Positions 1 through 64,000 of a stretch of 64,000 bases of DNA are shown here, piece after piece. The position numbers were made by a program, and so were the translations under genes. Origin of the DNA: Octopus sinensis. Lineage: Eukaryota. The notes under the pieces were generated by a model. It did no database searches. It was not told where the DNA came from and saw only the letters and a list, made by a program, of their open reading frames with translations. The stretch covers positions 41,416,001-41,480,000 of the forward strand of contig NC_043007.1 in the NCBI RefSeq assembly GCF_006345805.1, given 5' to 3'. Each line of letters opens with the position of its first letter. Within the stretch, counting starts at the first letter, position 1.

Positions 1-185
1 TTTCAAATAGATTATATCAATACACAAACACAAACACAAAGAGAAGATTTATTAACAAATTTCGCCAAACTCAGCTATTGTTGCTCAGTGTAAGGTAGAG
101 TCAGTTAGCCACTGCTATCACACTGAACACCAGGCCATATCAGGTGTTATATTTTGGATACCTTCATACTTTTATACCTTTCTAG

Positions 186-283
186 AGGATGAAGAACAAT
201 CAATTATGTTGATGTTGTTGGCAGAACACATAGCATGGATCTACCAAAAATAAATCGAGGACAGGAATTCCTGGCATGGTGTG
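186..283 (+). other. Candidate internal exon of unknown gene (unconfirmed)
   Basis: Long pyrimidine tract ending ttctag (acceptor, AG at 184-185) and donor TG|GTATGA at 284. One frame reads MDLPKINRGQEFLAWC from ATG 236. No homology recognised. Confidence 0.2.
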
Positions 284-294
284 GTATGAAATGC

Positions 295-522
295 ATCTCA
301 ATTATCTTTTATTTGTTTTGGCCATTTGACTGTGGCCATGCTGGGGCACCTCCTTGATGAATGTTAGTCAAATGAATCAATCCCAGTACTTTTGTTTTTT
401 AAGCCTGGTACTTATTCTATTGGTCTCTTTTGTTGAGCTGCAAAGTTACGGGCGACATAAACACAACAACACCAGTTGTCAAGCAGAGGATGGGTAACAC
501 ACACACACACACACACATACAA

Positions 523-554
<32 letters not shown>

Positions 555-715
555 GATGAGCATCTTTCAGTTTCTGTCTACCAAATCTACTACTCACAAA
601 GCTTTGGTTGGCCCAGGGCAATAGCAGAGGACACTTCTTCAAGGTTCCACACAATGGGACTGAACCGAAAACCATACTTTAGGAAGTAAAATTCTTACCT
701 ACAGCTGCACCTAAA
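295..715 (-). mobile_element. tRNA-headed SINE with internal microsatellite (family A)
   Basis: Reverse complement of the family repeated at 4170, 14265, 26860 and 41350: head gctgtgtggtaag...gttcagtcccact, internal (TG/TA)n, tail ccagcatggcc...gactgaaacaagtaaaag. Confidence 0.8.
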
Positions 716-1424
716 TTGAATCTACCTTGAAATGTAACTATATACATGGACATTAACACACACACACAAAAACACACACATGCATGCATGACCATGCACA
801 CATATATGCATGCACACACATACATAAGTAATTAAAGTTATTGTGCTTGCTTCATTAAATATGCCAGGAACACTTCACTCAATAAATTAAAACTCTTGAT
901 CAGGCTGTAATACTCCCATCAACTTCCATCATATAGTCAATATGCATAGCTATGAAAATGTCAAAGTTTGCTACACAAAAGTTAACTGAATCAATATTGA
1001 TTCGAGGATAACACTCAAAATTCCATTAAATGATAAATAAATGTCTTCATAACATTATTATTGTTGCTATTTATAACTTCATTTATATCACACGATTACT
1101 AATGCATATACTGAATGAATATCGTTTTGAAAGATCAGATATTGCGACAAAGCATTCCCATTTTAAGCACTTCACCACCCAAAATTTTGGAATATCTTTC
1201 CTGTTGATCTCTTGGTACATTACTGAGAATCTGTCATTCTGTTATTTCTGTTCCTTTGTTGTAAGAGTTCATCATGTGAGTTCCCATTTTTAAGAGACGA
1301 TCACATCTGTCTGTCATTCTTTGAGACATATTATATACTATGTTGTTTCTCTATAGTATTGCAGTTCAGCTTTTCTGGTATTAGTTAGATATGGGAGGTG
1401 AGGGTAGTGTAGCTATTTATCTAT

Positions 1425-1655
1425 TTCTATCTCTGTGTGTATGTATATGTATGTATGTATGTATGTATTTATATATATTTCTATATATATACGTATACAT
1501 ACTTGTAAACAAAATTTTTTGTGTACAAAGCATTGCATTAAATAATAAATGCACAAACAAGCATTTGTTTGTGCATCTGTTAGATATTTTAAACTCATTA
1601 TATATATATATACATTTATGTATATATATATATATATATACACGTACATATATAC

Positions 1656-1706
<51 letters not shown>

Positions 1707-1812
1707 CATATACATATATATATATATAGAGAGAGAGAGAGGGAGGGAGGGAGGGAGAGAGAGAGACTGACAGACAGACAGACAGACAGACAAACACAGG
1801 CAAACACAAACA
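1425..1812. repeat. Compound microsatellite (TATG)n/(TA)n/(GA)n/(GACA)n
   Basis: Directly visible; explains ORFs 1391-1894. Confidence 0.95.
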
Positions 1813-1842
1813 GACTTTGTATGTGGGACATGTTCAGGAACA

Positions 1843-2303
1843 ATAAACACGAAGAACACATGGGAAATAGATGTTGTGGAATGTCCAGGAGCATCCCTAG
1901 AGGAAGTAGATAGCTTCTGTTACTTAGATGACCTAATGGGTGGCAGAGGAGAATACTCTGAAAGTATAGTTATTAGAACAGAAACAGGGCAAAAAAAGTT
2001 CAGGGAGCTGTTACCTCTGTTGGCAACAAAAGGTCTTTCTCCCAGAATATAAAGAAAATTGGATGATGCTTGTGTACAGACAGCAATGCTACATGGCAGT
2101 GAAATGTGGTCCCTGAATGCATAGAACATGCAAAGACTAGAATGAAAGGAAGCTAGTATGCCCAACTGGATATGCAGTGTCGGTGTCTATGTATGACAAA
2201 GTACAAATATGTTGAGTGAAAATTTGGGCATAAGAGGAATCAGGTGTAGTGTGCAAGAGAGAAGACTACACTGGTATGGTCACGTCATGTGTATAGAAGA
2301 GAC
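1843..2303 (+). mobile_element. RTE-clade LINE, decayed C-terminal ORF fragment
   Basis: Translates with stops to [11 protein letters not shown]...KKFRELLPLLATKGLSPRI...DACVQTAMLHGSEMW...LGIRGIRCSVQERRLHWYGHV, typical of the RTE post-RT region. Confidence 0.85.
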
Positions 2304-2305
2304 CA

Positions 2306-2342
<37 letters not shown>

Positions 2343-2496
2343 ATATATATATATATATATATGTGTGTATATGTACGTATGTATACATACACATATATAC
2401 ATAAGCATGTATGTATGTGTGTGTGTGTATATATATACACACACACACACATATATATATATATATTATGTATGTTTGTATGTAAGTGTATGTATA

Positions 2497-2747
2497 TTGG
2501 GTTGGTGCATAATTATTGCAGCTTTGTTCCAACAAATTTTATTCAATAAAAACGATAATAACATGTAACAAAAACGTCTTTAAATGATTATTCTGGAGCA
2601 TTTTCACCATCTACTTCAATTACTGTTTCCCATATGCTTGGCAGACAGTCAGACCATCATTTAAAGATGCTTTTGTTAAATATTGTTATTGTTTTTGTTG
2701 AATAAAATTTGTTGAAAAAAAGCCGCAATGATTATGCACCAACCCAA
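2497..2747. mobile_element. Mariner-type MITE, ~50-bp TIRs, TA target duplication
   Basis: ttgggttggtgcataattattgc at 2497 and gccgcaatgattatgcaccaacccaa ending 2747; TA on both sides; TIR resembles mariner TIRs (ttaggttggtgc). Confidence 0.85.
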
Positions 2748-2835
2748 TATATATACACACACACATATATATAGATATATTTACATACATACATAACATA
2801 CATACATAATATATATATATATAAGTATGTATATA

Positions 2836-3645
2836 TTAGCTTGCTGTAATAGCAAAAATCTAGCACAAATTATAGCTGCACACAATGATAGTAAATTTAA
2901 AAGTTTCCCTATAAGTAGTGCTAATAATAGTAACCAGAATTATAATTATAGATCAATAATAACAACAATGTCAACATGAGCAAACAAACCATGGGTAACA
3001 CAGCTGAGTATCAGGATAGGAACTATAGTTTGACAGCCAGTGGGGTTGAAGAAACCTGAGGGAGCTCCACAGTTGTCCTGGAAGTAGTGGATTTGAATCC
3101 TAGAGAGAAAAGTACTCAGAGTGTTGTCTCTGTGGAGTGGACTAATAGCTTAGAAGGTAGACAGGAGAATATACAAACCACATCTAGAGTAGGTGAAATG
3201 GATGATAGTGATGGAAGTACTAGAAATATTAGTTGTGATTGTGCAAGATACAGAGTCTGTCCACTTGGCTCTGATTGTAAACATAAAAATATTGCATAGA
3301 GATGTAAGATTACCTCAGAGAGTAGAGAGTATTTCTATATAGGAACTAGCTTATGTTATATTAAGCAGAGAATTGTCAATCATTTAAGTTCGTTTACAAA
3401 ATAGGGACAAAATTAATACTACCAACCTTAGTAAGCTAATTTGGCCACTTAAAGATAGTAACAAAGCATTTTCAATTGCTTGAGCAATTATTAGTAAGGC
3501 AAAATCTTATGAAATAGGTGATAATAGACGTGACTTTTGTGTGGAGGAAATGTACCAAATTTTCTTTTCTAAATATATTATTATAAACACTAGACAGGAA
3601 CAGGTTATGGGATGTTCACATTGGATTAAATATACATTTAAATGA
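2836..3645 (+). mobile_element. Penelope-like element fossil (linker plus GIY-YIG endonuclease)
   Basis: Reads LACCNSKNLAQIIAAHN ... CDCARYRVCPLGSDCKHKNIA*RCKITSESREYFYIGTSLCYIKQRIVNHLSSF / TTNLSKLIWPLKD...AIISKAKSY...DFCVEEMYQI...NTRQEQVMGCSH. This matches the CxC..CPL..C, YIG..R..H, LSKYIW and C..C..E pattern of PLE endonucleases. Confidence 0.8.
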
Positions 3646-4000
3646 TAGTAATTATACTAGTTAACATAGTGATTGTGATAATGATATTTTTGCAAATAAT
3701 ACTAAAATAATTTTAGTAATAATAACAATAATAATATTAATCGAGGGTATAAAGCTAAACATAAGTGAATTACCTCTGAATAAATAATGTACTCCATACA
3801 GTAAAATGTAAACAAAACTGCTACAATTGATTGTAATATGAATAAACATTTTATAAACCATGATTCATCTGTAATACCAGTAGAGGTGATTACAAAACCA
3901 GAATTCAATTTGATTTAAAATGTAACGCTATAACCTTCAACTAAATACCAACACAGGAAGCTTGTTTGAATTAGTTCACTTTGAAATGTCATAAGTGATG

Positions 4001-4083
4001 GACCCTTGATGAAATTACAGTGACTAGGATGTATAAGTGCATACGGAGCAATGTGTAGTTGCTGCAATTGAAACATGTTGGTC
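4001..4083 (+). ncRNA. Degenerate type-I hammerhead ribozyme fold (Penelope pLTR type)
   Basis: Stem I gacc(4001)/ggtc(4080); core cttgatga(4005-4012, one extra base vs CUGAUGA); stem II aattacagtgact/agttgctgcaatt; GAAA 4070-4073; palindromic stem III acatgt; cleavage triplet GUU (4077-4079). Confidence 0.55.
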
Positions 4084-4169
4084 GTTGTTATATATGCAGT
4101 AGAAAACTTAATAAAGAGTTCTGGATGTGAATAAATCTCCACTCTCCTCTTTGTTTTCAATTATATATA

Positions 4170-4575
<406 letters not shown>

Positions 4576-4611
4576 ACATACGCATACAAATACATACATA
4601 TCTTTTCATAG

Positions 4612-4789
4612 GTGCAGGAGTGGCTGTGTGGTAAGTAGCTTGCTTCCCAACCACATGGTTCCAGGTTTAGTCCCACTGCGTGGCAGATTAGGCAAGTGTC
4701 TTCTGCATAGCCTTGGGCTGACCAAAGCCTTGTGAGTGGATTTGGTAAATGGAAACTGAAAGAAGCCTGTTGTATATATATATATATAT
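4612..4789 (+). mobile_element. Family A SINE, 5' half ending in (TA)n
   Basis: Same head as 4170; ends at the internal microsatellite where the LTR is inserted. Confidence 0.8.
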
Positions 4790-5685
4790 TGTTACGAACC
4801 ACCTGCCATCACTCAAACTCTTCGGAAAAACCCGGGACCCTACCAAGTCGAGCGACGACGATTTACCAGCCCGATCGATCGGGGAAAGTTCGCCATGGAA
4901 AGAGAGAATTCGGTGGGGGAAAAGGCGGCAGCGAACCCGGCTAACGGTGACCGGAGAGAACAACAACAACAAACAACAGCCGGAAGAGACCCAAACAGAG
5001 ACGCCGGATGGCAATTTGGCTTACATTTAAGAACAGTTTATACCAATTATTACATCCAAAGAAAATACATGCAAGAAAACAACAAATCAAATTAAAGTAT
5101 GCAGACACAATATACAGTTCAGAGTCCCATTAATGTTCAGATCAATTTAAAACAAATAACATTCACATTAACGATACAGTTCAATACATTAGAGTCTTTC
5201 TCCTTCTTCCTTTAATAGTTCTTTCTTTTTCCTTTTTTTTCCTTCTTTCTCTTTTTTCAACACATCAATTCTTTTACATTTCTTTTTCCTTTTTCCTTCT
5301 TTTTTTCACATATCAGAACATAAATAAACATATACCATTACACAACAGCCAGTGCCCTCACACCGTGGTCCCTCTCTCTTAGCTCCGTAATACTATCTGT
5401 CTGTCTTCCTCTACGCTGCCATTCTCTCGCTTGTCAGCTCCTCAGATTCCCTGTCTGTCCTCCTCCACCGACCGCCCTCGTATCAGTCTCGTCTCTGCTA
5501 GAGCTGCCGGCCGACTGTCTAACAGGCTCAAATCTCCTGCTTTTTAAAGGGGTGTTTCTTCGAACTTTCTTTCACCTGAAAAGGGTCGAAGGTCTCCCCA
5601 GAACTCATCAATCCACCTGAATCTGACAGGACAAAGGATTTACTCACAAAAGTCGGTCGCAAGCAGTCCCTGAATTGACCCCCAT

Positions 5686-5689
<4 letters not shown>
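4790..5689 (-). mobile_element. Solo LTR (900 bp), probably Gypsy-type
   Basis: Termini TGTTACG...CATAACA (TG..CA, short inverted ends), ATAT on both sides within (TA)n, CpG-rich relative to flanks, no internal region. Strand is inferred only from a TATA-like ctttaaaaag on the minus strand. Confidence 0.7.
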
Positions 5690-5732
<43 letters not shown>

Positions 5733-5874
5733 ATATCTTATATACACACACAACATATATATATATATCGACACATATATATACATATTACATATATACA
5801 CACATATATATATATATACATAATATATATATATATATATATCATATATATTACAGTATATATATAGATATATA

Positions 5875-5918
<44 letters not shown>

Positions 5919-5952
5919 GTATATATGTATGTATATATGTGTATATATATAT
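5690..5952. repeat. (TA)n-rich microsatellite
   Basis: Directly visible. Confidence 0.95.
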
Positions 5953-6220
5953 GACAGTCAAAAATTGTGAAGCATGACTGTCACCACTACTACAGAACCT
6001 GAAGATTGCAGAAATTAAATTGATGATGAACTACTAGTTCAATCAGAATGAACATTTAACATTCTACTATTTTATTTTATTCGATTATATTATATTATCT
6101 TATAATATATCATTATAAGATTGTAAATAAAACGTGAAAATCAGACAAGGGTGGAATTCCTTTTATTAATATATTCTTCTATACACAATCACACACACCC
6201 ATATATATATCTATCTATAT

Positions 6221-7330
6221 CAAATCAAATCAAATCAAAACAAATCAAAATAGATGAACATCAATGGAATTTGTATCTTTGTGGTACCAGTGCCGGTGGC
6301 ACACAAGAAAACCATCCGAACGTGGTGGTAGCCAGTACCGCATCGACTGGCCTCCGTGCTGTGGGCACGTAACAAACACCATCCGATCGTGGCCGTTCGC
6401 CAGCCTCATCTGGCACCTGTTGTCGGTGGCACATAAAACAACCATCCGAAGACCTGGCAAGACTAGTCAGGCCATAACCCGTGGCCCCTACCTGGGACGT
6501 AGTCAGTCCACCTGTGCATACCTTCCTTCTTGTGACACTTGTGAAGACCTGTTGAGGCAAGTGAAAATCAAAACAAATCAAAATAGATGAACATCAATGG
6601 AATTTGTATCTTTGTGGTACCAGTGCCGGTGGCACACAAGAAAACCATCCGAACGTGGCCGTAACCAGTACCGCATCGACTGGCCTCCCCGCTGTGGGCA
6701 CGTAACAAACACCATCCGATCGTGGCCGTTCGCCAGCCTCATCTGGCACCTGTGTCGGTGGCACATAAAAACACCATCCGAAGACCTGGCAAGACTAGTC
6801 AGGCCATAACCCGTGGCCCCTACCTGGGACGTAGTCAGTCCACCTGTGCATACCTTCCTTCTTGTGACACTTGTGAAGACCTGTTGAGGCAAGTGAAAAT
6901 CAAAACAAATCAAAATAGATGAACATCAATGGAATTTGTATCTTTGTGGTACCAGTGCCGGTGGCACACAAGAAAACCATCCGAACGTGGCCGTAACCAG
7001 TACCGCATCGACTGGCCTCCCCGCTGTGGGCACGTAACAAACACCATCCGATCGTGGCCGTTCGCCAGCCTCATCTGGCACCTGTGTCGGTGGCACATAA
7101 AAACACCATCCGAGCGTGGCCGTCTGCCAGCCTCGTCTGGCACCTGTGTCGGTGGCACATAAAATCACCCACTACACTCTCGGAGTGGTTGGCGTTAGGA
7201 AGGGCATTCAGCTGTAGAAACACTGCCAGATCTGACTGGCCTGGTGCAGCCTTCGGGCTCCCCAGACCCCAGTTGAACCGTCCAACCCATGCTAGCATGG
7301 AAAGCGGACGTTAAATGATGATGATGATGA
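6221..7330 (+). repeat. Tandem array of ~332-bp units ending in an RTE-type 3' end with (ATG)n tail
   Basis: tagatgaacatcaatgg at 6251, 6584 and 6916 (periods 333 and 332). The third unit runs into ggcgttaggaagggcattcagctgtagaaac...ggacgttaaatgatgatg. Confidence 0.9.
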
Positions 7331-7369
7331 TATATATCTATATATATATGCATATGTATGTGTGTGTGT

Positions 7370-7575
7370 GTTTGTGTCTGTGATGGCCCTCCAACATCAC
7401 TTGACAACTGATGCTGGTGTGTTTACATCCCCGTAACTTAACGGTTCAGCAATAGAGACCGATAGAATAAGTACTAGGCTTACAAAGAATAAGTCATGGG
7501 GTCGATTTGCTTGACTAAAGGTGGTGCTCCAGCATGGCCATCGTCAAATGACTGAAACAAGTAAAATAATAAAAG
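7370..7575 (+). mobile_element. Family A SINE, 3' half
   Basis: catcacttgacaactgatgctggtgtgtttac...gactgaaacaagtaaaa. Confidence 0.8.
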
Positions 7576-7615
7576 AAAATATATACGTGTGCATGTGTGT
7601 ATGTGTGTGTGTGTA

Positions 7616-7651
<36 letters not shown>

Positions 7652-7654
<3 letters not shown>

Positions 7655-7840
7655 TCATCATCATCATCATCGTTTAAAGTCCGCTTTCCATGCTAGCATG
7701 GGTTGGACGATTTTGACTGAGGGCTGGCGAACCAGATGGCTGCACCAGGCTCCAATCGTGATCTGGCAGAGTTTCTACAGCTGGATGCCCTTCCTAACGC
7801 CAACCACTCCGAGAGTGTAATGGGTGCTTTTTACGTGCCA
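7652..7840 (-). mobile_element. RTE-tailed SINE / RTE 3' end (family C)
   Basis: (CAT)n followed by cgtttaaagtccgctttccatgctagcatggg...ggatgcccttcctaacgccaaccactcc. Confidence 0.85.
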
Positions 7841-8015
7841 TGCATACACATGTTAACAAAACTGTCTGACGAACGGGAATATGAAACCCCGAGTAACAGT
7901 ATTTGTTATATTTCTGCTGCTTTTAAATAAAGCATATTACTCTACCTCTGGTATTTGAGTACTCTTTTTTCCACCTTGTTTCACATTTGTTTGCTTACTC
8001 TGGTATATATTTATT

Positions 8016-8019
<4 letters not shown>

Positions 8020-8069
<50 letters not shown>

Positions 8070-8115
8070 TAGATAGATAAATAGATAAATAGATAGATAG
8101 ATAGACAGATAGATA
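8020..8115. repeat. (GATA)n microsatellite
   Basis: Directly visible. Confidence 0.95.
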
Positions 8116-8179
8116 TATACACACACACATACACACACATATACACACACATACACAGACATGCAGGAAGTAAATAGAC

Positions 8180-8500
8180 ACCTTTAAAAAGCACCATTCA
8201 AGTGTGGTCGATGCCAGTACCTCCTGACTGGTCCCGTGCTGGTGGAACGTAAAAAGCACCATTCAAGCATGGTCGATGCCAGTATCACCTTACTGGCCCT
8301 CATGCTGGTGGCACGTAAAAAGCACCAACTACACTCTCAGAGTGGTTGGCGTTAGGAAGGGCATCCAGCTGTAGAAACTTTGCCAGATCAGATTGAAGCC
8401 TGGTGTAGCATTCCGGCTTGCCAGCCCTCAGTCAAACCATCGAACCTATGCCAGCATGGAAAGTGGACATTAAACGATGATGAGGATGATGATGTATATG
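8180..8500 (+). mobile_element. Family C element with internal ~65-bp subrepeats
   Basis: aaaaagcaccattcaag repeated; ggcgttaggaagggcatccagctgtagaaac; gatgatga tail. Confidence 0.8.
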
Positions 8501-9269
8501 GTGATGATGACAATGATAATCTGTATGTGTATATACAATATATACATACTATATGTACTTGTGTATATGTTTTACTCATGTGTAAGTCATACCTTTTGCA
8601 TGAAAAAGTTGATACAAAATTTATAATAGCAATCTACAGAGAAAATAAGACTACAAGGAAAGAGAGCTTTTCTAATTATATTACTGGTCTAGTTTTGTTA
8701 GTGAAGTTAGACAATTAAATGAATTACCATGTTCAACACAGTTATTAACAAAATATATTACAAACATAATGACAAAATAGCTGCTATTTATATATATGTA
8801 TGTTATAAAAATATACTGCAATATCAAAGCAGACAGTAAAAGAAATTAAACAAAAGAAGCCAGGAAAGTACGTTTAAGGTTATTCCCAATTATGAAATTA
8901 TCAACCAATAACAAAAGACTATTACTCAAAGTTTTGCAAATCATCATCATCATCATCATTGCTATCATCGTTGTCACCGTGGTGGTGATGGTGATTGTTG
9001 TCATCATCATCATCACCACCACTGTCATCACTGGTGTTGTCATCATCATAATCATCAACAACAACTCTACCATCATCACCATTTACTGTTCATTTTCCAT
9101 GCTGGCGTGGGTTGGACATTTTGATAGGAGCTGGCAAGCCAGAAAAACTGTGCTAAGCTCTATTGTCTGCTATGGCATGGTTTCTACAGCTGGATGCCCT
9201 CCCCAACACCAATCACTTCAAAGAGTGTACAGAGTACTTTTTACATGGCACCAGCTATCAAATTCAGAT

Positions 9270-10200
9270 TCTTATTTCTTTACTACCCACAAGGGGCTAA
9301 ACACAGAGGGGACAAACAAGGACAGACAAATGGATTAAGTCGATTGCATCAACCCCAGTACGCAACTGGTACTTAATTTATCGACCCCGAAAGGATGAAA
9401 GGCAAAGTTGACCTCGGCGGAATTTGAACTCAGAACGTAATGGCAGACGAAATACAGCTAAGCATTTCGCCCAGCATGCTAACATTTCTGCCAGCTCGCC
9501 GCCTTATATAATCATTGGTGCCAAAAATGATCTGCCATTCCTGCTATGTCAACTCTTCATCTGCATCTCATTATATATCTTTCTAATTTTGGCACAAAGC
9601 CAGAAATTTTAAGGAGGAGGAGGAGCAAGTCGATTGCATAAATCCCAGTCCTCAAATTTTATTAACATCAAAAAGATGAAAGCTGAGTCTACTTTGGCAG
9701 AACTTGAGTTCAAAGCTGACAGAACCAGAACAAATACTGCTGAGTATTTTGTCCAGCATGGTAAATAACTCTGCCAGCTTGCTGCCTCTGCATCTCATAA
9801 TATTGGTTTCAAATTTTGGCACAAGGCCAGTAATTTCATGGGAAAGGGTTAGTCAATTACATTGACTCCAATACTCAGTTGGTACTTATTTTTATTGACC
9901 CTGAAAACATAAAAGGCAAAGTCAACTTTGCCGTAATTTGAACTCAGAACATAAAGATGGACGGAATGATGCTAAGCATTTTACCTGATGTGATAACAAT
10001 TCTGCCAGCTTGCTGCTATATTGGTTTCAAATTTTGGCACAAGGCCAGCAATTTCATAGGAATGGGTAAGTTAATTACATCAACCCCAGTGCTCAATTGG
10101 TACCTGTTTTATTGACTCCAAAAGATGAAAGGTAAAGTGAACTTTGGCAGAATTTGAACTCAGAACATAATGCTAATGAACATAGTGCTAATAATTCTGC
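9270..10200 (-). mobile_element. Cluster of family B SINEs (Nin/Deu-like central domain), head-to-tail
   Basis: Repeated reverse complement of gcctttcatcctttcggggtcgataaattaagtacc; units at about 9270-9445, 9585-9785, 9805-10015 and 10020-10200. Confidence 0.75.
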
Positions 10201-10654
10201 CATCTTTCCACCTTCTGCATCCCATAGTATCAGTATTTCATTTGTTTTATCTTCTTGCACTTTAATTAGTTTTGGCCATCACTCTACATACGGTCGTCTT
10301 CTGTTTCATCCTTGTTCCTTGATATTCCTGTCTTCAGGAAACTTTTTATCATCTCAACTAGAATATCATTCCAGGCATTCTTTACACACAGCTTTATACG
10401 AGAAAAGATTAGCTCCTGGAGGTTGCCAATATTTGGTTAGTTCCATCTGGCCTGTTTATATTAAGGTCATTCACATTTGATATATCCCATCATTATATAG
10501 CACCAAATGGTGTAGCTAAGATATGAAGCCAGTTGGTATCATAGCAACTTTAAACTCTTTTTCATTTTCTCTGCCTAGTGTACACAGAACTGGTGCCATA
10601 CAGATTGGGATTTCATCTTTGGAATGGCTTCTGGTCATTTATTTCATATTTGGT

Positions 10655-10995
10655 TTATTGAGATCCCCTTCAGTCATGACTGGCCGTGGGATTGCACCTA
10701 GAAAGTTACCCTCCCAGGCACAAGTCCAGGCAAGGTTGTTTATGGAAGACCAGCAGCTACCCATGCATACCGGTCACCCTTCTCCACGCCACCAGTGTTA
10801 TCTAAGGAAAAGGCAAAGGCAGATACAGCTTGGCACCGGTGACGTCATAACTCAATTCTACAGTTGAGTGAACTGGAGCAACATGAAATAAAGTGTCTTG
10901 CTCAAGAACACATCATGCAGCCTGGTCCAGGATTCGAACTCACAACCTCATGATCGTAAGCTCAACGCTCTAACAACTGAGCCATGCACCTTCAC
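10655..10995 (-). mobile_element. tRNA-derived SINE (family D)
   Basis: Minus strand: ggctcagttgttagagcg A-box, gagttcgaatcc B-box, tgtgtcttgagcaagacacttt domain; same family at 22645 and 33285. Confidence 0.8.
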
Positions 10996-11090
10996 TATTT
11001 GGTTTAACCACAGTGTAATACCATCTTCACCATCTCAGTGTAACGAAATTCCAGTTGGCAGTTTATCTCCTTTTGGCAATCCTTTCCCTT

Positions 11091-11321
11091 TTAACTCTTT
11101 AGCATTCAGATTATTCTGTCAAATGTAATGCCTATGAACTGATATTGTTTAGAATTATGCATTATCTTATAGCTTTGAGATTTCAATGATGTGATTATTT
11201 ATTTTTACAATGATATTGTAGGGAAGATGCAAAGGCCAAATCTGGCCAGTTTAAACAAAAAAACAAAAAAAAAGTAGAATATTTTGGCTGGATATGACTG
11301 GTTTAGATGCTGAAGGGTCAA
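11091..11321. mobile_element. TTAA-flanked MITE (piggyBac-like ends)
   Basis: ttaactctttagcattcagat...gatgctgaagggtca; relatives at 43101, 45843 and 59242. Confidence 0.7.
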
Positions 11322-11734
11322 ATCTCATCACTGGTTTTAGATTAGTACCATCAGGTACTTAGAAATACTACAGCAAAATGTATTCTTTCAAGTCCATTGT
11401 ATTTAAATAAATAGTTTTCCTTCCTTTGATGTCAGCTGTTCAATTTCCAAGGTGATTATAAAAAAAAAACAAAAAAAAAAAAACATAGAAGTTTCATCTA
11501 TATTTCCCTATATGTCCAAATCAAAGATCATACTGTTTTTTTCTTTGGTTCAAAATAAAACTGTGAAATGAAATGAATTTTATTTTTCTACGTTACATCC
11601 TGCTGAGGTCAACTTTGCTTTTCATCCTTTTAGAGTTGGTAAAATATGTATCAGTTGAGTGCTGGTCGATGTAGTTGGTTTGTCTCTCCACCTCAAAATT
11701 GCTGGCCTTGCACCAAATTTAGAAAGAATATTTT

Positions 11735-12165
11735 AAGTCACATCATAGTTTCTGGGATATCTTGGTTTATTGTCAAAGACTAAGCCCATGTCTCACCAAA
11801 AAAAAACAATGGATCTATCCATTAGAAGCTTTAAATAATTGATTAAGAGACATCTTGGCAGCCTTTGATCTTATTTGTTCCATGTAACACCCATTCCTCC
11901 GGTCAGTGACCCTGTCTAAGAGTTCCTTTTCCATTTCTGGATATAGAGCCAGCTTCCGTCGACATGCCATCTTTGTGTTTGGCATTTCTAATAAAGATTT
12001 GCCTTGCTTTCTCTGATGTCTCATAAATTCCTCTGATACTAAAAACTCTCTCTCTCTCTCTCTTTCAGCAGCTCTGTTACTATTAACTTCTGCAAATTCC
12101 ACAACTTTTTGAAAGCAGAAAATACAACACAATTGTTTTCTCTTTACACTAGTAATTGCCAATAT
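11735..12165 (-). pseudogene. pogo/Tigger-family transposase N-terminus fossil (Brinker-like plus CENP-B-like HTH)
   Basis: FQKVVEFAEVNSNRAAE(RE)nFLVSE...ALYPEMEKELLDRVTDRR...LFKASNG*..F..RHGLSL*Q*TKISQKL. A (GA)n expansion lies inside the coding remnant. Confidence 0.75.
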
Positions 12166-12737
12166 ATTACAATGTTTGACATGGAATAAAATGTCACACT
12201 TTTGAACCTTTCACTTTGGCAATTTTATAGCCTTTTTGTGGGTGTGGCATCAAACATTTATGGCCTTTTTTTTTCTGGTGATGTTAGAGGAAAAAATAAT
12301 TTTGTCTAAAAATAAAGTGCAACCTTATTTTTCATTTTGTCAGCCCCTGTAAGAAGCTAATAAAAGAAAAATCTGTAACAAATTTTCTGCAAGTGAGTAT
12401 TTTTGATTAAAATATCTATTTCAAGTCATAAAATGCTTTTTTACAGAGTGAGTTGCAAACATATGTTTACTTGGCTCCACAGTAATTAACGATAATAATG
12501 ATTTATTTTATGATTTCTTTTAATAGTGATAATCTTTTCTACCAAAGGCACAAGTCCTGGAATTTTGGGGAGGGAGATTGTTATTTATTTCAGCCCTAGA
12601 GTTCAGCTGATATTTATTTTATCAACCCCAAAAGGATGAAAGGCAAAGTTGATCTCTGTGGAATTTGAACTCTGAACGTGAAGACAGATGAAATACTGCT
12701 AAGCATTTTGTTTGGTGTGCTAAAATTTCTGCCAGCT

Positions 12738-12774
12738 CAATAATAATAATAATAATATAATAATAATAATAATA

Positions 12775-12825
<51 letters not shown>

Positions 12826-12838
12826 TAATAATAATAAT
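12738..12838. repeat. (AAT)n microsatellite, tail of a minus-strand family B SINE
   Basis: Directly visible next to the SINE copy at about 12520-12737. Confidence 0.9.
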
Positions 12839-14264
12839 CCTTAGTGCAATTAAAAAAAAAACACTTTTCACTATCCAATCACCACCACCACCATCACCAT
12901 CTCTCTCTCTCTCTTCTCCCTCTCTGCCTTCCTTTAACCTCACCATCAGAACATCACCCAGTCTGCTAAAATTATTACATTTCCCCTACCTCACATCATT
13001 GACGCTTTTCTCTCCCCTCTTTTTCTCTCTCCATCTTTCTGTCTTACTTGTCATCTTATCCTCTTTTTCTCTCTCCTTTTTCATTCTCCTCTCTTTCCCT
13101 TCAACTAATCATATGGAAGCGTTATAATTACATTCCCTCTACCTCATGTCATGGACACTTCTCCCTCCTTATTTCTCCCTTCCTCTTTTTCTCACTCCTT
13201 CTTTTCTTTCTCCATCTTTTTCTCTAATCTTGCGAAAGCGTTACTGACAGGCTAAGTAACGCAATGATAAGTAGAATTATTATAAGATAAATAGTAACTG
13301 TTTCTGATTTTTTAATGGTTTCTAACATAGGCACGAAGCAAGTAATTCTGAGGGAAGCAGACTTGACAGTTATTTTTCTTTTTTTATCCTGAAGGGAGGA
13401 AAGACAAAGTTAACCACAGTGGGATTTGAAACCAGATTGTAAAGAACTGGAACAAATGCATCCAACACTAACAATTCTGCCAGCTCACTGCTTTGAATGG
13501 TTTCTAATTTTTAGGCACAAAGCCAGCAATCTCAAGAGGACTGGAGTTTGGTCAATGACATTGACTCCAGTACTTGACTGGTGTTTTATTTTATCATCCC
13601 TGAATGGACGCAAGGCAAAGGCATTTTTCTCTGATATTCTAATAATTATGCAAACTTTCTGCCGTTGAACAACAACAATAATTTTTGATTTTCATTGTAA
13701 TACATATAATACAGTTAAAATATGTAACATTGTTGGTGGTGAATGGTAGAACTAATACTGAAAGAGGTGGGCAAAATACCTTCTGGTATTTTAAAAAATT
13801 CCTTTTATGTTCTGAGTTAAAAACACACAAATGTTTTAAGTAACAGAATGACTAGGAAAAAATACCATGGAATGCCTGCTTTTCACTAATCATGCTATTT
13901 AGTTATCACACTTATCTGTATTCATTAATGAAAATCTGATGTACTTTGCTAAGATCTGGCAAGAATGATTAGACAAAGTTTCACTGATAAGATCTCATAA
14001 GGCTAAAACAAACCTGGACTTATCTGGTAAACTTCTGCTAGTGTACCTGTCTCAAGAGGCAGCTGTAATAGGAAAACACTTGCTGGAAAAGGGTATTGAA
14101 TTGAAGAGCAAAAATTTAAAATAATAAATGCTTTGGACAAAAGTTCCTTGTCTTTTTCCTTCTCTATGAGTTGTGATAGCTATTCCAAACGTCTGCAAGT
14201 GACGGATGTGACAGCAATAAATTACTATTGCCTTTCCATACTGTTTAAAACCAGATTCACTCCC

Positions 14265-14650
14265 TCTGGCTGTGTGGTAAGAAGCTTGCTTCCAAACCAC
14301 ATAGTTTCAAGTTCAGTCCTACTGCATGGCACCTTGCGCAAGTGTCTTGTACTAGAGCTTCAGGCCGACCAAAGCCTTGCGAGTGGATTTGGTAGACGGA
14401 AACTGAAAGACGCCCGTCGTATATATACATGTGCGTGTATGTATTTGTATTTGTCCCCACCACCGCTTGACAGCCGGCGTTGGTGTGTTTACGCCCTCGT
14501 AGCTTTGCAGCTTAATAAAAGAAACTAATAGAATAAATACCAAAATTTAAAAATAAGTACAGGGATCGATTCGTTCGACTAAAAAAAATACTTAAAGGTG
14601 GTGCCCCAGCATGGCCGCAGTCTACTGAGACATATAAAAGATAAAATAAC
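14265..14650 (+). mobile_element. Family A SINE
   Basis: ggctgtgtggtaagaagcttgc head to gcatggccgcagtct...taaaagataaaa tail. Confidence 0.8.
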
Positions 14651-15475
14651 TTAAATTCTAGGGTTGTCTCCCTTCTTTTTTTTTTTTTTCCTCTCATTAA
14701 ATTAGAATGTCACCTCCCACTTGGCTCATGACATGAAACGTTTTAGTTACCACGTTAACATTAAAGTAACAGTGAAGTATTGTAGGTTTTCTTTTCGTGC
14801 TTTAGAAATCAATACTTATGTTCATGTATTCCGTTTTGATCAGCTTTTGCAATATTTTTCTTTTTGCTTTGTCTTAACGGCGTTTATTATAATTTTTTTT
14901 TATTGTGAACACACCGTTATAAACGGACACACAAATGTTTTATAACCCATCTGTTTTACAATACATGTTTAACCATAATTAATAACAATCTCTTGTCCTA
15001 CAACGTTAAAAATGAGGGCTACTACTTCAATATTAAAGTAATAATCAAAAACCGGCGTTCATTTAAACGACTATACCCTTCCATCATTTTTTTGTCTCAT
15101 ATTTTTGCTATAAATCAATATTTATATACAACATGAATTCAAATTTGGCATTTAATGTTTTTTTTTTTATTTTTACGAGCTGTTATTATATAGTTTTTTT
15201 TTAATCACACCATGAATGTATCAATATATACGAATTATAAATCCTTTATATTTTGCATATTTATTTCCATGGGCGCAGCATGGTTAAATGGTTAAGCAAT
15301 CTGTTCCATAATTACAAGGTCCAAGTTTCGATTTCATTGAGTGGCGTGTTGGGCAATTATAACAGAAATGATATTGATAGGAGCCCGTTGGATGGGTCTC
15401 CAGTCTTGTTGATCCCCGTTAAGAATTACGTTAATGATACATGTATCTGTCGTATATTTAGCCATTTATACCAAG

Positions 15476-15612
15476 CATGGGCAACCTTTTTCGGAAGCGG
15501 ACCGCATGAGATATTAACTCATTGTCATGCAGGCCGCACTACAAAAAACACTTCGAGGTAATTTTTCCTTAGGTATACTATTTAGAAAGTCCTGCGAGCT
15601 GCAGGTTACCCA
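15476..15612. mobile_element. hAT/Charlie-like MITE remnant
   Basis: Inverted ends catgggcaacct / aggttacccac; internal ggaccgcatg...gcaggccgcac typical of Charlie-like subtermini. Confidence 0.45.
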
Positions 15613-15829
15613 CAATTAACTCGTTTATCACGCTAATGTAATAATAAGCCGGTAGTTCTCAGTTGATCGAGCAACTAAATACTCATCGTCGACATCGACG
15701 GAAATTAATTTTACTTAATATCTTTGTCATTTACAATTATTTTGATCGTGTTATATTACTTTTGTATAGATAGATGGATAGATAGATAGATAGGAATCTA
15801 TTAGTGTCTTTAATTCTGTTGCCTGTTGC

Positions 15830-16000
15830 GGCAGTTTTATTAGTGTGAGTTATGCCCCTTGATTCGGTCGCTTTCCTCACTTGTTAGTAAATAAGTTGAA
15901 GCAATGTGACTTCTGCTAAGGCGAACGGGGAGCTGATGTAGGCTCGTTGTAGCAGACTTAAACCTGAGCCACGGACACATAGCTGACATTCTCCTACAGG
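15830..16000 (+). other. Candidate non-coding first exon A
   Basis: Unique CpG-containing sequence ending at strong donor AGG|GTAAGC (16001). All three + frames contain stops. The start is approximate. Confidence 0.3.
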
Positions 16001-19000
16001 GTAAGCAGCAAATAAACACTTGTTTCTTTCATTCTGCATATTTTATATCTGACCGTCGTCCCGCTTTCTACACAGAATTCTGCTCTGCATCATTTCGTTA
16101 ATTGATGAACTTTGTGTAAAAATAAATAAAAAATATACCAGGTGCTTTTTTTTTCCGATCCTTCGTTTTATGTTTAGAAGAGAGGAACGCTGCCGCACTG
16201 TCACATCTACCAACAACAACAACACCAATCGCAATATGAATGATAGTTGTAACACATTTTCTATCGTTACCTTTAAATATAAAGGAGAAAACCTCATCGA
16301 TTGTTATTTTTTCATTGAAAGATCTAATTTAGAACACACATAATTTCTTTTATCACTGTATTATCATTTTTCGATTCTCGTTTCAAAACATTTTGCTTCA
16401 TTTACCGTAGTAATTTTTTTCGGGAAAGGCATAAACATATTAATTCCTCATTCTGTGTATAGTAAATTAGGTATTTTTTTTTTTCTTTCAATGAAATTAG
16501 TATTCTTTTTCCAAGTCGGAATAAATGTTTTGCGGTATTCCTCCCGACACTTTACGTTCTGATTTCAAATTCGGCCGCGGTTAATGAAATAAGCACCAGT
16601 TGAGCACGGAGGTCATTTAATCGACTTGTCCCCACCCTTCATAAAATTTTAGGCCCCTTTTGCCTATTGCAGAAAGGATTGCTCTAGTGGCCAGTAAATG
16701 AAATATTACAAACTAGCAGAATCTTTGATGCATCAGACAAAATACTTAGCGGTCTTTTTTTTTTTTCTATTCTTTTCGTTATGAGTTCAAATCCCTCTCA
16801 GATCCTTTCGGGGTCGATAAAATAAGTACTAGTTAGAGCTCCAAGGGCGATGCTTTATCGACTCACTTCAAAATTGCTGGCCTTATGCCAAAAATTATTA
16901 TTATTATTTCAAAACCCTCTTAAGATCAAGGGTGAATACAAAGGAAAGGGTTAACTGAGACGGGTATTTTACGTCTTTTTGTGCCCCCCCTCCTGAAGAG
17001 GATTATAGATAAAAATGAAATACACGTCGCATATGTCTTTTCTACCACCCAGGCGCAGCTCCGTCCGTTCAGGTATAAGCAGGACAGTATATACCCCATG
17101 TCTCTGTACTTTTACTATCATGTTTGTGTTTTATTAGAAAAGCTGTTATTGCAACTATCCTAGAAGATGGTGGTTTGACGGCAGAACAGTAGTGCGTCGG
17201 ACTTAATGCATTACAAAAATATAATTTTGCCCTTCAGTACTCTGTGTTATCCTCCAAAATTTGCGATGTCTACTAATATAACAATTAATAATGGTTTCTA
17301 ATTATTGGCACAAGCCAGCAATTTTGAGAGGAGGAGATTCGTCGATACCATTGACCCCCACTACATGATTGGCAATTTGCTTTATCGACCCGGAGGGATG
17401 AAAGACAAAGATGACCTCGGCAGGTGTGGAACTGTAGAGATAAAGCCGCCTGAATCAAATTCTCACCCTGACTTCGGTTTCGATTTTTGACTAACTTACG
17501 TAGCCAAGCTAGACATCAACGTCACGGCGCAACCGTTTATATCTCCCAGGTATCTGTGGCTACAACACTTATTCAAAAGAATTTTATTTTCCTCTTGTCG
17601 GCAGAATCATGAGAGCGTCGACAAAAATGCTTTGCGGTATATGTTACAGCTCTTTACGTACTGTATTTAAATAATGCTGAGCACAGCTTTACGCCGATAA
17701 AGTAAAGTACCGGTCTCTTCAAATTTTATATCGTCGAATATGACGATATAAAAATAAGCAGAAAACGAAAAGTTCTGTTCAACAGCCCACTTTCGATTCC
17801 CAGTGGTGCTTACACAGCTAATGTGAAAACAGAAAGATAGCTAGTGTGTGTGTTAATAAGAGAGAGAAAACAATGTTAGCAACTTTTAATCTTTCCTTCA
17901 CTTTCGTTGTCAACTCTTCCTAATTGAATAAACGTTTCAACCCTATCTTCACTCTTAAATCACTAGTTGCCATGAGAAAGGCGTATATGGCTGTCACATA
18001 ATTCTATATATTGTCTGAGATAAAACCCGAAGCCTTGTGCATAGTAAGAAAGAAAAAGCAAAATCAATATTTCATAAAATCTCCCAAACCCCGCTCCGGT
18101 TAATATTGAATCTTGTTGCTATTCTGGCACTTAATCTCGCAGTTCTTATGTCACTAAGCCCGCGTATACTACATAACTGATGCGTATTACAGGAGGAAAA
18201 GCTTGGTTAACTTACAATACATAAATAAAATAACGATTACATTATTATTATTCCACTGGGGCAATTAAAATGAACAAAACTATCGAGCATAAAAGATCTT
18301 AATAGAAATCGATGCTATAATGCAATTTTATTCATACAATATCGATAGAGACTACAGTTTTGAGCATATTAGATAAAATATAGAAGAAAATATGCCGCAA
18401 GAAGATCAAAAACAATATAGCGAGGGAGCATCTACGTGCTGTTCGATATGCTAGAAATAGCAGTCGAATCTCTCTTAAATCACACCATTAAGAAAAACGA
18501 CATATTGGATAATATCCGAGAAATATTGTGTCTGAGAAAAAGACTGGAGAGTCGAATATGGAACACCTTTGCCCATAGAGCTGATTTGGGTGTCCAAACA
18601 TTTTTTGCTGGCAAATCTTAACAATAGTAGAAAAATGTGACACTTGTTGGCTTTGTTATTCTGTGATATCGGTGTGTTTGAGTGAGAGAGAAAGAACTTG
18701 GTGTTTTTTTTTATATATATAGATTAAGTTTTTGTTTTTTTCTTCTTTCTTTCTTGCACACTCGCCCACATCACACCTCACCACCGAAAAATGGAAGCGG
18801 CTGAAAACTCAACAGCTTGAAAACAAAGTGAAAAAATAACAGAATAGTGTGTAAAGATAACGCAAGTACTGTAGTGATAACATATAAAGAAAGATGTAAT
18901 TCTTGTTTATAGAAAACACGGCAAAAATGAGGACATATGTCAATGGAATCAATAACCGTTCATTATTGATACTTCTTTTTATAGGCTATTGGAAGGTTAA

Positions 19001-19479
19001 ATACAAAAGCTATCTGTAACATAATACTTTTATTATTGCTATTACAATTTTCATACGTAACTCTACCGAGAGTGGTCGGCTGTGCGCGCGCGTCTATCGA
19101 TGGTTATGCAGTTTATAGTTAAGTGTTGCGTCTCCTCACTGCCTCTCTTTTCGTTAATTTACTATAGTTCCCCCTCTCTTTCTTCTCTCTCTCAGTTGTA
19201 GATTTATTCATGCATACAATTTCTATAGCAAAATTCTATAAAAATGGTTTATTTCGAGCTGAATTATTATTACTCCCAGATATTGCTCCTTCCCCACCAT
19301 ACGTCATTAATACAACCACTTCACTTCGCGGCCCCGCAAACCTTGCTCCATACTTATCACTCTCTCTCTCTCTTTCTCTCGCAACACACACATACACTTT
19401 ATATATATATATATATAAAGTCAGGAGTTTGGCATTCACTTGTTCGAGGTTATCTTGTTTATTCTTCGTAGACAAGTAC

Positions 19480-19929
19480 ACATAACAACATGTGTATGTG
19501 CGCGCACGCAAGTGTGTGTGTGAAGAAGAAGAGAAAGAGAGAGAGAGGAAATCAAAGGTGTCAGTAAGAGACAAAGAGAGGGGATTTCGAAAAGACTAGT
19601 TTCAGAATAACAGCAGCAGATTCCAGTCCAATCTCTGCGTGCTGTTGCGTATTTATTTGCGTGTGTCGCACGCACAGAAGACACTTAATTGCTGTTTCTC
19701 GCTCCCTCGCCGTGCGTCTTCCGTGTGCCACTGCGCGCAAATAAAACAAATTACACAAACGCACGCGCTCATACATTGACGTTGGCAGAGTATATATATA
19801 CACACACACTGCTGCTGTATTTTGAAACTACTCTTGTCCGTGTTTCTCCCATATCCACCCCCCCTCACTCTCTATCTTTCCACTGTTTTCTTCCTTCCTC
19901 TCTCTGATCCTGTGATCGATTGTTGGCAA
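19480..19929 (+). other. Candidate non-coding first exon B (5' UTR)
   Basis: CpG-, GA- and CA-rich leader ending at donor CAA|GTGAGT (19930), at the CpG peak. The start is approximate. Confidence 0.45.
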
Positions 19930-20004
19930 GTGAGTGTTGACAAATGATCATGTTCATTGATTACCGAGCAACAGTATTCAATTAGTTATTTTGCTGCTCC
20001 TGCA

Positions 20005-20035
<31 letters not shown>

Positions 20036-22644
20036 TGTTTATATTTCATTCATCCTACAGTTTTTGTTTATATTCCCCCCTCCACCTCTCTTTGTAACTA
20101 TTTTCACCGCAAATATTTTCGTTCTTTCTTTCTCCCTCTCTTTCCCTAACATAAGTTATTGGAGGAAGGTGCGTGTGTATACACATAAATATGTATATAC
20201 CCACCTTCCTCCTACAACTTACCTTTGCTACTTCTCCCTCCCCCTTACTACCATCCCCTCTCTGGATATTCTAATTTCCCTCCCCTTACAACTCTCTGTG
20301 GCTACTTCGCCATTTCCCCTCTCTCTTTCTGTCTCTCTCTCTAATTATTTCGTTCTCTACTACTATACCCTTTTACTATTACTCTGTCCTCTCGATGAGC
20401 GAACAGCAGGGACAGACGTAATCTTCGAGGCAGCTAAACGTGCTGGAAATAACAATCAAAATGTACAGATCACATTGCTATTTTAAGAAAGGAAGGACAC
20501 ACACGGTAGCATGATCCTAGATGCACTACATCTGCAAATAAGATAGAATAGTCACTACAGAAATCATTGTTTACAACCTCGAGTTAAAACCGGTTCACTT
20601 CACTTCTGGTGTTAATATCAATGAGGAAAGAATTCCTGCAGCAACATTATGTATCTCTCCTACTAGAAACATAAGTTCTTCTGCCTAACCAAGAGAGGCT
20701 AAAGATGGGGGTTCAACAAAGCCATGAAGCTATTGGAGTCAATAGAGTGAATGTTAGAATAAATTACTTGTTCCTTTCTATTCTCCATTCAAATTCCACT
20801 GCTGCCCACACTGCAGTTCTATAAATACCTGTAATATTCTGTGGTATTTCAAATGGCTAAAGCACTCTCATCTACAAAAAAAAAAAACATTGCAGCAGTT
20901 TTGTATAAATCCCATATTAATTGTTGTTGTTTAAATTAGGTCAGCTTTGGTCAAGCAGAACTGTAATAAAAAATCTCTATTACCATCTCATATTAGCTTT
21001 TTGATTTCTGAGATTGCATCATGAACTATAGATGGTAAGGTATAGTTTGAAGGTAATTTGGTTGCTATGTGTAGCAAGTTGTGTGACCACCTAAAGGCTC
21101 CTTCACTAATTAAAGCACAAGTCTAAGGAACGTTGGATTGAGCCAACGTTATATTACTGGTATATATTTTATTGAGTATTAGAATGACAAAAGTATGAGT
21201 TAACTCTTCATGAATTTCATCATCATTTAAATGTCTACTTTTTCATGCTTGCATTGGTCAGATGGAATTTATTGCAGATTTTCTACAGCTGGATGCTCTC
21301 TCTCTCACCAACCCTAACCTGTTTCCAAGCAAGTTGATATTTCCCTATGAACAGACATGTTTTTGTAGATTATTAGAAACAAATGACACTGCTTGTAGGA
21401 CTGAAATTAATTTAAATGCTTAACATGATGTCAAGAAAAGGTGATGCAAACATTTACACAAATGCATGCATACTTACGTACATACATGCGTGTGTGTATA
21501 AATACACACACAAACATGCAACATGTTTTTTTTCATTTTTCATCAACCAAATCTGCTCATAAAGCTTTAGTTAACACAGGACTATAGTACAAGATACTTA
21601 CTTAAGTTGTCATGTAGTCAGACTGACTCTGAAACTCTTTGCTTGGGAAGCAAACTTCTTAACCTCTTAACCACATAGCCACAATTAATATATATATATA
21701 TATCTTCTACTTGTTTCAGTCATTAAACTGCAGCCATTCTGGGGCACCACCTTGAAAGTTTAGTTGAACAAATCGATCCCAGTACTTATTTTTTAAAGCC
21801 TGGTGCTTGTTTATAGGTCTTTTTTGCTGTACTGCTAAGTTACAGGAGTGTAACAAATCCAACACCAGTTATTAAGGAGTGGGAACAAACACAAAAGCAC
21901 TCACAAATTGATATATATACATGATTATGAATGTATGTTTCTGATTCTGGTGGTGGGTGCCAGCTTAGTCACAAGAAGTAGGGCAACCCCCATGACTCAT
22001 TACAGAGCCTCAAAGAGTGGGGGAGAAACTTCAAACCAAAGTCATTGTCCATATTTTTACAATTTGTGAACTCTACTACAGATACCCAAGGGCTAGTTAT
22101 CGATGTTAAACCAGACAGCTGAATAAAGCCTTCCACCCAAAATATTTCTTTCAATACAAATTGCTGGCTTTATTTCAATGTATGAAATCATAATTAAAAT
22201 TCAATTTGAGAGAAGTTGAAGCTGTAAATAGGTTTTTGCTCATATCTCTATTAAGTCTCTATAATATGTGAAGATAAATGAAAGATAATCGAAAGAGACA
22301 ACTTTTATTTTTCTGTCTGTTATAATAATGATTTCTGAAATTGGCACAGTGCCACAAACTTGTAGATAACAGTACAGTCGATGGCATCACTCACTGTTGG
22401 TACTTATTTTACAAAGCCCAGATACATGAAAAACAAAGAGAATAAAAGTGATTAGAACTAAGACAGTAGAGGGTTGAAATTAAATAATTTTAAATGGGCA
22501 TGGCTTTATATAGAAGCTTGTGCATGGCTGTACCCTGTGTAAGTATTTTCTATTATTGCTATGGGCTGACCAATGCCATCTGAAGGGATTTGGTAGAGAG
22601 AAACCACAGGGAGTCCATCATGTGTGTGCGCACATGTATTGTGA

Positions 22645-22970
22645 AGGCATGTGGCCTAGTGGTTAGCAGTATTCAGCTTATGATTGTAAGGTTATGACTT
22701 TGATACCCAGCAATACATTGTGTTCTTGAGCAAGATACTTTATTTCAGTTGCTTCGGTCCACTCAGCTAGCAAAAATGAGTTTCTAACTGTAATTCAAAG
22801 ACCCAGCTTTGTCACATTCTGTGTCACACTGAATCTCACTGAGAACTATATTTAGTGTACATGTATCTGTGGGGCGCTCAGCCACTTGCTCATAAATTTC
22901 ATGAGCAGGCTGTTCTATTGATCCAACTGGAACCTTTGTCATAATCAACCAACGGAGTACCAGTTTTTGT
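22645..22970 (+). mobile_element. Family D SINE
   Basis: ggcatgtggcctagtggttag head; tgtgttcttgagcaagatacttt...ccactcagctagcaaaaatgag. Confidence 0.7.
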
Positions 22971-24237
22971 GTGTGTGTGGCTATATATACTAATTGTGAG
23001 TAATAAGATAATAGGTATATACAATTAGTACTCTGGCTGAATTTGTACCTAAATTCCAGTTTTAAGAGCAGGGATGTGATAGCTGCCTAGATGAAAATTG
23101 GCTAAAGGCAGTGTATTGATTGAGCCAGTATGTGAATAATAGAAATATATACGTGTGCATGTTTACCTTCCATGTTGTCACTGTTCGAGTGAAGTGGCAC
23201 ATTCCTAATTGATATTATGACTGGTTGCTTTATACTTTCAAAACTTGTGGAATAAAGAAAGGGAGAGGAGACGACTGACTGCAGGACCCCACTAGCATGG
23301 AAAAACAGGCCTCAAAGAAATGATGAAAGCAGGAACTAAGTCCAGTGGTATACCATTTCAACTGAAAATTTCTTTTTCAGAAGTGCACAAATTATTTGAG
23401 GAGAGCAATAGAGAAGAAGATGATCAGTTGTTGAGTGGTTTCAATCTGCTAAAAGAATGAAACGTTTTGAATAGGGTACCTCACTATCCTCATTAAGTTA
23501 CAGTTTTTCCTTTCAGTTACATTAAGTTACAGTTTTTCCTTTCAAAGGGGTTCAATACTCCTCCACTCTGCATGGGTGCCAGTTCATCACAGAACACAAC
23601 ACAGCATCTGATCTGGGAATTGAACCCACAAACTTACACTTATGAGTACAACACCCTAACTACTAGGCCATACATCCTCACAAACTTTAGAATGATCACG
23701 GACTTGTTTACTTTTCAGATAAACCTCGTTTCACTTAGTCTTCAACAACACATCTGCTCTCCCCCACCCCACCCCACCCCATCATCATAAAGTGTTTGGC
23801 TTTATGGGAAACTCTATAAGAACAAAATACATATGCATATATTTCTATTTTGATCCCCATCACACAGTGTTTGACTCTAAGGGGAACATTATAAAAATAA
23901 AATATGTAAAGTATACAGAGACATATTGAAAATATATAGACACCATCACAAGATTTATTTCTAGAAACAAAATAATGTAATTTGATTCATTTGAATACTT
24001 AATCTAGTATTTATTAGACATGCCTAATGCATTTTTTTTTATAGATTTAACTCATTTGAACATCATATGATATTATGAGGAGTATCTATTTACATTTGAG
24101 ATATTTGTACATTGCTGATGTCCAGTCAGTCAATGTAAGACTTAGGTGATGGCTGAAACTGAATATGAGTAAAATTGGAATCAGTTTGCTGAATTACAGT
24201 TTTGATTCTTCACAGTTGAACGGAAATAGTTTAACAA

Positions 24238-24610
24238 TCATCATCATCATCATCATTTAACGTCTGCTTTCCATGCTAGCACGGGCTGGACGATTTGACT
24301 GAGGACTGGCGAACCAGATGGCTGCACCAGGCCCAAATCTTGATCTGGCAGAGTTTTTACAGCTACCTACCCTTCCTAATGCCAACCACTCCGAGAGTGT
24401 AGTGGGTACTTTTACATGCCACTGGCATGTAAAACAGCCACACCTAAATGGTGTTTTTTATGTGCCACCTGCACAGAAGCCAGTCCAGCAGCATTGGCAT
24501 CAACCTCGCTCGAATGTTTTTTCATGTGCCACCAGCACAAATGCCAGTAAGGTGACACTGGTAACGATCACACTCGAATGGTGCTTTTTACATGCCACCA
24601 GCATGGTCAG
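24238..24610 (-). mobile_element. Family C element
   Basis: (CAT)n plus tttaacgtctgctttccatgctagc...cttcctaatgccaaccactccgagagtg, with subrepeats. Confidence 0.8.
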
Positions 24611-25090
24611 TTATCCGCTCTGGATACCCAACATAGAATTTAAATTTGGTTTTGATGTTGCTATTAATGTTCAAGCTAATTTAGCATGTGTGTGTGTGTG
24701 TGTGTTTTGTGCTTATATATAGTGACTGAACTTAAAATGGGTTAAATATTGTTGTTTAGCCCTAGGCTGGCTCTGATTGAACAGACTTTTAATCAAATGT
24801 TTCTGTTGTGACTATTTGGTCTTATTTTAAGATTTACGTTAATCAGCGTTCTTCCTTTATTTTTTTTTTTAGTATGATAGTAAGATATGATTTGAAGGAG
24901 ATTTGGCTGCTATTTTAAGCAGGTTGATTGACAATATATTGGCTCTGAGAGACCTAATGTTTTATGGTGGGTCTTTATATCCTCAACCTGTGAAAGAAAA
25001 AGGGAAAGGTCCAACATGGAGTGAAATGATCATAGCAAATCGAAGACTCTGGAGGCAATATAAGCTTTGATTCATTCTCTGCTTATGTTT

Positions 25091-25186
25091 GCCCACAACT
25101 CAGTCAATACAGCAGAGCATCAGATTTTATGAGTTAACCTTAAAAGTGATCTGAGAGTTGCTGGTTCAAGTCCATCTGTAGGAGCA
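25091..25186 (+). pseudogene. tRNA-Lys(TTT)-like relic carrying a 19-nt intron-like insert
   Basis: gccc..actcagtc...gagca tcaga tttta [tgagttaaccttaaaagtg] a tctga ..gttgctggttcaagtcc. Anticodon stem tcaga/tctga, B-box at 25163; the D-arm and acceptor stem are damaged. Confidence 0.55.
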
Positions 25187-25512
25187 TCATTTATCATAAG
25201 CATAGACATGACTGTGTGATAAGAGGTTTGCTTCACCACCACATGGTTCTAGAGTCAGTCTCAGTGCATGGCACTTTGGGCAAGTGTATTCTACTATAGC
25301 CTCAAGCTGGCCAAATCCTTGTGAGTAGATTTGGTTGATGAAAACTGAAAGAAACCCACAGTATATATGTGTAAGTGTGTGAGTGACATTGTATTTGTGT
25401 TTGTCCCCCACCACTGCTTGACAACTAGTGTTGGTTTGTTTATATACCAATAACTTACCGGTTTGGCAAAAAAAGACCAATAGAAGAAATACCAGGCTTA
25501 AAAATATAAGTA

Positions 25513-26024
25513 CCGTAAATCCTCAAGTATAATCCACCCTTGAGTATAATACGCAGGGGATTTTTAGGGGGCTGTACCTCTGAAAAACCTAAACCTTGTC
25601 TATAATACGCACCCCTTCTCTAACTTGAGCCAAGGAGGTCTATATAACGTCCTTGGTTTGTAAAAATGTATACGGTAACGTCCTTTATTATTATTGTATA
25701 TATAACATAATGCAAACGTGTAGCATTTTTGTGCATTTTGTTTACAGGAAATAAAGAAATAACAGTAATAACGTTTAATAAATGTTGCTTACTGCAAGTT
25801 ATGGATGATTCTTTTATGACTTCATTGCTTTCTGGCTTAGCTTAAGGTATTTTCGCGCCCAACATTGCAAAATGCGTCTGAATAAACATTGCCAGACAGC
25901 AAATAGAGACTTGAACATTGCTTAGAAAATAATTTTCATTTTTAACCTCGTGTATAATATGCACTAAGGATTTTGACCTTTAAATTTTTGGGAAAAAATG
26001 TGGATTATACTTGAGGATTTATGG
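25513..26024. mobile_element. pogo/Tigger-type MITE, 512 bp, TA target duplication, inserted in a family A SINE
   Basis: TIRs ccgtaaatcctcaagtataatccac / gtggattatacttgaggatttatgg with TA on both sides. The host SINE (from about 25200) resumes at 26027. Confidence 0.9.
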
Positions 26025-26479
26025 TACTAGGGTTGATTTATTTAACCAGATCCTTCAAGGTAGTGCCCTTGCATAGCTACAGTCTAACTCCTGAAATGAG
26101 TAAAAGAAAAGATACAATGAATACATTTAGGGGACTGCATGAGTTGTTATGTTGCCTCTTTGTCCTATGTCATGACCTATTAGAAAGTGGTGTAGGGGAA
26201 GAGACATCATACCTGAGGCCAAAAATTTTCTGGAATATGAAAAAAAAAATGCTTGGATATAGATGTAGTCATGGATATATGATAAAGAAAATTGCATTGC
26301 AAGCTCAGGGTTTCAAGTTCAATCCTGCAGCATAGCACCTTCAGCAAATGTCATCTACTATACTGTATAACAAAATTTTTATTTATTTATTGTCTTTGGT
26401 CAGTAAGTGCTATTTCTTATTTGCTTTTGTCTAGAAGTTCAGTAAAAAAAAAAAAGAAATCAATATGCATACGTACATA

Positions 26480-26720
26480 CAAGGCAGTGAGCTAGTAGAA
26501 TCGTTAGCATGCCAAGCAAAATGCTTAACGGTATTTCGTCTGCCGCTACATTCTGAGTTCAAATTCCGCCAAGGTTAATTTTGCCTTTTGCCTTTCATCC
26601 TTTCGGGGTTGATTAAATAAGTACCAGTTACACACTGGGGTCGATGTAATCGACTTAGTCCCTTTGTCTGTCCTTGTTTGTCCCCTCTATGTTTAGCCCC
26701 CTGTGGGCAATAAAGAATTA
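26480..26720 (+). mobile_element. Family B SINE, near full length
   Basis: ggcagtgagctagtagaatcgttagc...gcctttcatcctttcggggttgattaaataagtacc...ccctgtgggcaataaag. Confidence 0.85.
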
Positions 26721-26859
26721 AATATGCATACATACTAGGAGTTTGTTTGATAAACCAAATGCATCAAGGTTGTGCCCCAGCATGGCCACAGTCCAGTGAC
26801 TGAAACAAGTAAAACATTAAAGACTAACAAGTAAGAAGCTTTTAAAAACTAGACACAGA

Positions 26860-27460
26860 AACAGCCATGTGGTAAAAAGCTTGCTTTCCAACCACATGAT
26901 TCCAGGTTCAGTCTCACTGCATGGCACCTTGGGCAAGTGTCTTCTGCTATAGCTTTGGGCCAACCAAAGCCTTGTGAGTAGATTTGGTAGACAGAAACTG
27001 TAAGAAGCCCGTCATATATATATATATACATATATGTGTGTGTGTCTGTATTTGTCCTCCCACCATCACTTGACAACTGATGTTGGTGTGTTTACATCCC
27101 CCATAACTTAGCAGTTTGGCAAAAGAGATCAATAGAATAAGTACTGGGCTTAACCCTTTCGTTACTGTATTTATTTTGAGATGCTCTGTGTTTCTTTCAA
27201 TTACTTTTAAATATAACAAAGAATTTAGAAAAATAACTTAGTTATCATTAAGCTTGTGTTAGGAACATAAATGGCAACTAAGGTTTGGTGGAAGATTTCA
27301 ATTCAGAACTTTTGAAAACAAGACATTTGTACTCAGAGCCGGTTTCAGCCGGGTTGGTAATAAAAGGGTTAAAAAGAATAAGTCCTGGGGTCGATTTGTT
27401 TGACTAAAGGCGGTGCTCCAGCATGGCTTCAATCAAATGACTGAAACAAGTAAAAGAATT
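26860..27460 (+). mobile_element. Family A SINE interrupted by a TTAA MITE
   Basis: Head at 26860 and tail at 27373-27460; sequence is continuous across the insertion. Confidence 0.8.
27154..27368. mobile_element. piggyBac-like MITE, 215 bp, TTAA target duplication
   Basis: TTAA(27150)ccctttcgttac ... gtaataaaagggTTAA(27369). Confidence 0.85.
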
Positions 27461-27749
27461 CCCATTCAGGGATGAAGCTTGAAAAAAATTTTGCATTTCT
27501 TGATAAAATTTCTCACAGAATCTCAACCCAGCCCCATCTTCTTTTATTGGTACTTTTTTCCCTATCCTATTCCAATCCCATGTTTCCAGAAGCATACCAC
27601 CTCTACATAATTACCACCAGGGGTTTATGTCTGGAGGAACAGTAAGAATCTTTTGCAAACTTGGTAAGTTAATGTAAGGAACATACAGCAAAATATAAGG
27701 GTTAAAAAAAAAACTATTTGTGTGAATAGTGGGAGAGATATGGCTTTGT

Positions 27750-28320
27750 ATGTATGTATGTATGTTTGTGTGGGGGTGTGGGCGTTATATATGTATGTGT
27801 GTGTATAAAAGTGTGGGTTGTGTATGATGCCTGTGCATGTGTATTAGTATGCAAAGGTTACATGGTGTGTGTGTGTGTGTGCACGTATGTGGAGTTATAT
27901 GCTGTATGTGAGGTGTTTGTGTGTGTGTGAAGTTGTATGATGTATGTGTAAAGTGTATGGTGTGTGTGTGATAATGTGATGCACTTCACAGTGTATGTGT
28001 GTGTGTGCATGGGTAAGTGTTTGATGAATGAGCGTGTGAGAGAGTAAGAGGAGTGTATAGCATATGTATGTGCATTGTATGTATATTTGGTCGTGGGTCT
28101 CTGAGGAATGTATAGTGTGCATATGTATATGTATGCATTGCTGTTATGGTGTGTGTGCTTGATAGTGTGTTTATGTGGGATGTGTGGGTATAGGAGTGTT
28201 ATGGTGGATGTGTGTATGTGGTGTAAGATGTGTGTGTGAATGTGCGTGTGCATGCATGTGTGTGTGTTTATGTGTATATAGTGCATGTGTGTTTGTGTGA
28301 CATACCTAATAATGAGAGAT
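27750..28320. repeat. Cryptic (TG)-rich low-complexity block
   Basis: Directly visible; source of the His/Thr-rich minus-strand ORFs. Confidence 0.9.
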
Positions 28321-29113
28321 TGTTAGATATTTGCTTGATTTTCAATGAGTGAACGCAAATATACAGTATTGTGGGTGTGTGTGTACTCGTGTTTATTTAA
28401 CTATTGATTGTGTGTATGTGTGTATATCAAATATATTTTTGTCTGTCTGTTGGCTATGAAAATGAATGTTAGCGAGAGAGAGAGAGAGAGAGAGAGAGTT
28501 ATAGGCTTGTGACTGCATGGTTGAATTTTCTGTGTGTGAATGTATGTCATGCGTGAAGGTATATATGTATTTGTCTTGCTGTTAACTGTAGGTGTACATG
28601 TGTGTGCATATGCTTGTGAACAAATAAATGAGTGACTGTGTGTGTGTGTGTGTGTGTTATATGAGTATTATATATTCTATATATGTTTCTGTTTGACAAA
28701 CAATGCAACAATCCATTTAATACGTACACACACATAAAAACAAGCATGTACACATACATACATACATACGTACATACATATGCACATGTGTACAAACAAA
28801 TACATGCATGTACATGCACATACATAAATATACTTTTTATACGACTTGCCATCATATAAATTGTTGATGTTGTTTAACCCTAGGTCAAGCTTAATTGAAG
28901 AAACCTGCAATTAAGAACATTTCAACAATAGCCTTCCTGTTTTTTCTCAGACAGTTCATGTAGGACTATACTTATCCAACATGTCTTTTCTTTATTAAAT
29001 GGTAAGATGTATAATTTGACGGAAAATTGGCTGCTGCTTTTAGTGTGTTCAATGACCATGTAGAGGCTCCCTCCCAAGGAGGGTTTTAAAAGTCCAAATA
29101 CACATTAAATAAA

Positions 29114-29205
29114 TACTGTAAATATGGTATCCCTACTTCGCGGAAATTCAGTTATCACAGCCGGTCTCGGAACCAATCTACCGCGATAAACAAGGGATCA
29201 CTGTA
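29114..29205 (-). mobile_element. Tigger-like MITE end
   Basis: Minus strand TA-cagtgatcccttgtttatcgcgg, a Tigger-type TIR; truncated. Confidence 0.55.
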
Positions 29206-29329
29206 TGTTGAAATATTTGCTATATTTAGTTATGTCTTTTACATTCTGAGTTCAAATCATGCCTAAATTAACAGAACCCATTATTTTTCCCCTGGTTGAT
29301 AACCAGGGTTGATAACATGGTGTATTAGT

Positions 29330-29830
29330 CAAATACTGAGATTGATTTAATTAATTATCTCCTTTCCCAAATTACTGATCTAGTTGTTTTATTTAAAATA
29401 TTATTACATTATTAAAATTAGTGGAATGGTAAATTCACCTGAGAGTCATTATTTGTTCTGATTCTTAACGTTCTGAGTTTAAATTCCACTAAGATAAACT
29501 TTGTCTTCCATCAATTTGGGGTTGATAAAATAAAGTACCAATCAGATATTGCAGTTGATGTAATCAACTACTCCCCTTCCCGCTTAGAAATTTCAGGCCT
29601 TCTACCTGTAGTAGAAAGAATTATTATCAAGGCAGTGAGCTGGCAAAATGCTTAGCAGCATTTCATCCATCTTTGTGTTCTGTGTTCAAATTCCGCCAAG
29701 GTCAACTTTTCCTTTCATCCTTTTGGGGTTGATAAATTAAGTACTAGTTGAGTACTGGGGGTCGATGTAATCGACTAGTCCCCTCCCCCAAAATTTCAGG
29801 CCTTGTGCCTGTTGTAGAAAGGATTATTAT
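29330..29830 (+). mobile_element. Family B SINE cluster
   Basis: Repeated gagttcaaattc...cctttcatcctttt..ggttgataaa..aagtac with (ATT)n tails. Confidence 0.7.
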
Positions 29831-31095
29831 TATTATCATCACCATCATCATTATCATCACATCAGTGATTTAGTGGAATCAATAGAGCATTAGACAAAAT
29901 ACCTTCTAGTATTTACTTGTGCCCCTATACTTCTGCTGAAGATGTCTTTGCCTCTCACCAAGAAGTTAAGTCCCTGTCAAGTAATGCTGTTTCATCATCA
30001 ACATCATCATCATCATCATTGAAGAAATGATAACAGCTGATATATTTATCTAAAGTAGGAATCAGCATTTTTTTTTTTGTAATTGCTTACTTTTGTTTTA
30101 TTTACATTTGCTGATTGTCCACCTGTATAATAATATATCATATGTCACATGCACAAATACGTACACATAACACCAACCACCACCACCACCACCACCATTG
30201 CCATCACTGACAACATTTATGTCAGCAAAAATTAAACAAATCACGACATAAAAGACTATCTGAAAGTCATCAAAAGCTCAATTTTACAAATGCATTAAAT
30301 TTGGAAAAATGATTCTAAAAATTGCCCACAGAAGACACATCACTGGTTTATCAATTACTGACCCCAGGTCTGATGTCTCATAATGTTGTTGAAAAATGTA
30401 CAGTTAAATACACAACAACATATGATCTACCCCTTTTCCATTTTAAGTTCAAGTACCATTGAGTCATCTTCGTGTTTCATCTCTTTCTCTCTCCCTAGCC
30501 TTCAGAACTATTACTTTACTGAAGAATATGTCTATCCCTTCAAAATTGATGCTGAGACCCTGTGGAAATTCCACATTTTATAAATGTTCTTATTTCTATT
30601 TTAAATATATTAGACCTATTAAATATAATAGTTTGGGTATGAATACAAAATACATATATATGTATACATGCAAAATGAGAGAAAGCAAAAGGTGGAGACT
30701 TTCAGTTGATGAATCTTAAAGTATGAATATATAGATATTTATATTAATAGGTCCAACTTACACAGAGTACAAATGACTGAGAAAATTAAAGGGGTGGAAG
30801 AAAGGTTTTATAAGTCCAACAGCTGTTTTTAGGGATTTGGAGATCCATAATAATGTTGGTAGATTATATTTCTATTTCAATGCAGAAATTCATAGATTTT
30901 CATAACATTGTTTCTTTTGCAAAAGATTTCAATTATCTTTGATTTTGAGGTCGTTGGAAGTACGATAATTTAATTTTGTTTCATTATGTTAAAAACTTCC
31001 ATTATGTCTTCAGTTTTCCTCCATAGTTTTTGAATTTGAAAGTACAATACTCAATACGATCTTGTTTCACTGTGTTTAATTATGACAGAAAGTGT

Positions 31096-31381
31096 TTGCA
31101 AGTTTATAATGCATGAACGAGACTGATATTCTGCATTGCAGCAGAACATGGACCAGTCAGACAGTCTGCACTTTAATGCAATGTGTATCACTTAGATATT
31201 TTGCACTGTAAGGCAGCATATATCAGATGAGATAAACTGCACTGCAATGCATTGTACATAACTTGGGTAGTCTGCATTCTAATGCAGATTGCATCATTTG
31301 GGTAATCTGCACTATAATGCAATGAATATCAGTTGGACAATCTGCACTATAATGCAGTGTGTACCAGTTGAACAGTCTGCA
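31096..31381. repeat. Diverged 35-bp minisatellite (~8 units) with palindromic core CTGCA-N6-TGCAG
   Basis: Unit starts at 31131, 31166, 31201, 31237, 31272, 31307, 31342 and 31377. Confidence 0.85.
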
Positions 31382-33029
31382 ATCTCCCACAATATGAGTT
31401 AGGAGGTTAACATTATATTATAGCATGCATTGTTGAATATTTTATCCCAAACACACTATGTTTGATTTGAAGTAATAAACAAATACATAGATGTCATCAC
31501 AAATTTCCCTAATTATCCAACCAGGCAATACCCACAACTACACAACCTTATCCCAACCACATCACACCACCACCCAAATTCTTTTCCATATTTAGCAGAG
31601 AGTTCAATGCACAAACACATCTTGGTAGAAAAACAAAGCTGATAACAAAAGCGGTGACACCATAGTTTTATAACCAAACTAATTTTACATATTTAACAAT
31701 GGATACTTGTCTCACCAAGCTAATTACATTAACTTTTCTCTTTACATCACATTCTGTTCCATATAACTATATATAACTATCTTAATCTCATTGCATGTCT
31801 AACATTCTTGTAACTATTTTCATTGCGAGACCCTTAAATATCACCATCATAACTCACACATCACCCCCGCCTCACCCCAAAATATAATTCCGCTAAAAAA
31901 TACTTTAAAGAATGTCTCAGGAATATCATAAAATCATAAATATATCTTAATACTTAGTGCCTGAGAGAATTTTGTAATAACAATTCTAAAGCTTAACAAA
32001 AGCTCAGCCAAATCAGCACTACACAGATTCATCACTTTCCTATGCACAACACCAAAAATTCTTAAAAGACACATTTATATATATATATGTATATATATAC
32101 ATGTATATATGTATATATATATATGTATATATGTATATATATATATATATATATATAAATGATCCTTACATTCTTCCTTTCAATTCCAAATATCTACCCA
32201 CAAATAGTACCATCTTAAGGCATAACATACTGGGAAGTTGTCTGGTGGGATCACAGGTCTAGGGTCTCAATACTAATCTATATATATATTGTGACTTGAT
32301 GTAACTAAATACTAAATACTCTAGGTCCCAGTCAATAACTGTATTCCTCTTTAAATACTATAGGCTCCAGTGCATTGTTTTGCTTGGGAACTTATGCTGT
32401 TTAAGATGGCCCTACTCACAAACCTCTCACAGAGAATCGTATTGGGATTAACAATGAAAATGTATAAGATACATCATTCTTTCATCAACACCAGTACAGC
32501 AGTTGATTTCTATTTCTTGTTACACATTTATAAACAAAGTATTGGCTGTGTGGTAAAGAGGCTTGCTGTGTAATTATGTGGTTTTGAGTTCAGTTCCGCT
32601 ATGTGGCATTGTAGGCAGGTGTCCTCTGCTATATCCCAGACTGACCAATGCCTTGTGAGTGAATTTGGTTGGCAGAAACTGTGTGGAAGCTTGTTATGTA
32701 TGTGTGTGTGGGGTGAAGGCACATGACCTAGAAGTTAGGGTGTTGCACACATGATTGCTAGGTCAGAGTTCAATTCCCAGACTGACATGTTTTGTTTCTG
32801 AGCAAAACACTTCATTTCTCATTGCGCTGTAGGTGGCAGAATCTTTGGTGCATCAGCAGGGATTCTTCTGGCTTTCTACATTCTGAGTTCAAATCCCACC
32901 TCCCTGGGAAACCACTCCAGTATTCAACCCAAGCCTCATCATGGTGGCCAGGACTACTTAATAGCAGCAAGGGAGGGTACTACTTAAGAGCAGACCACCA
33001 CTAGACTGTATGTATGTATGTCATCATCA

Positions 33030-33260
33030 TCATCATTATCATCATCATCATTTAACATGTGTTGTCCATGCTGGCATAGGTTGGACGGTTTGACTGGGCT
33101 GGCATGCTAGAAGGCTGCACCAGATTCCAGTCTGATTTGGCATGGTTTTCTATGGCTGGATACCCTTCCTAATGCCAACCACTCCGAGAATGTAATGGGT
33201 GCTTTTACATGCCACCAGCATGGGTGCCATTTGCATGACACCAGGGTGTGTTTATGTGTC
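33030..33260 (-). mobile_element. Family C element
   Basis: (CAT)n plus ccatgctggcataggttggacgg...cccttcctaatgccaaccactcc. Confidence 0.8.
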
Positions 33261-33284
33261 ACTGGCATTTGTATGTATGGGTAA

Positions 33285-33610
33285 AGGCACATGGCTCAGT
33301 GGTTAGAACTTTGGGCTCACAATCACGAGGTGCTGAATTTGATTCCCGGGCCGAGCTGCATGTTGTGTTCTTTATTTCACATTGCTCCAGTTCACTCAGC
33401 TGTAGAAATGAGTTGCAACAATGTCACTGGTGCCAAGCTGTATCAACCTTTGTCTTTCCCTTGGATAACATCAGTGGCATGGAGAGGGAAGGTTGGTATG
33501 CATTAGCAACTGCTGGTCTTCCACAAACAACCTTGCCCAGACCTGTGCCTCAGAGGTGAACATTTTAAGTACAATACCATGGTCATTCATGACCGAAGGG
33601 GGTCTTTATG
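33285..33610 (+). mobile_element. Family D SINE
   Basis: Homologous to 10655-10995 in the opposite orientation. Confidence 0.8.
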
Positions 33611-33635
33611 TATATATCTGTATGTATGTATGTGT

Positions 33636-33945
33636 GGAGGCACAATGGCCCAGTGGTTAGGACTCGCGGTCGGGGGATCGCAGTTTTGATTCCCAGACCA
33701 GGCATTGTGTGTGTTTATTGAGCGAAGACACCTAAAAGCTCCACGAGGCTCTGGCAGGGGTGGGGGCGACCCCTGTTGTATTCTTTTGCCCCAACTTTCT
33801 CTCACTCTTTCTTCCTGTTTCTTGAGTAATGCTGCGATGGACTGGCATCCCATCCAGCTGGGGGGAATACATATGTCATAGAAACCGGGAAACCGGGCCC
33901 ATGAGCCTGGCTAGGCTTGAAAAGGCGCATAAATAAACAAATAAA
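33636..33945 (+). mobile_element. tRNA-derived SINE with Meta/V-like domain (family E)
   Basis: ggaggcacaatggcccagtggttagg A-box, ttttgattccc B-box, gctgcgatggactggcatcccatccag domain; a 3' fragment also occurs at about 39190-39290. Confidence 0.7.
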
Positions 33946-34770
33946 ATGTATGTATGTGTATGTGATTGCATATATCCCAACCCACCTACTGCTTGACAAC
34001 TGGTGTTGGTTTGTTTACGTTACTGTAGCCAAGTGGTTCAGCAAAAGACAGTGATATAATAAGTACCAGATCTAAAAATAAGTGGTGGTGGGGCACAATT
34101 TGTTTGACTAAATCCTGCAAGTAAAAGATAAAAAACCATATATCTTATTCCTTCATCTCTCTTCTACTCTTTTACTACTTTCTCTGTCTATATATATATA
34201 TATCTTATGATAAAAGGCAGATTTTCTCTGCCTCCCACATAGTTTGTTTTTAATACAATTGTACAATATAGAATTTCTTCAATTGGAATTTACCTATGAT
34301 TTTTTGAAGTAGATTCGATTGGGTCATGGCATATACATTTTTTTCAATTTCACCCCCAATTCAGCAAAAATTCGAGAAAACTCAATATTTTACGATTTGC
34401 CTCTCTCATTTCAAATGCTTTACTCCTGCTATTACCACACTTTCTCCTACAGATCACACATTCTTCTACTTTCTCTTATTAATGCGTAAACCAATCCTCA
34501 AAAAAAAAAAAAAGGAAACAGAGATCTGTCGCTAACTTTTGGTAGTATTCATTGGCGAGCGTACTTCAGTTGTCAATTGTTGAAAGAAAGAAATTGTAAG
34601 CTAAGAAGGTGTGCGTGCATGCGTGTGTGTGTGTGTGTGTGTGTAGGAAGTGAAGGATAAAAATATGGCAAGAAGTGGACAGATGTACATATATACATAC
34701 ATACATCCATACATACATACATGTGTGTGTGTGTGTGGGTGTATGTATGTGTATTAATGTGTGTGTGTTA

Positions 34771-35161
34771 TCTCTCTCTATATAAAGCTGAAGTTGTCTG
34801 TGTGTGGCAGGTTTGGTAGCCTTCAACTAACACTATCTCCTCCGAGACCCTGTGGCGCAAGTTGACCAATATTGAGAGTATGATAGAAGAAGGGTTGCTC
34901 TTCCTTCCATAGAAGATAAAATTAAAATCGGATCACGTTAACACCAAAAATTATCTATATCAAAAAGGTGCTTTTTTCTATGAAAATCCCTATTTTTTAC
35001 GATTTTTTCACTGCTGTGTCGCCACTTTTCGGTATATTTCAACCAGAAAAATGTTCACTTGAAGAGAATAACAAGCTACATAATGAAAAATTTTTACTTT
35101 TCAAAAATTCCAATTCCAGCGGGTCAAAACAAACCCGAGCAACGCCAGGCGATACTGCTAG
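34771..35161 (+). mobile_element. Non-autonomous Helitron
   Basis: Inserted between A and T; 5' TC..tctatataaagctgaag..tgtctgtgtgtg; 3' GC-rich hairpin-like cccgagcaacgccaggcg shortly before terminal CTAG (35158-35161). Confidence 0.75.
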
Positions 35162-35264
35162 TATATATATATAGCTCTTCCCCACCCATTCAGACCTATT
35201 CTTACTTTACATTCTCTTTCAGTAATTCCTATATTTCTTTAGCCACACTATCTTTATCTCTACG

Positions 35265-35309
<45 letters not shown>

Positions 35310-35891
35310 CTCTCTCTCTCTTTCTTTCTTCCTTTCTTTATTTATTTCTCTCTCTTTCTCTCTCTCTCTCTCTTTCTTTCTTCCTTTCTTTATTTATTTC
35401 TCTCTCTCTCTCTCTCACACACACATGCACACAAATACTGTATTCCCCAGTCTCTTACACTTATTACTCCCTTACACTCTCTTTGGGAGTCTCTAGTTTC
35501 CTCTCTCTCTCTCTTGAACATTCATTCTATTACTCTCTGTTTATCTGCATGTCAACCTGCTTGCTTCTCTCTCTCTCTCTCTCTCCAATATTTAAACTGC
35601 GTGCTGTTGCTCTTCCTTTGAGAAAGTATTAAAATACTCCATTGTTGTTGTTGCTGTCATATTGTAGATTTAAGAATCTCTGTTAAGTTACTGTCACACT
35701 CTGAGTACAGATATGCCAAAAGACATATTCATAAAATACATCTTGTCATGAGCTGACTTTTTGTTTTTTGAATGAGATTAATCTGTCAGCTGATATACTA
35801 ATACTTCCTTTTTATCATTCATTAAACATTCATTAGTCATTTATTATTATTATTATTATCATTGTTGTTGTTGTTGCTGTTATTATTATTA

Positions 35892-35923
<32 letters not shown>

Positions 35924-36478
35924 GAGTGAGAGAGCAGTGCATGCCATCAAAGTGACGCTGGGGTAAAATATACGAAGCCCAGTATACCCATCATGACTAC
36001 CCGTCTGATAAGGGTACACTAGGCACATGCATCACAACCATATGTGCGCGACATAGTGATCTCATATCAAGATAAACAGCACATGACCTTGCAGGTGGGG
36101 CCCAGTTAGAATTTTCTTCTGGTCGAGTAGTCCATCCCGCTCAAAAGGTCCCTGAATAAGGGTTGTTTAAGGATGTTGAACAAAACACTCATGTTTCCAG
36201 AGGTAAATTATTCAAACCACAAAGAATCCCTCTCAACACATGGCTATGATGCTCCCCCACTACTTCTGCTCATGATCAGAGATGCACATATCGTCAGCCA
36301 CTAAGGGGCATGCTCAACTGGTTAAGGTCAAACAACTGACAAGCAAATCTGTGGTATTGAGCAGAATATTTGCTGTAGCCCATCTTTTATACCAAGATAA
36401 AACAATGTACATGATAACACTTCCAATCAGTTAAGATCAGAAGCCATGAGAGCCACTGCCTGGTACTGCATCAGGGCA

Positions 36479-36480
<2 letters not shown>
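35924..36480 (-). mobile_element. 557-bp non-coding element embedded in (TAA)n
   Basis: Sharp boundaries with (TTA)n on both sides; no ORF; 5' hairpin actgcc..ctg/cag..gcagt. Possibly a non-autonomous R4/Dong derivative (inference). Confidence 0.65.
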
Positions 36481-36527
<47 letters not shown>

Positions 36528-36542
36528 TATTATTATTATTAT

Positions 36543-36976
36543 ATGAAAACTCACAGCTTATTTTGCTGGGTATGATGGAAAATGTCACCTATTCACAGCC
36601 AGCAGACTAAGGTGACACTTGTTTACTGGCTATGCTTCAAGAACCCTGTGGAGAATTCAAGCAGTTCCAAGCAATGCTGATTTTTGTAGGTGTTCTACCG
36701 TCACGCGTTCACTGCCCTTTTTCAGCCATGTTGGTAGTTGAGTGTTGATACTTCCAAGTGCACCAATTACTATTGGCATTGCATCTACTCTCTTCATTGA
36801 CCACAAACTTTGTATTTCACACTTTAAATCATCATAGTTGTTTATTTTTTCTTCATCTTTCACATTGATCTTGTTGTCAATGGGGCATGCTATGTCAATT
36901 ATTATACATGTTATTTCATTTTTATTCACCACAACAATGTCCGGTTTGCTATGTCTGGTCAAGTGATCGCACATTA

Positions 36977-36980
<4 letters not shown>
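36543..36980 (-). mobile_element. 5'-truncated R4/Dong-clade non-LTR retrotransposon (RLE domain plus 3' UTR)
   Basis: ORF 36657-36980 KPDIVVVNK..CIIIDIACP..KINNYDDLKCEIQSLW..PIVIGALG..LQKSALLGTA*ILHRVLEA has the PD-(D/E)xK restriction-like endonuclease pattern; (TAA)n on both sides. Confidence 0.85.
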
Positions 36981-37030
<50 letters not shown>

Positions 37031-37031
<1 letters not shown>

Positions 37032-38390
37032 GACAGTGAGCTGATAGAATCATTAGCCAACCAGACAAAATGCTTCATAGAATTTCGTCCTCAGTTCAAA
37101 TGCTGCCAAAACCAACTTTGTCTTTTATCCTTTCAAAATTGATAAAATAACCACCAGTAAAGCACTGGGGTCTATGTAATCGACTAACCCCAACCCTCGA
37201 AATTGCTGGTCTTGTGCCAAAATTTGAAAACAAAGGTAGCGAGCTGGCAGAATTGTTAGCACAGTGGGCAAATTGCTTAGTAGTATTTCATCTGTCATTA
37301 CATTCCAAGTTCAAATTCTGCTGAGGCTGACTTTACCTTTCATCCTTTCAGGGTCAATAAAATAAGTAGCATTTGAACACTGAGGTCAATGTAATTGACT
37401 AACCCCCTCCCACAAATTTGAGGCCTTGTGCCTATAGTAGAAAACATTGTTATTATTATTGAGTTGACATAATTGTTAGAGCATCAGGAAAATGCTTAGC
37501 AGCATTTATTCCAGAGTTTTAATCTTTCAGAGCCAATAAAGTAAGTACCAGTTGAGCATTAGCTGTTCAATGTAATTGATTTACCCCTCCCGTCAAATTG
37601 CTCAAATTGCTGGCCTGGTGCTAAAATTAGAATTATTATTATTACTATTGAGCTGGTAGAATTGTTAGAATGTCAGAAAAATGCTTTGCAGTATTTCTTC
37701 CAGCTCGTTACGTTCTGAGTTCAAATTCCACTAAGGTCACCTTTGTCATTCATCCTTTAGAGGTCAATAAAATAAAGCACCAATCAAGTAAAGTGACTAA
37801 ACCTTTCTCCTAAAATTGCTGGCTTTGTGCCAAAATTTGCAACAATTCTTATTAATGAAGGGGCAGTTGGCGGAATCATTAGAACATCAGACAAAATGCT
37901 TTGCAATACTTGTTCTAGGTCTTTATATTCTAAGTTCAAATTCTACCACGATTAACTTTGTTTTGCCTCCTTGCTGGGTTAATACAGTGTTAATCAAGTA
38001 CTGGAGTGGGGTAGATTTTATTGGGTAACTCCAATTCCCTGCAAATTCCAGTCCTTGTGCTTATGCTAAAAATAATTCATATAATGGAATGACAGAACCA
38101 CAGAAAATTCTTTGTAATAGTTGATGTGGCTCTTTAGGCTTTGAGCTCAGACTTTGCCATGGTCGACTTCACCTTTTATCTTTGCAGGGTCAATAGAATA
38201 AAGAACCAGTCAAATACTGGGCTCAAAATTGCTGGCTTTGTGCCTAAATTAGAAACAATTATTATTGGGGTGATAAATTGGCAGAATCATTAGAATATTG
38301 GAGAAAATATCTTGCAGTGTTTAATTATGAATCTTTACATTATGAGTACAAATTCTGTGGTCATCGACTTAACCTTTTATCCATCCGAGA
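37031..38390 (+). mobile_element. Train of about seven head-to-tail family B SINEs
   Basis: Units start near 37033, 37234, 37461, 37650, 37853, 38080 and 38267, most ending in ttgtgcc..aaa..(ATT)n. Confidence 0.8.
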
Positions 38391-39110
38391 GAGGTGGGTG
38401 TCAGCTCTGTTCCAGATGTAAGAGCAATACTTCATTGTGGGCTCTGAACTTTACAGATTGTCAGCAGTTCGGTTGCTGAAATATTTTCTGACCTTGAAGA
38501 GAAGCCCCAGCCTTTGAGATGTGATCCTAGTTATGTTAAGGATGTACTTTTGCCAGGGAAGATCCTTGCTGATAAAGAGGCCTTACATTTAGAACAACAG
38601 TGAGGGCTGTAACTAAATACTGCTTGTATTTTATGAGATAAGATTGGCATGGCCTCACTGCTAGATGCTCTCAAGGTTTGTATTCTTGGAATTAATGCTG
38701 GTTTATTGTACACTGTCAAAATTGCATGTGAATGATGCATTGTTGGGGAAGGTTAAGGAAGAATGAATGGTCACATCATCTGGAGAAAAAGTGGATAGTG
38801 TTGAATGTGGTAGCAAGTAGGTCCTTTCATGTATAGAATGAAGAAATGCTGTAACACACTATTGTTGACTGAGAGTAGGTTAGAAAGAGTTCTGGTAACA
38901 CATGCTGTGATGGTGTGATCTGATTGGAAGCTACTGATCAAAGAAATGAGAGATAGTCTGTAGGGAGGAGTTCCAAAAGGAATTTGCATACCAGATACAA
39001 TCAAAGACTTTGCTGATCTCTTGAGCAACAAGATTGCTTTTACCAAAATTTTCAAAGATGAGAGCCTGCTGGTGATGTCATAAGAGAATAGGTCTCAAAT
39101 GAATCCAGCT
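38390..39110 (-). mobile_element. CR1/Zenon-type LINE RT fossil
   Basis: Degenerate ..STFSPDDVTIHSSLTFP (YADD region), DLPWQKYILNITRITSQRLGLLFKVRKYF, MKYCSYIW. Confidence 0.7.
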
Positions 39111-40389
39111 TTGTGGAAGTCATATTGGTGATCATTGAGGATAGACAGAAAGATTGAAGGTGTAATACTATATAAGTATATTTATGTATTGCAATGGACC
39201 AGCGTCCTGTCCAGGTAGGGTATCTGTACGCCAATGAAACCGAGAAACTGGCCCTTATGAGCCAGGCTTAGCTCGAGAAGGAACAAACAACATGTTTGTG
39301 TATAAAAGTGGAATTAAATTTTAAATTTATATATATAACTGATGTATATAAACAGAAATAACTATAAAAAAAAGCAAAAACAATGTACCCTTAAGTCATA
39401 GAGTGAAATTAGTAAGGATCTAATTTCAGGGAAATTAGTGAGGCTAAGTCAGCAAAATTCTAAGTACTGAACATTTGCAAAGTAGAATAAATTATTTTGC
39501 CACAAGAAAAATAATTTATTCCTCCTTGAAAACATTTTGCACTTAATAAACTTTAGCATGGCCATAATCCAATGACTGAAACTAGTTTGAGAATGAATAA
39601 TTAACTATTAATGTGGATAGATGGCTGCATCATTGATCTGTTCCATTGTGACAGTTCGTGGGTGTAATTGTGACCATTGTACAAACTAATTAATCAATAT
39701 GTATTTATCTTGTGTAAATGTAACTAAACATCCAATTCCTTCATATTTATTGAACATTTCCGTTTTCTTGGAAAAGACAGAATTTCTCCAGGCTGTTCCA
39801 TTTGCAGGATTTGGAGTCAGTACCGCAAGGCAATGAAATACTCATTAATTATTTAGTGCATCTCCTTTCAGTTGCTAACTATGCGTGACGGAGTCTATTT
39901 ACAGTTAGACAGACTGGAGCATTTATAGAAAAAAGTATTATACATAGACACAGTGTAGTCATCATCATCAGTCTGTTTTCCATGCTGGCATGGGTTAGAC
40001 AATTTAGTAGGAACTGACAAGCCAGGGGATAGCATCAAGCTCTACTGTCAACTTTGTCATGGTTTCTGTGGTTGGATATCCTTCCTAATGCCAACCACTT
40101 TACAAAGTTTATTGGGTGTATTTTACATGGCATCAACACTAGTAAGGTCACCAAGTAATTTGCAAGACAAAAACACCCTCAACTGAGAGGGGGAGTAGTG
40201 TTGAGGGAGGTGGCTTTATGTCAGGTGATGAATGGTTTAGCTATGATAGATCAGAAACAGGTGTCTTGCTGTTCAGGAGATACATGGCTACCACAATCAT
40301 AGAGAGTGTAAGTGCTCAATGATCCAAAGCATTCCAACCATGACCATCCCACCTTACTTTCAGGCATTGAATATCTAAGAATATATTAT

Positions 40390-40665
40390 CCAGTGCATTC
40401 AACCTCTAGCCCATAGATGCATCATTTACTGACTCTGATCATCTATCATTATTTCAGTAGCCTCCACCCCTCAGACTTAACCAGTTGCATACTATTTCCA
40501 TCCAAGACCTTCCATCAAACCCACCTCTCTTCCTCCCATCACCATCATCTATTTTGTGTGTTTCTTTCTAGGCCCCGTACTAAGCAATCATTTTCTCAAT
40601 CCTTCTACCCTAAAATTTCGACCACTTGGAATTCCCTTCTAGAAAATCAACCACATGACTTTTAT
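40390..40665 (+). mobile_element. CR1/Zenon-type LINE 3' end
   Basis: LAHR..LIIYHYF...RPRTKQSFSQSFYPKISTTWNSL, matching the family C-terminus (SFFPRT..LWNSL). Confidence 0.7.
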
Positions 40666-40710
40666 CAATTTGGGAGGGTCCTGCAAAGGTCATAAGCACA
40701 ACACCTTCTC

Positions 40711-40770
40711 ACTGATCCCCTTCACACTGATCCCCTTCACACTGAACCCTTCCTAACTGAACCCCTTCTT
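40711..40770. repeat. 15-bp tandem repeat x4
   Basis: actgatccccttcac at 40711 and 40726, with variants at 40741 and 40756. Confidence 0.85.
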
Positions 40771-41247
40771 CTAGAAATTGGAAAATTAAAAACATGAAGT
40801 TGCTATTTTCAGTAAACTGAATGACCACACCGAAGGCTCCCGTCTTGACTCAAGATCCCTTGTTGGAGCAACATTGTTATAAAATTAAGGGCAAAAACAT
40901 TCAAATAGTTAAGCCTGAATAGAAAGACATAAAGTTGAAAAGGGAACAGTGACTGAAATATTGCAGAGTGAAGCTACTTCATAAAATAATGTTAGCAAGA
41001 AAAACTGGAAGGAAAAAATTTTGATTATGTGGTGGTGATCAGTAGTTTTGGTTGATATATAATTCTCTATGTCCTGACTCTTGCACATAATCAGCACTGA
41101 TTAATATCTTTTCCATGTGTGTGTTTGTACATCTATGCTTGTGTTATATGCTCACAATATGTGTTTGGGTGTAAGTGTGCTTGTGTGTCTCTGTGTATGC
41201 AGAGAGAGAGAGAGAGAGAGAGAGAAAGCATGTACATACATACACAG

Positions 41248-41302
<55 letters not shown>

Positions 41303-41349
41303 CAACAGAGAGAGAGAGAGAGAGATGTATATATGTTTATGATTATATA

Positions 41350-41509
41350 TATCAGTTGTGGATGTATGGTAAGAAACTTACTTTCCAGCCACATGGTTCC
41401 AGGTTCAGTCCACTGCATGGCACCTTGGGCAAGTGTCTTCTACTATAGCCTCGGGCTGACCAAAGCCTTGCGAGTGGATTTGGTAGATGGGAACTGAAAG
41501 AAGCCTGTC

Positions 41510-41559
<50 letters not shown>

Positions 41560-41760
41560 TAGTCCCCCACCATCACTTGACAACTGGTGTTGGTGCACTT
41601 ACGTCCATGTAACTTATCAGTTTGGCAAAAGAGATTGATAAAATTGGTACCAGGCTTTAAAACAAATACTAGTGTTGGTTCATTCAACTAAAAATTCTCC
41701 AGGGTGGTGCTCTAGCACGGCCGCAATCTAATGACTGAAACAAGTAAAAGATAAAAATAA
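41350..41760 (+). mobile_element. Family A SINE
   Basis: Head, internal (TA)/(TG)n and tail all present. Confidence 0.85.
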
Positions 41761-41950
41761 AAGTATGTGTGTGTGTGTGTGTGTGTGTACTCACATAACC
41801 ATGAATCTATTTCTACAAAAATATATATGTAGGAGTATATATATGCAAGCATACACACCCACCTGTACATGCAGTTAAATATATGTTTTTATATATGTTG
41901 GTATGTATCTGTTTGTCTGCCTGTCTGGCTATCTCTCACTCTCTCTCTCA

Positions 41951-42011
<61 letters not shown>

Positions 42012-42349
42012 GAAATATATATGCACCCTCTCACATGCTTTTCCATGACGTTACTGCCACTAAATGCTACCGATCGCTTCTGAAACTGCAATGGTAGAAC
42101 AATGCAGATTGCGGCAATAATTGTAATTTCTTTGTAAAGGCCGTTTCTTCCCTTTTGTAAATCTGAATGGTGGTGATAAAGTTAGTTTATTCAACTGAGG
42201 GTGTCAGGGTGGGAAGGTGCTGGACACTGGCTGTAATTGAATAGTAGTTCCCAATGTAAAACTACCATTTAATATCTGATACTGCTTATTGAATAGTAGT
42301 ATTGAGTCATGGGCGGGTGCCTTCTCTACCCTGATGTTGTGTCTGTGTG

Positions 42350-42790
42350 AAGAAAGAGAATGAGAGAAGATGGAATGAAAGAGAGGGAGAGAGAGAAAGA
42401 GAGAGAGAGTGAAAGAGGTGCAGGCTGACAGATAGACAGAGATACGGACAGACAGAATGAATGAGAGAGCAAAAGTGAGAGATAAGCAGAGTAGAGAGAA
42501 AGTGAGTATATGTATGTGCAGAATGGTGGACAAAAGTAAAGAAGAAAACTAGGGGGGGAGTGAGCTGATCAAAGAGAATGAGTGAGCCAGAATGAAAAAG
42601 AGAGGGGAAGAGAGAGAGAAGAAGAAGAAGAAGAAAGAATGAAAGGCAGTAAGGGAGAAACAGAAGAGAGATCAGGGAAGGAGGTAAGTGAAGGTCTGGG
42701 CAGAGAGAATGAGAGAGCAAGGACGAGAGAGAAGGAAACTAGAGAGAGAGACGGAGAGGGAGATGGTAGGGAGAAGGTGAGGTGTTAGTG
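42350..42790. repeat. Purine-rich (GA) low-complexity block
   Basis: Directly visible; a (CT)n tract lies at about 41935-42008. Confidence 0.9.
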
Positions 42791-43100
42791 TGCTAGAGGA
42801 GAGATGAAGAAATAGAACTGATATCAGCAGAGCGGAGAAATGTGTCTATGTCTTTGTGTTGGGGTGGAACTGTCTGCAAGGGAAGACTGAAATACTTTTA
42901 TATGAAAGCAAGAGGATGTTTGAAGTTAGTAGAAGATAAGTTGTAGTTTGGGGTTATGGTTTGTAGTAAAAAAAGAAGCTGGAAAAAAAAATACAACTGT
43001 ATTGCTCAAGTTAAGACAAATTGATTTTGGAAATTACTAAAGTCAAACTTGTATCATAACCAGTAAGTTGCCAGAGAAAAAGATGATGATAATGGTGTTC

Positions 43101-43735
43101 TTAACCCTTTAGCATTCAGATTATACTGTCAAACATAATCCTTATTTATTAATATTCATCATCATCATCATCATTTAATGTCTATTATCCATGCTGACCT
43201 GAGTTAAACAGTTTGACTAGAGCTGGCAAGCCGAAGAGCTACACCAGGCTTCTGTCTGATTTAGCATGGTTTCTACAGCTGGATGCCCTTCCAAGTGCCA
43301 ACCACTTTACAGGGTGTACTGGGTGGCATCATACAAGTGCTCTTATGTGACACGGACACGAGTGCTTTTTATGTGGCACCAGCACAGGATTCTTGCAGGC
43401 CAATCCTCTTCTCTAGGGAGAGCAGCCTTAACACTTCTACTGTGGAGTACAGGTCTTCTTGAGTATAGCAAGGCACCAGGCATCTTGACCCTTTGTCATC
43501 TTATCTGAAAGGTTCAGCGTCCTGAGGTTGTCTTTCAGTACTTCATCCCATGGTCATCATATTGTTTTGAATTAATCATACACTATCTTGTAGCTTTGAT
43601 ATTTAAATGATGTGATCGTTTATTTTTAGAATGACATTGTAGCATAGGCATGAGAAGCCTGATCTGGTCAGTTTGAACATAAAGCCAGTAGAATATTTCG
43701 ACCAGAGATGGCCAGTTTGGATACCAAAGAGTTCA
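43101..43735. mobile_element. TTAA MITE split by a family C insertion (about 43156-43560)
   Basis: ttaacccttt agcattcaga at 43101; the MITE body resumes near 43560 (ttgttttgaattaatcat) and ends near 43735. Confidence 0.7.
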
Positions 43736-44639
43736 TGATGTTTTGCTGTTGTTATTGTTGTTGCTGCTAATGATGTTGTAGTTGCTGTTGTTGTCGCTGT
43801 TATCATCACTGCTATCATTGCTGGTGTTTGTTGTTGATAATGTTGTTTCCACCATTGCTACTACTGGTCATGTCATTGTTGCTGCTGTTGCTGTTGTTGT
43901 TGTTGTTGTTAAGCAACAAGACAGGTAAGGGTGATTAGGTGATGGTCTAGGGCTTAGGGGCGGGAGACCCCAGACCTTGGAAAAAAAGAACTTTGGTTAT
44001 CTTGTTGTAGTCGAGGGCTCTTTATTGATGCCCAACACCACTCAGAGGGGGCCCTCGAAGTCGCTGGAAATGGAGATCTCCAGGTCCAAATTCTTGAACG
44101 GCTGTTGCTGCTGTTGATACTGTTGCTGTTTACCAATTTAGGTACCTGAATGTATGCCAGGTCACCATTTCCAGTGCATGTCCTACTGAACAGCAACGAA
44201 AATGTTTGCTGTTGTTATTGTTTACTGTCATGTCAGCTCTGATTGGGAAGTTCTGTGGCACGTAGATTGTTAATCAAACTATCTTTGAATGAGTATTCCA
44301 ACCTGTCTTTTTTACCTTTTAATATACTGGATCCAAGACCACATTACTCAATATTGTTGTTGATGTCTTTTAAGAAAATAGTGTGGCTTGATGGATATGT
44401 AGGTACTATGTTAAACAAGTTAAGTGACTCAATAGAAATTTTCTTGTCTAATATCTAGATTTTCTGAACCAGATTATAAGATTTGGAGATTCCCTCAACA
44501 CACTTGAAATTTCCCAAACTTGAATATTCTGTCTATTTGTTCCACTGTCACAACAAATGAGGATTCTACTGACAGTAATTCAAAAATGGGCATTTTTTAT
44601 TAAATGACATTGGTCATTGAAATTGCACATATTGGTAGA

Positions 44640-45570
44640 ACAACTCATTTTGTATACAAATATTTTTTTCAACATTGTATTTATCACAAACAATACATCT
44701 GCACCATCATTGAATTCAATATTTATGTCTTTGAAAATATTCACTGTTACATCTACCTCTTCACAGCCAGTTTTACCCATGTCATTAAATTGTCTCCAAA
44801 GAATGTCCTTCATTGGACTGAACAGATGGAAGTAGAAGGGCACCATATTTGGATTGTATGATGAATGAGGGACTACAGACTAGCCCAGCTTATCAATTGT
44901 TTGATTTGTGACCAAAAATGTGCATGTTCATACATTGTCATCTAACGTTGTTTTAAAATTTTTGTTCAGTCTCTTCCTTCTTATGGGTTCTCTAAACTTT
45001 CGTAAGTGTCTCATTGTGCTGTTTGGTGTTCATGGTTCATCTATGTTCCAGAAAATTAAAAAGATGAGGATATCGTTGTCATCCAAAGACTCAGTCACCA
45101 TGACTTTCTGTGCTGATCACCAGCTCTTGAATGTCTTAGGTTTTGGAGAATAGGTGTGGTGCCATTTCATGGATCATAAAGAAGTGACCACATATCAACC
45201 CCTGCAGAAAGGAAAAAAAAGCACTGGCTTCAAACAATTCCAGAAGACCAGAGTAAGCTTCTACCCTTCTCTCCTTCAAATTGGGTGTCAACTGCTGTGT
45301 TAACCCTTTTTGCATATACTTATTAATATCCAAAAATCACCATCCATAATGAATTGAGACCACAGTTCAGTTGTGCAACAGATCATTTCATCTGCTCATT
45401 GGCAATTTTGTATTGGTGATCACAGTTGATGGTCTCCTATTGTACATTTTACCTTCAGTGCTGGTTTTCCCTTTTTTTATAAACTTCTTCACCCATCTGT
45501 GCACATTGCTTTTACCAATGATATCATCATTGTAAACAACCTATAGTTTTTATGGATGTTGGACAGCTTA
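44640..45570 (-). pseudogene. Mariner (DD34D-type) transposase fossil
   Basis: Frameshifted IHK.L*VVYNDDIIGKSNVHRWVKKF..RRPST; QQLTPNLKERRVEA (WVPRxL region); PHSSYNPNMVPFYFHLFSPMKDIL (YSPDLAP.DFHLF motif). Confidence 0.8.
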
Positions 45571-45842
45571 CACCACACCTTTTAATTAATTGTCCTATGA
45601 CAATTAAAATATTAGGCCTGCATTTACATTACTTTTGATACAACCCTTGTATCTCTCAACCCACTTAGGTTTAGTCCTATCAAGGGTTTGGAACAACAAA
45701 ACCAGGCTACTGTAAAACTCACCAATTATATTGTGCCTACTCCCCAACTCATTATACATATTGTAGTCTAACAGAAGGGCTAATATTGCTAAAATTGTGT
45801 TTCTTTTTACACCATGTCTAATAACACCAGATGTCCAAAATG

Positions 45843-46069
45843 TTAACCATTTAGCATTTAAACTGGCCATATCAGTCTCAAATATTCTACCTGTTTTGTA
45901 TTCAAACTGACTAGATCTGGGCCTTAACACCTAGCCTACAATGTCATTCTAAAAATAAAACCTACATCATTCAAAAATTAAACAATCACATCACTGATTA
46001 ACTCGAAACAATCGGAATAAATAAATAAATATTACATTTGATAGAGTAATCTGAATACTAAAGGGTTAA
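45843..46069. mobile_element. TTAA MITE (reverse orientation)
   Basis: ttaaccatttagcatttaaactggcc ... ctgaatactaaagggttaa. Confidence 0.75.
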
Positions 46070-48289
46070 CTAAGTTGTCTGGTATCTCTACTGTTTACAG
46101 CAAAATATACATTCCAGCTCCAGTAGCACTTATTTGCAAATAAATGGACTGAACCAGTAATATCTAAATGCCATGAACATATTGCATTGTTGGTATGTCA
46201 AATCACAGACAGAATTCTATAAAGTGTATACACCTTAAACAAGAGTACAGGTGTTTTCAGCTATACTGAAGATGATAAACATTCTTGGACTGCAACTTCA
46301 TAGGTTTTTCATATCTCCTGCACGTACACTGTTATTTTTTGGGATCATAATAGTAGCAATAATTAACTCTGGTGTCATGGTCTCAAGGACATTAATCAGA
46401 TTAGAGATAAGTTTACATCTGAGTAGGACATCAGATGCTAAAGGATGTTGCCATCATCTAAATGCACTGACACAATATAGAATTGAATGAACTGCTCTTT
46501 GGTTACTTTCACTTTCAGACTTACACTGCTATATTGAATGTGAAAAAAAATATTACCTGAGAGTAACTGGCATCCACCCTACCCATGGGAAGAATTTATC
46601 TCACCAATCTTGAATGCTATCAAAGCAGAGCTAAACACTAGTTCTCATGAGTAACGTGAGTCAGGTTGTTAGAAACATTTACATTTTTTTTATAAATTAA
46701 GTATGTACATGTTATAGATCTATGAAAATGTCTTTCACTTCTCACATACCACATATTACTGCCACCGTCTCTAACTCTAAATTTATTGTCAGGCTCCAAT
46801 AAGTGTTAGATATTTTCTCTTCTCATGGTATTCTAATATATCATGCAGTTTGTTTTATCTATCTTGACTCTTGGGGATGTAGATCAACACTAATTTTAAC
46901 TTCTAGTGACACAGATACACATGCACACACATGCACACACACATAGATAGATTGATAGATAGAAAGATAGATATAGACACACACACACATATATATATAT
47001 GTATGTATGTATGTCAAAATGTCAACTGAATACAGTGTGTTGTTTCGTCCCTTATCTTTATTTATATATATATATGAAGAGAGAGAGAGAGTCATATATG
47101 TACATACATAGATTTGCTATTATTCTGTTGATGAAAGTGTGTGTGGACATGTGGCTGTTTGTGTGCTCATATGCATGTGTATGAACGTAGTGGAGGCATA
47201 TGTGTGTATATCTAAAATTATGTAATCTTTTTTACTACTGTTATGTATAATTCTCCCATTTAATCAGTTTTAGAGGCTACAGGTCTTTCTGTTCTTGCTT
47301 AGTCTTATAAAAAGTAAAATGTTTACATTATATAAACACCAAACATTGACCTTTCACTATACATACACAAGCACACACACATACATACATACATACATAC
47401 ATAGTCACATACATGTATACATATATACACGTGCACATGATGCACACACATATCAATAGCTATAGATATACATATAATATATAGATGATATAAAATACAT
47501 GCACACACCCACATATAGAAATACATGTGCGCATGCACACACACACACACACACACATATTTGATCTTACTTAGTTTACAAGATCTATTGCGGCTATTTT
47601 CTGGTTGATGTTGAGCCAACATTTTCCTATTCACGTTGCCTTCCTCTAACTATAATTTCTAAAGATGCAACATTATTATTATTATCATTATTATTACTAT
47701 CCATCGTTCTTACTGCCTGGCACTATTTTTCTTTCTCTCTATTACTAGAATTCCATCTTGTAGCTTGGTTTACATTACATCCTTTTGACGTTTGGGCCGT
47801 AGAATTTTTCCATTTCTAACAATTATTCAGTAAATACCTTGCATGTGCACCCACTACCCCGCCCCCACACATATATATATATACATGTGTGTATGTGTGA
47901 ATGTGATGTGTTTGTATATATATATAATCACCATCATCATCATTTAACATCCGTTTTCCATGCTGGCACAGGCTGGATGGCTTGAGTAGAACTGGTGAGG
48001 CCAGAGGCCACTCCAAGTTTCATTGTTTATTTTAGCTTGGTTTCTATGGCTGAATTCCCCTCCTAATGCCAACCACTCCACAGAGTGTACTTCGTGTTTT
48101 TTACATGGCACCATCACAGGTGCTTTTTAAGTGGCACCATCACCAGTGCTTTTTACGTGGCACCTTGGTTTTAGGATCTCATTTGTGTTGCGATGGGTGG
48201 ATCTAAGTCTTCTCCAGTATATATATATATATATACAATCACTGTGTAATCCAGACTATCATATGCTGTTATACACCACTAGTCACAAT

Positions 48290-48700
48290 GCACTTCCTTA
48301 CATTGTTGAAGCTTTCAAATGATTCCATCCAACTAGATAGGTGGGCAGGCGAACATTTCCCTTGTTTTGAAAGAAATGTCTCTTGCCAAACACAGTTGAA
48401 TGGGTTACTGATGTCAAGTGTAATGAAATTAGTTTTACCAGTTCTCTTAAAGAGGAGAAAACATGTTTGATAGATTCTCTCAAGGATGAGGAATGAATGG
48501 TGTGAGACACAGGATAACAAATGTCCAGCAGGTTTTCTTCTCTGAAAGTTGTACTTGCGGCCAATTAATTGTGAGAGAGATACTCAAGCTGAAGAAGAAC
48601 GTGATTGTTTAAAACTGTTACCATTTTTTTTTTATATGTTGAAAGGAATGATTAGTTGGCACTGGGCTGGCTCAGGTCAGATTCACTCCTTGAAAATGAG
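48290..48700 (-). mobile_element. CR1/Zenon-type RT fragment
   Basis: FLSHN*L...LLDICYPVSHTIHSSSL / GKTNFITLDISNPFNCVWQETFLSK, corresponding to RT domain 3 LDISKAFDRVWH. Confidence 0.75.
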
Positions 48701-50695
48701 CCACACTGCAATGTATCTTCATAGATTAATATAGATTCTTTTTATAAAACACACACACACAAACACACACAGATTGAAGAGAATAGAAGCTATATCTAAA
48801 ACACACTGTACATGTATGTGCAGGTGGGTACATTTGCATTATGTACATGTTACATATACACATTTTTCACCTGTACACTGACACACATCCCCATGCTCAT
48901 ATTTGCACACACCTTTAGTGTAAATATATATACATGTGTGTATTTGTGCATGTGTATATAACACCAACACTCACACATGCAGACATATATGTGCACATGT
49001 GCACACACACCCACACCTCACATCTACTTACCTGAGTTGTGTAAATCTAGTTTCATAAAAAAATAAATAAATGTAATTGTAGCTATGCTCAAGATTTGAA
49101 ATCATTCTTTTGGCTGTTTATATAATGTGTGTGTGTGTGTATTCATGTGTGTGTTTATGGGGTTTTGTGTATTTTGTGTGGATGTATGCTTATGTTTGTG
49201 AGTTTTTGTGTATGTCAGTTTATGTGGTTGTGTATATTTGTATGTATGTGTAAAATTATATGGTTATGTGTGTGTGATTATGTATGTAAGTGTGTATGAG
49301 TGATTATGTGTGTGTTTATATGTATGCTTGTATATGTGTATGTTTCTTTATTAAGAAATATATACTGTAGACTGATTACAGAGACTTCCAGATTCTTATT
49401 TAACCAACTTTGTTTAAATTCTTCACTGGTTCAAAAAGGTGAGTCGTTGAACCTACTTCACCTAAAATTCATTTTATATTCTTTTTATTAATTCTAATAT
49501 TTTCCTTCCTGTTTTTCACATCATTGTTGTTATTTTTGTTTTCATTTAGAGAAGAATCTGGGTTCTTTTTTGCTCCATCTCTACAATTTTGTATTTTTCC
49601 TTCATTTCCCAACATTATTCTTCTGAGATTCTATCTGAATTTACCATTTGTATTAACATAAAACATCACTGTTTTCTATGAGGTACCATTTTGTTTTTAT
49701 GCTTAGATGGATTTCATAGTATCAGGAACTTTTGATATAGAGGAAGGAAGAGAGAAAAAAAAACATCATTTTTATCTTTTTGTTGTGATTTAGTGATGTC
49801 TGTCTGATAAGATTTTTGGCAAGTTAAGATTAAGATAAGTTAACTTTTATCTCTCATTTGTTATTGTTTTCAAACAGGAAAAAATCCTAACCTAAAAACA
49901 CTTTCTGAATAATTCTATGACATCAAAAGGAGCTTGGTGTAGGTGAAGACTGCAGATGGTTTCTTCAGAGTCGACATTTCAGTTAAGAGAGTTCTGTAGT
50001 TATAAGGCCAGTTAGATAAAATGGGATTTAGTGAGGAAATAACTGTAAACCAAACAGCAATCATCAAGAGAGTAGTATTAAAATATAAAACAAGAAAAAT
50101 CAAAGAGATAATGATGGTAGGATTCAGGAATTGCATGTGCATACATGAGTGAGTGAGTGAGTGAGATATGGGATGTATAGGCATGACTGTGTGATTACTT
50201 TGTTTGGTTTTCATCCTTACACTTTGGGGTTTTGTCCTAGAGTTTGACAACACACAAGTGCTTTGGGAAGGAAATTGGAGAATGATAACTGTGAGGAGCT
50301 TGTTATAAATGAATGTTTTTATGCCTTGTAACTTAGCATTTCAACATATGGAGATTGATAATGTAACTACCAGCAGTGCCCCAGCATGGCCACAGTTCAA
50401 AGACTGAAACAAGTAAAAGGATGAAAGAATGTGTGTGTGTGTGTGTGTGTAATTTTACTATCATCATTATTTTAACATCCATGATTCTGTGCTTGCGTTC
50501 ATCAGACAAAACTTGTTGAGGTAGTGTTTCTACAGATGGATGCTCTTCCTGTCATCAGCCCTTGGCTGTTTCCAAGCAATGTGATATTTTCACAGCACAA
50601 ATTATCAAACATGTTTATGCAGGAGACTGCAAATGAACATGACTGCTTAATTGATGGAGATGTTCATTTCCAGTTAGCACAGAATGTCAAAACTT

Positions 50696-50741
<46 letters not shown>

Positions 50742-51200
50742 ATGATCATCATCAGGAGGGAGCACAGAATTTTATGTCCACTTCTCTTGCTGGTATGGGT
50801 TGTCACAGTCCAAGTCACTTCTTATTAGGATTTTGTTCTTAAACATTGGCACTCATACATATCATTTGGTTTGGTTTCTGCGGCTGACTGACCTTCCGAC
50901 CACCAACCACTTTACAGAATGTACTATATGCATTTTCTTATGGCATCCATGCTAGACAAGTTGAATTGTCCTCATCAAGGCATGATTAAAGGGATCGACT
51001 CTTTCTCCCCTAATCTGCCATTCATTTTACAGTGTGTACAAGGTGTGTTTTTATGGTACCAATGTTAAGGAGGCAGCCTTGCTCACCATTCACTTGCCAA
51101 TAGAATACAGGTTTCTTCCTAGCTCTTTTACAGGAGGTGGAGTGCTTTGTACATAATAGGCTGAGTAACATAAAGAGGAATGGGAGAAAAAATAAAAAGA

Positions 51201-51242
<42 letters not shown>

Positions 51243-52040
51243 AAGACATTGGGATCAAGAGTATGATGAGAAAAGGGAGGAATAATTGAGGGTGAAATTA
51301 GGAGAAGAGTGATTGGTAATAAACATGAACAAAGGTAAAAGTGGGTGATGCAGTGAAGACAAGGGTTGGTGCTAGGTGGCATAAATGTGGTGCAGAGGAG
51401 AAAGAGTGCTGTCTAGTAGTACAACAAGGCAAAGCTGGAGTGAATTGAGTAGAACTATGAAAGTGATCCAATGTGGGCCTAGTGAAAGGTGATGGGGAAG
51501 AGTGATGTGGATGGTACAGTCAGTGTAGTTGGCAGAGAGAGATGGAAGTTAGAGGGTTTATGAGTCATGAAGAGTTGGGAAATGGAAAGCAGGTGAGCAA
51601 TAAGTAGATGAGAGATGAGGCAAGGATGCGAGCTAAGGGAGCAACATATGTTGGCATAGCAGGATACAAAAATACATACTATGGCTTCTAAACACTATTA
51701 CCTTTGTTTCAGGGTACATTTTACCATGGGTGAACAGGTCTTCTGCAGCATGGCATATTGTCAATTAGAATGGTCTTTTGTCATCTCCTCTGTTAGATGC
51801 AGCATCTTCAGGCATCCTTCCCTACTTGGTCCTAAGTCTTTCTTGCAAAGTCCTCTAGCTTGGAGCACACTGTACTTCCATATGCAGCAGTCATCCTCCA
51901 TATACATCATAAGCCCATACCAGCACAATCTCCTCTCCTTCTCACCACAACTGATACCTCTTATACCCAGTCTCTCAATTCATTCATGCATAGTAACATT
52001 ACACATCCACCAAGCATGCTAGCTAAATTACTTCTAGTCT

Positions 52041-52347
52041 TTGCTGGGGCTGCCTGCTGGAGCCTAGCAGCAGGTATTTAAAGGGAAATTTGACAAGACA
52101 GTCAGTTGCCTGCTGACACTCATTGACGCTACATCAAAGAGGCCAGGGAACAGAAGAAAGAAGAAGAAAGAAGACATGCACCCAACACCAGAGCTAAAGA
52201 CACCTCCGAAGGGGGGGGGGGCATGTCAAAACGGTTCAGGAGTTGGGCCGAAACCGGACGTGGTTCCTCCTGATGATGTATTGAGCTAACTGGATCCTGT
52301 AAAGGAGCTGGTGTGGTAGCAGACCATGAAGCACGGTTGAATTTCCT
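52041..52347 (+). mobile_element. ~305-bp repeat, pLTR-like (copy 1)
   Basis: ggtatttaaaggg TATA-like motif and cctgatgatg...gaagcacggttg; inverted homologue at 56917-57221. Family assignment is inference. Confidence 0.55.
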
Positions 52348-52354
52348 ACTCCAT

Positions 52355-52898
52355 TCAAGGTCCATATCTCTCACTTTTATGTAGCATCACAGTTTTAGCA
52401 CAAGTGTCATACCATCTATTATTCATTCTGAGGGAAAAGATTTTTGTTGCTAGCAGGAGTATTGACTCCCTGAATATTTTCCAGCTCATTCTAAACCTGG
52501 TTACTGTACTTTCCAAACAACCACTTTGCCTACTTATCATGTCACTTAAATAACAAGTTATTGACTATTTCTAGTAAACCAACCAAGCATTGAAGAGTTT
52601 TTATTTCCAGTGTACTCTTAGTACATATTGCTTCACTGCTTCCACCGTGTTACAAGGATTATCTTCTCACTTAGTCTTCCTGTGGCTCCACTCCATCTTT
52701 TGTGTCCCTAGTCTACAGTGAGTATGACATATAGAGTTCCTACCAACTTGTTTTCCTCATAGTGAGCATATGATCTGTCCTCTTGATTACTTGCTAACAC
52801 TTTAGTGTTTGCTAAGTTTATCTTTATCTTGAGGTCTCCTGATTCTAGCATTTGAATTACATGTTTAGTTACAGGCAGGTTAATAGAAGAGATAAGTG
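52355..52898 (-). mobile_element. Old RTE LINE fragment
   Basis: LESGDLKIKINLANTKVLAS..GHKRWSGATGRLSEK and SGCLESTVTRFRMSWKIFRESILLLATKIFSLR..YDTCAKTVMLH. Confidence 0.75.
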
Positions 52899-53039
52899 TT
52901 CTGTACATTTATAGGGGAATTACAGGCAGGCTGACAAAAGAGATAAGCATTGTATGTGGCAGCCACAGTTGAGTAATACATATGTACATAAATGCATACA
53001 TACCTATATGCATGCATATATGCATGTATTTTTGCCCAT

Positions 53040-53101
53040 ATGTTTGTATGTATGTATGTATGTATGTATGTATGTATGTATGTATGTATGTGTATATATA
53101 T

Positions 53102-53153
<52 letters not shown>

Positions 53154-53304
53154 ATATATATATATATGTGTATATATATATATATATATGTGTGTATATA
53201 TGTATGTATGTGTGTATATATATATATGTATGTGTATATATATATATATATGTATATGTGTGTATATATGTATGTATGTGTGTATATATATGTATGTATG
53301 TGTG

Positions 53305-53335
<31 letters not shown>

Positions 53336-53365
53336 GTGTGTGTATATATATGCATGCATGCATGT
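53040..53365. repeat. (TATG)n/(TA)n compound microsatellite
   Basis: Directly visible; source of ORFs 52880-53630. Confidence 0.95.
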
Positions 53366-53473
53366 ATATATGTATTTATGTACGTATGTATTGCTAAAGT
53401 GCAGCTGCCACTTTCAATGCTTATCTCTTCTGTTAGCCTGCCTGCATGCAATTCCACTATATATATATATATA

Positions 53474-53912
53474 TCATCATCATCATCATCGTTTAGCGTC
53501 CGCTTTCCATGCTAGCATGGGTTGGATGGTTCAACTGGGGTCTGGGAAGCCAGAAGGCTGCACCAGGCCCAGTTTGATCTGGCAATGTTTCTACGGCTGG
53601 ATGCCCTTCCTAACGCCAACCACTCCATGAGTGTAGTGGGTGCTTTTTACGTGCCACCGGCACAGGTACCAGACGTGTCTGGCAAACGGTCACAATCGGA
53701 TGGTGCTTTTTATGTGCTACCGGCACGGGGGCCAGGCGAGGCTGGCAACGGCCATGAACGGATGGTGCTTTTTACGTGCCTCCGGCACGAGGCCAGTCGG
53801 GGTGGCACTGGCAACGGCCACGAACGGATGGTGCTTTTTACACGCCACTTATCTCTTCTATTAACCTGCCTGTAACGGCAACGGCCACGAACGGATGGTG
53901 CTTTTTACATGC
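53474..53912 (-). mobile_element. Young family C insertion
   Basis: (CAT)n plus cgtttagcgtccgctttccatgctagcatggg...; CpGs intact; subrepeats ggcaacggccacgaacggatggtgctttt. Confidence 0.85.
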
Positions 53913-54163
53913 CACTTATCTCTTCTATTAACCTGCCTGTAACTAAACATGTAATTCAAATGCTAGAATCAGGAGACCTCAAGATAAAGATAAACTTAGC
54001 AAACACTAAAGTGTTAGCAAGTAATCAAGAGGACAGATCACATGCTCACTATGAGGAAAACAAGTTGGTAGGAACTCTATATGTCATACTCACTGTAGAC
54101 TAGGGACACAAAAGATGGAGTGGAGCCACAGGAAGACTAAGTGAGAAGATAATCCTTGTAACA
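53913..54163 (+). repeat. Inverted duplicate of 52648-52898 (250/251 identical)
   Basis: Direct base-by-base comparison; single difference cacatg vs catatg. Confidence 0.95.
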
Positions 54164-54546
54164 TATATATATGTTTGTTTGTTTTTGTGTTTAGTTATGA
54201 TAAAAATAACTCTGCATTAATCTGATGGGTTACTCTATACTTATGTAGAGTACAAATTTATTATTCTTATGCAAGAATGTCATTGACAGTGGCTTCAAAG
54301 TCTCAACCTTTGTTAGCCTCATGGCTTAGCTGGCCAAAACTTCAAAATCACTGTCAACAACATTCTTGTATAAGAATTATATAGTAGAATAAAAAATAGA
54401 AAGTCCTTGGTCCAGTATTATATATTTGAAAAACTGAATGGAAATTTTTACAAGTTATTAGGTGTTTTATTTTTTTTGTAAACACCTTATAAACATCTAA
54501 TTATTAAAGTGTAAAAATTATCACAAAAGCCAATTCTATTCATTGA

Positions 54547-54586
<40 letters not shown>

Positions 54587-55309
54587 TGTATGTATATGTA
54601 TATATACACAAGTATGATGGGCTTCTTTCAGTTTCTGTCTACCAATTTCTTTTGGTCAGTCCAGGACTATAATAGAAAACATTTACCCAAGGTCCTACAC
54701 TGTGGAAATGAACCCAAAACTATGTGGTTGCAAAATGGACTTATTAACCCTGCAGTCATGCCTGAGCCTACATAGGTGTGTCTGTATATATATATGTGTG
54801 TGTGTGTGTGCACGTGTGTGTGTATATTTATATTTCTGTGTGCATGTGTGTTTGTGTATGTGTTTATATATATATATATGTTTATTTATTCATGTGCACT
54901 TAAGTCTTTTTACTTTTTAAACACTCAACTTTACTTAGTTGCAATGTCCTTTTATATTCTGTTGATGGTATACCCAATCTGTTGCATGGTTTAATACCTT
55001 GAGTACATTTAGAAGACACTGCAGTAAATATATTACAAGCTCCATTACAAGCATTCAGACCAGGTGTTCGGTAAGAGGATAAATCAATACTTTGATACAC
55101 CTCACCCTTCCATACATTGTGTTGTTCTTTTTTTCCCTTTCCTCTCACCAATCTCATAGCTTCTATAAAGGTCATGAATAAAAAAAAAAATAATAAACAT
55201 CCTACATCTGTATTATTTGTGTATAGTATTTGATTATTTTTGATTATATATTTTCTTCTAATTCATAATGTCTGCTCTAATTTTAAATGAATTATTATTT
55301 AATATTTCC

Positions 55310-55800
55310 AAGGCAAAGGCAGTGAACAGACAGAATCATTAACATGATGACCAAAATACTTAGTGAAATTTCTTCTAGCTCTTTGTGTTCTGAGTTCAAA
55401 TTCTGCTGAGGTTGCCTTTGTCTTTTATCCATTTAGGTCACTAAAATCAGTACAAGTAAATCACTGCAGTCAATGTAATTAACTTATTCACTTCCACTAA
55501 ATCTGCTGACCTTGTGCCAAAATTTAAAATAATTATTTTCCAGGTAGAATTGTTAGAAAATATCTTGTGGTTTTTGTTTCAGTTTTTTACAGTTTATGTT
55601 CAAATCCCTCTGAAGAGAATTTTGGCTTTTGTGGTCTAAAAAATAAAGCATGAGAGTCTAAAAAAATAAAGTACAAACCAAGTATTGAGTTGATTTAATT
55701 TATGAACCATTCCCCCAAATTTCAGGTTTTGTGCTTTCATTAAAAACAATTATTAAATGGTGATGGACTGGCAGACTCATTAGAGCACTGGACAAAATGA
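55310..55800 (+). mobile_element. Family B SINE cluster, diverged
   Basis: Repeated aaggcagtgaacag...gagttcaaattctgctgagg...ttgtgccaaaattt units. Confidence 0.65.
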
Positions 55801-56916
55801 AGAATTCAGGAAAACAATTTTGTCACTACAAAGCCATGCAATTTTGATGGGAGATTTTAGTTTAGATCACTTCAAAACAAGAAATTTGTATCAGGACCAA
55901 GGATGACCTCAAGCAGTTTGTTATGAAAAGGGTTACAGAATAAAAACCTTACTCTTAAAAATAATTTTGTTCTCTTAAGCACACCAGGAACTTTAATATT
56001 CCACAGTGCACAATTCATTTCAAATCAGTTATTAGAATTTTAACTTTTTTGTCCTCAAATGTGATGTTACTTTTGTTTGAGTGAAAACATTAATCAAATA
56101 TTTCCTAGAGATGTGGGACATAGAAAATTTCAGAAAACAGTGAGGTAGACCTATGATCAAAGACATTCCAACTTTGAACACCTGAGGGTTGTTTCTTTCA
56201 TACCGAGGATGACACTATATCCCTTTTTCCTAAGATAATAGTATAGTATTTGAAGGAGATTTGGCTGCTGTTTATAGTAAGGTAGGCACTCACATAGTCT
56301 CCCTTGCTGAATGTCAGGGGTGTACATTCAAGGTGTGTTGCTGATACACTTCAAAACTATTTCTACCAATTCCATATTTTCTGTACTACTTATAATCACA
56401 GTGTAAATGCCATTAAAACATATGGCATATATTTTATAAAATCATGTTCCTGCTTACCTTTTCCTTCCCTCTTCTTTCATTTACAATTTTTTAGCATACC
56501 ATAAGAAAGGAAAAAGAAAGAAGAAAAGGGTCGTTATTTATATCAAACCCTAAACCACAGTAAGGATTATTAATATGCTTGGGAATTTGAGTGTAGATTA
56601 ATAAATAACATGATATTCGTCTTAATTAGAATCAACTCTTGACATACAGGGCAAATAACACTATATAATGTGTGATTAGAGAAGAACCATTGAAAATATA
56701 GAAAGGTAGAGAGTATTGCCAGAAGATTTCTGCAAACATCATTTCTATATGTTGATATACTTTTAAAAGTTGGTAGTAAGAGCTTAGATTTGTTATACTC
56801 TAAGGTTTGTAGTTCCATGACACTCCCCAACTCCAGACCATTTATATTAATGGCTTCCTTAGAATTTTTATTCTCCAACTCCTTTCTTGGAGTAAACAAA
56901 TATTTACCATCCTTAT

Positions 56917-57221
56917 AGGAATTTCAACCGTGTTTCGTGGTCTGCTACCACAACAGCTCCTTTGTAGGATCTAGTTAGCTCAAGACATCATCAGGAGGAA
57001 CCACGTCTGGTTTCAGCCCCTACCCCTCTACCGTTTTGATTTGGCGGACCCCCTCCCCCCTTTCGGAGGTGTCTTCAGCTCTGGTGTTGGGTGCATGTCT
57101 TCTTTCTTCTGTTCCCTGGCCTCTTCGATGTAGCGTCAATGAGTGTCAGCAGGCAACTGACTGCCTTGTCAAATTTCCCTTTAAATACCTGCTGCTAGGC
57201 TCCAGCAGGCAACCGCAGCAA
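56917..57221 (-). mobile_element. ~305-bp repeat, pLTR-like (copy 2, inverted)
   Basis: Reverse complement aligns with 52041-52347. Confidence 0.6.
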
Positions 57222-57973
57222 GTTGTCATGTGACACTGTCTCGACTTTAACTGACCAATGAAGGCATGTAGTCTTAGCCCACACATTCTCTAAACGAGAT
57301 AATAGTATGTTGATGCATATGTTGATGCAGCATGGTAAAAATGGAAAATTAGTTTTACTCTTTTCTACCAAATTTCTGTTGAAATATACAGTTTTTTTTT
57401 TAATTAATTTTGAAAATAATGAAGAATTTAGTAAAATGACTTTGTCAATATTAAGCTGGTTTTTTGAAATACAAATTAATATGGTATTTTGAAGGAAGAT
57501 TTTATTTCACGTCACTTTAAAACAGAAAGTTTGTATCATAGGACCAAGGGTGTTCTCAGGCAAGTTGGTATTAAAACAATTAAAGCAATGAAATCTTGAA
57601 GGAAGATTTTAATCTTGACCACTTTAACGCAAGAAATTTGAGACATAGATCCAGAAGCAGTCTTTGGCAAGCTAGTATCAAAAGGGTTAAAATAGATTTC
57701 TTTGTCTCTAAAGCATAAAAGTTTCGCGTGTATAATGTTTACATGTGAAATTGATAGCATTCCATGTTGAACAAATGTTGGATACGTACAACATATTAAC
57801 TGTGTTTTTAGGACAAATCATTACATTTGTTAGGATTTGAGTGGCTTTTTAAGACTTAAAACAATTTCATTTGCCAAACATCATTTTTTATTTTCCTGAG
57901 ATAGCATTCAATATATATCATGCTGTTAAACTTAAATGAGGAAGACATTTTTTTAAACCTTGTATTGATTACC

Positions 57974-58009
<36 letters not shown>

Positions 58010-58835
58010 TAATAATAATTTTGTTATTAAGCTTGGCCTGTTAGGCCGAGAATAATAATAATAATAAAGACCTCAGACTGTCTGACAGACAGTACACCGC
58101 CACCCCAGTAGACACAATATCTTCAATCAACAACATCACAATACTAGATACTGTGCCACGTCTTCAATAGTAATAATTATAATAATAATGATAATGTGTT
58201 CAGGTGCACTACAACTCGCTGGAAAAGGTTAAAAGAGGGGACAGAAAGTAGCCATATAAGTCAAGAAAAGAAAGACAGCGATAATAGCTGAAAGTACAGG
58301 TGCAGTAAAGAGACTTAAAAACACAATGTGACAAAAAGAAAATATTGAATAGTAAAAGAGTGTTTTAAAGAAAATATATTGCTTAAGTATTACAAGGCTA
58401 CAGTGAGTTAAAACTTATTATTTTCATGCTATTGAACAGAGAACCAAGATCAATATACTGTAGTATGTCACATATAGCGCAGCTTTGTTGTTATTAGTAA
58501 TAGTGCAAAGCAGCATAGCATGGTAGATATAGAATACCACACCAGATGCTATATAGCTTTGTCCCTCTATATTGTGAGATCAAATCTTGATGTGCACCAC
58601 TCATGTTTAAGGTAGTGAGTGGGTAGAATTTTAAGATGCCAAGCAAAATGCTTAGCAGCATTTCGTCTGTCTTTATTTCCTGAGTTCAAATTCCGTTGTG
58701 GTTGACTTTACCTTTCATCCTTCCGGAGTCCATAAAATAAGTACCAGTTGAGCACTGGGGGGTCAATGTAATCAACTTAACCCTCCTCTGAAATTGCTGG
58801 ACTTGTGTAAAAATCTGAAATCATTATATTAATAA

Positions 58836-59125
58836 TGGATGCGTAATGTTAGTGTCCATTAATGATATCTCAGAAATGGAGTGAGAGAAAAGTCGGATAT
58901 CGGAGGAATCAGAAGTAATATACAAGAAAGATAATGATGGTATGGACATGTGATGTATACAGAAGATAACAGCTGTAAAGGACACTCAAATATGATAGAA
59001 TCTGTTGAAGGAGGTAACCTAGGAAGTCATGGGATGAAGTGATGATAGCTGATCTCAGAATGCTGAGCATCATAAAAGAAATGACAAAGTGTTACAAAGA
59101 CTATAGCATGCCAGAGAAAACCCTC
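58836..59125 (+). mobile_element. RTE LINE 3' ORF remnant
   Basis: WMRNVSVH..REKSDIGGIRSNIQER..WYGHVM..PRKSWDEVMIADLRML. Confidence 0.7.
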
Positions 59126-59241
59126 ACCTGTTCAAACATGATATATTGAACATTAAAAGGATAGTAGTGATGCATATGATGTGATGCATATCATAGTGGT
59201 GCATATAATGACATTTGGGCCTATTACCTAAAATATCCCTG

Positions 59242-59458
59242 TTAACCCTTTAACCTGCAGATTACTGTCAAATGTAATGCTTATTAATTCACATTGTTTT
59301 GGATTAATTATACATTATCTCAGATTCAAGATTTTAATATGATTATTTTTAGAATGATATTGTAGGGTAGGTGTGATGGGCCAGATCTGGCTAGCTTGAA
59401 CATAAAACAGGTAGAATATTTGGTTGGGATATGGCTGGTTTAAATGCTAAAGGATTAA
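59242..59458. mobile_element. TTAA MITE
   Basis: ttaacccttt ... aaatgctaaaggattaa. Confidence 0.75.
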
Positions 59459-60046
59459 ACTGCCATCTACTGTATCATTGCTTCTTTGATATTCTCTTCT
59501 CTCTCTATCACTCATCCTCACTCTACTCACACTCCTGCAAGCCAAGTAACAGTGTAGAGGCTCTCTCAAGAGTTGAGTGGAGTTAGTAGTCAATAGCAAC
59601 AAAATCTATTGACAATATATATCTGTAACAAAATAACCTCATTTTTAATTCTCTCATACAAACAAACTGTACCCCCCCCACCACCACTGCTGCAGCTGCC
59701 ATTGGTTGCTTCCTGAACTTGACTTCCTATTTCTTAAATAATTGTTGTTTTATATAAGAATAAATTAGCCCTAATTAGTTTCAGCAGGAATTGGTGCAAA
59801 AGAACTTATCTCTGCATATGTGGATTATGTGTTTGTGTGTCTGTATGAGCATGCTTGTGAGAGCATATACGCATGTATAATTATAATCATTTATACATAT
59901 CTGTGTGTTCATGCGTGTGATAGCAATTGTTTGCATGCTTGTATGTTTGTGTGCCTATGCAAATTTGTCTTGCTGTACATGTGCATTCAGAAGCACAGAC
60001 AGTAATTTTGAGGGGAGGTGCTAGTCCATACCATTGACCCCAGTAC

Positions 60047-60320
60047 TTTTTTTTCTTTTGTGGACTGAGAGGTGGTTTATTAGAGACCCCCTCCATAAGG
60101 TCAATTTTTTTTTTGGACCAGGAGGAGGTAGTGAGGTTATAGGACCTTACTTCAGTCGAGAGTAAACATGATAAATAGGACAGAATTTATCATATTTACT
60201 CTCAACTGAAGTAAGGCCCTATATCCTCACTACCTCCTCCTGGTCCAATAGAAAAAAAAGGACCTTATGGAGGGGGTCTCTAATAAACCAGCCTCTCAGT
60301 CCACAAAAAAAAAAGAAAAA
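60047..60320. repeat. Long palindrome / fold-back element (~130-bp arms, 8-nt loop)
   Basis: Arms at about 60047-60176 and 60185-60320 are reverse complements with few differences; loop aggacaga. Confidence 0.95.
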
Positions 60321-60329
60321 CAAATCTTG

Positions 60330-61240
60330 AAAGGATGAAAGGCAAAGGCAACTTTAGTGAGATCTGAACTTAGAACATAGAGAGCTGGTAGAAATGTCAC
60401 AAAGCATTTTCCCCAACACTAATAATTATCTAATCTAATAGTAATAATAATTTTTTCTACTATAGGCACATGGCCTGAAGTTTTATGGGAGGGGACTAGT
60501 TGATTACATCAACCCCAGTACTTGACTGGTACTTGATTTATCAACCCTAAAGGGATGAAAGGCAAAGTTGGCCTCGGCAAAATTTGTATTCAAAATATGA
60601 AGATGGATGAAATGCCACTTAACACTTCGACTAGTGTACTAACAATTTTACCAACTCGTCAACTTATCTATTATTAAATAATACTGGTTTCAAATTTTGT
60701 CGTAAGAGCAAGAAATTTGAGGGAGGCGTTAAGTCGATTTTATCAACCCCAGTGTTTCACTGGTACTTAATTTATCGATCCCTTAAGGATGAAAGGCAAA
60801 GTCAACCCCGGGGGAATTTGAACTCAGAACATAGTGTTGGGCAAAATACTGCTAAGTATTTCATCCAGTGTGCTAACAATTCTGCCAGCTCACCGTCTTT
60901 TTATAATAATAATAATAATTCTTTCTACTATAGGCACAAGGCCTGAAATTTGGGGGAGGGGGCTAGTCAGTTTCATCGACCCCAGTGCATAACTGGTACT
61001 TATTTAATTGACCCCGAAAGGATAAAAAGCAAAGTCAACCCTGGCAGAATTTGAACTCAGAATGTAGCACTGGGCAAAATACTGCTATGCATTTTGTCCA
61101 GCTAGCTATCGATTCTGCCAACTCACCACCTTCTAATAATAATAATAATCATCATCGTTTCCCATCTTGGCACAAGACCAGTGATTTCAGGGGAGGGCTA
61201 AGTCAATTACATCTACCCCAGAGTTCAACTGGTTCTTATT
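60330..61240 (-). mobile_element. Train of family B SINEs, minus orientation
   Basis: Repeated aaaggatgaaaggcaaagt..ggaatttgaactcagaa units separated by (AAT)n. Confidence 0.8.
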
Positions 61241-61979
61241 TTAATGATAATGATAATATAGGAGATCAGTGTATAGCAAAATGTTTGTGTAATAAATTGT
61301 TGTTAATCGTGTTCCTTTACATTCTGAGTTCAGATGTATCCTACCATGGGTCAACTTTGCATTTCATTGATTTGGCTTGCTAAAATAAAACTAGTCAAGT
61401 TACTGTGATTGATTTAATTGACTGCAGCTTCTGCATGATTTCTGGTTTGGTGCCAATGTTGTTGAAATTAATAATAAAATAGGAGAAAGAAGTAGGATTC
61501 CATGAACAATAGTAAAATATTTTAGAGCGGTATTCGTTTCTGCACTATCAGATTGTAAGATCAGCTCCTGGTGACAATCTTGACCAATGCCCTGTGCTTT
61601 CCATGCATTTTTCATGAAAGAATACTTTAATATTCTTTCATTTCTTGTTGACTTCCATCAGATATTATTTGTTGTTGTTGTTGTTATTCTTCTTTTCTTC
61701 TTCTTCTTCTTCTTCTTCTTCTTCTTCATCATCACCATCACCATCTTACGGCTTACATAGAGAATGAAAGGGAAACTTGACCTTAGTGAGACTTGCATTC
61801 AATATCTAAAAAGCCAGATCAAATACCACAAGGCATTTCTCCAATTTCTCGCCAATGATTTTGTCAATTTCTCACCTTAGTGTAACATAAATATAAGGAA
61901 TAAATTCCATCTTGAGTCAGCCTACACACATTTCTTTCTGGGATAAATCTTAGCCAAAGTATGAAAGAAAATCATCATT

Positions 61980-62390
61980 ATTATCATTGTCCTTTAACGT
62001 CCATTTTCTATGCTGGCATGGGTTGGACAGTTTGATCAGAGCTGGCAAGCAGGAGAGCCGCACCAGGTTCCAGTTTGATTTAGCCTGGTTTCTATGTCTG
62101 GATTCCTTTCTTAAAGCCAACCACTTTACAGTCAGTGTGTGCTGGGTGCTTTTAACATGGCACTGACACGAGTACTTTTACATGGCACTGGCCCAGGACT
62201 CTTGCAGGCCAATCCCCTTCATCAGGGGGAGTGACCTTAACATTTCAGCTGTGGAGGTTCTTCTGGAGTACAGTAAGGTGCCAAATAACTTGGTCCTTTG
62301 TTGTCTCCTCTGAAAGGCTCAGTGTCCCAAGGTCATCCTTCAGTACTTTGTCCCTGTCTTCCTGGGTCTCCCTCTTCCACAAGTTCCATC
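61980..62390 (-). mobile_element. Family C / RTE 3' end
   Basis: tttaacgtccattttctatgctggcatgggttgg..., continuing into an RTE terminal remnant (gtcatttcttt-type region with cagtactttgtccctgtcttcctggg). Confidence 0.7.
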
Positions 62391-62841
62391 CATTGCAGTT
62401 AACTCCCTTTAAATAATTACTTCCATACGTTGACGTGTTTTAATGTACTCTGGATTGCTGAACTAATTAGTTCTATACTCTTTCCATCCAGGCCTTTATA
62501 CATCATCTGCTGATTCATCTACTCATCACTTAGAAGGTTTGGTACCTATTTCCAGCAAAAATTACGAGAAAGGTTGTCTGCAGAATGCAGTGTCATGCCC
62601 AGAGTCACTGGAACATTTTTGTTAGGTTTTTTTCAGCCGCTTGTGCCTAACTGAACATAATTAAACTTTCACCTTCATAAATATTTTCTTGATATGCTTA
62701 CCTTGATAACATTTCTCATGCTCCCTTCAAATAGATCCTTATTTGAACATGATGTGTTCATCTGCTGTAAGTCATTTTAGGGGCTCATCTGAATAAGTCA
62801 ACACCTGCTGTTTTGCAAAGGGGTGTTGCTCTGTCTATTTG

Positions 62842-62872
<31 letters not shown>

Positions 62873-62992
62873 CATGAACATACGTTATATGAATTTGTGT
62901 GACACTGTGAAATTTGGTTTATGGATGTGTGTTATGTGCTCACACTGGGTGTGTGTGAGTTGTGTGTACATTGAAAGCTAGCTCTCTCTCTC

Positions 62993-63044
<52 letters not shown>

Positions 63045-63789
63045 CATCCTGAGAGTGTGACTGTCGTGCATGCACAGTATATGTGCATTTTCTTTATGTT
63101 TTATGTATATAGGAAGTGCACTTGCCTGCTGTACTCAGCCCAATTAGTTATTCATAAATAGATAAAAGTATGCAAGCAGATGAAATAAACAATTTTGCTT
63201 TGAGGCAGAACCCTTCCATGACTTCATATATTCATATGCCACTCACTGCTTCATGAAGATGGGATGTGATCATTTTATGTTTTAAGTTGTTGTACTGAGT
63301 TCAAATCTTCCTTTGATTGCTGCTTGGAGGGGGATGAACTTAGTCAAATTGAATTATCTGAGATTCATGATCACAGAAAGAGAAGGTTTTCAAAGGAAAC
63401 TCCGACAACCTATAACTTAGGAAATTCACCCACATGTCCACATTCACAGACATATCTTTCGTCTTTTATCTTTTACTTGTTTCAATCATTAGATTGTAGC
63501 CATGCTGGAGCATCACTTTAAAGAGTTTTAGTCAAGTGAATCAACCCCAGTACTTATATCTTTTTAGGCCTGGTACTTATTTTGTTGGTTTCTTTTGCCG
63601 ACCTACTAAGTTCATATCTACATTAAGGAAACCACTCTCTTACACAACCATACATCTACATCTCACATACTTTCTCTATCTCTCTCTCTCTCTCTCTCTC
63701 TCCTCTTCTCTTTCTCCCTCTCTCTCTCTCTCCCTTTCTCTTTCTTCCTCTCTTTCTCTCTCTCTCTCCCTTTCTCTTTCTCCCTCTCT

Positions 63790-63820
<31 letters not shown>

Positions 63821-63947
63821 AGTCATTTTCACTGCCTTACTTCTTTTCTTTCTGACTATCTCTGACTCACTCAGATCAAAAGCTAAAGAAACTCTCACCC
63901 GTCCACCCATACATGCATCCACATTGATATAGCTACCCAACCCCATA

Positions 63948-63994
<47 letters not shown>

Positions 63995-64000
63995 AACTTA

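Follow-up and report, generated by a model that had tools for sequence, protein, structure and literature searches.

How does a stretch of flanking DNA come to stand, inverted and almost unchanged, at the 5′ end of a neighbouring retroposon? The question is raised by a locus of Octopus sinensis (contig NC_043007.1, positions 41,416,001 to 41,480,000; these 64,000 nucleotides are the window, in whose coordinates positions are given), for which an initial annotation had proposed that a retroposon switched template twice at its 5′ junction and thereby copied 251 bp of neighbouring DNA. The two arms in question, A and A′, are inverted copies identical at 250 of 251 nucleotides, the sole mismatch being an A at 52770 against a G (the reverse complement of 54041). 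Their homology ends abruptly: the match runs to the last base at both ends, none is left outside the arms, and the outer flanks, CCACCG and TATATA, do not duplicate one another. No further copy of arm A was found in the 64-kb window or in 61 kb of Octopus vulgaris, and diverged paralogues of the donor arm lie nearby. A 28-nt motif was matched five times against zero expected, so the repeat structure did not arise by chance. A MITE or DNA transposon with terminal inverted repeats was rejected as an explanation, as the arms are unique in 125 kb and lack a target-site duplication. At the protein level, an arm ORF had no homologue in a database in which annotated O. vulgaris proteins are all that represents this taxon, which makes this a weak negative. 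Exact-product look-ups aimed at an independent assembly or an empty allele, with both arm ORFs, the ORF across the junction and a SINE ORF, gave no match, and a 31-mer scan of metagenomes was empty. The positions of all features are collected in Table 1.

Table 1 Features of the inserted block and its flanks, in window coordinates.
Feature	Position	Strand	Remarks
Donor arm A, original copy and template	52648-52898	+	Unique sequence runs on from either end
Inner 31 nt of arm A, copied twice (53846-53876, 53913-53943)	52868-52898	+	Exact match
Left arm of older inverted repeat	52904-53021		Outer 45 nt repeat the inner end of arm A directly, in diverged form, at 51-nt spacing
Compound (TATG)n/(TA)n microsatellite, loop between the older arms	53039-53391		TRF
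Right arm of older inverted repeat	53346-53467		Outer end enters the TA tract; 52904 pairs with 53467
(TA)8 tract, target site and 3′-OH primer side of the SINE insertion	53458-53473		Read from the sequence
Octopus SINE, 5′-truncated	53474-53845	-	(ATG)6 tail 53474-53491, core to ~53638, subrepeats 53639-53845
Initial 31-nt inverted copy of 52868-52898, counting the shared CAC	53846-53876	-	31/31 identical
Further SINE segment of 36 nt, either the next subrepeat (n+1) or 53810-53845 copied again	53877-53912	-	35/36 identical
Arm A′, new inverted copy of 52648-52898	53913-54163	-	250/251 match
TA tract beyond the block, rejoining point	54164-54172		Read from the sequence; resembles a target-site duplication of 53458-53473

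The element beside arm A′ is a minus-strand member of an Octopus SINE family built of a core of ~165 nt, subrepeats of 62–66 nt and an (ATG)n tail. Besides the present element, about ten copies lie in the window, and 61 kb of O. vulgaris contain a further 13 (23 blocks over the combined 125 kb). Their cores are 80–92% identical to the one studied here, and ORF matches come from O. vulgaris only. Its members have variable 5′ ends, at different points of the subrepeats or with a 5′ head; here the 5′ end falls inside a subrepeat, at GCCAC. SINEs make up 11.6% of the O. vulgaris genome (PMC13282606), and two reports describe RTE LINEs as active in octopus (PMC13282606; PMC9115989); the sequence analysed here contains no LINE with the tail of this family. 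The element had been annotated as a young, RTE-tailed one. Its membership of a real SINE family is clear, and its youth is compatible with the sequence: all 21 differences from a majority consensus are shared with other copies and none is a private substitution. The core lies ~9% from that consensus, which is a crude one rather than that of its own subfamily, and the SINE could on this measure be older than the arms.

As initially described, the SINE sits in a (TA)n site and A′ runs back into (TA)n, so that the block formed by the two is bounded by TA on the left (53458-53473/4) and on the right, with a single nucleotide (A at 54163) common to the end of A′ and the right-hand tract. Only 57 (TA)≥5 tracts occur in the 64 kb. 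Simple repeats are, nonetheless, a weak sign of target-site duplication, and the tails of other family copies also adjoin TA-rich DNA. Target-site duplication varies across the family, from ~15 nt at window 6220-7331 to none at another locus, L001 14608; as the family can insert without one, the TA tracts are weaker evidence for a single inserted block than they may seem. The block nevertheless identifies the younger arm, since A′ lies within it and the left arm passes into single-copy DNA. We therefore agree that the right-hand copy is the new one. The contiguity of the donor with an old RTE fossil, on which that assignment had rested, was not borne out: no Pfam domain was detected in six frames of 50500-52960, and local alignment of 52000-52960 with the SINE consensus did not rise above shuffled sequences.

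At the 5′ end of the SINE, the sequence passes into an exact reverse complement of the inner end of arm A, returns to the SINE by repeating 53810-53845 with one difference (C/T at 53843/53910), and then enters A′, in agreement with the initial reading. Both entries into arm A take place at a CAC that is common to the SINE subrepeat (consensus GTGCCAC/CGGCAC, with the slash marking the junction) and to arm A (CAC/TTATC), as had been noted. The return junction, gtaac/ggcaac, has no microhomology under either of the readings that follow. TRF and a repeat search both describe the same stretch as a 67-bp tandem pair, 53810-53876 and 53877-53943, identical at 66 of 67 positions. Two template switches, the first of them aborted, would account for this arrangement. 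So would a single template switch combined with a separate tandem duplication of 53810-53876, by later slippage or by fill-in of staggered ends, a reading to which we give somewhat less than an even chance and which concerns only the doubling of the switch. It draws on the cleanness of the two-copy tandem and on the near identity of the two SINE pieces, which differ only as CACGCC and CATGCC; CATGCCAC occurs as a natural variant among the subrepeats, CACGCC only here, so that one origin and a later change might suffice. It would, however, require a second rare event at one spot within ~0.4% divergence, with a duplication boundary that lacks microhomology, and a random duplication would only occasionally produce a 67-bp unit that fits the preceding SINE periods of 63, 62 and 66. 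This retention of the subrepeat period mildly favours a switching process. A single junction plus a duplication fits as well, and the sequence does not distinguish it from an aborted first switch.

What determines the point of entry into arm A is suggested by a feature absent from the initial annotation. An older inverted repeat, ~85% identical with one 4-nt indel (52904-53021 and 53346-53467), flanks the (TATG)n array and is nested exactly within the A/A′ repeat. It forms the dominant stem in both minimum free energy and centroid folds of the single-stranded DNA, with 52910:53461 as the outermost pair. Because the alignment sets 52904 against 53467, 52898 falls opposite 53473: the nick site and the entry point lie at mirror positions, each 12 nt outside the predicted stem. 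Outside that stem, the first GTG to be met is the entry microhomology at 52896-52898. When 53474-53912 is taken out, the palindrome is continuous to within 1 nt, and its identity steps from 99.6% to ~85% precisely at the SINE junction. This step, together with the perfect arm ends, speaks for recent copying and against an ancient repeat kept homogeneous, and the nesting of the older repeat inside the new one implies that the event extended an existing palindrome. The arrangement resembles a foldback-primed duplication in that a pre-existing inverted repeat lies near the break and the new copy starts outside it in mirror register. It departs from one in that the priming end is SINE sequence, 372–439 nt of which separate the new copy from the genomic end.

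The polarity of the template follows from the orientation of the parts. A SINE whose tail lies to the left has its cDNA in the + strand, and since A′ on that strand is the reverse complement of A, the template was of + polarity; this upholds the earlier deduction of a + strand template 0.6–0.8 kb upstream, here the primer side of the insertion. The new copy begins at the 5′-truncated SINE end, at a 3-nt microhomology. We consider it somewhat more probable than not that a single complex retroposition event lengthened the pre-existing palindrome. A LINE endonuclease, whose LINE is presumed to be of RTE type, would have nicked the + strand in (TA)n, 6–12 nt outside the old inverted repeat, and the 3′-OH at ~53473 would have primed reverse transcription of the SINE RNA from its (ATG)n tail. 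After cutting of the second strand and resection of the minus strand over at least 0.8 kb, the old repeat in the single-stranded + strand would have formed a hairpin, placing the base of the cDNA flap opposite 52898. The 5′-truncated cDNA end (...TACAtgcCAC-3′) could then have annealed at the nearest GTG (52896-52898); against 52896-52905 it pairs at 4+3 of 10 positions. Extension along its own strand would have proceeded for 28 nt at first and, after a return to the SINE, for 248 nt, reaching 52648. The cDNA end would finally have been let go, joined to the reciprocal TA end through the 1-nt microhomology and filled in, leaving SINE and A′ between TA tracts. We infer the order of these steps, the resection and their assignment to one event from the anatomy of one locus in one assembly, and arm A may have been copied by either the reverse transcriptase of the element or a host polymerase.

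Fold-back in this form requires a cDNA flap of ~370–440 nt to loop to its own base. The return from arm A to the SINE without microhomology is a point against the fold-back model.

The insertion and the copying could also have been separate events. The SINE would then have inserted first, with a TA duplication, beside the old repeat, and a later double-strand break on its 5′ side, at the fragile TA tract or palindrome, would have been repaired by fold-back; after resection and trimming into the SINE, a host polymerase (Pol delta, Pol theta or an MMBIR-like activity) would have made A′ without reverse transcription. The geometry and the microhomologies fit this course too, and the age of the SINE is only loosely constrained, by the ~9% distance from a crude consensus. 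A single microhomology used repeatedly, with a short copy broken off, is characteristic of templated or snap-back end joining (PMC4912351, PMC5728401), and yeast breaks near natural inverted repeats lead to foldback-primed inverted duplications (PMC10622511). Inverted duplications are, furthermore, a common class in human long-read data, with a median of 284 bp and microhomologies of 1–15 bp. The break would, however, have to delete exactly the remaining 5′ part of the SINE, as TA directly follows A′ without a SINE remnant, and the 36-nt SINE piece between the copies requires that a SINE template was still present. By a rough count, with prior odds for a coupled event built on event ratios from human data, we would expect such a course to be 20–40 times rarer than complex insertions. 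We regard it as improbable, if still the best of the alternatives to a single event.

Local DNA and a nascent transcript had been offered as alternative templates. Non-LTR reverse transcriptases switch between RNA templates. The element enzyme might accordingly have jumped onto a nascent or cleaved + strand host transcript, and the polarity would be consistent with this if the + strand of the locus is transcribed. L1 chimeras provide a precedent: U6/L1 and L1-mRNA chimeras (PMC4476161, 10.1101/2025.02.02.635956) carry extra templated sequence at the 5′ end of the retrocopy, as here, but their acceptors are RNAs from elsewhere in the genome, whereas the octopus acceptor is the flank of the insertion site itself, in primer-strand orientation. 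An RNA template leaves unexplained why the entry point mirrors the nick site across the old hairpin, and entry was internal, by microhomology, rather than at an RNA 3′ end. Neither an Rfam search, which returned nothing in the 64-kb window, nor a Pfam search in six frames of 50500-52960 gave evidence of a gene or transcript. The mirror geometry favours fold-back of a resected + strand, and DNA is thus quite probably the template; the transcript appears unlikely, slightly more so than repair of an older SINE insertion.

An assembly artefact, in which the consensus near the microsatellite is chimeric or mis-polished, has to be considered in a region rich in microsatellites and palindromes that is represented by assembly sequence only. 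It would not readily produce what is seen: the locus is not the simple X followed by the reverse complement of X that marks fold-back read artefacts, as the SINE and the right flank are unmirrored, the arms differ at one base, unique sequence lies on both sides, and the junction microhomologies make biological sense. We judge an artefact to be quite improbable. A chimeric master SINE that already carried the junction is opposed by the position of the donor, only 0.6 kb away and with diverged local paralogues, and no further copy of the SINE-to-A junction was found in 125 kb. Least probable of all is that an ancient A/A′ palindrome was held identical by gene conversion, or that A′ arose first by foldback of a TA end, with the SINE arriving later at TA/CAC: without the SINE block the right side does mirror the left within 1 nt, and the family can insert without target-site duplication at the edge of a TA tract, but the SINE marks the exact point at which identity falls, the arms match through to their final base with no homology left beyond them, a TA 3′ end pairs poorly with 52899-52903 (the cDNA end pairs at 7 of 10 positions), and two to three independent events would have been needed at one nucleotide position in a very short time.

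Typical inserts templated by Pol theta are a few to tens of nucleotides long and stem from within tens of nucleotides of the break, unlike the octopus copy of 251 nt from 575 nt away. The likeness to Pol theta snap-back, or synthesis-dependent MMEJ (PMC4912351, PMC5728401, PMC5068794), lies in the copying of the same strand in cis from a microhomology of a few nucleotides and in repeated rounds of annealing, short synthesis and dissociation, with which the 31-nt copy and the reuse of CAC may be compared. In yeast foldback priming (Al-Zain et al. 2023, PMC10622511), too, a short natural inverted repeat by a break forms a hairpin, and priming by the folded-back 3′ end yields an inverted copy of the neighbouring DNA. 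There, cells deficient in Mre11 or Sae2 end up with a chromosome that is first hairpin-capped and later dicentric, and heterologous flaps are trimmed, whereas at the octopus locus the flap of ~400 nt of SINE cDNA was kept and the end rejoined to its partner. Twin priming was rejected, as the inverted segment is genomic flank (52648-52898) rather than the element's own RNA and the SINE itself is uninverted; L1 5′ inversions made in that way (Ostertag and Kazazian 2001) share the inverted segment at the 5′ end and the junction microhomology, but their inverted part is element RNA copied from the reciprocal end.

The closest parallel comes from human L1, for which copying of genomic DNA from near the integration site, self-annealing of cDNA ends and foldbacks after 5′ hyper-resection have been described (Mendez-Dorantes et al., bioRxiv 2024, PMC11702581). 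Both cases have a 5′-truncated primary end from target-primed reverse transcription with nearby genomic DNA copied in, and for both a resected end with the cDNA tip annealing to its own strand is proposed; microhomology at the 5′ junction is reported for 5′-truncated L1 insertions generally. The differences are that the L1 events took place in human cells and the octopus one is a germline SINE insertion, fixed or polymorphic, with a presumed RTE-type driver; that L1 foldbacks leave a hairpin-capped chromosome and the octopus locus is a sealed insertion; and that the octopus entry point appears to have been set by a pre-existing inverted repeat, the 251-nt copy being preceded by an aborted 31-nt one. 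On this comparison, we would place the locus with a kind of event already published for human L1, in unusually clear detail.

A SINE 5′ junction with an inverted copy of the flank was seen in one of the 23 SINE blocks in 125 kb. A second candidate, at L001 14608, where an inverted repeat adjoins the 5′ end of a SINE, was rejected and serves as a control only: it is a plain SINE insertion into one arm of a pre-existing repeat-family pair, and homology picks up at full identity behind the SINE tail, as for a plain insertion.

The locus constitutes a natural record, at nucleotide level, of a non-LTR insertion going wrong, in which one can still read the primer side, the tip of the truncated cDNA, two copies of the primer strand (one aborted, one complete) and the place of rejoining. 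Its weight is modest, as befits a single locus in one assembly, but it suggests that local hairpins steer where a cDNA tip lands and that palindromes can grow outward stepwise. That retroposition beside hairpin-forming microsatellites or inverted repeats is a recurrent source of long perfect palindromes in octopus, with the reverse transcriptase or a coupled polymerase copying the resected primer strand in cis, is at present a speculative extension that we think unlikely to hold in general. As initially pointed out, arms this similar are expected to form a 251-bp stem in any transcript of the locus. The cephalopod ADAR system is very active. If such events do recur, young perfect hairpins would seed long double-stranded RNA in transcripts, as substrates for cephalopod ADAR or small-RNA pathways. 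If they are common, SINE activity would be linked to the birth of long perfect hairpins, which matter for genome fragility and, where transcribed, for dsRNA formation and A-to-I editing.

Arm A, the donor, and A′, its new inverted copy at the 5′ end of a SINE, are reverse complements over 251 nt with a single mismatch (A versus G at 52770). Homology stops abruptly at either end: the outer flanks (CTTCCACCG; reverse complement of ATATATATAT...) and the inner flanks have at most the 4-nt TACA in common. The inner end of arm A is present again, as an exact 31-nt copy, between the two SINE pieces, and the CAC at both junctions is common to the SINE subrepeat (consensus ...GTGCCAC/CGGCAC) and arm A (CAC/TTATC). 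Direct reading of the region and repeat searches bore out every detail of the sequence as described in the initial annotation; the evidence throughout is a single assembled sequence. The window yielded neither long ORFs nor Rfam matches.

Coordinates of the features at the inverted duplication and of related repeats
Feature	Sequence	Positions
Arm A (donor)	Window	52648-52898
A′ (inverted copy)	Window	53913-54163
SINE, minus strand	Window	53474-53845 and 53877-53912
SINE subrepeats	Window	53639-53845
Inner 31 nt of arm A	Window	52868-52898
Exact copy of the inner 31 nt	Window	53846-53876
67-bp tandem pair	Window	53810-53876 and 53877-53943
SINE stretch repeated by the second piece	Window	53810-53845
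TA tract, target side	Window	53458-53473
Old inverted repeat	Window	52904-53021 and 53346-53467
Ancient direct repeat	Window	52860-52905 and 52911-52956
48-nt inverted match	Window	52301-52348 and 56916-56963
SINE copy with 5′ array	Window	6220-7331
Control SINE insertion	O. vulgaris L001	14463-14889
Inverted copies of another family	O. vulgaris L001 (OX597836.1)	12870-13151 and 14190-14905
Tandem array	O. vulgaris L001	338-820

In the SINE, a core of ~165 nt lies between an (ATG)6 tail and subrepeats whose periods are 63, 62 and 66 nt. Its ORFs matched only Octopus vulgaris 'hypothetical proteins', and three O. vulgaris loci reached via these matches held 13 further copies. Some copies stop at various places inside the subrepeats and others have a distinct 5′ head, as LINE-driven, 5′-truncating retroposition would predict. 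An RTE LINE is the putative partner. A study of O. vulgaris reports RTE LINEs, along with thousands of young SINE insertions (PMC13282606). Against a crude majority consensus the core shows 21 differences over 259 positions, and each of these states recurs in one or more of 23 other copies. As no difference is private, the copy may be young and part of a subfamily. Every subrepeat, here and in the other copies, holds a small palindrome, GTGCC-ACC-GGCAC; both switches fall after GCCAC, inside this hairpin motif, which could be a polymerase pause site. A full-length-looking copy elsewhere in the window, flanked by a target-site duplication of ~15 nt (atatatatctatctatat / atatatctatatatatat), has a 5′ part built as a tandem array (period 332 bp, ~3.3 units, 96-98.5% identity). 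This array is made up of the 5′ head ((AAATC)n ... ATCAATGGAATTTGTATCTTTGTGGTACC), two subrepeats and ~130 nt of unrelated sequence, and it resembles a nascent SINE-derived minisatellite.

A second inverted repeat, overlooked in the initial annotation, lies exactly within the new one and borders the (TATG)n/(TA)n array on both sides. Its arms are ~85% identical with one 4-nt indel, which suggests that a palindrome-forming event had already happened once before at this locus. The outermost 45 nt of this repeat also match the inner end of arm A as a diverged direct repeat, so that a 28-nt motif occurs five times at the locus and nowhere else in the window. Through this ancient direct repeat (~51-nt spacing, 28-nt core 86% identical), the inner end of arm A is related to the outermost part of the old inverted repeat. 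The RTE fossil proposed beside the donor was not recovered: six frames of 50500-52960 yielded no Pfam domain, and similarity to the SINE consensus did not exceed that of shuffles. The left flank of the locus has a 48-nt inverted match (92%) 4.6 kb downstream, probably a fragment of another repeat family.

The second SINE piece repeats the end of the first with one C/T difference, and each piece together with the arm A sequence that follows forms one unit of a 67-bp tandem pair spanning the junction (66/67 identical). If switching produced the pair, the tip would have made a 28-nt excursion, resumed on the SINE template and left it a second time at the same CAC. Alternatively, a single junction was duplicated afterwards. 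No microhomology is present at the tandem boundary. The two pieces differ as CACGCC versus CATGCC, the latter a natural subrepeat variant and the former unique. The chimeric unit stays in the SINE period (63, 62, 66, then 67), so the pieces could be consecutive subrepeats of the RNA, which mildly favours switching over later duplication.

With the SINE tail on the left, the cDNA is the + strand, grown rightward from a 3′-OH at ~53473. On this strand A′ is the reverse complement of A, so the template was of + strand polarity, as had been claimed, and was located on the same side as the primer. We folded 52600-53845 as single-stranded DNA, which covers the primer side of the + strand and the cDNA as far as the first switch. 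In both minimum-energy and centroid structures the old inverted repeat forms the dominant stem, with 52910:53461 as outermost pair. Position 53473, where the target ends and the SINE tail follows, and 52898, the first arm A base copied, both lie 12 nt outside this pair; the alignment register, which pairs 52904 with 53467, likewise makes 52898 the mirror of 53473. Once 53474-53912 is removed, the palindrome is continuous to within one nucleotide. Moving outward from the old stem, 52896-52898 is the first GTG encountered, and the cDNA tip TACAtgcCAC could pair with 52896-52905 at 4+3 of 10 positions. Cleavage of the second strand and 5′-to-3′ resection of the minus strand would make the + strand single-stranded and usable as template, and the old hairpin would keep it close to the base of the flap formed by the cDNA. 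A nascent + strand host transcript, the other source that had been proposed, has the right polarity too but leaves the mirror position of the entry point unexplained; we infer that DNA fold-back is the probable source.

Several observations favour a single event. A′ begins at the truncated tip of the SINE, and independent events at one nucleotide position within ~0.4% divergence are unlikely a priori; on the clock that PMC13282606 implies, this divergence corresponds to roughly half a million years, with a very large error. In 125 kb there are 23 SINE blocks at least 150 nt long, and no other has, at its 5′ end, a non-repeat sequence copied in inverted orientation from the neighbourhood. The arms match right to their ends, and identity steps down sharply to the ~85% of the adjoining old repeat, which is unlike gene conversion of an old palindrome. 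TA tracts, of which the 64-kb window has only 57, border the SINE and A′ block on both sides. In an O. vulgaris control an inverted repeat likewise adjoins a SINE 5′ end; immediately past the tail, homology starts again at full identity, indicating plain insertion into one arm of a pre-existing repeat-family pair. This insertion lacks a target-site duplication, so the family can insert without one, which weakens the argument from the TA flanks. The two inverted copies forming that pair belong to another dispersed family and are 96.6% identical to each other and ~87% to other members, which hints at local inverted duplication or gene conversion there too. The same O. vulgaris locus also holds a tandem array (~40 bp period, ~96% between units) in an intron-like region. 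An improbable alternative for the octopus window is that a SINE was already in place when the fragile TA tract or palindrome beside it broke and was repaired by foldback priming. Twin priming is excluded by the inverted part not being element sequence, and a MITE by the lack of other copies in 125 kb and of a target-site duplication outside the arms.

The octopus locus, read as a single event, is an example of a kind already known. Human L1 insertions can take in DNA copied from the vicinity of the target; L1 also generates inversions and inverted duplications at target sites, its foldback junctions being attributed to hyper-resection and self-annealing of the cDNA 3′ end (PMC11702581). Yeast forms foldback-primed inverted duplications from breaks near natural inverted repeats (PMC10622511), and Pol theta and SD-MMEJ involve snap-back synthesis in cis with repeated attempts (PMC4912351, PMC5728401). 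The present case is germline, invertebrate and a SINE. Its distinctive trait is the apparent role of a pre-existing hairpin in setting the entry point, by which a palindrome already present would have grown outward by 251 bp with the SINE as a bulge. As had been predicted, a transcript across 52648-54163 would fold into a 250-251 bp dsRNA stem in perfect register.
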